A DNA stretch of 63,506 nucleotides, filler included, from Sluysia triapertura (Eukaryota): NCBI GenBank assembly GCA_046118255.1. It is 5 parts of 5 records of this genome, joined end to end, with 100 filler letters (N's around TTAATTAATTAA, not from the genome) between each part and the next. Parts side by side here need not be neighbours in the genome. Positions count along the whole stretch, not along the records: positions 52,481 to 63,506 come from JBJNIA010189975.1; 4 more parts are not named here. One strand, written 5' to 3'. Shown here in pieces: positions 1 through 63,506 of the stretch. The first letter of the stretch is position 1. Each line of letters starts with the position of its first letter. The position numbers and the translations under genes are program-made. The notes beneath the pieces are model-generated. The model saw only the letters and a program-made list of their open reading frames with translations, did no database searches and was not told the DNA's origin.

Positions 1-54
1 TTTCAAATCACAATTTAAACTCTTAAATCACTATTATATGTGATGTCCATTTAG

Positions 55-150
55 GTTGCACGACAATATCATTGGGAAAATTTTCTGGATAAAAACAAAT
101 CTTTTCTTGATCATATTGAATACAAATTTCAACCAATCAAAGACGACAAA
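55..150 (+). CDS. FCHSD/Nervous wreck-like F-BAR protein, internal exon (gene starts before the window)
   Basis: AG at 53-54, GTAATT at 151; 96 nt, phase 0/0. VARQYHWENFLDKNKSFLDHIEYKFQPIKDDK resembles FCHSD2 VVRDYNLQLFLQENAVFHKPQPFQFQPCDSD. Confidence 0.8.
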
Positions 151-1746
151 GTAATTTCATATTTATCTTTACGAATTCGCTTAATAAAATTATAATGTGT
201 TTATGAAATTAAAAAATGGAACTATTTACAAAGTTATTTTTTGATTTTTATTTTAAAAATCTCTTTAAAAAATATCTTTACTAATCACTTTTTTAATTTC
301 CTGAAAAGTTAAAACGTAAAATAAATCAGCATTTGAAAATTAAGCATGTACTCTAAGTAAAATATATGGTATTATCGTATTTGTAATAGAATATTCATTT
401 CTAAACAATAAAAATTATCGACCAATTATACTAACAAAATACTATGAAAAGTTCGTTAAAATATATAATTAAAATAGTCATTTATTTTGAAATATTTTAT
501 TATTTAAATATTCCGTTTTATAAGAAATTTTAAAACTGTCATATTATAATTTTTCTAATGTTTCTAAACGAATATAGTTTTGACACCCTAAAGAATTGTT
601 TCATATAAACATTTAAATAACCTTGGACTAACGATTCTTACTGCAGACTGACGTAATCAAAGCAAAATAATTTAATAATTTTCTTCGTCCTTTTATTATA
701 ATTAACGTGGCAACACATTTCTAAAACTCGACAATGATAAAAGTCTTCATGTTTAGGAAATATACTTCTAATTAAAGGAATGTGACCGAAACGTAAGATT
801 AAATTATAAAAATAAACGATTACACGTAGGGAAATTACATCAAAATTACAAACACACTTCATCACATACGAACATTTCTTACATAAACAGAACATTAAAC
901 AAACTACTTGACTCATTCAAAAACAAACATAGTCATTGTACATAATTATCATGAGTTATAGTTATTGTTATCATAAATTCCATTGTAATAATAATAATAA
1001 TAATTGTAATAATTTCACATAATAATCCTTATAATAATATAACAATACCATCAACATCATCATATTAAAATGCATAATAATTCTATGATTGTTATTATGA
1101 TTTCTGTTGTTTTTACAGCTAATCTTTTTACTCTTTTGTTTGTATGAATTTGTATTTACTAATGCTATTTTTAATTTATTAGATTATAAATTAACTGTTT
1201 ACTATAATGAAACAGTATTCTAATGATTGTAGTATTAGAATACTGAAATTTAATAGTTATGAAGTCCCTAGGATAAAATTATTAATTGGTGGAATGGTAG
1301 TAAAGTGCAAAACCGTCTTATTGCACTCTGGAACAGAACTTCTGGTGATTGCTTGTTGGATTCGGTTTTACAAGCTAGTTGGGCTTGTGGGTTTATTAAA
1401 TAAGTGCAATCATGATCTAATATATTACTTTTGTTTAAAATTTCAATTAAATTAAAATTAAAATCCTTAACAAATATTTTAACAAAAACATGGATATAAC
1501 AATTAAAACATCTATTAAAAAAATTTTGATCAAAAATTTTATCATAAATTTATTTATTTCTTTATTTGAATACGCCATTGGATCAACCCTGCAATTTTTC
1601 CTAAATAAAATAAAATATATGAAATTATGATCGTAAACAAAAATCACAGTAAATAGTTTTTTTACCTTAAAATTGTAATACATCACTGAGTTAGGAGTAT
1701 TGTGAATTCGTTGGTCTTCCACAGGCATTAGATACTTGATTGAATT

Positions 1747-2434
1747 CTATATAAGATTGGATACTAAATTCTTAATGCGTTGATAGTGGTTATCCATATT
1801 CGGTATATAGAAATTTGGTGTTTTTAGCTCGAACAGATTATGTGCATAATTACAATTTCTTCCGAATTTAATACACTCCCCTTGTGGCATGATGAATACA
1901 ATTTTTGTTTGCCGTCGTTGTTTTGGATACATTGTTGATATTACTCAAGACGATCTCCAGTGCTCACCATAAAATCATGAGGCCTCATGAATAGATTTTT
2001 CACATTAAGTGGATCGATAAAGTATATACACTTCTTGCAATGCCAACATAGGATGATGCCATATCATTACACATAGTTTTATAATACGTATAATCAATAG
2101 GTTTAATTATATATTTAGAACTTGTAAAATGAAGAGACATTGCTAGTAAATTACAAATACAAACTTTATCTTTAACACAAAAATGGTTATAAACATGATC
2201 AGACACTATGTCATCTTAAGTTTAGTTTACTAATCGAACATATGTGACATTTCTTATATTCTATATTTCCTTTTGGATACTCTGCAGGCAATTCTGATGG
2301 TAATATCGAGCAGCTCATAGAACGTGATTTAGTAACCTATTTGTTTAAACTAGGCGGATGAGAGACTATTGTTGAAACCCATTATTATCAAAAGTTTCAT
2401 CATCGTTTCCAAATAAACATAATAAATCTGCCAT
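1747..2434 (-). pseudogene. Decayed intronless RING/CCCH zinc-finger gene copy inside an FCHSD intron
   Basis: QTKIVFIMPQGECIKFGRNCNYAHNLFELK is CCCH-like (C-x5-C-x3-H followed by EL). YYKTMCNDM is a CCCH leader. YHQNCLQ...KCHIC looks like a RING remnant. Several stops and frameshifts. Confidence 0.45.
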
Positions 2435-2734
2435 AAGAAAATTTTTTACTTTAATTTGCTGATAAATATTGTTAATACTAAAAATTTTAATTAAGTCACT
2501 TTAATAAGACAGTAACCAGATTGGCTAGCCAATACTCATTAAGTTTATTCTGAAATGTTATAACCGAACATTTAATCTTGTTTAATAAAATGGAACTGTC
2601 ATGCGGTGACAGTCATAAATTAAATTTTCACATAAAACAATCAAAAACATTGTCCCACCTGGCAGTTTGAATGATTGGAGACTAAAAGTAATAATTGACG
2701 ATAATAATAATGTTTACTAATAACGATGATGATG

Positions 2735-2787
<53 letters not shown>

Positions 2788-3134
2788 TAACAATAATAAA
2801 GTGATAAAAATGAAAAATTTGCATAATTTTCTTTACATAAAAGATTTCTCTTTCTTGATAAATTTCTATTAAATAAAATTACATAAAACTACATAAATAA
2901 TAACAATAACAATAAAAGTAAATAATAATAGTGAAATAAATAAAACCGATAATATTATGAAAAATAAAAAGATTTCGAAGCACATAAAATCCTTCCAATT
3001 TCAAACATACTTATCTTAAAATTTTCTCATTATTTTCTTGTAATTTCTATTTCTTAAACTAAATGTTCTTATTAAAATGAAGAATAAAAGTCTGTTGAAG
3101 GAAATATGAACAATATTCTTTTTCTACTTTTTCT

Positions 3135-3740
3135 TTAATTTTGTCGATCAAGTTTATTAAGGAACGGAAGGTAGGTCGTGTAATATTGGGACTTGTAATG
3201 GAGGATTTCAAATTGGGAAATTACACAGCATATCGATACATTTCTCGACCTTATTTGTGGCACAGTGATAACCGCAGACGAACCAACTGCAGAACTTCCT
3301 CTTGATGTCCTCATTGAAACGTTGAATCCAGCCACCGATAAATATAAGGTTTGAAGGAAGTATTTCTGTTTGATACTGCAAAAATCTTCTTGCACAAGCC
3401 ATTCTCAACAATATTTTTTGTAGTGTTTCTGCGCTCCGGAATTAGTGAAACTCTTTAGTGAATAACTGAAGCCCTTAATGTATTTTGCAATTGTATTTCT
3501 AGAATAGCTCTCAAAGTTATGGTTAGTATCTTGATTCGATCCAATGTGATTATCTGGTTTTCATTTAATTTTGGCAACACTCTGCCACCTTTGGACCTAG
3601 CTTTATTTCCCCCAGTTTTAATGTAAGAATCCATAATTGAATAAACCGTTGATAATTTTACATCCATTATACTTGTAATTTCCTTCTTTTTCGTTCCGGA
3701 AATATATGCTTTTATGATATTTTCTTGTACTTCATTGATA
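3135..3740 (-). mobile_element. Degenerate IS630/Tc1-like transposase
   Basis: HTH-like VKLSTVYSIM..KGG; LIFI followed (after a frameshift) by AGFNVSMRTSRG..VPQIRSRNVSICCVIS, matching the FIDExGFN DDE start; YLPFLN resembles YSPFLNPIE. Internally deleted. Confidence 0.7.
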
Positions 3741-4898
3741 ATGGTTTTTTAAACACTTAATATAGGCTAATATACACCTTATAAACTTCAAAAAAGTAGT
3801 GTAAGATTTTTAAAACAATTAAGGGTTAAAACTTTGTATTATCTTCTTGAATATAAACGTATCACAATAATTTAATAGAAAATAAATGTTGTGGGTGATT
3901 GTTGAGAGTGAGTTTTGCTGAGTGTTTTATGGATTAAGACTGTTGGATCTTTTGTATTCCATTGAAAATTTAAGTATCTTTTGTATTTGTCATTATTTGC
4001 ATTATTTGGTATTTAGGGATGATTGTTAAATGATTTGGGTATATTTTCTTTTACTTGGTGTTCTGTAAACATGTAAATCTGAGATGAATTCCTGGTTTAT
4101 ATTGCATTTAAGGCTTTAGATGGTTTAGTGTAATGATGTTAAGTTATTTGAAATTTAAAATGTGTGATTGAATAACGTATTGAATTGCTTAATTGTGGAA
4201 GCTTGGGAATATGGAATGTAAGACCTGAGAAATGTTTAAGGATTATGTCATTTAATGTGGGAATTTTGTTAATTATGTTGTGGGTTAAAATTTTGTTACG
4301 AGCTGAAATGAGCCCCGATATAAGTTTGGTTAATTAATATTTTCAATTAAGTCAATTTCAAAAGATAACAAGAATAATGGACAAAATGAAGTAATAAATC
4401 AAAAAATAAAAAAATATTCTCATAGTCTTTTTTTACAACTAAAAGCTTATTGTCTTTAATTATAATTCGTCTTTATATTTAAATGATTTTAGTTTTCATC
4501 AAATCTGGTGTAAAACATTTTATAAAATAATGTAAGAGGTTAAATCAACCCTAGAAATAATGAAATTTCTGAATAACAAAACGAATGTTATGATTAAAAA
4601 TTAAAAATTTTTGTTTTTCTCTTGAATTATCAACTGAAACTACTCAGTGATGAAAAGAATTCCACAATTTTCCTTTTTATAAAAAATACTTAACAATACT
4701 TTTGAATATACGAATTATATAAATAATAAAACACATCTGAACTTGCTTGTTAAAATTATTGTAAAATTTTCTGAATATTATTACGATTACTAACACCAAA
4801 ATTGTAAAATAAAAGTATGTAACATTTACATCATTAGAAGTATTAAGTTTTGACTATTTAAAATTACAGATTAAATCAATTTTATTTCATTGATTAAG

Positions 4899-5063
4899 GT
4901 TTGCTTGCTGATATCTCCAAATTCGAAAGAAGATACTTTGAGTAATGTTACTAGAAAACTTGTAAAACGCTTGATCGTAAGGGAACACAAGATTTCTGGA
5001 TATGAAAAAGAAATACAATCATTTGAATCGGGCAAAGTAACACCACCACCTTCATCATTTTCA
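4899..5063 (+). CDS. FCHSD/Nwk-like exon (donor at 5036 or 5063, both phase 0)
   Basis: AG at 4897-4898. DTLSNVTRKLVKRLIVREHKISGYEKEIQSFESG resembles FCHSD2 HSLNKEARKWATRVAREHKNIVHQQRVLNDLECHG. Confidence 0.75.
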
Positions 5064-7241
5064 GTAATGAGTCCCAATCCACCAGTATTATTTATAATAC
5101 AATTTTATGAAATTAATTTCAATTTCATTATTGCTTAAAAAATTATAAATTATGGTAAAGTGAGACAAATATTTTATGAAATTTTCAAATGATAATTAAT
5201 GTCCTGGAAGATAATTTTTAAATATTATTTTAATTCCAAATCTTCTGCCAATAGTTATTTATTATTGTTAAGTTTAGTCTGATTTTTTTATAACATTACA
5301 TAATATTTTTTTACTTTTTAAACGTGGTATAAACTACCTACACTTGTGAAACAATATGCCTGCCAATGTGTGCAACTAGACCTTACCGAAAGATAAAAAG
5401 AAAATCAAAATTTTTTTCGTAAAAACATATTTTATGCCTAAACTTAAATAACTAAAAGAATTTTATAAAGTTATGTAAGTTAAGTTTATTATAATAAAAA
5501 CTCATAAGTTGAATGCATAAAATTTAGTCTGACTCGCAGTTTTGGCACAAAATCTTCATTAAGGTATGTTTTTGCAAGAAAGACACTGAATAACATTTTT
5601 CAACAGATTTGCTATTTGAATAATGTTTTCCGCAAACGAGTCACGAGCACTTGTCACATTTATCAGAATAGTTTGGGTCTACTTTTCTTGCAAATTTAAT
5701 AGATTTCTTGAGCAATATTCTTATAGATATTTTGATGTAATTTTATATTTGACTTTCATTTTTTGGACTGCTTCTCTTTTTCTGGAGATGTAGAAATTTT
5801 CCTTATTCTTCTAAGTCATAATATTTATTGGCCTTCAACCTAGGCCTATTTAGTGGAGAAAACGCAACATTGGTTTCTACATTCATTACAAAAACTGTCT
5901 TACTAGTAGAAAGTAAGGCGTCAATATCATTTGTTGTAAGTTTCTGCTTCTCAGGATTTGGATCTATGCGATACATGCGATTACCAGAAAATTTTCATAT
6001 TCTAATGGTTTTAAAGCCTTAGAAATGCTCTGTTAAATATCATCCAGTCACTGGTATTGTAGAAGTATTTAAGAGAATTGAAATAAGCACAACCAAGTAA
6101 GTGAAAAAGTAAGGTCAACTCTGTTTTGACAAGGCCTTTATGACCGGTGTCAATCAAGAATGATTAAATATTGAAAATATTTATTGATTTCAGTAAATGA
6201 ATTTTACAAATATTTCATCATCTTTCCAACTTAACCTACATTCATCTTTAGACTGAAGGTTAGCACCTTCTATAAGTGAATCTCATAAGACTGACCTAGA
6301 ATTGAGTAGATAACTATAACTAATTCTCCAGTAATTTTGCCTATTTTCTTTGTACATTCGGAATATATAATTTTACTTTGTTACACCGACATCATCCATG
6401 TTCTATATGTTCCGTAAGAAAATTTATATGATTATTCAGTTCGTATTTTATGTATTTTAGCTGGTATAGTTTCTTAAAAAATTATTAAAAAATTATTGTT
6501 TTGGCAATAGCATTTGAAAAATTGGTTCTTTTCTTTTTTTAAAGATTAATTATTATTAACAATATAATAATAATAATAATAATGTAAAATTTAGCTTTGT
6601 AAATAAAATTTCTTCTAAAATCTAGTGAGACTTTTTTAGTCAATGATTAAATCTTTAAAAATCTTTAATAGTAGGGTGCAATGTATATAAATTTTAATTT
6701 CATATTGTTTCTATTAAATATTACTTTAAAACGATTATTTATACAAATTTAATATAAATTTGACTGTTATTTGTTACTAAATTTTGAATTAATATTAACT
6801 GTATAAAATCTCATTTTAAATGGATACTAAAGCATTATAATCTTTTGAGCATTATCCTTTTAAAATTATTTTAAGATGAAACATTATTGAAANNNNNNNN
6901 NNNNNNNNNNNNNNNNNNNNNNNNNNNNNNNNNNNNNNNNNNNNNNNNNNNNNNNNNNNNNNNNNNNNNNNNNNNNNNNNNNNNNNNNNNNNNNNNNNNN
7001 NNNNNNNNNNNNNNNNNNNNNNNNNNNNNNNNAATGATATTAAAAAACAATTAAAATTTAACAAAAGATTATTAAAATATCCATTATAATTTTTAAAAAC
7101 ATTAGACCTAAAATTTAAATTGCGAATTTATTCTATTTCGTAAAATTTAAAATTTAATAATTAATTCTTGCAATACTAATTATAATTGTAATTACATTTA
7201 TCATATTGATTGATTAATTTTAAAATTATTTAAAATTTTAG

Positions 7242-7337
7242 GATAGTGATATAGGTGTTGAAGATCTTGTTTCTTATAATCAAGAATATGTGGAACATAA
7301 AGTAGAAGAATTAAAGTTTGCAATTCGAAAAGAAAAA
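7242..7337 (+). CDS. FCHSD/Nwk-like exon (coiled coil after the F-BAR)
   Basis: TTTTAG acceptor, GTAAGT donor; 96 nt. DSDIGVEDLVSYNQEYVEHKVEELKFAIRKEK resembles LEQKIDEARENIRKAE. Confidence 0.8.
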
Positions 7338-7478
7338 GTAAGTTCATAGTATTATTAAATCTAAAATAATTTTATATTAATATTTGCCAGTTTTTCGCAG
7401 TTATAAATTTTAAGTTTGACCTTAAATTTAACCCTTAATTTTATAAAATAATATTCAAAATTATAATTTATTTTTCAG

Positions 7479-7530
7479 ATTGAAAAAGTAAAAATTGAAG
7501 CTTGTTTACTCTTATTAAACAAATCTGGAG
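7479..7530 (+). CDS. FCHSD/Nwk-like exon
   Basis: TTTTTCAG acceptor, GT donor; phase 0/1. IEKVKIEACLLLLNKSG resembles IIKLKAEARLDLLKQIG. Confidence 0.8.
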
Positions 7531-10347
7531 GTTACTACATATTTTCTAATCAAGTTTAATTTAATTATTTTTCAAGAAATCTTTTGTTTTATATATTTCA
7601 TGATTTTTCAATATTTTTGATATAGTTTATAATTATTTATAGCTATTTATAATTATCATTATCTCTGTTCAATATTTAAGGCACATCCCATACTATTTTA
7701 AAACAATTTATTTTACTAGTGAAATTTCCATCTATTAATATATTATGTTTTCGACTAAACATGTTTTCAAACATCTTCCTTATTTTTTGAACAATTCTGA
7801 ACTTAATTATACTTTGAAGTTTTTTAATTTTTTCAGTATTAACTTTTAATCTTATTAAAGTTTGACTTTAAAACATCTTCGCTGTAAATTTTCTCTTTAT
7901 TTTATTCGCTTTTATACTTTAGTTATTATATTAATTATTTTTTTAATTTTTAAAATCTTCAGACGTTACACAAATAAATAAACCATTCAAAACTTTATTG
8001 GATATTTGCGTCAACCATCTAAATATGCATGTAGTATCATATAACAACTTTCAAGCTTTCTTAATCTTTTACATCGTTTTACACCTAATTCGGAACCTTT
8101 AAATATTAAAATTATTTGTTTATATTATTAAATGATTAAAAATACAATTGTAAAATTTAGTTAATGATAAATTATTAATAAATTTAGGTTCTATTTTATT
8201 TCGATTTATTTTGTGCTTTTTGTATCTTTGTTACTTCTCTTTTTTGTTCAAATCATTTCAAAAATTTTTCTATAATGATACTAAACTTTTCTTTGTTATA
8301 TTTTTATTATTTACATGTTAACTTATCTGGATGCTTAAGTCAATATTCTCTCTGATGTAAAAGATGTAAGTCCAAAACTTATAAGTAATATCTTATGATA
8401 TCCAATCTTATCTTTCAAGCCCCAATAACGAATTTAAACATTAAGAAATTTTATTAAAGACAAGACTATGATAAAACTAAATTATAAATGATAAAAAACA
8501 CTACTTGTACCATTGGTAAGTAATTTTAAGGAGCATTCTTTATGGTACATAAATTTTAGTAATTTATTTTATTTTAACGTTAGTAACTTGTTTATTCTAT
8601 TTTAATATTAAAATTTTATACTTGCTTTTTATGGTTTTAATTTAACATAAGTTAAACGTTACAGTCAAAGATTACTCACTATTAATACAGATTCTCTAAG
8701 TTCGAAAATGTAACATTCGCTTTAAAATGTTACAGACTTTACGAGGATAAAGTGTTTGATATAAACGGTTCAATAATTTTACGAAGATATTAGATATAAA
8801 TTGTCTAAGATATTGATAAATTTCAATATTTAAATTCTGCTTTTTGCAGTAAAATCACTTGCTCATATAGTAGGTTTTCTAGTTAATTTTTTCCTATACT
8901 GAATTCAAATTATTCAGTCAATTAATTTTATTTTTAGATTATACAGACTATTATATACATAGTTATTAAAATTTATTTAGACTCATTATATTACACTATT
9001 TAATATAAATATAAATTTTTTAAAAACTGTTGCAGTATAATTTATTTAGACACTTATTGTAGAAGTTTCTTTAAAATTTTGTGTTAGGTTTTTTTGGCCT
9101 TTAAATTACTTTTGAACTTTCGTAAAATTTAAATGTGTTTGAATACTGCTTAATATTTTATATACTCGAAATGGACGTGTATCCTATAATTATAATCTAA
9201 ATTCCTCTCTAATTAATGAGCTAAGTTTCTTTAATAGTATTCTTACTCTTCTATTATTTCAGCTAAACTTAAATACATCTTTTAATTTTCTTAAACTTAT
9301 ATTAATTAATTAGATAAATTGTCTGGAAGTATGAGTTAATATACTCGTCCTTCTTGTTCAGGATAGAAGTGCTTAATTATCTAATTAAACTCTTGATACT
9401 AAATACTAATGACAAATTTCTATAATTATGGTTAATGTTAATGGAGTTTCACCTTATGGCTCTATTTTCAACAAATGAAGTTTATCAACAAATAATAAAA
9501 CAACAAAGCACAATGAATTTTATTTTAGCTCAATTTTATGTTTTTATTTTACAAAAATTTATAAAATAACGGTTACAACATATAGTAGACAAACCTGGTG
9601 TATCAATTAAAAAATATTTTTTTTGTGGCCACGTGTTCCAATTTCTCTTCACTTTTAACTGAGTTATTAACCGCTTGTTACACCGTATTTATACTTTGTA
9701 ATCAAAACAGTCAATATAAATCAAAATTTAATTCCATATAATTTCAGTTATACAAATAACTAATACTATTTACTAACATTTTATATTGTAACCAATAAAT
9801 TTTATAATATTTTTCATTTAGTATACAAAATTAATTTAGTCAATTTGATTTTATAATTAATATTTACATTAATTATAAAAATACATTAAAATTAAAAATT
9901 TAAATTATTGAAAAATAAATTAATAATTAAATTTAATTTTTTGTTGATTAGACAATATTTGTTGATTTGTTATTTGTAACTTTTTATATATTAAAAATAT
10001 CAATTTGTCTTTTAATGTCGTTTTAAGTTAATTGTAAATTTCATATTATATTACTTGTACATACATTTAATTTATTGAAAATAGTAATTTACACAATGAT
10101 AAAATTATTTTTAAAAGTTATTTTTTTCTTTTGTTTTAAGGTTATTTTTAACCTTAGGTTGCAAATTTTAAAATTTCAAAAATCTGGTATCGAAAGTTTA
10201 TAAATTTAAAGCACGATTGTACATAAAAATATAAATGAAGATATGAAAAGTGTGATATATTATGATTTATAATTAGTTTATTAACTAAAGAACAAACTTC
10301 GTCTTTTCTAGGAATATTTTTACAAGAACTTTGATAGATTTGAGAAA

Positions 10348-10723
10348 ATGTTAAGGTAACAAAATTTTCAACGAGAAAACGTTTAAATCCGAATTATATA
10401 TTTTTGGCAATGAGTTATCGGAAAAGAGGCATTCAGATATTGAAGTACAAGCAACACTAAAAAATACGAATTCATTATTAGTGTTACAAAACACAGTGTG
10501 AAATGAAAAAGCACGTCGAGTTAAACAATTAACAGCAATTTTACAATTGAGATACAATTTAAATATTTTCTGTAAGAATTGTTATGCAAAGGTTTGAGTG
10601 AAGTTGCACATGCAGAATCGTTAAAATATAAATTACTTGGTGATGTAAGAAAAGCAATTTATGATGTGTTGAGGCTTACTACGAGAAGTGACGCTTCAAG
10701 TTGAAGTAGTTGCTTCAAGAATT
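10348..10723 (+). pseudogene. RPS3: 40S ribosomal protein S3 (uS3) processed pseudogene, 5' part
   Basis: FKSELYIFGNELSEKRHSDIEV, NEKARRVKQLTAILQLRY, GLSEVAHAESLKYKLLGDVRKAIYDVLR and EVVAS match uS3 [71 protein letters not shown] and EVVVS. In-frame TGA and frameshifts; no introns. Confidence 0.8.
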
Positions 10724-11624
10724 TTAAATGAGCTAAAATTATTTTTGAATTTTTTTGCTTATCTATAAAATTTTGTTTATAATTATTCTATTTTTATCGT
10801 AATAAGTTGTATTCTCTTTTGATTTTCTGGGAACGACCTACATCAGCTATAATAATTTCTACTAATTGAAAAAATTAGTTATTGATTAAAATTATTTATA
10901 TTTGCTATTTTTACGATGAATTATTTTCTTTGTACAAACTTGTTATATTGCTGACACTAAACATTTTATTAATATTTTATAATAAAACTATAAAGAAAAA
11001 ATTTTAAATTTGTCATGTTCAATTTTATAATAACAATAAAGTCAATAAAAATGATTAACTTAATTGTAAAAGCAATATAATGTCCATTTCCACATTTTTG
11101 AATTGATAACTGGATTAATTCTAGGATGTAACATCCATAGGAAAATGAATAATGGCACCAGGCCATATTACAAAATGTTATTTTGAACACAAATAAATTC
11201 ACATAATTTATGTAAGTATTCACAAAAAACTGGACAACGACAGACGTTATATTATAACGAATTTGATTTTTAACACGATTAACAGTAAACACGAATCAGA
11301 AAATATTCGGAATCCGAAAAGTGGCATATATTTGTCATACTCATTATTACAAAGTTAAATCTGCTATTTTGGTAATCTAAGTTCAAGCTCGTTTGGTACA
11401 AAGCTTATTATCATTTGATAAAAACAAACAGTAAGCTTAATTCCTGATTTCCATAAGATCCATTTTTGTTCTTTAACGAGTTAACATAAGTTTTTATTGT
11501 GTAAGTTTCTTGTCTAAAATATTTAATAAAATTTTTATTAGCGTAACGCTACGAATAAAATCTCCACTTAAAATTCAAATTCAGATATTAAGTCATACTT
11601 AATTTCCTAAAGTTCGTACATATA

Positions 11625-13076
11625 CAGTAATTCCCCTATAACACGGTAGATTGGTTCCGCGTTGTAGGAGTATTCTTGTGTAACGAGTTCGTATGACCCC
11701 ATATAACGCGTTATATACAAAAGATTCACGTTTAACTTTTCTCGTTAAAGGGGCTTTAAATCGAATATTAAGGAAAACTATGTTATGAACGAAATATGTG
11801 CTTTTTATTAAAATCAAAATGAGAACATTTTAAATATGTAACTAAAAAGCAGTTAATTTCAAATAAATTACATAATTCCAAAAACAGTTTTATTACTTTT
11901 TTATTCGCTGTCGGAGTTATCTGAAATAACGTTCCACTGACATCTTTTTTTAATAGAATGTTCAAAGGTTTCACCATTTGAATTTTTGTTATTTTCTTTA
12001 CTTAAGAGCTCGTCTGTATTAATTAAAATTTCACTATCTAATGATTCTTCGTTTTCTATTTTGTTTTTTCTGCATTGTTACATATGGTGCAAGACAGTAT
12101 TGAAAATTTATTGTTTGCCCTCCAGTAAACGGGAAGTGTATTCTTATCAATACCTTTCATTGCACGTGGGTTAAAGAAACGATTGATTAACATTGCCTTT
12201 GTTATATGGTCACCAGATGCATTACTACAAAGAAGCAAGGTTATCATCTCCTTAGATGCCTTAAACCCACCAGCAGATCTCTCGTTTTTCGATAAATATG
12301 TTCGCTTCCAATATAAGCCAGTTTCGTCGGCATTATAAACTTGGTCAGCTATATCCACCTTCATCAATGATCTTCGGATGATTTCTTTAAATTTCCGAGC
12401 ACTTTCATAATCAGCTGAAGTACGCTCTCCTTGAATTTGAATATTATGTAAGTAAAACCTTTTTCGAAACCTTTCAAACCAGCCATTACTACTGACAAAT
12501 TTAGGTTTTGGCTCGTCGGAAGAAACAGTTTACAATTCCTTTAAATATTAAACAACTATTTATAGGAATATTATTATGATTGCAATCTTCTATCCAAATC
12601 ATCAAACATTTTTCTGTTTTTGGTGTTAACCAATCATTTACACGTGAAGATTTACTTAAGGTCTCAACGATCTAGACATTACAGCACTCCTAATTTAACT
12701 TTCATTTTGTTTAATTGTTCGTATTGTTGACTCGTTTAGTTCCAGATCCATTGCTATTACTGTTGCTTCCAAAATATCAATTTTTTGTAGAGAAATAAAT
12801 TTCTTTTTTAACTTAGGTTTTGTTTCCTTTCTACCTGTCATGGCTGAGAAATAAATATTTTATTTAAAATAAAAATTATAAAAATAAAAGTTATACACCT
12901 TTTAGTACATATATATATATATATATATATGTATAATCAATATTTTTACAATTCAGAAACTTGGAACACAATTGACACAATATGCACAGGTACCCGCGTT
13001 ATATGGGGTAACACTCGTGTTATACGAGGGACATGAAAACGCGTTATAAGAGTACCGTATTATAGGGAGATTACTG
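11625..13076 (-). mobile_element. Tigger/pogo-like DNA transposon, degenerate
   Basis: Imperfect 24-bp TIRs CAGTAATTCCCCTATAACACGGTA / TACCGTATTATAGGGAGATTACTG with TA on both sides. Transposase VYNADETGLYWK...GFKASKEMITLLLCSNASG (12056..12367); CENP-B-like GWFERFRKR upstream. Confidence 0.92.
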
Positions 13077-14287
13077 TATTGTGTTTTATATATCGATTTG
13101 TTCAGCGTGTTTAATTAGAAATTGAAAAATATAACAGTATTTATATTTTTACTGTACATAATATATATTCATTGAAGTTCATTTTAGTATTTTAAAGACA
13201 TTTAAAGTAAAAGTTGTTTTCAAGTTAACCTACACAAACTATACCCTAAATTATAATTTAACTTTAATATTAAAAGAGAAGATCGAGGTTAACCGAAATT
13301 GTGATCGTTAGGATTCAATAAGAATATAAGCAATATAGAGTACATATATCCTCATGTCGATGATAATTGTATATTATTAAGACAAAAAGAATAAACAGCA
13401 GAAAATATAATAATAGCTTTAGAGATTTTAAAGAGATAAGGATAGTAATAGATCCTGAGGATGCAGATCCTCGATACAATTACTTGCCAACTTACCCTAA
13501 CGACACTAGAAAATACTATTGAGGTACGTATCATAATGTTGTTAGCCATCTACTATAAAAATATTTTGCAAGTGTATATTTGAAATAAGTAAATTATTAC
13601 TCAATAATTCAAGATCAACAAACTCAAGAAAAACTTGAAATTTCGAAAATCGAAAAGAAAACAATTCATAAATATATTCAAATAATAAAAGAAAAATAAA
13701 AAGGACTTAACATTTAATTAGTCAAGAAAGGAGTTTCAAAAAGTGAACAAAAACCATGAAAGTGAAAAAACATAAACATAAGCGTTACAGCGTAAAATTT
13801 ACTGAAGATTTGCGGATAATTTATCGAAAATTTGAGGAGAATTTATTGGTCAAGTAAGTGCAATATCCTAGAATTAAATTAAAATTTTAAAATCACCGCA
13901 ATACACTTTTTAAGTTTGGTATTTTTTAATTTTGTGTAGTAACCAAATTGTAATAAAACTTTTGGAATAGATTTCGTTTAATTTTCGTTAATCATTTATT
14001 TTCACTTCCATCTCATACATCAGAAACGATTTAGAACTACGATTTTTAAAATAGAGACTGTTTATATTAAGGCCTTAAAGTCATTAAATATCATTAAATA
14101 TTCAATATTAAAATATCGAGGCAGTTTTAGGAATTAAATCTGAATTATTTTAAGAGAATTAAAAGCAAAAAGTTTATTTGCTTAAAGTTTACAAATAAGA
14201 GTTACTAATCTTTGCTAAAGAATGAGTTTAGAGTCATAAGTTTAACTGACAAGTTTTTCATTTTAATTAATAAATTATACATCAAAC

Positions 14288-14820
14288 CAGTGATTCCCAA
14301 ACTGGTCTATATCGACCCCCAGGGGTCGATGAAAACCTGCATGTGGTCTACGTGGGCGAAAAAAATGGGAGGTCAATGGCAAAAAATTTCAAAAATTGCA
14401 AAAAACAGTATAAATGATATAATTTTGACATTTAAAAAAATTACAAAAAAATAATATTATTAATATAATTAATATCGTCGGTCTAAAACCGATTTCACTT
14501 GATCTCAGAGCATTTTATATGCGTCTCACTCACTCCATAGTACGCGTTTTACTTAGGGTCTCACTTGCTGTACAGAGCTGTGAGTCTTCTACAAGAGAAA
14601 CTATCGGTGCTTTCACTAAGACCGCGCAAAAATAGTCACGCATTGCATTGACTCAAGTTTTAAATTTAATTAATAAATGTGTTGTTTTTTTACTTTTTCG
14701 CACTATAGGTACTTCACTACTGTTAGAAATTTAAATATTTCAAAGTGAATAGCAGGGGTTCTATCTAAAATTGAAAAACATGACAAGGGGTCTACGATAT
14801 AAAAAAGTTGGGAACCTCTG
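14288..14820. mobile_element. Non-autonomous hAT (Charlie-like) element
   Basis: TIRs CAGTGATTCCCAA / TTGGGAACCTCTG; 8-bp TSD CATCAAAC / CATTAAAC; subterminal GACCCC/GGGGTC motifs. Confidence 0.85.
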
Positions 14821-14972
14821 CATTAAACAAATCATTAATGTGTGCTCAGCGCCCACTTTGTACCTTTAAGTTTTTTATTTTTATATTTACTAGTACTAAA
14901 ACATTTTAATTTTAATAAGGAAATTAATACTTATTATATTATTGAAATATTAATTAAATGTTATTTTTGTAG

Positions 14973-15266
14973 TTGAAACAGAACAAATTTTACAAGCAGC
15001 TCGAAATGCAGTAGCAGCAGCAACCGAAATGATGTTACGTAATAACGAAAATCAGCAGAATCATCAATATTCACATAATATTAATAGTAGTGAATCACAT
15101 AGTGATGCACATTATTATTCTCAAGTAAATAAAGTCCGGGATCTGTATAATACCGATCAATATTATGGAGCTCACCATGAAGAATATCTAGATGATCCGG
15201 AATTAATTGGTATGAAGCCAAGTGAAGAATGTGATCCTGAAATTTATTCGATTTCTAAATATTCTG
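14973..15266 (+). CDS. FCHSD/Nwk-like exon (linker before the SH3 domains; downstream exons cut off by the scaffold end)
   Basis: TTTTTGTAG acceptor; phase 1 joins the previous exon to give SG-VETEQILQAARNAV (compare IG-VSVDTWLKSAMNQV); GTAAGT donor at 15267. Contains ORF 15029..15307. Confidence 0.75.
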
Positions 15267-15444
15267 GTAAGTTCTTTTTTGAGATATTTTATCTCTTGTT
15301 GATTTAAAATTTAATTTGTAAATAAATTATAAATTTTGGTTAAAATTTCACCAACATTGTATATTTTTGAAACGTCAATTTCCTGAGGTAAAATGCTACT
15401 TAACTACTCATATATCAAGCTTTTTTCAACTCTGTTATTTATTA

Positions 15445-15517
15445 CTCCCTCTGTCCGAAAATAAGAGTCCCATTTCTAAATATTAGGTTTTTTTATTGAT
15501 TTAAATGGTATGAAGGG
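15445..15517. mobile_element. Stowaway-like (Tc1/mariner) terminus, cut by the gap
   Basis: TA then CTCCCTCTGTCCGAAAATAAGAGTC, close to the Stowaway TIR consensus CTCCCTCCGT. The other end is not in view. Confidence 0.55.
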
Positions 15518-15617
15518 NNNNNNNNNNNNNNNNNNNNNNNNNNNNNNNNNNNNNNNNNNNNTTAATTAATTAANNNNNNNNNNNNNNNNNNNNNNNNNNN
15601 NNNNNNNNNNNNNNNNN
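15518..15617. other. Artificial scaffold spacer N44-TTAATTAATTAA-N44 (also at 26813-26912, 39576-39675, 52381-52480)
   Basis: Four identical 100-bp spacers whose core places stops in all six frames. Confidence 0.95.
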
Positions 15618-16227
15618 GTAACCCCTGCGATTTTTAATAAAGTTAGAGAATAATTTATTAAAGAATTTGATTTAAAGAAGTGTTTTAAATATATGGAGAG
15701 TTTGATTTATATAACTGTAATTGTGATATAAAGAAATTGATTTATAGAATTATATTTTTCCTATAGAGTTTTGATTTGTATAACTATTATATTGTAAATA
15801 AAATTAAAGTACGTTGGATTAATTAATTAATACATAAATTTCATTATTTGTTCTAACCTTTGCACTTTTTATACTTTCTATAGATAAATGTTGAATTAAT
15901 TAATATTTTATAGATAAATGTTATAAAATTAACTTTTGCACTTTTTATAGATAAATGCTAAAGAAATTTATTGTTAAGTTAAAAACTTTTTATCTGTAAA
16001 TAATTAAATTAAATAATTAAATCAAAAAAGCAGATAATATCTACATTTAAAAGTTTTTTAAATTTGTACAAAGTTTAGAAATAATATTTTAATTAATTTA
16101 TCAAAAAATTATCGGAATTTTAAAAGAATGTAAATAGCTTGCTACTTTTAAAAAAAAGACACACAAAAAATAATTTAGCGGCTTACTTTTAAAGTTTTTT
16201 AAAATTTCCGTGGAGCAATTGATATTT

Positions 16228-16390
16228 GTTGTGGATACTTCGATTATTGATTTGGATACAATTCGATTATTGGTTTGGATATAATTCGATTGTGGATTTG
16301 GATACAGTTCAGTCGTTGATTTGGATACAATTCGATTACTCGACTATTGGTGGAAAAACATTATTGTGGACTCGATTCGACTATTGATTG
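16228..16390. repeat. Degenerate ~23-bp minisatellite (TTTGGATACAATTCGATTATTGA), about 5-6 units
   Basis: Tandem copies read directly from the sequence. Confidence 0.8.
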
Positions 16391-19300
16391 TGAAATATCA
16401 TCAAACATTATTCATCTTAGATAATAGTAAGCTATTTGTATTAAGAGATTCACATAAATATATATTGTGTTAAAATCTTACTTAAAATCAAATAAATTTT
16501 ATACCCAAGTATTCACCTGGGTCAAAATCATTTTTTAAAATCATCATTTCAATTTAATTAGGAGTAATCCTAAATTTAGTAATCCATTATTATTATTATT
16601 ATTGCTATTATTATTCATTCTGTTTATTGTAAAATTTAGTGTCATTTTGAGTTGTTTTATACTTACATTTTAATAATAAATATTCAGAGTACGTTTGTAC
16701 TACATTTGCTTGTTTTAATTTTCGATAATTTAAAGACTTATAAATAGTCAAAATTAGCTACAGAGAAGCATCAATAAATTATAAAAATATATATATATAG
16801 ACCCTCCAATTAGACATTAAGGAACACTTTTCGTAGAATTTTTGACATACCTATAACCAAGTCTTCCGCAGGATATAAAACTTAGATTATAGGCGAACCC
16901 AGTCAGCATAAAATTCATAATTGTTTTAAGATAAAATCTGAACATATATATATATATATATATATGAATACGAAAATATTTTAATGGATTATGAAATAAT
17001 TATAAAAATAATAATAACTGAATATCCATTAAGTGGATTTTATACAAAAAAATAATTAAATTTTGAAAAATACTCAAATGAATGAAATATGAATTTTTAA
17101 TGGGTTACATTAATGGATTCTAATATATTTTAATATAATAGAATTGATAATGAATAATTTTCGATTTAATTCGCTAATGGAAAATTAATGAATGCATAAA
17201 TGAATATAAAAATAGCAGTATACAAAAAGAGCCCGTTATTGATCTATGCTACGTTCTTTAAAAAGCCCACTGTAACTACCATTCTGGTCGATACTGGAGG
17301 ATGCTTATCATAATTATCTAAGTGAATCATAAACGCAAACTATTTCTCCTCGATCTGATTTCCATTAATTTTCCACCATTCTAAAACCGTAAGTTTGTTT
17401 TAAGTTTTCCTCTTATTTAAGGCAAAAGTTAAAATCCCACTTAATAAATTTAATTGTTCTCAATTAGTTTAAGATTAGCATTAAAATCATACATAAAATC
17501 TTCGTAACGATAATCTGATAGTTTATTTACATTTTTATTTTATTATTATTCATATTATTATATAGGTGTATTAAAATTTAATTTTGATAGCATTACCTGC
17601 GTTATACAAGTACGTTATAAAAGAAAGATTTTTATTCTTGAAAGATAATAAAAATAGGATAATTCACATCATATAATCGAGAATTATAGAATTAAAATTA
17701 TATCCTTAATCTGGAATGAAGTGATTCGTTAGGTAAAATTAGAAAGGTAATAGTTAAATCGTACGCTAAAAAATCGTTTACTTTAGTTACTGGCACGCCA
17801 ACTTTACATAGGTTGTTAAATTCAATATATTGTTAATATTAGTAATTGTGTAATTATCTAAAAAAAACTTGAAATTAAAGTAAAATTTTCCATTGGATAT
17901 AAAACAATATTTAAGAAGCACAAATTAAGACACAGCAAACACAAGTGCAAAAAGGAATGATTGACATATCGCGAGTTGGTAAACTTTCAAAACAACATTC
18001 AGTGATCTTACCAACAAAGTATCGAAACAAACTAAAATAATTCTATATAAGCACAGTTTTTTTGAAAGCATACATAAACTTTCTTAAGTAATAAGCTCAT
18101 ACTTGTTTAAGATTTTGCTAGTTTACTGCTGGCCTCAATACAAATAAAATCTTTTTAACGTAAATTCAACATTAAAATAAATTGATAAATCTTTATAAAT
18201 ATAAAATCAGGGTTCTTATCTAATATTTAATTCGCTACTATTTTATTTTTTTATTTATTCATGATTGTACTTTATATTAATTTTAAATTTATAGAATAAA
18301 CATTTGTGCATTACTTTATTTTTTTGAATTAGTCATTTTGTTATAACAAAACGTTATACATTAGAAAGCCCCTCATACACAGTTAATAAATCAAATTTAT
18401 AACATATTTTTCATTTTGTCCTCCATTTCTGGTGCGTTTAAATGGTATTATTGTGTATCATTTTATTAATAGTATTATTATCGGTTTTGTCCAATTGAAA
18501 GATTTTTCTTCGATTTTCTAATTAATAATCTCGTTCTATTCTTGATCCATAAGGTGATACTGATGTTCCGATGTCTGTTGATGATTCTGAAACCATAATG
18601 GAATAATACATTTGTATTACTGGAGTAAAATGGTCGAACGTGGTTTATTAATTGCATGTTTATTAAGGAGCTGTTTGTGGACTTTCAAGGTTAAAACGCA
18701 ATGATTATATATGTCGTTTCTAAATTATTAATTGGTGTTTGTAGTAATGTTATTTCTTGATTTTATTGAGGAAAAAAATCTGATTTTCAGATAAAGATTT
18801 ATAAAATAAAATATAGCAAAACTTAAGGAGAATTAAAAGTTATTAATAAAGGTTATTAAATTGATATTTAACGAGTTTCGATTAATTATAAAGCGAATAA
18901 TTACGAGTTTAAACAAATAGTTTATAATTTCGATAACATAAAGTTTTGAACAAGTTACTCAGAAAATAGTTTATAAAACAAAATCATTATGTTAATTTAT
19001 TTATAAATAGTTTTTACCTGAAAATCGGAGTTCTACTCGTCTCTGATGTAAAAGATAGAAGTGCTAATGGAATTTTAAAATATCTCCCGAAGTCTCAAAA
19101 ATAAACGAGTCTTACTAGTGAAGCTTTATTGATAGCAATGATAAAGTAATATATAATTATATGACCAATGATTTTAATCCAAACGTAATGTTTAATAATT
19201 TTAATTAAATTTTTATTACAGCTCAAAATAGTTCGGTTTTAATTTACTTTAATGAAATCATAAATTAATTTAATTCACTGCCAACTACGAGTCATCTCAT

Positions 19301-22300
19301 AGGCAGAAGTTTGTGTTTGTGTCACTCGGCAGCAAGCGTATTAATCTTTAATCTATTTATTATATTTCAAATATAGAATATCGTACTTAGACTTTGAATT
19401 GTATTATTATAATAGCCGTATGGCGTTCTTTTTAATAATATTAATCAAAATTAATAATATTAATATAAAAGTTCAAATTAGAAACAATATGGGACTTAAG
19501 GTCCTGCATTAAATCATTAAACTATAACTTAAGAAAACTTTATTAAAGGTTACAATAATGGTTACAATTACATAAGAAAAAGACGAAATAATTGAAAAGG
19601 TCATGTACTGAACACGTCACAGAAATAAAAAGATAAAATAAAATCAGTCGATTCGAATTGAGCTTCCAATAGAGTATAAAGAAGAACTTGCCATTTTAGA
19701 AGTTGCTAACTAGCTTGAGATTCATCGTAAACAATTTGTACTGCGTCATCCCCATTTCCATCCGCTTGGAGTAAAACTCCACAATAAGTGAGCAATAATT
19801 CGACTGGTAATGGTTGATTATTCATAGTTGCATATGTAATGATGTCGTGTGTCGAATTGGATATAATGTGACTGAACTCCCATGGTTGATAAATAAAGAC
19901 TAATTTCGAAAAATCGCGTTCTGACACTGACATGTAGCTGTTCATTGACATCTTGAACAGATATAGCACTAGGCTTTTTAAAATATCGATCATTCACATA
20001 TTTTTCTTTAAAAAAACGATTCTATGAGGATGTATTTGATAAGATAGATTTGGCTTGCAAATTTGTATTGCATCTTTTGTTTGTTGACGAAGAGATGATC
20101 CTAACAGTAAATGTTCCCCCCATTTATTAGCACCTGACTGAGATAAACTTTTCAATATTGCCAATTGAATTTTACGCCATTTTGATTTGATTAAATGTTT
20201 AATTTGACTCATGCAACGTATTAATCGTCACATAAAATTAATTCAAATTGAATGTCCAACACATCACAGTAAAATTTAACATCATCTTCCGTGGTTTGTG
20301 CAGGTTTAGTATTAGAATTTTCTAAGTTAATTTGATCGATTGGCAACATTTTTCCATTATTTTCGAGAATTACATAAACTTCATCTTGCGTGATTTATGC
20401 AGATTTTGTGTTAGAATTTTCTAAGTTAATTTGATCGATTGATAAAACTTTTTCGACGATTTCAAAATTCTCATAAAATTTTTGAACATTTTTAAATACA
20501 AATAAAAAGTTAAATATTTAAACAAAATCTTTAAAAATTAAAACTTATTTTCATAACGCATAAATCATATACATTTTCTTATGTACATTATCTTCAAAAG
20601 CTTTTACATTTTTAAAATATAAATATATACATAAATTAAAATTTCAGACGTGCTGCCAAGGTGGACGAAGATGATATCAACAAGAACTATAATTAATTTA
20701 AATAATAAAATGTTTATGAATGGGTTTGGAGTAAATTATATTTATACTTATGTTTATGTTTAATAATGAGTGTATCTAACAACAAAAAATGATGTGTATA
20801 GCTATGGCACTACAATTATTAATTTGATAGTCTAAATCAAGTAATTAAACGATTGTCAGTTTCAAAATCTCTCAATAAATGATCCAGATCAAGTGGATAG
20901 AGTTCTTTGATAGATAAATAAAATTACTTAGAATGAATTATATAATTCTCTAAAATTGGTCACACCATTAAAGTCTTTTCTAAGAATCCTTTTTTCCTCT
21001 TCTACGTGTATCTGTTTTTTGTGTGGCTATGATCAAATGGCACCTTCTTACATAATATTTTTCATGAGTGCCTTATATGGACAAAAATTTATTTATCTTC
21101 TATAATGCATTTTCTGAAAGCAATTTCTTTCTACAGCGAATTTCAGTATTTGGCCAATTATTATCTTATAATGAAATTCTTTTTTCTCATCTTATTATGT
21201 ATATTTTTACTTTTATTATTATAGTAAGCATATATATTTAATGTATTTTTAGTAACATTAATTTTTAGTATTATATAAATTCTTAGTAGTAGAGAGTGTA
21301 AACATTTATTTTTACATAACGTAGTTTTAAATACATTTATTTTCAGTAAAAACATCTATTTCTAGTAAAATTAATATTTGCTTTTAGTTTTGTGTGCATT
21401 TAGTTTACATTAATAATAACACCTAATTAAGCTCGGTGTTTATTTCAAATTCTAAAATTTATCTAAAACATTCAAATAATTTTATAAATAAAATATTTTG
21501 ATAACTTTTATTGTAATATTAATTTATTTTTAAAATTTTAATTTAATCACTTTAAATTATTTGAAATATTGTAATATAACTGTCATATTTTAAACTTTAA
21601 TCCGAAACAGAGATGTCAAAATATTCTTAGACTCTGGCTTTCAAGCAAGCTATTGAAAAGAAAGTAAAATATAGTAGTAATCTACTGGTAGCCTGAATTA
21701 GCCGTCGATGAGAAACGATTGCGTTACTAGTGAATCTAGCTGCGTAATTTAAGAATTAAAACAGAATGATTCGACTCCGGTTTCGAGGTTGTGGCCGAAA
21801 TTCAAACGGTTGGATTTTACAACCGCGGCTTCAGAATCACCGAATTACGCGGATCGTAATATCTATATTCTAAATAACTGGCTTTTTACATCGAATTCAA
21901 GGTATCTCGGTTTGTGGACAATTTGGAAAACACTACATCATATGACTGACCGACAAAGTGATTCATTTTTTCCTTACTGCAGCAAATAGTGTAAATGATT
22001 TCAACTCAAACCTGAAGCAATAGGAACATTGGAAACAACATAGTTGAAAGTACGTTATATGTTATTAAAATGAATGATTAGAATGTATATTATAAATTAT
22101 GTATATTATGCATTAGACGGAATGGAATAATTTTAATATTATTATTATATTATATTATATTATAATTATAATAATAATTATTATTATTAAGACTGAATTA
22201 GTATTTAATGTATACAAATTAGTAATAAAATAACTAATAACAAAAATATATTTATTAATGACCAAATATAATTTCCTATACTACGTTCTACTATAAATAT

Positions 22301-24062
22301 AAGTTGATCAGTACAAAAATCGAAAAATAGAATAATCGAATTTGTTTAATAACATTAATTCAAGCCAATATTTGGTAAATTAATTTTTTGTAATTATTGA
22401 ACATTTGTTACTCAATAAGATTGTTTCGTGACGTTTAATTTTTATTTGCTTGACAATAATGTTACAAATTTTTAGCAAGTGTAAAATTAATAAAGGTAAA
22501 GAAATAAAGATAAAGAAAATTTTTATAAATTTTTAAGTTTGAATCATTTTCTTTTGCTTATCTTTGTGGTTATAATAATTTTGTTACTAATAAAATTACA
22601 ATAAACTTAGAGACTTTAATTTTAAAGATGGATTTAAAATTAAGATTTAAAGGTAATAAAACCTTAATTGGCATTTCCATCTTTAACAGAGACGAGTACT
22701 AAAAATGTTTTCAACTGATATAAAGAATTCATAAACAAACCCAATAAACAAAAATATAAAAATATAAAGTTTAAAATCGTATCAACAAAAGATTCGCATT
22801 TGAACATTAGTCAACGAACGAAAGCCGTTCAGTGTCATGAATCTGCTTGAATAACATGAGATACGAAACAATCTTACATGAGTTGAAATGAAAATGACTA
22901 TCAGAAAACATCTTCTTAATCAAGGCAGTTTACGTTTTCACATCACTCAAGAAACCAAAAATAAGTTAATAAAATAATTGTTAAATAAATATTATTAAAT
23001 TAATGTAAGAATTTTTGTAATTTTAAGACTAACACCATCATTGGAATGATTCCAAATGCGCTATTCCTGCAACAAACATTTCATGAAATGCAATGTTAAA
23101 GGCAATAAATATAGATTTGTGCCAGATTGGCTGAATGATCCTGTTTGCTCTATCGATTTTAATTCCTGATAAAATCGCATGCTCCTCCACAACTATAAGT
23201 GATTAAGTGAGTTAACATAGTTTGAAAAGCTCTCCAGTAATGTTAAAGTTTAGTCTTTTGAAGCCTGCGACATTACTTTCGATGTCTCCGACTTTCTTCA
23301 CTGCACAACAAAACCATCGTTGTAGAATTTTCTCCATAAGTTTGCTTGAAATTGACAAAAACTTCCAAGAAAGTACTCATAACAATGAAAAGTCTAAGGA
23401 TGATTTTGAAGATGAAACGAACATTAAATAAACTGACTGTTATTATGTTCACATTTTTATATAAAGTACGTTGCAGTTTTATATGCACTTATATAAGGTT
23501 GAACTTATTAACACTCATTTCTATCACACTAAAGGTATTCCAGAAATACAAAATGTTGTTAATTTGTTGTTCAAAAATGTTTAAAATTAATTAGATGAAA
23601 TGATTACTTAACAGTAAATTTCTTCAAAATTAATCACTAAATTTATAAAATGGAGCCTTTACAATCGTAGGTTAGGTATCCTCATGTCATTAACCCATTA
23701 AGGTATTGCATAAACACAAAACATCCAATACTAATCAGTAAAATACTATTAATTATATTTATTTCAAACAAAAGTGATTCATACTTATATATATTTACTT
23801 ATTTAAATATATAGCCCAAGTTTGTAAATATTGGCTACTTACACCAATATATTTGTTTTTCAAAAATCTTTTTAATTTAAAATTACCATTCCAACAGAAT
23901 ATAAATATCTAAAAAAACTATTATTTTAATATTATCGTTTAAACCAGGAATTAATAAGCACAAGAAAAAATGGGTAATCGATTCATATCTTTAAAGTGTT
24001 TAAATATCTATTCTTAATTAAAAAAGAATAACTACTAAAACAACTACCAATAGAATAGTTAC

Positions 24063-24640
24063 CAATAATGAATGCAGAAATTGCTCAACGAACTGCATAG
24101 TTGTTAACTTTCAAGTTACAATAATATAAAATATTTTATACGTTTTTCTCAGGAACGTATCTACCGTGTAAATCGGGGGATGGGTGTAATTTGATAATAT
24201 GCTTTAAATATAAAAAACTCTAACATAAACAACAAATTGCTTGAGAATCCTCTTCATCATTAAAAACCAAATGTGGCTTTTCCTTTGTAGATTCAGAATC
24301 TATGTATTGTGGTTCGTGGGGTAAATTCTAAATGATATCATAACGTCATTTATTTAAATTACAAATTGCAAGAATTCCAAAATACTCTGAAAACGTTCTG
24401 TTCGTACAGAACCACCCATTTGATCAGGTAAAAATGCCTTATCGGCGCTAACAGGTATTCCTGAAAGCGTATTTTAATAACAACAAATGAATTACCCTGT
24501 TTGTATTTATGAATATCTTCTTGAAGTTCCTTATCTAATTGAACGACATCAATATCTTTAAATTTGAAAGATACCGACATAAAACGTTTCATGCATTTAA
24601 CTAATTTGTTTGTTGACCACCTGCTTAATGATACTGCCAT
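24063..24640 (-). CDS. Spliced gene of unknown function. Exons 24640-24496, 24460-24363, 24327-24241, 24201-24142, 24107-24063; 3' exons unresolved
   Basis: ATG at 24640. Introns of 35, 35, 39 (GC-AG) and 34 nt give one open frame: MAVSLSRWSTNKLVKCMKRFMSVSF...YKQ-GIPVSADKAFLPDQMGGSVRTERFQSILEFLQF-NLPHEPQY...DEEDSQ-HIIKLHPSPDLHGRYVPEKN-LTTMQFVEQFLHSLL. Confidence 0.65.
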
Positions 24641-25929
24641 TCAACAATCTTATTAATTTCACGAAAAATTATAGCTTAATAAAATCAGATAGACTAATAA
24701 GAATGAAAAAAGATTTTAAAAAATAAAAAACAAAATAAATATTAAATATATTGCATTTTAAATATTTATTATAAAATATAAATAAAAATATTAAATGTTA
24801 TATTTTGACAATCACGATATACAATTTAGGTTCGCCACAAATAAAATTTTCACTTAAAATGTATTTCTAAGCTCACAAAACATAAAGAAAATTTATCATT
24901 TTTTAAAGTGCTATTTTATTTTTATATTCCTTCAAAAAAGGAAATTTAATACTTAAAAGTAACATTGTTAGTGTTGTAAACAATAGTGACATTTTAAACA
25001 ATATTTTAATATATACAAAAACTGAAAATATTTTATTTAAAAAATTCAATTAATTTTAAGATTATCCTAACATTTAATTCACACAGTGTATCAAAATATT
25101 GTGAGAATTTAATATTAATCTCGATATATTCTTTAAAATATCACAATTATAAAATGAAAATTTTTTTATAGTAAAACACCTTTAATATATATAAATAAAA
25201 TAAATTATTTTTTAATAAGAAAATGTCTTTTGTTATCCACTTCAAAGTTATAAATCTCTAAATATTAAAAATTATCACCGGGTGACATCAGTATTAACTA
25301 AAATATAAAATTCTCTTAATAAAATAATATCCGCTTAAATGTTTATTTTAGTCGGTTGCTAAAGAATAAGTCTCACTTTCACTGTTTTCCACATATGAAT
25401 TGAAGCAGTGTCCCTAAAGTTAAAAAGTTTTCAATTTCGTTATTGTGTTGAGTCTTTCAAACTATTAATTACGTTTAATCGATGTAACAATTAAATATAC
25501 TCTAACAATTATTTACTTACTCACTATATCAGATATATTATTGCAATAAAGAAAGGATTACTGCTATTATCCCAAATTTAAGCTCTTGACAATCAAAATC
25601 AAAACCAAGACAATAATGTACTATTAAACAAAAATTCGTAATATAATTTATTATCAATAAAAAATCTTTACTAAATGTTGAGAATCACTAAACGACAAAA
25701 ATAACAATATATTTATAATAAAATCAAAGATATTACAATCTAATTAAAATTAAACAACCAGTGACGTAACAGACTCTAATAATATCTAGAAAATTATTGG
25801 TAATTATGTTATTTAAATAATTTAGACCAACTTAACAAAAAGTGATCACGATTACAATAAAATCTTCTGCTAACAATAATTTTAAAGAAAAACTTAACAG
25901 TAATTTCCAAACACTTAGTATTTTGATAA

Positions 25930-26495
25930 ATTAATTTGCATAGGGATTTTCTTCCAAAAGCATCTTAACCCCTTCCATGTTTATGCCGTATATTTACGGC
26001 ATAACTAAAACTGACCAGAGCATAAAATGCCGTATATATACGGCACCAAAAAATCAAACGAATTTAAAAATTTTTAAGAAAAATTTTTTTTTATGATTTA
26101 AACTAAAACAAAACATTTTCACTAATAAAAAATAGCCGGTTTTCGACCATACACTTGAAAACTAAATAAACAGGGAAGGGGTTAAAATGTCTAAAAATCA
26201 AATATTATTTTTAACAAAAATTGCGCAGGGAATTGTCTGTAAAATCTCTTTAAAATGGATGAATATCAAAAGTATTTTTAAATATAATCCTTAAAAAAAA
26301 CTGCGGAGAGAGTTGTCTCTAAAAGTATCTTAATAATAGCTGAAAATCAAATATTATAATTCAGAAAAATCACTTGGGGCGTTTCCCAAAAAACTATTTT
26401 AGTAGTAACAAAAAATCAAACTTTAAAAATTTACAAAAATTACGTGGGGTGTTTCCCATAAAACTATTTTAATAATGACACAAAAAAAATCAAAT
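25930..26495. repeat. Degenerate ~65-70-bp tandem repeat (about 5 units); the first unit is interrupted by the piggyBac MITE
   Basis: Recurrent units of the form aaaaatt(g/a)c..ggg..(t)tt(c/g)..aaaa.ta(t/c)ttta.....aaaatcaaa. Confidence 0.6.
25969..26181. mobile_element. piggyBac-type MITE
   Basis: TTAA on both sides; TIRs CCCCTTCCATGTTTAT / ATAAACAGGGAAGGGG; two internal palindromes TGCCGTATATWTACGGCA. Confidence 0.88.
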
Positions 26496-28779
26496 TAATA
26501 GCTTATATTAAATTAAAATATAACCTATTATTTATCTTATTTTACTATAATAAAATTAAAAAAATTAATGAAAAACTTAACCCTATGCATGGATCTTCTA
26601 TCATCATTGTTGACATCGTGGTTGTTGCATTATTGTATTATTATTATTGTATGTAAAAATTTTGAAATCTTTATTTTATACTCTCTCATCATCCAATCAG
26701 TTCACAATCTCACAACAAAACACTCTCTCACACAGATCATTCAAATTTCTTTGAGGATCAGACCGACAATAACGACTTTGACAACTACATGGTACGGTCT
26801 GTCAAACTTTATNNNNNNNNNNNNNNNNNNNNNNNNNNNNNNNNNNNNNNNNNNNNTTAATTAATTAANNNNNNNNNNNNNNNNNNNNNNNNNNNNNNNN
26901 NNNNNNNNNNNNTCCAGAATTCTCTTTTATCTACAATCATAATGAAATGGAAAATGACAATAATGATTATAGTGTTAATAACACTATTTATACTAGTTAC
27001 TTCGCTGAAACTGACACGGCAATTTCAGAACGTGCCAATAAAAGCATTATATCAGCTGACCACAACTATTTACAATATGCACAATTTATATCATTTAATT
27101 TATCGAATGACTTAACATTCTTAACGTTTAAAAGTCAACACATTGGATTATAACTATCAGGTACCAACTCAATTAAATGAATAAAAATGCCTCAATATGA
27201 ACGAGTTATCAGCTTACGACGCTCACTTGGTAATCAACAATTACCAACTGGTCTACAATATTCAAACAGTAAAAAAATTAAGATTAAATCCGCCAAACTT
27301 TATGAAAGAAACATCTTCATCAAAACAATAAATATATTTGTGATACTACATTTCACAGAAATTAATTTTTGTCATTATTTCAAAATCAATTTAAATCAAA
27401 ATGCCTTCTAAAGGTTCACGGTAACAGTACATTCAATTATTTAAATATTCGATGATGACTGGATTTATAATTTAAAATTATAGTGGCAATTGAATTGATG
27501 TTCAAACATTCTATGTCTTATGCTTTTACTCAAAATAATTTATAACACAACTTACTACAAATTAAATATGTACAAACTATTATATCAGTACCGCTTTCCC
27601 AAAAAATATCACTTTAATCAGAAGTTATTTACAAAACGTTTTTTAATTAATTTAAAGTTAATTTACAAAAGTACTTTTATTAATTTTAAGGTCTGCACAA
27701 CCTTTAAAATATACCATCCAAAAATATTGAACATAAACAAAGTTGTATTACTCTTTCTTGTCCTACACGATTTATCCGGGTATCAACTTTATTACTTCCT
27801 TTACAGGGCTGAGTGTTAAATTATGCGGTTTATTTATTGAACCTTGAGAACATTTGAGTGATGCTACAGTACAAGACTTCTTAGAAATTCGTTTAATGTT
27901 ATGTAGAATTTTGAACCAATCATTGTAAATATTAATTAGTCGAAAATAGTTTTTAAGGCATACAGAAACTAAAACAACTGATTTGAGATCAGCAGTTATT
28001 ACTAAACAAAATATTTTTATTCCTTTCATATCGACATCAAAGCCTAATAAATACAAAGTAAATTTAACTTGCAAATCAAATATAAAACATTTTGCATTTA
28101 ATCTACGGCATCACAAGTGTCAAACAAATCAAAACTCCAATTTCAAGTGAATCGTAATATTCAAATTTTATTGGAAAATCATTGCACTTTGATTAACTAC
28201 TACTCTCTTCTTCGTAGACTTGTACCACATTCTTTCCTCTTAATTTACTCACTTAGCGTTTATTTTTCACACCTTATTGATCAACTTCAGTTAATACTTT
28301 AATACGATGACACAATTTTTAGAAATGTCGCATAAGCAGATTGCATTAGAGATATATAGGTTTTACTACAGGTCAAATATTTATGATTACCAACATAAAG
28401 CGTACAATTTCTAAATATTGAAAGTTTTTTGAAATGTTAAACTTTTTTATGGTTTCGTGACCATCAAAAATAGCATATTTCAAAGTTCTATTTAAAACAT
28501 CAATTTCATCTGATGATAAATTGTATATTATTATTATTATAATTTGTTTTTTATTTTACTAATCTTTGTCAAATTTTCTTAATACATCTTGAATACGATT
28601 CCACTTATTTATTAATGAATAAAATATCATTTTTCTTCGCTAGACCGTAATAAGGCTAGCTAACAATCATAAAATATAAAAGAAATGTTTTAGAATTAGA
28701 CCGTAAAAGGCTAACTTAAAATCTCATAAATTATAATTACTATTAATTAAAGAATTTTTACTTGTTAATAACATAACGA

Positions 28780-29200
28780 ACAAACGCTGGTACAAGACTA
28801 TTTTTCATAACCATTAAGAACATACGTGACTATTTGCATGATAAACCTCTTCCTAAAAGCCTAATAGATCGCTTTCGATCAGATATAAGAAGTTTCTGTT
28901 AGGTGGAATTATGTTTTGCACTTTGCATCACTTTTTTAAGATTTAAATTGTAACAGTTCAAAATAATCTGCTGCCAATAAAGCTCTTGGGAACTTTCTTT
29001 GGTAATATTGATATCAGTGCCAAAACTGTAAATAGAGTCTAAACAGATTCCAAAGCAGTCTGATGTAAGAAGTTCATATGACAAGTTTAAAGCGGTACTT
29101 CTTTCATCATAGTCAAAAATTGCACAAAATAACTCTGAAGAACAAGGAAAAACATTTTAAGTCCGACATCTTCGATATCGCATAAAAATCATTTAAAATT
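28780..29200 (-). pseudogene. BTB-BACK (Kelch-like family) pseudogene
   Basis: FLCDI, then NVFPCSSELFCAIF...LLTSDCFGICLDSIYSFGTDINITKESSQEL (BTB pattern), then ESDLLGF*EEVYHA (BACK SDxLxxxxEEEV). Stops and frameshifts. Confidence 0.6.
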
Positions 29201-30825
29201 ATTTCCTTGTTATATTGTTAAACAACAGTCATCAAATGAATTTCTATTCGTATTTGTAACATCATTAGTTTTGATACTGTTATCATTTTCTGAAATATTT
29301 AAAGTGTTTCAGTAACCCTTGATCATTTTGATCATTACTTTGAAAATTAATCATTTAAAATTATGTTTAAAAAAGCATGTAACATCTTAACAATAATCAA
29401 GACTAAAATCTAAAAATTTTTAAACATTTTCATTTTATCGTAGTTTTAAACGAATACATTTGATATTGGACAAATTAAAATTTTTATTAATAATATACTT
29501 TATTTAAAAATTAAATTATTAACCTCCATATATTGTTGATTTTGTAATGACACCTAGTAATTACTTGTACGTGGCAAGGACACTATCTCAATTGATTATT
29601 AAAACAGAATTTCACTTTAAAATTTCTAAGTTATAATAAAAATAAATGAAATTTTGTCAGCAATACAAAATAAAACAGCCTATTGGCAGAATCAATCAGA
29701 ATTTGTTTTTATCGTATTTACAAACAAAAATAAAATCACATTTTGATTTTTGTTTATGATTAATGTATTTGAATCTTTTAGTACACTCTAGTTGAATAGT
29801 ATTTCAGATTTTTTTATTGCTTTTATATCGTTTGACTGTTTCTAATGAAAAAAACTAATAGCATCATCATTTTTTCAATTATAGCTACCACATGAACTTC
29901 ATCCTCAGTATCATCTGTAATATAATTGCCATTAACAGTTAGGCTTTAACTATACTGAAGCGAATAAGGCTTTAAATTATCTGTTGTGCGTAATTATTAT
30001 GAACTTTGTAATTATTATTTAAAATAGAAACAAGTATGATTAATAAATAATGTGTATTATTGTATTGTGTGATTAAATTGTATTTTTGAATATTCGAATT
30101 TTTATGTGATTAATTTAATTTTGGAAAATTTGAATGCGACTTAAAGTAAGAAATTATATAATTATATTAATTAAATTAATATATTAAACCAACGTAATTA
30201 TAGAATAAAATTAATTTTAATGTTTTGTTTTAATCTGGCCTTGGTCAGATTAAAACAACTATATATAGGCCTAAAATTTTGCAAAATAACTCAGTTTTTG
30301 TTGACAATTTTTATTAACACAATTTCAACTTATAAAGCTCTTCAATACAACTAGTTACTGCAAGTTTTCTTTTAATATTGGAATTCGTGGTTTACGATTC
30401 GAAATCAGCCTATTGTCAAGCTTCAAAATAAACTTTAGTTAACGTTACGTTAGTTTAATTGTGTTAAGTCAAGATATTAACAATATCAACGTAAATTCAT
30501 ACTTAAACTCTCTTTGTAAATTAACTATCTGGATCTTATAATAGATCCAACGTAAATTCATTTGTAAATTCATTTGATTTTATTTTTACTCATGTTGAGT
30601 TAAAGTACGCAAATTAATTATTATTAATATTACTATTATATACATTTTATTATTGTTTCATAATAAATTATTAAAATCGAGTCTCATTATTCAATGTACA
30701 TAGTCGCAAATATAAAATCCATAGCAGAAAATACGTTTTTAACAATTGGAATTTAAATCCAAAATCGTAAACTTCTTTTTTGAGATTCCATTTCTTGAGG
30801 AATCTACGTAAAATAATCCTAATAA

Positions 30826-30880
<55 letters not shown>

Positions 30881-33871
30881 TTTGATTATTTAAATAAAAT
30901 TTCATAAAATTAATTAGTATTAAAATTTACCTCCAGAAATATTTCACTGTCAAGATATAAACTAGCATCATTAACAAAACATTTTGAGGCAATTCTTTTT
31001 ACCTTTTACTTTTATCTACAAATCCAACGGCTGGCCCTAACTGGTAAGCCCAGTACGTTGGTGGACTTTTCTTTATTCTATCGTGTTTTTACTTAACATT
31101 TCCCACAGAATGTTTTGGATCTCAGTATTTTAGCTATTATTTTACTTTCACCAGAATTTTTTGGAAGAAATAGTTATTTTCCAACATTTTATATTTTCCG
31201 TGACAATGTTTTTATACACTTTTGATTAATAGTTTCATAGTATCCTTGAAAAAATGTTGAATTTTATCACAAAAATGGTCACCACTGTAAATAGTATTAT
31301 CAGTACGTCAAATATGAAGATTAAGAAACATAACTTTAACAAGGAACTTAGCAATATAAGATTGAAGCTTCACATTTCTACAATACTGATTAAATTTAAT
31401 CAGCAACAACCATTAATCCAGAAGTTATTTAACATCGTATAAAATATTGTAAATTGAAACGAATTTTCGAATCGAATATTCGAGTATATTCGGCTTAGTT
31501 TGTGACTGTGTACATAAAAAGATCTTGAAACATTTCACTAAGAAAACTTGGATCTTTATTTGTCAATAATTTTCCCGAAGCTCCACATCTAAGAAGAATT
31601 TTCACCGTACTACATTTCGCAATCGAATGTGATTTTATGTAAAGTAACATATAATTATTACTAAGTAATACATAATTATTATATTTCATTAGCTACAAAA
31701 TAAAATTTCTAAAAAAGAAAATTTGCTTTTAAGAATAGAATAGTAGCTTCTAGAGTGTTCTAGAACATTCCATCGATTTTCATTGTCTGATGACTAATAC
31801 ATACACTAGCAACAGTTTAATGATAATCGCCATATTGAAATTTTAGTAATTTTAAGCAGTTCTCAATTGTGCATTCGAAGGATTTTCAACTATTTAAAGG
31901 AGATTCTTTTTAAGATCCACCTTAACAGTAAGTTATTTTTTATAAGCCTATATTAATTTTGATCAATAAGATTAATATCATAAAATAGATTTAAATTTGA
32001 ATTTTAAAGAAAGAATAATGTTTCCCCGTTATATTGAGGGGTAAAATACAGACAAACTAACGTTTTAATAAAACTTAAAGACTGAACAACAGTTTTAGCT
32101 TTACTAATTATAATTTATTTGAATTTTTATCCTCATAAGTTTTATAATTTGAGTTAATTGTCGGATTTTTAGTTTTCTTCATTATAATGAAATTTGCATT
32201 GTATTTATTAAGTATTTTTGAATATAGACCCTCAAGCATTAAATTTGATTGTAAGTTATAAAGTTGTAATATTACTATTAAAGTAACTATTAACTTATTT
32301 TGTTTCAGAAACGCCGACTATACATTGTAAGACATTTTCTGTAACCGAACCCTGTCAAAAATTATTTTGCCGAAGGTTAAGAGTTAAACAAACCACAGCA
32401 TAAGTTATAGTATAATAATAAGAATAAAATAATTAATGAAACACTACTAACAGCACACTTCAAGCATACTACTGGCTTGGTTACCATACTCATATTATTC
32501 ACATTCTTCAGTTTTTTAATGATAGGATCCATTTGTATTGTCGAGCAATAATTCATGCACTACAATATTATAATGATAATATAATAATTATTTTTTAAAG
32601 TTATATACGTTTTATTAGTAAAGTAAAATTGTTATTATTATTAATCGTAATTATGAAGAAATCGAAATTTTTGTAGATCATGCCTTTTGATGTATCGGAA
32701 AAAATCGTATTGGTGGAGTATATTCAATGTAAATGAAAGACAAAATAAATTCTTTTTAATAAAGTTTTAGCTAAATAAAACTTTATTTAATTATTTGTAT
32801 TTCTGTTAGACTTCATTAAATAGACCGAGTAGGATTTGATGCTCTGACCATTGAGCTGTCAGCCCCGTCTAACAATTTTATTTTATTATAGTCAATTATA
32901 CTATCACTATTATAAATGGTACTTTAGGCCTTTACATCAACATATTTCATCCAAGTCAATTATGTTTGAACTCAAACATCTTGTAAATCATTTAATTCAA
33001 ATGTTAGACTTCATAAAATGAAGTCTGATCGGGAATTCGAAAACGGACCTTCTTATCTATCATAATTCTAAATGGAACTTTAGGTCTGTACCTCAACATT
33101 TCTACAAAACATTTCATATAAAGATTGGATGTATGATATTATAATAAATAAGCTTGTTTAAGCATGAATTTGCTAGAAAAATTACTACTTTTCTATTTGG
33201 TAATACTGTTCTTCAGGCATTGTTCGGAATGAGTTCGTTTTGCTTCTGGTATATCAAAACATTTAAAGAATATTCGAATATTCAAGAAAATCTTCGAGTA
33301 TTTAAACTTTTTGCAACTACAGTTAAGTTTATTTATCTAGACTGTTTACATTAGCAAAACTTGGATAATGACGGGTAATAATTAAGAAAAACATATAATA
33401 TTGAAGATTAACGATTATTTCAATCAGTTGTACAAGAAATGATCGCAAAGTAAGTGTGTAACTGTTGGCAACATATGTTGAAAATTATTGTGAACTATTT
33501 TATAATTAAATAAAATCCATACGATTTAAAATTAATCTTAAGATTTTTGAAACTGTTCTACGAAGTACAAGTAGTACAAATCAATAATGATTTTATTTTC
33601 AATGATAATATTTAATATGGTTCACCTTGCGCCCATCACCTGGGTAAACATTTTTAAATACTTTTTATATGTACTTTTGGTAGAAGAAAGGCTAAAGTTT
33701 CGATTNNNNNNNNNNNNNNNNNNNNNNNNNNNNNNNNNNNNNNNNNNNNNNNNNNNNNNNNNNNNNNNNNNNNNNNNNNNNNNNNNNNNNNNNNNNNNNN
33801 NNNNNNNNNNNNNNNNNNNNNNNNNNNNNNNNNNNNNNNNNNNNNNNNNNNNNNNNNNNNNNNNGAATTAC

Positions 33872-34090
33872 CTGCCCACTACAGTGATTATTGATATCAT
33901 TTAAACAATACTCGATCTTCTGTCGCGGAATAAAGTCGACATTTTCTGCATCTTTGTTATTGTCAATAAATTGTTTGTTTGTAAAATAATTTAGTTGCTG
34001 ATTAGATAAATAATCGGAGAAACTTTGCATCAAACTGTTTACTAGATTCTGTTTGTTTTTGTTCGACACATTTGTCGTTGAATTTATATA
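33872..34090 (-). CDS. Isolated internal exon, unknown protein
   Basis: TTTTCAG acceptor and CAG|GTAATT donor; 219 nt open, phase 0/0 (YINSTTNV...NHCSGQ). Partner exons not identified. Confidence 0.4.
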
Positions 34091-34454
34091 CTGAAAATAC
34101 GAAAGGAAAACATTATTATGAAAATACACGGTTTTATTATTCTAATCGTTTTACATTTATAATTTAATGTACATAAATGAGGGTCACTTCTTAATACTTT
34201 CATGGAGCACATTTTATTTAGAAGTTGTACTTATTAAAAGAAATACATTTGAAAATGTCCCAAAATTGGAACATTATAACACACATGCAGATATAAACTG
34301 TACTTTATGCTGTTGCATTCATAGAATACAGAAACATAAAGAAACATTGGGAAGAAACAATTGCCACATAAACAAATTGTTGAAGAGTTCTAAAGTGCAC
34401 AAAATCCCCGATTACCTCTTGAAGATAAACAAGATAAATAGCATCTAGTCCAAG

Positions 34455-34735
34455 CAGGGCTGTTCCCGGTGCACCGGATAAATTTTATCCTTCGGTTTTT
34501 GATTTAGGTGCACCTGATTTTATCTTATTAACATGATCAATAAATAAATGGCAGTATAATGGTCTTAAAAATCATGAATTTTTATTATACTTCTTGAGTG
34601 TTTTTTGAAATAAAATTTTAGAATATTTATAATAAGTTTCTAATTGGGAAATCAATGTTTTATAATACAAAACATGTCTCACTTTGGAATAATGGTTGTT
34701 CGTAGGTGTTTCATTATATACTATATAATATGTAT
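34455..34735 (+). repeat. Dispersed ~280-bp repeat with a hAT-like CAGGG terminus; inverted copy at ~46540-46812
   Basis: CAGGGCTGTTCCCGGTGCACCGGATAAATT...ACATGATCAATAAATAAATG matches the reverse complement of 46540-46812. Confidence 0.75.
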
Positions 34736-37603
34736 AATAGGAAAACTTTTCAGGAAAATCCTTCAAAGTCAAAGCTCTCATTCCAAGTCAATTTCACCCG
34801 ATTTGCATCTAAGTTCGTCTGTTAGACTTCAATAAATGCACTGACCGAGATTCGAATCCAGACCCTCTTACCTCACAGCTATGCAGTTCGATGAATTTGT
34901 ATTTAATTTAATACATTTATTTCAACACAGATAATAAGATAATCAAAATATATGCATAAATATAAATAAAGATAAATTCTGGGGATTATAAAAAGGATAG
35001 AGACAAGAAAATGTTCATATAAATGGCAAATGCTGCTGCTGCCAGCAGTGCTGCTATCAGTCCTATCCATCAATTTTACTATCATTATTCTATATGACAC
35101 TTTAGGTCTGTACCTTAATACCTCGAAGATAAATTGTTTACATATAAAGAAGACTTAGAGAGTTATTTAGCTTCTTTAATCTTTTTAAACAAATGACATA
35201 CACTATTAATTTTATTGGTCTATGTAAACCTGTGATCGGGAAGCAGGGTTAAAAGTGAAATTTGATTGGACAAAAAATTTAAATAATTTTAATTTTCAAA
35301 AATGAAAAAAGTTTTATAAAAAATTTACCATCACCAAACACATTCAATTTGAAAACATTATTATTGTATATTGCATGGTGTATGTTTATAATTTAGTATT
35401 TGTATCTTAGAAAACGGTTACAAATATTCTTATGTCCGTTTCATGTGGTTTAAGATTTAGTTTTAGTTGAATTTTCTGTTAAAACTGTGGTAGCGGAAAG
35501 GGGTTAATTATCTCTAATTGGAGAGTAGACGCGAAATTTTGTTCAGTTGAAACCATACTTACTTTCGAGATAAAAGAAGTATTCAGAGAAGTCAAATTGA
35601 CTAAAACTAAAACAATTTATAAAATTACAAATGGTCTTGTGTTTATTCTTATAATACAATGACAAATAGCCAATACTTAATTGAATAAATCAATAATTCA
35701 CATTACATTTATTTACACTTACTTACGACTTTTTGGGTTAACTATCTAGAACCTATAAAAGCTTTATATTTTAAAATATTTTCTAAATTTTCCGTCTTCT
35801 TCTTCTTCATCTTCATAATTCGTTATTTAAAATAAATAAACAAATAAATAAATAAATAAATAAAATACATAAATAACAATAAATATATAAATAAATCATC
35901 ATCATCGTCAATCACTATATAAAAATAAATAAATACATAAATAATAATTATAATTATTATAAAAATTGTGGTGGTGAATATGACGACAAAATATTTTTAA
36001 ATGTCAACTTAAATATTACGAACTGATTTCACACTTTTTGTACCAAATGTCATTAGTGATGTTTTCTGTAAAGTATTGGCATTTGTTTCCAAAACATAAT
36101 CATTTTTTTTACAATTAATTAGCAACACTAATAATATAAANNNNNNNNNNNNNNNNNNNNNNNNNNNNNNNNNNNNNNNNNNNNNNNNNNNNNNNNNNNN
36201 NNNNNNNNNNNNNNNNNNNNNNNNNNNNNNNNNNNNNNNNNNNNNNNNNNNNNNNNNNNNNNNNNNNNNNNNNNNNNNNNNNNNNNNNNNNNNNNNNNNN
36301 NNNNNNNNNNNNNNNNNNNNNNNNNNNNNNNNNNNNNNNNNNNNNNNNNNNNNNNNNNNNNNNNNNNNNNNNNNNNNNNNNNNNNNNNNNNNNNNNNNNN
36401 NNNNNNNNNNNNNNNNNNNNNNNNNNNNNNNNNNNNNNNNNNNNNNNNNNNNNNNNNNNNNNNNNNNNNNNNNNNNNNNNNNNNNNNNNNNNNNNNNNNN
36501 NNNNNNNNNNNNNNNNNNNNNNNNNNNNNNNNNNNNNNNNNNNNNNNNNNNNNNNNNNNNNNNNNNNNNNNNNNNNNNNNNNNNNNNNNNNNNNNNNNNN
36601 NNNNNNNNNNNNNNNNNNNNTATTATTTGAAAAGAATTTCCTGACAAAAGCAATTGTTTTTTATTCTGTAACTCCTACTTTTAAGAATTGCCTTTGTTTT
36701 TAATTTTTGATTTAATTAATGCTGTCAATAATTCATTCGGAAATAAGTTTTTCCGTTAATTATTTTATTTTATATTTATTTATTTATTTATTTATTTAAT
36801 GATTTTGTTTACCAAATACGGAAAAAAAAATAAAAATGGGACTATTTTTTCCTGTCAAAAGCAATGTTAATTAGTAAAACGATTTTTTATATGTTTCGAC
36901 GTTTTGATTGGTTCTAGAAACTGATAAAATGCTCTGACCACTGAACTGTCAGCCCCATCCAACAATTTTTGTTTTTATTATATCGGATATGGATGAGATG
37001 AATTCATGTTATTTGGAATTTCAAGCAACTTCGTATAAAACAGCAATTATGAGTAAAGAAGTATTGTTGTGATAAGCAAACATGTGATGAAGGTATGTGC
37101 ATTATATAGTTGAATAATAAATTATCACTTTTAATTTATATAAATTAAACAAAATATGCGGTAATTCAAGCTATCTGCTTTTCATCACATACCGTTTTCA
37201 ATTTGTCAATAATAATACAAAAACAATCCATTAACATAATTATTTTTATCAAAATTGCTATTATTTTTAATACTTTTTTATGGAGCATGAGAGATGATCT
37301 CATTATTTTAATCATTGTATTTCATTTAGAGGTTGCAATATATTAAAAGAAAAAATTTGAAAATGTGTCCCAAATATGAGACATTGACGAATAATGAAAT
37401 AACCTTTTGAAATTAAAAAGGCATTTTCAATCTATGCATTTTTATTGGGTCAATAAACATAATGACTGTTAACGAAAGATATTTATTAGCGACTTACGAA
37501 AATAGCTATTGAACAATATTACTACGGTTCTTTACAGAAGCAAATATATAAGTGAATTGAATTTCCGAAATTAACAACCACCAATTTGAGCAAATACTTA
37601 CTA

Positions 37604-38038
37604 TTGGGTTGGTGCAGTTCGTGGGGTATTTTATAGTTATGAAAAATGCATATTGATTCAGAATACAAACCATGCAAAAAATTCCAGTTAACAAAATGAC
37701 TTGTCCAAGCGCTAGTGTCGATTGACACGGATCAACATAAATTTATTTGGTTCAAACGGTCTTCGTCGTTTCCACTATTAAATTTTGAAAACCACTTTTG
37801 TGCTGTTCGTTCACTGACTGCCTTTTCTCCATAAACGCAACAAATCATTCTGATGGCTTTTGTAGCATTTAAATGTTGATTAAAATAGAAAAGGAGTAGA
37901 TGCCTGACACACCACTTTGATGAGGGTAATGAAAATGAAAGTTAGTCTAAAATGTTTTCAATAGAAAATTCAGTTGAATGAATATAACTCAAATAAGTTA
38001 AAACAAATAACACCGCGTGAATTTATGCACCAATAGAA
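37604..38038 (-). mobile_element. Internally deleted mariner element
   Basis: TA then TTGGGTTGGTGCA at one end and TGCACCAA at the other (Hsmar1-type TIR). HTH RHLLLFYFNQHLNATKAIRMICCVYGEKAVSERTAQKWFSKF. A related 5' fragment lies at ~47300-47385 (+). Confidence 0.85.
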
Positions 38039-38099
38039 TCGAAGAAATCCTAAATTTTAAAACTGATATTACTCATTTATTCGTATATGTGATTGGTAT

Positions 38100-38640
38100 T
38101 CTTCAAGAATTGACTCTTGTAGATAGATAAGTAGCAATGCAATTCCAGAAGGTACTTCAGGATTTATTTTCAAATCTGTGTAAGTCACAATGACGAAATT
38201 TATTCGTATTATTCTTACTAAAAGACAATTTTTAACGAAGACAATTTAATTTTGCTGCGATTTTTTTGAAAAATTAAACGATTTTTTCAAGAATAAAACT
38301 AGTATTGTATTTACTTCGTCACATATTGAACGTTCCTTTTACTAAAAAAGATCATCATTTTGAAGAACAGTATGGAAAATGATTCGAATTATTTTAGGTC
38401 GCTATAATTTCAAAAAGTAATCTTGGATTGGAAATCATTTTTGATTGACATTAATGAGATTTGAAACCCAAGAGGAATAGGCTTAAATTAAATCATGAGT
38501 TTCCACAAAAATATTTTCAATGAATTCTAGGCTGAATTTCCCACAATTTCTGAAATGACACTCCTTGTTCTTCTCTGAAACAGCACAACCTTTTTTTAAC
38601 GCTAATGTTTATTAAATTCAAATATCGTTCTACACCGAAA
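38100..38640 (+). mobile_element. Buster/Charlie-like hAT transposase remnant
   Basis: EFPTISEMTLLVLL...TLMFIKFKYRST resembles the hAT C-terminal dimerisation domain (EYPxLSxxALxxLLPF...TLxxIKTKYR). Heavily decayed. Confidence 0.5.
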
Positions 38641-41600
38641 GAGTATAAGTTGTTTATTGTCAAATAATGTCAAATATTTTAATTTATTATGCATCAAACA
38701 CATTCCAATTTGATCTTCGTTCATAAAAAGAAGGTACAAAGAAGTACTGTGTGGGAAAGGAAAAAACTACAACGTATCATAACCTTACATGATTGCGTGC
38801 GGAGAAACGATGTGCAACAATATCGAAATTAATGTTAAGATAAGTAACACAGAAAGTTGTAAGAAAAACTCAATACTTTTATCTTGAAAATTCATTGAAA
38901 AACTGTTCTTTTAGAAATACATCTAATGAAGAAACTTATCATCTTGGATTAGTTTTGTTATTATTATGATTATTATTATTATGATTATGATTATGATTAT
39001 TGTTTAAATTGCTACAAGGATAATTATTCAAAAAATTAACAATTTAAAATTTATTTCTAATTTCTAATTATTTTTACTAAAGAAATAGCCCCAAAAATAC
39101 TGATACTACTGATAACATCGTTCGTATATCTGTCACTATATCTTTTAATTTAATTACAAAGCGATGTAATCAATAATATATTTTTTCAAAATAAAATAAA
39201 AACAAAACAATAATAATAATGNNNNNNNNNNNNNNNNNNNNNNNNNNNNNNNNNNNNNNNNNNNNNNNNNNNNNNNNNNNNNNNNNNNNNNNNNNNNNNN
39301 NNNNNNNNNNNNNNNNNNNNNNNNNNNNNNNNNNNNNNNNNNNNNNNNNNNNNNNNNNNNNNNNNNNNNNNNNNNNNNNNNNNNNNNTTATAAATGAAAC
39401 TTTTCGACGATTCTGACTGTAGAAAAGCAGAAAAAATTCATTCATTATCAATAATTAACGAAATAATATTTCTATTGGAAAATTTTTCTTAATTAAAATT
39501 GGTCAACGTTAATTGTAATATTAATTAAAATACTAATTAAATATTTGTATATTCTTTTTAGAAATTACAACTTGTNNNNNNNNNNNNNNNNNNNNNNNNN
39601 NNNNNNNNNNNNNNNNNNNTTAATTAATTAANNNNNNNNNNNNNNNNNNNNNNNNNNNNNNNNNNNNNNNNNNNNTATGATTGGCCTTAATGACCAACCG
39701 TGAAAAAGGATATTTTAAGTATAGTTTATTACTTTTCGAAAAGTTAAAAAACTTATGTAACCAAACTTACGGATAAATCAATTTTTCGGTGTTGACTGTT
39801 CAAGAATTGAATTCCAAATTCGATTATTGTTGATGCAGATGTGTTACCCCTCTAATCGGAGGCGCGGGGATCACACAGTTGTTATGACGAAAAGTTGTTG
39901 ATAGAATAACTGGAAAACATCGATGAATTTACTGGCGATGATGATTTTTCTTTATAAATGACTTGCTAATTTTAAAAATGGCTTCCAATTGTAAGTTGTG
40001 ATTGATCTTTGTTAGTCATTGTCTTTATATACGGATAAAGACATTTTAAATTTTGGTTCATTTAAATAAACTTCTTTCTAGAAGTTTCTTTTATGCCATT
40101 TTTTAATTTATAATAATAATAATTTTAATTTTAATATAATTAAATTAATAATATTTTAAAATACATAAATTTTAACAATTTTTATAATATTTTTTGTAAT
40201 TTAAAAATCGTAAAAATACAAAATACAAAACATAAAATTATGTACACCTTTACAATAATAGTTAATTAAAATAATAACAGTAAGTAGTAAAAAACAAAAT
40301 TAAATAATAATTATGATATTAATATTAATTAAAAGTAATGGATTTAATGGTAGTGCGCAAAAATATCACAAATAAAGGATGTATTTTCAATTGAACTAAG
40401 GCGTAATGTCCAAAGTATGTTACAGCGCTATAAAATTACAAATAATTAATAAAATTGGAACTAAATGTAAAATTAAGAAAATTATAGTTCGGTGCTATAA
40501 CTACAACGATAACAGCATTACAATCGAAAAAGTCATTTACAGTCCAGAATTTATTCAAAAAGTAAACAACGATAATTCGTTAACATCTCTTGTCACCAGA
40601 TTAATTATAAGCGTTAAATTTGACGGCAATTATCATGAACTTTAAAATAATCAATAACTAACACTCAAAAACATACACATTAAGCATGAAGCTTCAGATA
40701 TTCAATTTTTCATAATCGTAAGTTTATATTGAATAGGATTTTGTATTTGTTTATCAAGATCTAAACTTCGACTAGTGAGTCAACCAACGTACTAGGCTTA
40801 CCCATTAGGGCTAGCCGTTGGATTTTTTAAGTCAAATTGAAATTTAATATGGTGGTTGTTCACTATAATTTAATGTGGCAATTAAATATATTTACTTTAA
40901 AATTTTATAAAGTTAATTCAGGTCAGTTATTGGCATATTTCGTATATCCTATGAAAAGGTTTTTTTAATTGATTTTACGAATCAGAATGAAATTCTGATA
41001 AAGCTTCAATGATTTGGCGATTTTATAATTTTAAAGCTATACTAGGTATATTCAAAGAACTCGAAATGTTAAATTAATTATATATTACAAAAATTGGTAA
41101 AATGTTGTGTTACAAAAGTTTAATAATACAATCATAAGGATAATAGTTAGTTTGCGTAATTAACTAATAGTTAATCTATTCAAAGATTATTTTAAATAAG
41201 ATTTTTAGTTAGAACCACTAAAAGGTTCCAATTATTAATAATAAATGAATTTACGTGGATTTTTCGTCTGATACTTATGAGATCTAAATCTTACAGAAAT
41301 AAACCAACGTTTTACAAATAATTAAAGTTTTCTTTAAATGAATCTTAATCTTCTATTGTGAGGAGGATATACGACGGTATTTTTCTGAAACTTTAGTTGT
41401 ATTTTATAAATTTTGTTGTATGTGAATGCATATTTTGTAAGTGTAATTATAGGAACTTTTTGTTTGACCTTGAATATTTTTAAAATATTTGATTTTTTGA
41501 AAACTTTAATTTTTTGAAACTAAAATCTTTACAAAAATAATATTTAATAATATTTAAATAATATTTAATAATATTTAATAAAATTTAATTACTTACACTG

Positions 41601-41721
41601 TAATTTTATCCAAATATTATCCAAAAATAAATGATTAAAATAAACAAATCATTAAACTAAATCATTATAAATCAATTGTATCTATAAAATTGTGTCTATA
41701 AAAAATCAATTATGAATATAT

Positions 41722-43835
41722 TAGGGTGGTTTGAAAAAAGAGAAAATATTGGAATATCATTACGGAACTCCATATTTATTTGACAAATGACCTCCGAAAT
41801 AAGAAACAAAATTTTAAATTGCTTTTGTATTACAGAAAGTGACCGATTTATAAATCTGAAAAATTGCATTAACCAGTTTTTTCAGCTTTATGCATTCTAT
41901 TGTTACTTTATTAATTTTAAGATTTAGCATGTTTATTTTGCTTCTAATTTGTGTGCCTGTTGTTTATTTCGATTGTAGATTATTTATTTAGAACAATATG
42001 TTGAATGTTTTGCAACTTAATGGCTACAAGAAGCGTAACACGGTGCACTGTATTTGGCCTTGGCAGTATACTGCCAACAAATCTTCAAGTTGCACAGCAT
42101 TTCTTGCATATGAGAAAAAGAAAGAATGATTCAAACAAAGACAAATAAAGAACTGTGTCAGATGCTGTTATCAGTCTGTGGAACAAAGTTTCTATTCCAA
42201 CGATGCATTACCGATCTGTAATCAAACGTGTGGAAGCAATGATTTCAACATGTTCAGAACTGTCTCGTTCTAAATCAAGTTCAACACGTCAGTCTACCTT
42301 TCTAGCCACTTTGGACTCATTGCTTGATTTGGCTGCAGTATGTGCAGTATGTCTTATGACAATTCTACAAAACAAGTAAGCGTATCTTGTCATTGTCCGA
42401 GAAATTTGAAAGTTCCACCAAATGAACTGTTGTTTTTATATTATCAAAGAAACTCTTGCAAAATGTTTATTGCAAGTATAGACTTACAAGCAACAACCAG
42501 ATTGCAGAAGCGTTTACGACGGAAAACTAAAGAAGAAACGAAATGTAAAATATCAAGAAAATTTTCAGATGCTGAAAGTAACTTAAATCTTAGTGAAGAA
42601 CAATCTAGTAACAGTTGTGCAAGTGTTCAAAGTGTTGTACATGACAACGATAACGAGGTACTTCATGATAGTGATGATGTAGCTGAAAGTCAGATGTGAA
42701 TAACCCTTCCAAATTTTGCAAAAGAAGCAGACAGTTATGGTATATCAGACACAGCAGTAGCATCCATAGCAACATCAGTGCTTATTGATGGTTGTGAGAG
42801 GTTGAAGTTAAGAAAATGTTTGTAATGTGATATGCCACAGTCATCAAAAGCTATCACAAGTATGTACTTTGATGGTAGACGAGACACAACTTTGGTCAAA
42901 GTAAACAGAAATACCAAGGGATATGATGACACTACTATTGAAGATCATTATGTTGCGGTTGAAGAACCAGGGAGCAGCTATCTGACACATGCGACGCCTT
43001 CATCAGACAAAAGTATTGACATTGCTACCAGTATTGTAACTGTAATTAGAGAGCAATGTGCAAGTGATATTATCTTAGCAATAGGCTGTGACAGTACAAA
43101 TGCAAATAGGTGGCTTAGGACGTCCTCTGAATTGTTTCATATGTTTGCTACAAACAAATTAACTATCACTGTGACATCTGTTTACAACACTGGATAGGCC
43201 AACATCTGGAGCAACGAGTTTCATTGGTCCCATTGGTCATGAACTTTAACACTGCGAACTGAAACATACTGCTAATTTTACAAAGATTACAAGTCAACAC
43301 AATATGTGTGTGTTAGATGAGGATATGTTAGCTGATCTGTCATGTGACCAGAAATATTTATATGATATTGTAACAGTCATTAGAACTGGTGTTGTTTCTG
43401 AAAATTTATCAGCTAAAAAGCTTGGTCCCCTAAATCACTCACGATAGCTTACTTTTGCCAACAGGGTTTGCCGCCTCTATCTTGCTATAGACAATACTTC
43501 TGCTAACCTTTGCATCATCACACACTTCATTGTCACTAACTATGCTGCAAACTGGTTCACCATAAAGCGCAATCCCTCATGCACATATTGTGCAAGATAT
43601 GTCTATCATGCAACTCAACTTCTCAAAGAACTTTCTAGTGAAACTGCTGCTATTGTCAAGCCTTGCTTTAGTCGCGGTTCATATTTTGCTCATTCCGAAA
43701 ATATTCTTATTGTTATGCTGGCAGATTCAGACAAAAGTATTCTTTCAAAAGAAGTTGATATTATACTCCAGTGAAGACTCCATGCATCTACAGTTGCAAT
43801 ACGTCTGTTTAAAGTTCCACTGATTAACTATGATT
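41722..43835 (+). mobile_element. hAT-superfamily (hATm-like) transposon with a decayed transposase, 3'-truncated
   Basis: TAGGGTGG terminus. LWNKVSIPT, CHC...VPPNELLFLYYQR..KMFI, MYFDGRRDTT, IGCDSTNAN, ICLLQTN*LSL*HL (CxxH block), DLSCDQKYL and HSR*LTFANR (RW motif). Several stops and frameshifts. Confidence 0.8.
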
Positions 43836-44091
43836 TTGATTTGATTAACTATATAAAAAGTTGGATTTATATAACTATAATTGTGATATAAAGAAGTTGA
43901 TATTAGAATTATATTTGTCATAGGTTTGATCTGTGTAACTGTTATATAAGAATATATCGAGATTCAGTTTTATTTGATTTTTTCTTAGTTATTAAAGAGG
44001 GATATTAGTAAACGGATAAACACACAATGATAAGGGTAACAATAATGATAATAAAATTGTAATAATAATGATGGTAATAAAATGGAATAAA

Positions 44092-44131
<40 letters not shown>

Positions 44132-46932
44132 AATAAATTAATAATAATAAATAATAAAATAAAATTCATAATAATGATAAAATAAATGAAACAATAAGAA
44201 ATATATGAATTCTTTATTTCACAAATTTCTCTTTCTTTAATATTAAAATTCTTTTTCTTTTCTTTGAATATATAATAAAAATGTAAAGAGAATTTATGAA
44301 GGAATATCTAAAGAGAGTAACAACGTAGTTAAAGGTGTTAAATGAAATTCCATTTATTTTATAATATTTTAAAATTAAAAATGTAAATTTAATGATTTTT
44401 TATGGTACTGATGATTTTGTTGTTGTAGAATTATGAAATTTAGTATGTTCTAATGTACTAGAATTTTGAAAGATAAGGTTGGCTACCACACTATTATCAT
44501 TATTATTATTACCATTATTATTATCATTAATATCATCATCATAGTCATCAACATCATCATCATTATTATTATTATTATTATTTTGTAGTTAATATGTTGA
44601 GGTTGTGATTGAACAGTTTAATAAAATATTATTGTTAGAATCAAATAGTTTAACAACCATTCTATTACTAAGTTTTAAATTATGACTGAAATTTCTTATG
44701 AAGATTGAAGTACTTTTTAAAACATTTGTTTTATACTTAAAATAAATGGCAATCAACAATAATTTAAATATGACTTGTAAAGTGAATAAACACGAAATGG
44801 ATAATATATTAAAATTTTTACATATACAAAATTTATTTACAACAGGAAAGATGAATTTCAAATGTGGAATCATTTTAATAAAATGTGAACAGAAATCTTT
44901 ATTTATTTATTTCTTTAGTTTGTTGGAGAATTCGACAGGATATGGCTGAATAAACTAAATTACGAATCCAAATAAATAAGACAACATCCTCATGATACAA
45001 TTAAATTCGTGCATTTATTTGGCACTCGATCGACGAGAAAAATTCGTTTTTTATTAATTGTATACTTCGATACGTATTTATTTAATAAAATACCCAATTC
45101 AAGATTAGATATTTTACAGCCTTATTATGACCTTGATCAACAAAATAAAACTTGGCATCGTTTTTGAAGTAGATTGTATGAATTTTATTCATAAGATGAT
45201 AGAGCGACCATCGACTGAAATAATTACACACTTGTGCGTCATTTTATCAAAAGCATAATTGACATTATCTAAATTCATAGATAAATTTCGTAAATATTTT
45301 ATCAATTATGAGTTGTGTAAGATTTACTTTACGCAAAGAAAATATCTATATTCTAATTTTATCGATTTGTAAATAACTAATAACTACAAATTTTAGTAGT
45401 AGATTTATATTGAATTAAACAGCAAAAATTATACCTTCTTTTTTCGAAATTATTATTAATAGTAATAGCAATATCATTAGAAGTTGTTGTTTTAAGAATG
45501 CAGTCAGTATGAATCGGAACTAAAGTTACTACTGATTCAGTGTGAGCACGAATTATTGACTTTTCCACTACATGCATACATTACTAGACATCGAATGATA
45601 AGGATTAGATGGTTTCCGTAGTAATAAATCAATTTGAGTAAGGTTCTCGATGTGCAAAGCAATATTCTGAAATAAATTTATAAATTGCTGATAATTATGA
45701 TAAGCACGAATAAATGTGATTCCACATCGTCAGACATGTGTCACATTATTTAAAATGTCTTAAATTTTTTACACAAAGAGTATTTCCATGTCTGATAAAT
45801 ATATATATCAAATTAATATAAGAGTATAAAAATATTTCAGCATTTCGTGCCTCTGTTTTCGTAATGGTACAAGATGTTGAGGCAGCTGTCGTATTTGTAG
45901 AAGTAGCATTAGTTATTCTAGATGAATTTGAATGTATTACATTTGATTCACAACAGAAAGAGAAACCTTGAGCTTTCATTTGTGATTTATTAAAGTTAAT
46001 CGATTTACTTTTCAATACTGGAAGTGCCCCACTCATTTCTATTCTGTGCAATCTTTCTCGTATATTTACATCGTTCTTTGTAGCAGTCTTTCCGTGATAA
46101 TGAAAAGAAATACTGATCAATGAATGTTCTTGTTCAAGTGTGACCAATTGAAAAAGAAAGACGTGTGATAGAGGGTTAGGAAGAATTTAACTGAGAATGA
46201 GGAAACTAGTTATGGTAGAGAATTAAGAAGAGTTGAAATTGTGTCTATAGAAATTTCATTGATATAAAGAGCTGCTTTTACGATTATTTTGGTGTTTTAT
46301 GTTGATGGTTAAGCATTTATGAGATTGTGTATGTTTTTTGTTTATTGTTACTATGGCTGGACCTCTGAAGGATTTTCTTGCCCTACTCAATAATTAAACT
46401 CCCACTGAATGATTTAACAATAAATCTAATACAATAAAAACAAGAATGAAATTACAACGTAATGTTATGAATTTCGATGGCTTTTTAATAAAATAAAGGT
46501 AGAACCAGATGTATATATTATACTATATATGTATACTATATAGTATATAAAGGAAGCACCTAAGAGCAACTATTATTCCAAAATGAGACATGTTTTGTAT
46601 TATAAAACATTGATTACCAATTAGAAATTTATTGTGAATAATCTAGAATTTTATTTCAAAAAACACTCAATAAGGATAATGAAAATTCATGATTTTCAAG
46701 ACAATTATAATACTGTCATTTATTTATTGATCATGTTCATAAGACAAAATCAGGTGCATCTAAATAAAAAACTGGAGCAGAAAATTTATCCGGTGCACTG
46801 GGAACAGCCCCAAAGCTAACTAAAAGGGTGCAATGGTACTAAGGATGAATTTTTGAGTTGCAGATTTAATTATCAATTCTAAAACAGGTTTATTTGAATT
46901 AGAGTAGATCATTCTGATCAATTGTTCTGACA

Positions 46933-47130
46933 TCAATTAAGAACATTTGTGGAGAGGAAGTACCGCAGGCCTATGTCAGGTCGTCGAGAGTCACTGATAA
47001 TTGGCATAGGTGAATCCTTGATGACCAAGAATATCTTCTGGGTCATCTTATCCTCTTGGTAGTTAAGGATTTTGTTGTGACCCACTGTTCTGGCTGTGCT
47101 CCTGTGAGGACATAGGGAGAGCACGTGTAG
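46933..47130 (-). mobile_element. RLE non-LTR retrotransposon fragment (CCHC end plus RHN and RPD motifs)
   Basis: LHVLSLCPHRSTARTVGHNKIL...DSRRPDI, as in R2/NeSL-type elements. Confidence 0.7.
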
Positions 47131-47735
47131 CTCCGTGTAACAATTTTAGATTATTATAGATAATTATACTAAATGGCACTTTAGGCCTGTATCCCACCAT
47201 TATTATTATTATTATCATTGTCATTATTATTAAGAAAAAATAACTTACGTCATTACTCAGACGTAATACATTCATTCAGCTGAATTATCTATTTAAATCA
47301 TTTTAGACAAACTTTCACTTTCATTACCTTCATTAAAATGGAGTGTGAGTGGATAAAAATGAACATTTTTGCATGTTTATTATTCTTGATAAGTATAATC
47401 TTTAATAAAATTATTAAAATATAATTACTTACCTTTGAAGAGTTATAATATCGCACAGTTGTATTACACTTACGTAGAACATTATTAAATGTTGATAAAT
47501 AATTTGTTATTTAATTTTAAAATATGATAATAAATTCAAATCATTCAAAAAATTAGATGAAATAAATGATTTATTTTAATTATCTAGAGTCTAGACTCAA
47601 ACAATAAGAATAACTGAAAAAAAGAAATTAAATTATTTAATAAGATTGGTTACTTTAAGTAATAAGTAGATAAAATTTAAAGAGTTTATTTAATAAAAAT
47701 ATTCTTTTGAATAACATAAATACAAATACACTCAC

Positions 47736-47847
47736 TTGCACCCAGAACTCCTCCATTATTGTGAACACCATCGTTAGTTGCATTTCCCAAACTTTGTACA
47801 TAGAACACAGATCACAAAATGTCATTGATATTGCCATAAAGTTCAGC
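47736..47847 (-). CDS. Class I cyclic-nucleotide phosphodiesterase, catalytic-domain exon (PDE10/11/5-like)
   Basis: TTTGTAG acceptor, GTGAGT donor; phase 2/0. LNFMAISMTFCDLCSMYKVWEMQLTMVFTIMEEFWVQ resembles MMTACDL..TK.W......I..EFW.(G)D. Confidence 0.88.
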
Positions 47848-50800
47848 CTACAAATATATAATGTTTTTACATTGTAAAACTTTCCAGAAAAAGATTTAAC
47901 ATTTTAAACTGTGAATAAATAAAAACGGTAAAGATATTTTTAATCAATAACAAACATTTGCTATCACAAAACATTTTCGAAATGCAAGAAAATAAAGCAA
48001 TTCCATCAGAGAAGCCTTTTCTTGCCTGGACAATATTAAATATTGATTTGTTGCTTGTGCTGTGGTTTTTCTAACACTTAACCTAGGGTAAAATATTTTT
48101 CAGCAGGGTCCGGTTACAGTAAACATCTTACGTCTTGAAGAAGTCGTTTCTGTAACTATATAAGCTAATATTTTATCTGAATATAAATATTTTGTAGTTA
48201 GGCTCTTTAACAAATGCTCAAATGATGAAATTTAATAACTCATCCTAGATCTTTTAATAATTAAATAAACACAAAAATATCAACTTTATTCACGAAATAC
48301 CAAAAAATCTTAGAGTAATAATAAGAAAACAGAAGACAGTAATAAAAAGTATTTTAAAGATTAAAACTCCAAGAGCGTTTAGTCTAATATCTATAATAAT
48401 TTGAGTGTATATTATCCATCAATATATCGGGGACCTAAAAGTTTACGATGATTTTATAATTTCAACTTCTAAAGTTAATTTGCCAATGAAATTGAATGAA
48501 TTTGATTAGTTGTTCTTCTGTAGATATTTCCCAAATATGGAACCGACTATGAATTGTCAACAATTACTGAAATTTCACATTTACTTCAACAATGACGCTG
48601 CAAAATTGTACCAAACGGAGATTTACAAATAGCGATTAACTAAACTGATGATAGTTTATATATTAGTCATCAGCCAATAAGAATCGATGGAATGTTCTAT
48701 TTTATTTTTACAAGCAAATTGTCTTTTTTCGAAAAATTATTTCCTTTTTGGAAAATAAATATTTTAAAGTCATTTAAAAAGGTTTTAAAAGATTTTTAAA
48801 GCATTTTAGATGATTTTAGAGAGTTGTAATGAAACACAAGAAATATTATAAGGTATAAAAGTACTACATAGTTTATCTGGTTGTGCTGCACAATTTCAAG
48901 TAGACATTTAAAATTCAAAAGGACCCTGTACATTTATTGTTTAGGTCAGAGTATCACACATATTTAGAGGGAATGAGTTTATTAAAAGTGATATTAGTAA
49001 AATGACTTATGTAAATTTGGTGATAACTTTACACTGATTGGTCAAAATTTTTGAAGTTCATTGGTCAACAAAAAACTTATTAAAGGCTGCAATAGAGCTC
49101 TATTTGTTTAATCGGTATTGTTTTATCGACTTGGATATGATACGAGAGAAATCACACCGCGTATTAGTGCACCATGGACAGAAAAAATTTTATACTCCAC
49201 ATAAATAGAACAAATAAAACATTTCGTCATTTTGGAAGCCAAAATAGTATGTATGTAAATTAAAAGATTATTCACTGGTTAATTTTGGAAGTGGAATGCA
49301 GAATTATGAGGCGTAAGAAACCAATAGAATATATTTCATATACAATCAATTACAAATAGACGAATCAATTAATTTATACAAGATATCAACTAAGCTTGGT
49401 ACCAATGCATATTTCAACCTGAAATTTTTCCTGCCTTCAGTTATTTGAAATACAATATTTTAGCTAGTTATAAAGTTTTTGTGTTTGGTATTAAAAACGT
49501 GTAATGTGCTAAGGTAGTTTTTTATTTTTATAATTTAATTAGTTCCTTAGAAATTAATCTATTAATATAACTTTACTTTAAAATGAGTTTAAAGGTGGAC
49601 AAAATTCCATCGTATTTGTAAATATACATACAAGTAATTTAGACAGTGAACCTGAATGTGTTAACGTATTTGATTCATTTGCTTTTATTATCCAAATTCA
49701 TTAGTTAATCGTCTTATTCAAATGGGTAGACCTGTGAATTTCAATAGACAAAAAATTCAAAATATGCTAAAATTCTGTATTTTATGGCTGCATTATCAAT
49801 ATTTGTGTCAATAATTTTATTTAAATACATCTTAGTGTAAATTGTCTTCTTATTAGTATAAACGAAAAATTTAGAGGCCGAAAGAAATATAAAATGAATT
49901 TCAACTTCATTGATATAGAAATTTATGTTAAAGAATTATGTATTATGAATGTGGAAGTCTGGTTTTCTGCAATTCTTGAAACTAAAAAAGCTAAAACAAC
50001 AAACAGATATTTACATCAAGTATTATGGTACATTTGCAGAGTGCGTATCTCAAGAAATCAAATTCAAATAAGATATTAAACAGTCAGTATCTTCTATATT
50101 TGGTGTAGAAAAGTACATGCATGTTGAAAAATTATTTCCACAGTTGAAAATAGCTTAATGAGATATAAAACATAACAAACTTAAAGCGGTCCCGAAAAAT
50201 ATAAAAGATAACGTAGTTATGTCGTTATCCTAACAATCATTGTGCATATTTTTTATATATAATTTTTATAGGCGTTGTATAATTAAATAAGTGTGTTTAA
50301 TTTGTTTTTAATTATTATCAAAATTTATATTAATAAAGTTTGTACTTAAATTTTTTTAAATTTTTGTCATCAAAATTATTTTAAAATCAATAGCCATTAG
50401 TACATTATTGATAAAAATTAACTAAACGATGACGTTACTTTTTTAGTACAGTATTTGTTTTAGGTATTATTTTATTCAACAAAGAAGATGACTCATTATT
50501 TAGCACATGTTTTTCTTTATTAATAAATAATTTATAGAATTACAATGAAGGCATAAATTTTTCGGACGCAATTATTTTATATATATTGAAGTGAGTTTTT
50601 ATTATTCATATAATTAATTTTTTATGTGAAGTAACAGAAGTAACATGCAGATAAACATGTGTAACACAATTTGATACTTGGAAAATAACCTAAAAAGATA
50701 TTTCAGAAATCAAAAATGTATAAAAATAATTTTATTATTTTATTAAATTAATTTTTAGATTATTTGCAAATAGCGATCAAGGCCGAACATGGAAATAAAA

Positions 50801-52125
50801 ACAAGATGTAAAAAACAACTGTTATTTTTATTAAGGCTTTGGCGGACAAGGCGAATATAACAGTCAACTTAAAATCTAATAAGCGTGCTAAGTCCGTCGA
50901 AGAGTTAAATTCTTTTTTTATATTTACAAATAACCAATGAAAGCGAAGATAGTGTACAAAAATATAAATAAAGTCGAAGAAAATGGAACTAATGCATTTA
51001 AATAGGACATAGGTTAAGGAAGAGACCTTTAATCTATAAAATTATTCATTTGGAAAATGATTTAAGTAATAATTACCAAATTTTAAGTTGCAATTTAAAT
51101 GATCCAGATTTAAAATCAGAACTTTTCCTAACAAAAAGATAGTTAAGAGAAATTAAAAATCCATTAGGAAATATTAAAATCCAGGCAGGAGCTAAGGTAA
51201 AGTTTAGTAAGGATAGTGAATAGTATGTAAGGTGTACAATAATGATATTATAAATTTTGTAACAGATTCAATAAATGAAAAACACAAGTATACACAGAGT
51301 TAGTTAGTGATTGTGTTGTAAACCAAATTTTAGAGTTGCATTCTATTATAACAAAATTTTCAGATTTAACATTTTTAAGTGTAGGTCATATATTAATACA
51401 CGTTAATAAAATAATGGCAACTTATGTTTTTCATATTCAATATTATCAATTTTGAATTATCCATGACTACATTTAACATATTTAAATTTTAACGAATGAA
51501 TAACTTACAGATATATGTTTTTAAATTTATAGATATTGATGAATATTATATCCATGATAAGGACGATATATTGATGATTTTAGTTTATTATTTAGTAATA
51601 CTTAATATTTAATATTTAGCAAAAACATCATTACAAGTTTAGGTTGGTATTAGTAACAAGACATTTCGGACAGTCACAAAATGAATGCTGTTTAAGGAGA
51701 TGGAGATTTCTTATAACGATCATTACAATATTAATCATATACTGCGATAATCACAAAAACTTCCCAGAAATAACCATCATACATATACATTATGTAAGTG
51801 TGGTTGGATTTCAAATTGAGAGATAGACGATCATAACGGATTTGCAATTCATTTTTCTGATTAACTAACTATTAAAAAATAAATTACCCATAAGCTCATT
51901 TACAATTTCTTAACACCAAATCAAAATTTAATATAATACTCACAAAACCTAGTGCACGACAATCAACCAATCAGATTGCTGAAAACTTGTATGATATAGT
52001 TGACGTCACATTGTTTATTTCGGGAATTATTATTTTCATTTTCATTTTCTTTTTCATGCACGTTAACAACATAATAAATGTGTTCAAAAATTCAAATTAA
52101 TTTTACGATACAATTTAACAAATAC

Positions 52126-52307
52126 CTATTACTATCAGACCAATCATCTATCGCATTGACTTCCTCGATCGGTTTACCATTAGACATTTCTTGTTTCAGT
52201 TTGAAAAAGTTTACTAGATCTGTTGCCAGGATACAATGTTTGATATTTGATAACATGAGACTATAATTAGCATCTGAAAGATTCTGTAATATATTGTGAC
52301 CACTCCT
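52126..52307 (-). CDS. Class I cyclic-nucleotide phosphodiesterase, catalytic-domain exon
   Basis: RSGHNILQNLSDANYSLMLSNIKHCILATDLVNFF carries the ILATDL motif. 182 nt, phase 0/2, splicing in frame to 47847. Not in the ORF track. Confidence 0.9.
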
Positions 52308-52308
52308 C

Positions 52309-52380
<72 letters not shown>

Positions 52381-53379
52381 NNNNNNNNNNNNNNNNNNNN
52401 NNNNNNNNNNNNNNNNNNNNNNNNTTAATTAATTAANNNNNNNNNNNNNNNNNNNNNNNNNNNNNNNNNNNNNNNNNNNNTGAACTGGATGTAGAAGTTT
52501 ATTAAGTTAGAGATAGTTGAAGTATGAATTGATTTGTTGTTGAATATAAGCTAGTGAGGTATTGTGATTGTGGGATGTTGTTTCGTGAGATTATGATGAT
52601 GCAGTTGTATAATAAGGATGTAACTGTTGAGAAAATGGTATTTTAATGAGATTAAGTTTAAAATTGTTGAATTTAAATTTAAGTTATTAATGTTGACCAC
52701 TACAATAATTAACATGAAGAAGTGGAAAAAGGAATCAGAGAGGTGAAGGTGAAAACATCTAGAGCCTCCCGAATGCCTTATAAACTACTAAATAACTTTA
52801 AAACCTCAATAAAACCTTTAAACATGGAATAAGATTAAGTCTAAAAATAGATTAATTAATTAAAAATCTTAATTAACTTAATTAAGAAAAAAATACGCTT
52901 TTGTGAATAACTTTTGAATGCGAGGAGCTATGTTAAATTTGAAACTGTGTATGTATTTGTTTCGAAAATACCTTTCGATGAAAGTATGGTTTGACCGAGT
53001 TCATGCAAAGAAAGCCTTAATATTGAGCAAAGTCAAATTTTAATTAATTTGTAATTATGAAATGTTGAATTTTTAATACTTATGGTGATGCAAATGTAAT
53101 GAATGGAATATGAGATGAGTGCTACGAAAAAGGAGAATCTATAAGTGAACTCGAAATGTTTGAAAATGGTTCGTTTGAGAATAAGTACCTTAAAACATTT
53201 TTCATTGGAAAATTTGGTGTGAAAAATATAAGTTAATTAAAAAATAGAAAGTGAAATTAAATTCATTACTTTATGTATGTTAATAGTATTGCTGATTGTT
53301 AAGTAACAATAGATCGAGTAGAGTAAAAGGAAATGATGGTTGATAATAAATCAGATTCTTATGTTTTGTACTTAATGAA

Positions 53380-53620
53380 GTTTTACCATGTAATTATCAG
53401 AGTTGTTATTGTCTGTTTGATTCTCAAATAGGTTAGGATGATTTGTGTGAGAGAATGTTTGGTTGTGAGACTGAGAATTGATTGCATGATGAGAGAATAT
53501 AAAATAAAAATTTCTAAATTTTTACAACACAATAACAACAAGGACACTATTATGCAATAATTCAGTGAAGATCCATGCTTAGGGTAATGTTCTTGTTTAT
53601 TTTTTATTTTATTATTTTAA
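53380..53620 (-). repeat. Dispersed repeat; inverted homolog of ~26560-26800
   Basis: Shared blocks GCATGGATCTT...TCTCTCATCAT(C/G)CAATCA...CTCTCACACA...ACAATAAC...TACATGGTA. Confidence 0.75.
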
Positions 53621-54621
53621 AATTAAAATAAGAGGAAAGATAATTTTAATATCATTTGGTGGGAGACTCTCTTATTTTAAAATATATTGTATTTTTTTTA
53701 AGGATTTTAATATTATTTTGTGAGAGACTTAATATTTGAGAGACTTAATATTTAATATTTGTCGTTAAAATATTAGATTTATCCATCAATAATATTTTCA
53801 ACTTTCTAGATATTGATATTTTTCAGACTCTGTTGCGTCACTCCTGGTTTTTTTATAGACTGTCTTATTCTTGATACTATATACGTTATTGCTAATTCTG
53901 TAGTTTTAGTTATTTTATAGTAGTTAGTAAAGACTTATAACAGTAATTTACTGTATTTGATTTTTTATAATCATTAAATTACTGAATTGTCGTTTATTTT
54001 ATTTTAAAACACTTAGTTTTTGGGTTGAATAAATAACATTATCGAAATAAGGAAATTTGTGATAATTTATATTGAATTTAGTGATTAATTATTGAGGTTT
54101 TGTTAAATAGAGTAATCGGTAGTAATATTATTGCGTACAAAGACGCAAGACTTGTATCACTGTATTAAAAATATTAATTTCTTTTATTTGTGAATAATTT
54201 TCGATTACGAACAACGTTTTGACAAATTAGTTGAACCACAACTAAAAAAATAAATGGACACATTCGAAAATTTGTAAGTTAATTTAATTCTGACCTCAGT
54301 ATTAGACAGAATAAAAAGCCAGATATTAAACATTGGGTAATAGAGCAAATAAGTTGAGGATATAGTATATTACACATATTACGCATATAGCATATTACAC
54401 GTTATTGCTAGTCGTCATAGTTACAGACACCCTTATTGCACGTTTTTAGTCGTGTACTGTAAGAAAAACAACAGCAATTGAAGCAAAATAATGTAATATT
54501 TAACAGTTCAGAATAACTAAATAAAACAAAATTAGAATTTAATAAATTTGGTATTATACAATGAATTGAAAAATATATTTATTATTAATAATCAATTTTA
54601 AATATTCAAATACTTTTTAAA

Positions 54622-55686
54622 ATGACAACATCAGGATTATCAAATTTAGTTCGCAGAAATATAATGCGTAAAACAGAAGCATTGATTATTCGCTTAACTG
54701 ATTATCAAGTTTTAAAAGGAAAATATGCTCAATTAACGGAATTAGAAATAACAAATATATGTACTTTACTAAATGATATTTTGGGAACTGAACAAGTATA
54801 TATTGATATAAAATTAGATGAACCTTTATACATATTAGGTGATATATTTGGTCAGTATGGTGATTTATTAAGGATTTTCAATGTGCTTGGACATCCACCG
54901 AAAACAAGATATTTATTTTTAGGAAATTATGTAGATCGTGGTAATCGAAGTATTGAAACTATTGCTTTATTATTCGCTTATAAATTACGATATCCAAAGC
55001 AATTATTTTTGTTGCGAGGCAATCATGAATGTGAAGAAACATCAAAACATTTTGGATTTTATGAGGAATGTGTCAAAAGATATAGTAGACGTCTATGGAA
55101 ATCAATTGTTTCAACATTCGAATATTTGCCAGTTGCTGCTTTTGTAGAAGATAAAATATTTTGTGTACATAGCGGCTTATCACCTGGAGTACATTATTCA
55201 GCTCTTAATTCAGTGAGTTCTTTGAAAGATTATATGGCAAAAGTAATAGGACGTCCAACTGATGTAGCAAATAACGTTTTAGTTACTCATTTTTTATGGA
55301 GTGATCCGGATCCAGAAATCAATCTTTGGGAACAAAATCCAACTGGTTTAGGTTATTTATTTGGATATGACGTAGTAAGTGATTTTTGCGAACGTTTTAA
55401 AATTGAGCAAATTATTCGTAGTAACGAATTAGTTGAAAATGGTTACGAATTTTTTGTCGATAGTCGTTTATTAACTATTTTTAGTGCTCCAAACTATTGT
55501 GGAGCATTTAAAAACAATGGTGCTCTAGTAATGCTTCAAAGACGCAAATTTAGTACTGATATTATCGCAAGAATTAAAATAATAAAACCAATAATGAAAT
55601 TTAGAAGTAAGACTACAGGCAGAATGACAATATCAATTGAAAATACATCAATTACATATCCAAATGAAGAAATGCAATGCGAATAA
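54622..55686 (+). CDS. Intronless PP1-like PPP-family protein, 354 aa, probable pseudophosphatase
   Basis: Uninterrupted ORF with PP1 hallmarks (YLFLG.YVDRG, LRGNHE, GFYEEC..RY, LWSDP, GYEFF, FSAPNYCG), but GDIFGQ, GNYVDRG, NPTG and RSNE at catalytic positions. Confidence 0.95.
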   Translation: MTTSGLSNLVRRNIMRKTEALIIRLTDYQVLKGKYAQLTELEITNICTLLNDILGTEQVYIDIKLDEPLYILGDIFGQYGDLLRIFNVLGHPPKTRYLFLGNYVDRGNRSIETIALLFAYKLRYPKQLFLLRGNHECEETSKHFGFYEECVKRYSRRLWKSIVSTFEYLPVAAFVEDKIFCVHSGLSPGVHYSALNSVSSLKDYMAKVIGRPTDVANNVLVTHFLWSDPDPEINLWEQNPTGLGYLFGYDVVSDFCERFKIEQIIRSNELVENGYEFFVDSRLLTIFSAPNYCGAFKNNGALVMLQRRKFSTDIIARIKIIKPIMKFRSKTTGRMTISIENTSITYPNEEMQCE

Positions 55687-56093
55687 ATTTAAAAAAATTA
55701 TTTCAGAAATTAAAATTGTACATATAACAAATCTATATAATAAGGTTTTATGTATCCCATAGACAAATGATACTATGTAGTTTAAAAAAGAATCTTTATG
55801 TATTGTTTTATCTACTAATAGTTTTTAGAAATATCGAAGTCAATTACGTTTTAGTAATACGCAATTACAAAATATGTATATTTGAATTTATATTTTACTT
55901 TTACATATTGAATATGAAATTTTTTAAGTAAAATAGTCTCGAAATTCTTTTTTATATTTTTAATTTATAATCAAATCTCTTGAAGTTATACAATATTATT
56001 ATTATTATTATTATAATTATTATTATTAATTCAATGTTAACTAAGATAACATTTCCAAAGAAAAACAATAGAAATTATAATATAATTTGCATT

Positions 56094-56327
56094 TTAAATC
56101 AGTCTTTCTAAAGGCGGTATTCTTACAATAAAATGCATTTCCTTAAAATCATTGTCAGCTATTTCCTTTCGAGTTGGTTTATATTTACCGTGAAATCTCC
56201 GATTTTCTTTGACATGGTAAAAAATTAAACTAAATAAAGTAATAAAGAAAACTATTAATCCTATCGTGAAAACATTTGTTAGAATAGAATTTTCTTTAGG
56301 CTTATTAAAAGGTTTACGAATACAGAA
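56094..56327 (-). CDS. crb: Crumbs-family C-terminus: transmembrane helix, FERM-binding motif and PDZ-binding ERLI
   Basis: 78 open codons after an AG: FCIRKPFNKPKENSILTNVFTIGLIVFFITLFSLIFYHVKENRRFHGKYKPTRKEIADNDFKEMHFIVRIPPLERLI*. Matches Crumbs RR..G.Y.P...E....PP.ERLI*. Confidence 0.85.
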   Translation of the reverse strand, partial: FCIRKPFNKPKENSILTNVFTIGLIVFFITLFSLIFYHVKENRRFHGKYKPTRKEIADNDFKEMHFIVRIPPLERLI

Positions 56328-56759
56328 CTTTTATTTTATAACAATTGAAATATAACATTCAAACAAAAATATGTAATAAATATAATAATTGTTGATTAAA
56401 ATTATACTAATGATAGTTCTTGTGTGCTGCTAAATTTGCTGCTGCCGCCTTTGCTGCCATAAATGTTCTCTATCAGCTAAAGGTCTATTAGAATACGAGA
56501 GACATATCCACTCAACATATAATAATTGATAACATTCATAAACACAAAGAATTGAGGTTACGCTCACTATAATAAATAAGAGAAAAATGAAAGAAAATAA
56601 AATTATGGAACCAATTCGGAAAAGAGTTAAAAAAAGTTGAATATATGTAAAGGAAAAAGGAATATTATATAATATATTCAGTTATGAGAGTAAAATTATT
56701 TACTTAGGAGAGTAAAATTATTAAAATATTAAATGACTTAAAATATTAGAAAGTATGAC

Positions 56760-58960
56760 ATTGAAACCTCTACCCTGGATATTGGAGCGTATGATCCCTA
56801 TAGGTATTAAAGGATTGCTGCGACAGACTCGTGATGTCCACTTTTCGGAAACCCAAGGATTTCAGTAAAATTTCATTTTCCGGATCCCAGGAACCGAGGG
56901 TCCCTTTAACAAAAGTGACAGTTTAATTGTTTTGTAATTTTTTCCTAAGATTCTCGTATTTTTCATTATTCAGAGTTCAGGCAGCTCTAAAGTTTTCATA
57001 TTTGTCAATGGGAGATCTGACATCCATGACATAGAGCTGAAAGGAGTTTGTTTTCCGAGCCTGAATATCTGGTCGTCACTATCACCGACTATCGGTGTTT
57101 ACCAATCTTTTTCAACTTGTCCATCAAAAAATTCAGGATTTTATTATATCTAACTGCGTACCAAATGACGCTGCGCTAGGGATTCTTTTTCAAAACCACA
57201 CCAGCGACATGTAATAGGAATTCCTAAGCGAATGTTCTGCGGAAAAAAGTTAATCTTCAGGATATTGTTGCGCGCTTTAACTATAAATATCCAACATTGG
57301 TCATTTAATCCGAGTGAGAATGGTATGCCAGAGAGGGTACTTTTCATAAGGCAGTCAACAAATAAGCCATGACATGTACAAGTTTTCCAAATACGGCTAT
57401 TAGAAAGACTGATCAGCTCATGTAGATATTTCCCCACTTTATCTTTAAGAAACTGACCAAACGTAACTTTTTCGTCCCCAATAATGTCGGATTTAATTTG
57501 ATCATCGGCGAGAATGAAGGTGACCTAGATGTTGTATCTACGCTGCAAATTAAGGATGGAGATTCTAATTCTAGACCACCAAGTTTGTAGTTGTGCAACT
57601 CGACATCCATTTAACCAAGATAGTGCATGGGTTATTCTCAGTTACCTGGTTTAGGCGATTCGCTGAAACCGTCATAATTTCGTGCAGTGCCAGATTAAGA
57701 AGGAGTAATGTGCGGCTGTTAAAGAGGCGGAAATTGTCCGCAATATAGTCATCATAATCAGAAATCAAACTAAAATCTCCACGATTTTTATGAGCAGAGA
57801 AGAAACAATTATTCAGAGGAAACTTTTGCAAGCCCAGAAATAATTTGAAAATCTAATGGATCATTTTATCGCAACCTACCTATTTGGAGATTGTTTACCA
57901 TGGGGACTACTCAAAGTTTGAGTATTGATATTGAGGTTATGGAAATGAAGCGGGAAACGTGAGTGTAAGAAGTTTCGATACATAAGAAACTTTTTCTTAC
58001 AACTGAGACTACACCTTTGTATCTTTCGGGCACATACAAGATTGTTCTTCAGAAGTTTGTTAACGCTGTTGGGATAAAGGCATAAAGTGCCATGAAGTAT
58101 AATGGACTATAGTAATCTAAAAATTGTTGACAGAGCTGATAGATCAGTGGATAAAGCATCGAACTGCGCAGCGAGAGGTTCCGGGTTCGATACCCGGTCA
58201 ATCCATTTTATGAAATCTAGCAACACTTTGTTTCTTCAGTTCACGAAATGGGACCCCTAACTAAATCATTGTTTTCTCTTAAGTCCGTTCCATCTTCGGT
58301 ATCGGTATATTGTTAATTCTAAGACACAGTTCATTATAGGCAATGTTACTGTAGTAGAAGCATATAGTGGGACGGAAAATTAAGTATGCTAACTTTGCTT
58401 GTTCAACTAACTGTTGTAGTTGTTCATATGGTATGTGGATTAAGGCAATATCATCTGTATAAGCGAGGTTTTGGGGAAATGAAGTGCCACTAGTCAAGAA
58501 GTCATCCTCTGGATGGAAGGAATAATATGAAGCCAATGGTAATACAAAATAGCGTCATTGACAATGGCCGACCCTGTTTGATGCCATACTTAATTTGAAC
58601 ACTTGTAACCAGCGGTATTGCCATCATAAATGTTCCGCAGAAGGTTGAGGGTGTGTTGATGGAGACCCATCAAAGAAAGTGTATGCCAGAGAGGCTGATG
58701 AGGTAGAGACCTAAAAGTGTTGGCATTATCTAGAAATACGATATGAAGTTCTTTCTGCAGTTTCTTTTTATGATTCAAAGAAACTGTGAAGGAAATTATG
58801 TCAGTGCAGCCATCAGAGCGAAGAAGCGCTGCTTGGTAAGGACTTATTAGGTTTCAACAGTGGATCCAAGATAAAAGGCGATCATTAAAGATTCTATATG
58901 TAGAATCAAGGATCGCAATAATTTACCAGTAAGCAACTTCAAAAGCGGCGTGGACTTTAT
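56760..58960 (-). mobile_element. Decayed RLE-type non-LTR retrotransposon (NeSL/Utopia/R2-like)
   Basis: RT: LHIVFLDNANTFRSLPH, GIKQGRPLSMTLF, LAYTDDIAL, LGVP. C-terminus: CRWCGFEKESL, RPDI, VRSPIDKYENF..KY and LGSWDPENE. Many stops and frameshifts. Confidence 0.9.
58070..58221 (+). mobile_element. ~150-bp dispersed cassette with a tRNA-like core (58133-58205), inserted in the LINE. Partial minus-strand copies at ~32803-32940, 33002-33097, 34819-34895 (+35090-35118), 36928-36981, 47130-47197
   Basis: A box TAGATCAGTGG, B box GGTTCGATACC, T stem CCGGG/CCCGG. Consensus acceptor GGGCTGA/TCAGTCC. The anticodon arm does not pair. Flanks TGGGATACAGGCCTAAAGTGCCAT and ATGAAGTCTAAC are shared between copies. 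Confidence 0.75.
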
Positions 58961-59524
58961 TGGGTTTTATGATGAGTGGTGAATATGGTATATTTTGCAC
59001 ATTTATATTTTATTAAAAAGGAGACAAATGAATTTTCTTGCATGATCTATATTGTAGCTGAACAGTTTAATGATAAATTGTACGTAAAATGAATATTTGT
59101 CATGCATTGCTTGAAACGTCATATTCGGGATAAATTATCGAAATTAGTTTAACAATTTAGACGCACAATTACATTTCAATCTGTGACATTTGTTTAGTCA
59201 CTGAATTATTAATTGCAAATAAGTAACGCACCGAAATAATATTCATAAAAATTTTATCTTATTTCAATAATACATGTAACGTTTTAATCATTATTTTCTT
59301 ACACCAATAACCTGTTGAATAATTAAATTCTGGTACTTATGTTTCTACACTTTCATCACATATAAAATGTCGAATTATTATTGTAATCCATAAGATAAAA
59401 ATCATTTTTATAAGTTAAATTCAAAATATTGCAAAATTTTAAAAAATTAATTTTTTAGAAATAATTAATAAAACTTTTACTGAAGTCTATCGAATAGATT
59501 GTTTCATAAATTGGTACAATATCC

Positions 59525-59527
<3 letters not shown>

Positions 59528-59600
<73 letters not shown>
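59528..59600. repeat. (ATT/AAT)n microsatellite; similar tracts at ~2735-2787, 30827-30877, 44095-44129, 52309-52380
   Basis: Read directly from the sequence. Confidence 0.95.
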
Positions 59601-59603
<3 letters not shown>

Positions 59604-60116
59604 ATTCATAAGTAACTAAGCATGGTATCACGTTTAGAAACAAACTGTATAAATAAAAAAACCAAATAAAAAAGAATATTTAAAACTTTTGAATAACAAT
59701 AATTCGAATAATGGAAACCATAAATAAAAGTTAAATCCAATCAATCTTAAAACTTAAATCATTAAAAACTTAAAAATTTACCAAAATACAACATATTTTA
59801 TCGTAAATAACACCAGATATATAAAGCCAATTGAAAAATTCTAAAATTCATTTCATTTTAAATCAACTTTTCATAAATAAATTTAATAAATTATTTTATT
59901 TTGATATGTTAATTAAAATGACGTTCCATTAAAAAAATACGAAGATACTTTAATGATTTTTCATATTAAAAGTGCATTTTCAAGCATTATATCTAATATT
60001 ATTCTTAAATAGAAATCAAATTTTAATTAAACACGACTTCTTATTCACAGTTGATAGAATTAATAAATTCATTCAAACTTAGAAGAGGATGAAATAATCT
60101 GAATATTTTGAGAATA

Positions 60117-60147
<31 letters not shown>

Positions 60148-61050
60148 TAAACATAATAATAATCTAACGAGTACTCATAGGATAAAAGAAATCCACATTG
60201 TTTAGTAATGTATCCAGAACAAATCTCAAACTCCCATCACTTTCAATATTTCTAAATTTGAAAAAACTCTTCAAAAACATAGTTTTTCATTTATCATTTA
60301 TTATATGTGTGATCGCAGTCAGTTTATAATAATTGTTTGTACTAGTTCGTGCCACACATAGATGGATTGTTATAAAACAATAAAATAGATATAGGATATT
60401 TATTTTTCCCTCTGAAGCCCTGGTAGCAAAAGGGTTGATTAGTTAAGTTAACATTATGTATATGCAAACATTTTTCTTGGATCATATTAAATTAATTAAT
60501 TTAATAATTTGTGAAATGTGTAATAAAACATTTACTTGCAAATGTCTGCTTTATCCATTAACTCTTTAAAAAAGAAGATATAATTTATATCTTTATTGAA
60601 TTACTACTATAAATTAAACAATAAAGATTACTAGATCTAACACCGACGATGCTGATATCTCATTTTAAAATATCCAAAATCAATTAAAATATTTTATTGA
60701 AATAAATAAAAGTTAAATCTAATAATTGCAAATAAAATTTTCTTTAAGTTATTTATTATTTCATTAATTATTAACATTATTATTTTGATTTTTTATTGTT
60801 TACTTTATATAATAATAATTAATGAAAAACAAAAGCAATTTTGAATATTAATTAATATATTATTGTAGTAATTAATGCAATCAGAAATAAATAATATTCA
60901 TTTAGTAAAACTTTCCATAAATACTTAAATTTCAAGAAATAATTTTGTATAGTCTTAGTATTATAAAATAATTAAAAATTTAATACGATTGAATCAGAGA
61001 AAATCTATAATTATTTTAAAAACAAATTAGTTACTTATGTTTAACAGTAA

Positions 61051-61302
61051 CTAAATATTTAATAAAATATCAATTATAAAATTAGTTAAATAAACTAACA
61101 TAGTAGTTGCATTTGAAGTACCACTAAACAAGTTTGGAATAAATACAGTACATATATTTTGAATTCCCATGCGATTAAACTCTTCTTGTTCTATAACATT
61201 TACCAGAAATCGTAAAAGATATTCCAAATTATTACTCACATGAGGTGGTAATCCATTTATGACATCTCGTAATTTCCACAACGCCTTTTGTTTGTCACCG
61301 TT
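61051..61302 (-). CDS. RhoGAP-domain protein, C-terminal domain exon
   Basis: KLRDVINGLPPHVSNNLEYLLRFLVNVIEQEEFNRMGIQNICTVFIPNLF matches RhoGAP LP..N...L.YL..FL..V......N.M...N...VF.PNL. CAG acceptor at 61305-61303; the true 3' end is uncertain. Confidence 0.88.
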   Translation of the reverse strand, partial: NGDKQKALWKLRDVINGLPPHVSNNLEYLLRFLVNVIEQEEFNRMGIQNICTVFIPNLFSGTSNATTMLVYLTNFIIDILLNI

Positions 61303-61777
61303 CTGATGTCTTAAATAAAGAAATTTATTGGAAACGTTTTTTGTTACTATATGAACGTGACTGAGATGAATCAACGTGAGGGCAAACTCGACAACAATCA
61401 TCAGCTGTTATACATCGAAGTATAGCAATTTCGAAAAAGACTATCAGATGGTAAAGGGTATGAATGAAATAACTATGTTGGTAACGAAGAAATGCAGTAT
61501 TGAGGGGACATTATTATAAGTATTAGTTGTTCTAATTCAACCTGCATATTAAGAAAATTGTGGATTAATTGGAATTAATTTAGAAATATAACCTATGATA
61601 GTGATCACTTTTTCATGACTTAACTGTTACGTTTATACCTATATGAATAATTATCAATAATGTTAATACAACCATGGAGATATTACGTTTTAACATGTTA
61701 TATTCAAAATATAACAAAAAATGATAAATACCATGGCATTAGAACATTTATAGCATATTTACAAACTCAACACAAAA

Positions 61778-62137
61778 ATGGATACAAAAATTCAAATTAC
61801 AAGTTTTCTCGAGACCAAACAAGTGAAAAAGAAAGAAATATGGGTAGATTCAAGATGCATTGTCATCTTATTAATTATCAATTTATTAATTAAAGACCTA
61901 AAAGATGGTACAGAAAGTGTAATATTAGATGGATTTCCAATTACTGATAATGCACGAATTTACACAGAGAAAAAGCTAAATTTATCAATTTTATTTGGGT
62001 ATTTTGCTTAGGTGCGTTGTCAAATTAGAAATCTTAAAACCGATAGAGTTGATGATCGTCGCATTCCTACCAATGCGCGAATAAATGAATATGAAAACCA
62101 GTTACACGAAATTAAAGACAATTTTAAAATAAATTAA
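61778..62137 (+). pseudogene. Adenylate/UMP-CMP kinase-like remnant, antisense inside a RhoGAP intron
   Basis: VILDGFP, then in the same frame after a TAG: RVDDRRIPTNARINEYENQ (compare AK1 RVDDNEETIKKRLETY). No P-loop found. Confidence 0.55.
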
Positions 62138-62413
62138 AAAATAATTATCTGTTAGAAAAAATCAATAAATTAATTAAAATGGCAAAAAATTAAAAAATTT
62201 TACTGAGTAGTTTAATAATAAAAATAAGAGCAAAATTATGATGAATGAATCTACAGCATTTCTGAATGATATCTATTCTAGCATTTCAATGGGAATATTC
62301 TATTCAGAGTTTAGTTTTCTTTGAAAATGATTTCCTACTTGTCAGTTCTTATGAGTGAGCGAGATAACATAGATGCTACAATCCTTAGTAACCAGAATAA
62401 TTAAGTTACTTAC

Positions 62414-62434
62414 GATGATTACGTCAATTGTTTC
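62414..62434 (-). CDS. RhoGAP 21-nt micro-exon (ETIDVII)
   Basis: TTTAG acceptor and GTAAGT donor; phase 0/0; bridges the flanking RhoGAP exons in frame. Confidence 0.55.
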
Positions 62435-62639
62435 CTAAATTAATGTGAAATATATATTTTGAATTAATGGTTGGTTGGAAAATTGTGTTTGATAATTAAT
62501 GTCAATATACGGATGCAAAATAGATCAGATAGCAACTATTAGAAATTATTCTTTGTTTGCTTTAAGAATACATAAATTAAATTTTTATGTACTTTCAAAA
62601 AACATAAGTAGCAAAAACTAACAGTTCATAACATTCTAC

Positions 62640-62771
62640 CCATTGTGTCTTATTTACACAACCCAACAATTGTACTGGTAATTGGCGTAGATATCGTTTG
62701 AATATATCTGCCACAACATCTGCAGGCCACACATATTTAACTTCATCACATTTCATTAAATTCATGATTTC
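62640..62771 (-). CDS. RhoGAP-domain exon
   Basis: TTTTTAG acceptor; 132 nt. EIMNLMKCDEVKYVWPADVVADIFKRYLRQLPVQLLGCVNKTQW matches D...VA..LK.YLR.LP.PL. Confidence 0.85.
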
Positions 62772-63506
62772 CTAAAAACAGTAAATGAATAAATTTAGGT
62801 TTAAAAAGATTTAAATTTTAAAAATTATTCAAATCTTAAATTTGATTAATATTTGAAAAAAAATCCGAAAATTAACGGAAAACTTCGATGTTCTAAAAAT
62901 AAAGTAAACTTGGGATTATGTTTACTGTGTTACAAGTAATTTATATATTGGAATACATACATAATAAAAAATATGCATTATCAAAAAAAATTAAAGAATA
63001 TTTTGAGAAAGACATAAGTAATCATATTGACATTACATTCATTTCATTTACTGCTTTTTCAGTTAGATTATCGCGAATTTTCTCCCTTGAAAATTCTAAA
63101 AATTATAGCGGACCCATAAAGAATCCAACGGTAAATCACTTTATAAAATTCGCTCAGTTTTACTGAATTTATAATTTTATAATCGAAATTTAAAAACAAT
63201 GGACAACCATATTTGACCATGACATATCATTGGACGAGGATGTGATTATAAATAATAGATATACAATACCTATTGCGGATTATTTAAGTTTAATTTCAGT
63301 TAGAATACTTTTCTGAGAATGAATTCACTTTGTAATACACTATATAATTTAATTTATTAAATTTTCGAACTTTAGGATAATAAAAGAAATTTATTATTCA
63401 AAAGTTGACTAAGACTTCAATAAATTCCAAGAATGTAAAACCAAATTTTCGAATGATCTGGAATTTTCGATAAGTTCCATTAATTCTGATTGGCTGCTGA
63501 CTACTA

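What the first reader, a model, noticed from the sequence alone, without database searches (positions are those of the whole stretch)
54622..55686. Intact, intronless PP1 paralogue with a dismantled active site: candidate PPP pseudophosphatase
Seen: a 354-aa ORF with no stops, in DNA where most other intronless gene copies are badly decayed. Against canonical PP1 (human PP1-alpha numbering), GDIHGQ is GDIFGQ (H66F), GDYVDRG is GNYVDRG (bridging D92N), NDRG is NPTG (phosphate-binding R221T) and RAHQ is RSNE (H248N). D64, R96, N124, H125, H173 and SAPNYC are kept. Established: H66, D92 and H248 are metal ligands of PPP phosphatases, and PPP pseudophosphatases are rare in animals. Inference: a retroposed PP1 kept under selection as a catalytically dead scaffold, decoy for PP1 regulators, or phospho-substrate trap, perhaps germline-specific. 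It also has an insertion after HSGLSP and a novel basic C-terminal tail.
Basis: partly seen in the sequence, partly recalled or inferred. Interest (0 to 1): 0.85.

Follow-up and report, generated by a model that had tools for sequence, protein, structure and literature searches.

The report
Conserved flatworm PP1-derived pseudophosphatase gene
This intact gene encodes a protein shaped like protein phosphatase 1 but lacking several residues needed for catalysis, and the same losses are kept under strong selection in tapeworms, flukes and monogeneans, so it belongs to an old, apparently undescribed family of "dead" phosphatases in parasitic flatworms.

Summary
ORF 54622-55686 (+) is open for 354 codons (chance about 4e-15 in this AT-rich DNA). 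It matches PP1 (E about 5e-85) and carries GDIFGQ, GNYVDRG, NPTG and RSNE in place of GDIHGQ, GDYVDRG, NDRG and RAHQ.

It is not a recent retrocopy. It falls in a well-supported clade (bootstrap 100 / SH-aLRT 97) of PP1-like proteins from cestodes, trematodes and a monogenean. In 40 clade members:
- His66 is never kept.
- Asp92 is always Asn, and Asp220 is always Pro.
- Arg221 is never kept.
- His248 survives in only 9, all from one trematode subfamily.
- Asp95, Arg96 and Asn124 decay further in places.

All members share a 10-residue insertion and a C-terminal strand motif. The PP1-like body is a single exon in every genomic locus examined.

Selection is strong: dN/dS is 0.04-0.11 among taeniid orthologues, and synonymous sites are saturated against the closest relative (72% identity). 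The AlphaFold2 model (pLDDT 90) has the PP1 fold.

Best reading: a non-catalytic PP1-fold binding protein. The loss of both phosphate-binding arginines and a remodelled RVxF channel weigh against a simple phospho-substrate trap or regulator decoy. Expression, partners and lack of activity remain untested. I found no paper describing the family.

The parts
54622..55686 (+). Single-exon coding sequence (354 codons plus TAA) of the PP1-derived pseudophosphatase
   Evidence: ORF list. Pfam Metallophos 2.5e-29. PP1 E about 5e-85. Chance of staying open about 4e-15. Orthologues at 72% to 46% identity.
54838..54855 (+). GDIFGQ (residues 73-78), the degenerate GDxHG motif. Asp64 equivalent is kept; His66 is Phe76.
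   Evidence: Alignment to PP1-alpha. In the clade this position is Tyr17/Phe16/Leu4/Arg2/Cys1 and never His, against His in 15/15 canonical PP1.
54922..54942 (+). GNYVDRG (residues 101-107), the degenerate GDxVDRG motif. The bridging Asp92 is Asn102; Asp95 and Arg96 are kept in this protein.
   Evidence: Asn in 40/40 clade members. Asp95 is kept in 15/40 and Arg96 in 26/40.
55018..55029 (+). GNHE (residues 133-136). The Asn124 and His125 equivalents are kept here.
   Evidence: Across the clade Asn124 is Asn25/Lys10/Arg5, and His125 is kept in 37/40.
55168..55170 (+). His183, the His173 equivalent, invariant in the family. It is followed by the family-specific Ser184 (PP1 Gly174).
   Evidence: His 40/40. 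(Gly174 to Ser in 38/40).
55186..55251 (+). Region holding the family-specific 10-residue insertion after SGLSP. The model predicts a helix at residues 198-208.
   Evidence: Alignments: every clade member has the insertion and no canonical PP1 does. AlphaFold2 gives pLDDT of 90 or more for helix 198-208.
55336..55347 (+). NPTG (residues 239-242) in place of NDRG. Asp220 is Pro and the phosphate-binding Arg221 is Thr.
   Evidence: Pro in 40/40. Position 221 is Ala24/Val5/Cys4/Thr3/Ile3/Gly1 and never Arg.
55417..55428 (+). RSNE (residues 266-269) in place of RAHQ. The metal ligand His248 is Asn268.
   Evidence: His248 is kept in 9/40 members, all in the trematode-only subfamily; otherwise Asn15/Ser13. 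Ala247 is Ser in 38/40.
55483..55500 (+). SAPNYC (residues 288-293), the beta12-beta13 loop. It is canonical in this protein.
   Evidence: Across the clade Tyr272 is kept in 13/40 and Cys273 in 2/40, so it is not a family constraint.
55585..55683 (+). Family-specific C-terminal tail (residues 322-354). It carries the motif KPIM.[FL]R.K.TGRM.I.I, with a predicted beta-strand at residues 336-341.
   Evidence: Conserved across monogenean, cestode and most trematode members, and replaced by a similar alternating-hydrophobic strand in the other subfamily. Strand 336-341 has pLDDT about 66-68.

Best explanation
The ORF is one member, probably the orthologue from a monogenean-like lineage, of an ancient single-exon gene family derived from the PP1 catalytic subunit. 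Named members come only from parasitic flatworms (Neodermata).

The common ancestor of the family had already lost His66 (now aromatic), the metal-bridging Asp92 (now Asn), Asp220 (now Pro) and the phosphate-binding Arg221. Later His248 was lost in most lineages, and Asn124, Asp95 and Arg96 decayed in some.

The protein keeps the PP1 fold but cannot assemble the binuclear metal centre or hold phosphate as PP1 does. It therefore most likely acts without catalysis, by binding. The parts that stay conserved are:
- the former catalytic cleft (Asp64, Asn92, His173, Trp206, Asn219 and Pro220 are invariant);
- a family-specific inserted helix;
- a consistently remodelled RVxF channel;
- a family-specific C-terminal strand.

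Shown: sequence state, family membership, fold prediction, purifying selection. Inferred: absence of activity and action by binding. Unknown: partner, tissue, phenotype.
For: - Substitutions confirmed.
- The clade of 40 sequences is monophyletic at 100/97. Its internal order (window + Logan relative + Protopolystoma; then cestodes; then trematodes) resembles the species groups, as expected for vertical descent.
- An exhaustive profile search shows a score gap: clade representatives score 400-527 bits and canonical PP1 349 or less. All named clade members are cestodes, trematodes or the monogenean Protopolystoma.
- Catalytic residues decay stepwise across the family while D64, N92, H173 and P220 stay invariant. 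This pattern is expected once catalysis is no longer selected.
- Selection: dN/dS is 0.04-0.11 for Taenia and Echinococcus pairs. Window against closest relative gives dN 0.23 with dS saturated. GC3 of the ORF is 0.14 against 0.45 in the relative, yet the frame stays open.
- The AlphaFold2 model has pLDDT 90.4 and pTM 0.90. It superposes on PP1 structures at target-normalised TM 0.92-0.95 and rmsd about 2 A.
- The literature states that changing the GDxxDRG aspartates disrupts PPP activity, and that PfPPP8, with GNLINRG, showed no pNPP activity (PMC10317984).
Against: - No biochemical data exist. Asn side chains can still ligate metals.
- This protein keeps D64, R96, N124, H125 and H173, so a weak or altered hydrolytic activity is not excluded.
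- No RNA data exist for this organism, so expression is inferred from selection only.
- Restriction to Neodermata may reflect poor database coverage of free-living flatworms.
- The binding mode is inference. The one interaction test tried gave no verdict.
Confidence: 0.8

Rival explanations
1. It is still an enzyme: a PP1-like hydrolase with an unconventional, perhaps mononuclear, metal site or a changed substrate. The conserved D64, N92, N124, H125 and H173 would form a working site.
For: D64 and H173 are invariant and H125 is kept in 37/40 members. This protein also keeps R96 and N124. The cleft region holds many of the family's invariant residues.
Against: - His66 is replaced by Phe, Tyr or Leu, which cannot ligate a metal.
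- The bridging carboxylate is gone in 40/40 and Arg221 in 40/40.
- The remaining catalytic residues are not held: N124 becomes Lys or Arg in 15/40, D95 is lost in 25/40, R96 in 14/40 and H248 in 31/40.
- A Lys or Arg at position 124 would occupy the metal site.
- PfPPP8, with a comparable GN..N.G motif, was inactive on pNPP (PMC10317984).
Confidence: 0.1
2. It is a specific phospho-substrate trap or a decoy for canonical PP1 regulators that dock through RVxF.
For: The fold is intact. I169 and F257 of the RVxF channel and the acidic rim are broadly kept. Other pseudophosphatases, such as STYX and EGG-4/5, work this way (as summarised in PMC10317984).
Against: - Both phosphate-binding arginines are dispensable in the family: R221 0/40 and R96 26/40.
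- There is no metal-activated site to hold phosphate.
- The RVxF channel is changed in a family-wide manner: F293 to Ile/Leu/Val in 38/40 (0 Phe), L243 to Gln in 29/40, R261 lost, C291 to Gly in 17/40.

Canonical RVxF docking is therefore unlikely to be preserved unchanged.
Confidence: 0.15
3. It is a young processed pseudogene or neutrally drifting retrocopy of PP1 that has not yet acquired a stop codon.
For: It is intronless. An AATAAA overlaps the stop codon at 55682-55687, which is common by chance in 75% A+T DNA.
Against: - P(open) is about 4e-15 at neutral composition.
- Orthologues with the same substitutions, insertion and tail occur in three flatworm classes.
- dS is saturated while protein identity is 72%.
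- dN/dS is 0.04-0.11 in orthologues.
- No poly(A) tract or flanking duplication was seen.
Confidence: 0.01

Closest known systems
PP1 catalytic subunit (PPP1CA/B/C; Glc7; Drosophila flw)
   Same: - Same fold (target-normalised TM 0.92-0.95) and 43-45% identity.
- GNHE, His173, Trp206 and SAPNYC (in this protein) are kept.
- Same length of core and same N-terminal helices.
   Different: - His66, Asp92, Asp220, Arg221 and His248 are replaced.
- There is a 10-residue insertion after SGLSP.
- The RVxF channel is remodelled: F293I, L243Q, R261S, C291A in this protein.
- The disordered TPPR tail is replaced by a conserved strand motif.
- It forms its own clade on a long stem (0.53-0.57 changes per site).
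PfPPP8 and apicomplexan relatives (PPP-type pseudophosphatase; PMC10317984)
   Same: It is a PPP-fold protein whose GDxxDRG motif reads GN..NRG, like the cestode members (GNYINRG). It is conserved across a parasite lineage, and the recombinant domain is inactive on pNPP.
   Different: PfPPP8 is described as a basal-complex protein of protists, not as a PP1-subfamily derivative. No sequence comparison with it was made here. The flatworm family is a compact, PP1-sized, single-domain protein in animals, and it also loses His66, Arg221 and usually His248.
Kinetoplastid-specific PPP pseudophosphatases (kPPP; PMC2175518)
   Same: They were predicted from substitutions of catalytic PPP residues and are lineage-specific in parasites.
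   Different: They occur in protists, were predicted by bioinformatics only, and have a different PPP origin. They were not compared by sequence here.
STYX and EGG-4/5 type pseudophosphatases
   Same: The concept is the same: a dead phosphatase fold used for binding (as reviewed in PMC10317984).
   Different: They have a different fold (Cys-based PTP/DUSP) and keep the phosphate-binding loop. The flatworm family has lost its phosphate-binding arginines.
Testis-specific PP1 paralogues (for example the Macrostomum lignano testis-specific PP1-like gene RNA815_7008, PMC4490696; mammalian PP1-gamma2; Drosophila and C. elegans sperm PP1s, from memory)
   Same: They are divergent extra PP1 copies, and knock-down of the Macrostomum gene disturbs spermiogenesis. 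They offer a plausible tissue context.
   Different: As far as I know, those are regarded as active enzymes.

Membership tests
PPP superfamily / PP1 subfamily (as a fold and lineage) | Calcineurin-like metallophosphoesterase domain with closest similarity to PP1 | tested here: met
   Pfam PF00149 2.5e-29. PP1 chains score E about 5e-85, against PP2A at 2e-58 and calcineurin at 5e-50. The model has the PP1 fold.
PP1 as an active enzyme | GDxHG motif with Asp64 and His66 as M1 ligands | tested here: not met
   GDIFGQ; His66 is Phe76. No clade member of 40 has His.
PP1 as an active enzyme | GDxVDRG motif with the bridging Asp92 | tested here: not met
   GNYVDRG; Asn in 40/40.
PP1 as an active enzyme | GNHE (Asn124 and His125) and His173 | tested here: met
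   N134, H135 and H183 are present. In the family, Asn124 is Lys or Arg in 15/40.
PP1 as an active enzyme | His248 as M2 ligand, and Arg221 plus Arg96 for phosphate binding | tested here: not met
   H248N and R221T; R96 is kept here.
PP1 as an active enzyme | Measured phosphatase activity and bound metals | not testable with these tools
   Needs recombinant protein.
PP1 holoenzyme subunit | Canonical RVxF-binding channel (I169, L243, F257, R261, V264, L289, C291, F293; residue list from memory of Egloff et al. 1997) | tested here: not met
   I169 and F257 are kept, but L243Q, R261S, V264L, L289I, C291A and F293I in this protein. F293 is 0/40 in the family.
Pseudophosphatase (pseudoenzyme) | Phosphatase fold lacking residues essential for catalysis | tested here: met
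Pseudophosphatase (pseudoenzyme) | Maintained by purifying selection, with orthologues that share the inactivating changes | tested here: met
Pseudophosphatase (pseudoenzyme) | Expressed, and experimentally inactive | not testable with these tools
   No RNA run holds the sequence.
PfPPP8-type pseudophosphatase family | Orthology to apicomplexan PPP8 | not tested
   No PPP8 sequence was in hand. The flatworm clade sits next to PP1 sequences in the tree, so it is more likely an independent origin.
Processed pseudogene / recent retrocopy | Intronless copy with poly(A) remnant, target-site duplications, disabling mutations and a lineage-restricted distribution | tested here: not met
   It is intronless, but the frame is intact and no poly(A) tract or flanking duplication was seen. 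Orthologues occur in three flatworm classes.

The most novel reading that the evidence does not exclude
This would be the first PPP-family pseudoenzyme family recognised in animals: an ancient PP1-derived, catalytically dead protein. It arose at or before the origin of parasitic flatworms, is retained as one copy in monogenean and cestode lineages, is expanded to several paralogues in trematodes, and is annotated throughout the databases as an active Ser/Thr phosphatase.

A more speculative extension concerns the family-specific C-terminal strand (R-M-x-I-x-I). It may lie in the remodelled RVxF channel in cis. The protein would then be a self-capped PP1 mimic that competes for, or chaperones, partners binding the PP1 cleft face rather than the RVxF groove.
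Probability: 0.55. Interest if true: 0.7.

Novelty: new variant of a known kind. Interest (0 to 1): 0.62.

Why it matters
- PP1 is among the most conserved eukaryotic enzymes. Pseudophosphatases are well known in the Cys-based families but barely known in the PPP family. A 2023 paper presents PfPPP8 as the first (PMC10317984), and kinetoplastid candidates were only predicted (PMC2175518).
- A compact PP1-derived dead enzyme under strong selection across tapeworms, flukes and monogeneans would give a natural system for asking what a PP1 fold does without catalysis.
- It would correct the functional annotation of dozens of helminth proteins now labelled as active phosphatases with an EC-type name.
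- It would add a parasite-lineage-specific protein, with no close host counterpart, to the list of candidates for helminth biology, possibly reproduction.

Tried and rejected
- Expression: only one public run holds the DNA. It is probably the source, is held as contigs and is not RNA. Laying it showed no differences, but this is not independent.
- I looked for poly(A) tails on short Logan contigs carrying clade members (L001, L009, L010) to argue for transcription. None was found, so this is inconclusive.
- Synteny: six-frame fragments of the Spirometra and Echinococcus loci matched only the gene itself in the 11-kb piece. The Mtp-like neighbour seen downstream in both cestodes is not in the piece.
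- Tail docking: complex prediction of the core (1-322) against the tail (323-354) gave no verdict (score 0.02). This is neither for nor against.
- Literature: searches by concept and by orthologue accession or locus tag found no description of this family. The library lacks most subscription journals (for example Chen, Dixon and Manning 2017), so prior mention cannot be excluded.
- Schistosoma: a search with the Trichobilharzia member P0035 returned no Schistosoma protein. This could be a loss, a missing annotation or the limits of the word index. It was not resolved.
- dN/dS for the window gene itself cannot be estimated properly because dS is saturated (NG86 and YN00 fail; LWL85 gives omega about 0.14).
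- Young-pseudogene and chance-ORF readings were rejected.

Full report
**Scope.** Only the finding's piece, 52481-63506, was used. No contig was taken for human and no N stretch was touched.

**1. Observation.**
- ORF 54622..55686 (+) encodes 354 residues. It is by far the longest ORF of the piece; the next is 116 aa.
- The piece is very A+T-rich, with GC of 0.15-0.40 and mostly about 0.25. At that composition a stop is expected every 11 codons or so. The chance of 354 open codons is about 4e-15. In 2000 shuffles of the ORF the longest open run was 121 codons.
- The protein hits Pfam Metallophos (2.5e-29). Among solved structures it is closest to PP1 alpha, beta and gamma (E 5e-85 to 2e-83), ahead of PP2A (2e-58) and calcineurin (5e-50).
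- The printed alignment to PP1-alpha shows GDIFGQ for GDIHGQ, GNYVDRG for GDYVDRG, NPTG for NDRG and RSNE for RAHQ. It also shows ten extra residues after SGLSP and a tail unrelated to PP1's.
- Contigs of the one public run that holds the DNA agree at every base. That run may be the source of the assembly.

**2. What it is.** The closest proteins are not canonical PP1.
- They are a set of flatworm proteins: an unnamed Logan contig product at 72% identity; cestodes (Spirometra, Mesocestoides, Echinococcus, Anoplocephala, Hymenolepis, Rodentolepis) at 52-58%; the monogenean Protopolystoma at 58% (partial); and many trematode proteins at 43-50%. Cluster look-ups add Taenia, Hydatigera, Fasciola, Paragonimus, Opisthorchis, Clonorchis and Trichobilharzia.
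- All of these lack the Pfam N-terminal PP1 domain hit and share the odd motifs.
- A profile of 33 members, searched exhaustively against 1.84 billion representatives, gives a clear gap. Clade representatives score 400-527 bits and canonical single-domain PP1 349 or less. The higher-scoring non-flatworm rows are predicted two-domain fusions.
- In a maximum-likelihood tree (55 rows, LG+C20), the 40 flatworm sequences form one clade with support 100/97 on a long stem. The window groups with the Logan relative (99/88), then with Protopolystoma (96/88), then with cestodes (93/76). Trematode paralogues lie outside these, and a second, trematode-only subfamily (100/98) branches first.
- This order resembles the species groups, as expected for vertical descent. 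It suggests the window comes from a monogenean-like flatworm, though the organism is not known to me.

**3. State of the functional sites across the family** (40 members against 15 canonical PP1; PP1-alpha numbering).

| Site | State in the 40 clade members |
|---|---|
| His66 | Tyr17 / Phe16 / Leu4 / Arg2 / Cys1 (no His) |
| Asp92 | Asn 40/40 |
| Asp220 | Pro 40/40 |
| Arg221 | Ala24 / Val5 / Cys4 / Thr3 / Ile3 / Gly1 (no Arg) |
| His248 | His in 9 only, all in the trematode-only subfamily; otherwise Asn15 / Ser13 |
| Asn124 | Asn25 / Lys10 / Arg5 |
| Asp95 | kept in 15 |
| Arg96 | kept in 26 |
| His125 | kept in 37 |
| Asp64, His173, Trp206 | invariant |

- The first hits (66, 92, 220, 221) were therefore in the common ancestor, and the remaining catalytic residues then decayed lineage by lineage. 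This is the pattern expected after loss of catalysis, not of an enzyme with an altered mechanism.
- Family signature positions also include N86R, G174S, S224G, L236C, C245I and A247S.
- The RVxF channel (residue list from memory of Egloff et al. 1997) is changed in a consistent way. Phe293 becomes Ile/Leu/Val (no Phe), Leu243 becomes Gln in 29/40, Arg261 is lost and Cys291 becomes Gly in 17. Ile169 and Phe257 stay.
- The toxin-loop Cys273 survives in 2/40.
- Every member has the insertion after SGLSP and a C-terminal extension with an alternating-hydrophobic strand. In the monogenean, cestode and most trematode members this reads KPI[MI].LR.K.T.RMN[IV].[IL].

**4. Selection and gene structure.**
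- Against the closest relative (L001) dN is 0.23 and synonymous sites are saturated. NG86 and YN00 fail, and LWL85 gives omega about 0.14.
- The window ORF has GC3 of 0.14 against 0.45 in the relative. Silent sites have therefore fully drifted to the genome's composition while the protein stayed 72% identical and open.
- Where dS is measurable (Taenia crassiceps, T. asiatica, Echinococcus multilocularis, E. granulosus), dN/dS is 0.04-0.11. For the very close Echinococcus pair it is 0.3-0.4 on few changes.
- The PP1-like body is one exon in every genomic locus read:
  - the window;
  - Spirometra x2 (365 aa in 1098 bp);
  - Taenia x2 and Anoplocephala (360 aa in 1083 bp);
  - Echinococcus x2 (one ORF for the core; the annotated 45-bp intron lies in a dubious N-terminal extension);
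  - Fasciola gigantica (381 aa in 1146 bp);
  - Paragonimus (residues 1-349 in one exon; the last 16 come from a predicted exon 17 kb away).
- Intronlessness is therefore ancestral to the family. An ancient retroposition is possible but not demonstrable, and there is no sign of a recent one.

**5. Structure.** With the family alignment, AlphaFold2 gives mean pLDDT 90.4 and pTM 0.90. The inserted segment forms a confident helix (198-208). A strand at 336-341 in the tail is modelled at moderate confidence. Foldseek returns PP1 structures only, with target-normalised TM 0.92-0.95, rmsd about 2 A and 42-44% identity.

**6. Mechanism.**
- Shown: the PP1 fold, loss of three of six metal ligands and of Arg221, family-wide conservation, and purifying selection.
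- Established knowledge: the GDxxDRG aspartates and the His ligands hold the two metals, and changing them disrupts PPP activity (as stated in PMC10317984). From my memory, mutagenesis of PP1 and lambda phosphatase gives losses of several orders of magnitude.
- Inference: the protein is catalytically dead and acts by binding.
- The invariant residues concentrate in the former cleft, so that face probably remains the functional surface.
- Both phosphate-binding arginines are expendable, which argues against a classic phospho-substrate trap.
- The RVxF channel is conserved in a family-specific form, which argues against a simple decoy for canonical RVxF regulators.
- One idea is that the family's own C-terminal strand (R-M-x-I-x-I, hydrophobics at i and i+2 as in RVxF) lies in that channel in cis. 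I could not test it: no coordinates are given, and the complex test gave no verdict.
- Tissue context is unknown. By analogy with extra PP1 copies in other animals, and with a testis-specific PP1-like gene in the free-living flatworm Macrostomum whose knock-down disturbs spermiogenesis (PMC4490696), the male germline is a reasonable first place to look. Orthology to that gene was not tested.

**7. Comparison with what is known.**
- The protein descends from PP1 but fails the tests for an active PP1 (motifs 1 and 2, His248, Arg221) and for a canonical RVxF channel.
- The nearest described concept is the PPP-type pseudophosphatase. PfPPP8 (GNLINRG) was presented in 2023 as the first in the PPP family. 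Kinetoplastid PPP pseudophosphatases were predicted in 2007. Both are protist proteins of different origin.
- I found no paper on a flatworm or other animal PP1-derived pseudophosphatase, either by concept or by accession. The library does not hold most subscription journals.

**8. Verdict.** The core of the interpretation, a selected PPP pseudophosphatase, is supported. The 'retrocopy in this lineage', 'substrate trap' and 'regulator decoy' details are not. It is a new variant of a known kind. Interest is moderate to high (0.62). The main open points are activity, expression and partner.

Noticed in passing
window 61051-61401 (-): A 116-aa ORF matches the C-terminal half of the RhoGAP domain (PF00620, 2.7e-13, profile positions 70-145). 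It is probably one exon of a multi-exon RhoGAP gene on the minus strand.
   Followed up: partly
window about 57000-59000 (-): An island of higher G+C (0.38-0.40, against 0.22-0.30 around it) holds several short broken ORFs. One (58590-58778) weakly matches reverse transcriptase RVT_1 (E 1.7e-4, below the Pfam cut-off). It looks like a decayed non-LTR retroelement fragment.
   Followed up: partly
window 55994-56030, 59520-59605, 60101-60184: There are long (TAT)n / (ATT)n microsatellites. The tracts at 59.5 kb and 60.1 kb are in opposite orientation about 500 bp apart, forming inverted repeats at 82-92% complementarity. This is simple-sequence complementarity rather than a designed hairpin.
   Followed up: no
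window 55682-55687: AATAAA overlaps the last codon and the TAA stop of the ORF. It is a possible polyadenylation signal, but such hexamers are frequent by chance in 75% A+T DNA.
   Followed up: no
related proteins P0033, P0035, P0335 (Trichobilharzia); no Schistosoma hit: Avian schistosomes (Trichobilharzia szidati and T. regenti) carry at least three family members. A search seeded with one of them returned no Schistosoma protein, although Schistosoma proteomes are well represented.
   Followed up: partly
related proteins, trematode paralogues (for example P0015, P0018-P0021, P0024, P0027, P0028, P0035): Trematodes have several paralogues per genome. In many the metal ligand Asn124 is replaced by Lys or Arg (RGKHEC / RGRHEC). 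That side chain could sit where the metal was, which would be a second, independent sign of a metal-free site.
   Followed up: partly
L011 3555-4805 (+) and 1162-2205 (-); proteins P0181 and P0322: An unnamed Logan protein cluster (organism unknown) is the long-branch sister of the flatworm clade (99/95). It has Asp92 to Asn (LGNYVSHG) but keeps His66, GNHE and His173. Its gene is intronless and lies 1.3 kb from a canonical-looking PPP gene (GDIHGQ, LGDYIDRG, RGHQV, SAPNY). It could be an intermediate state or an independent case. Long-branch placement is unsafe.
   Followed up: partly
L004 6001-7230 and L005 1001-2230 (Echinococcus orthologues): The annotated 394-aa Echinococcus products carry an N-terminal extension with a 45-bp intron that Taenia orthologues (360 aa, intronless) lack. 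The core is a single ORF. The extension is probably a gene-model artefact.
   Followed up: partly
L002, L003 and L004, downstream of the orthologues: In Spirometra and Echinococcus the gene is followed, 3-4 kb downstream on the opposite strand, by a gene with faint or weak Mtp (PF03821) hits. This is conserved local synteny within cestodes that is not seen in the window's 11-kb piece.
   Followed up: partly
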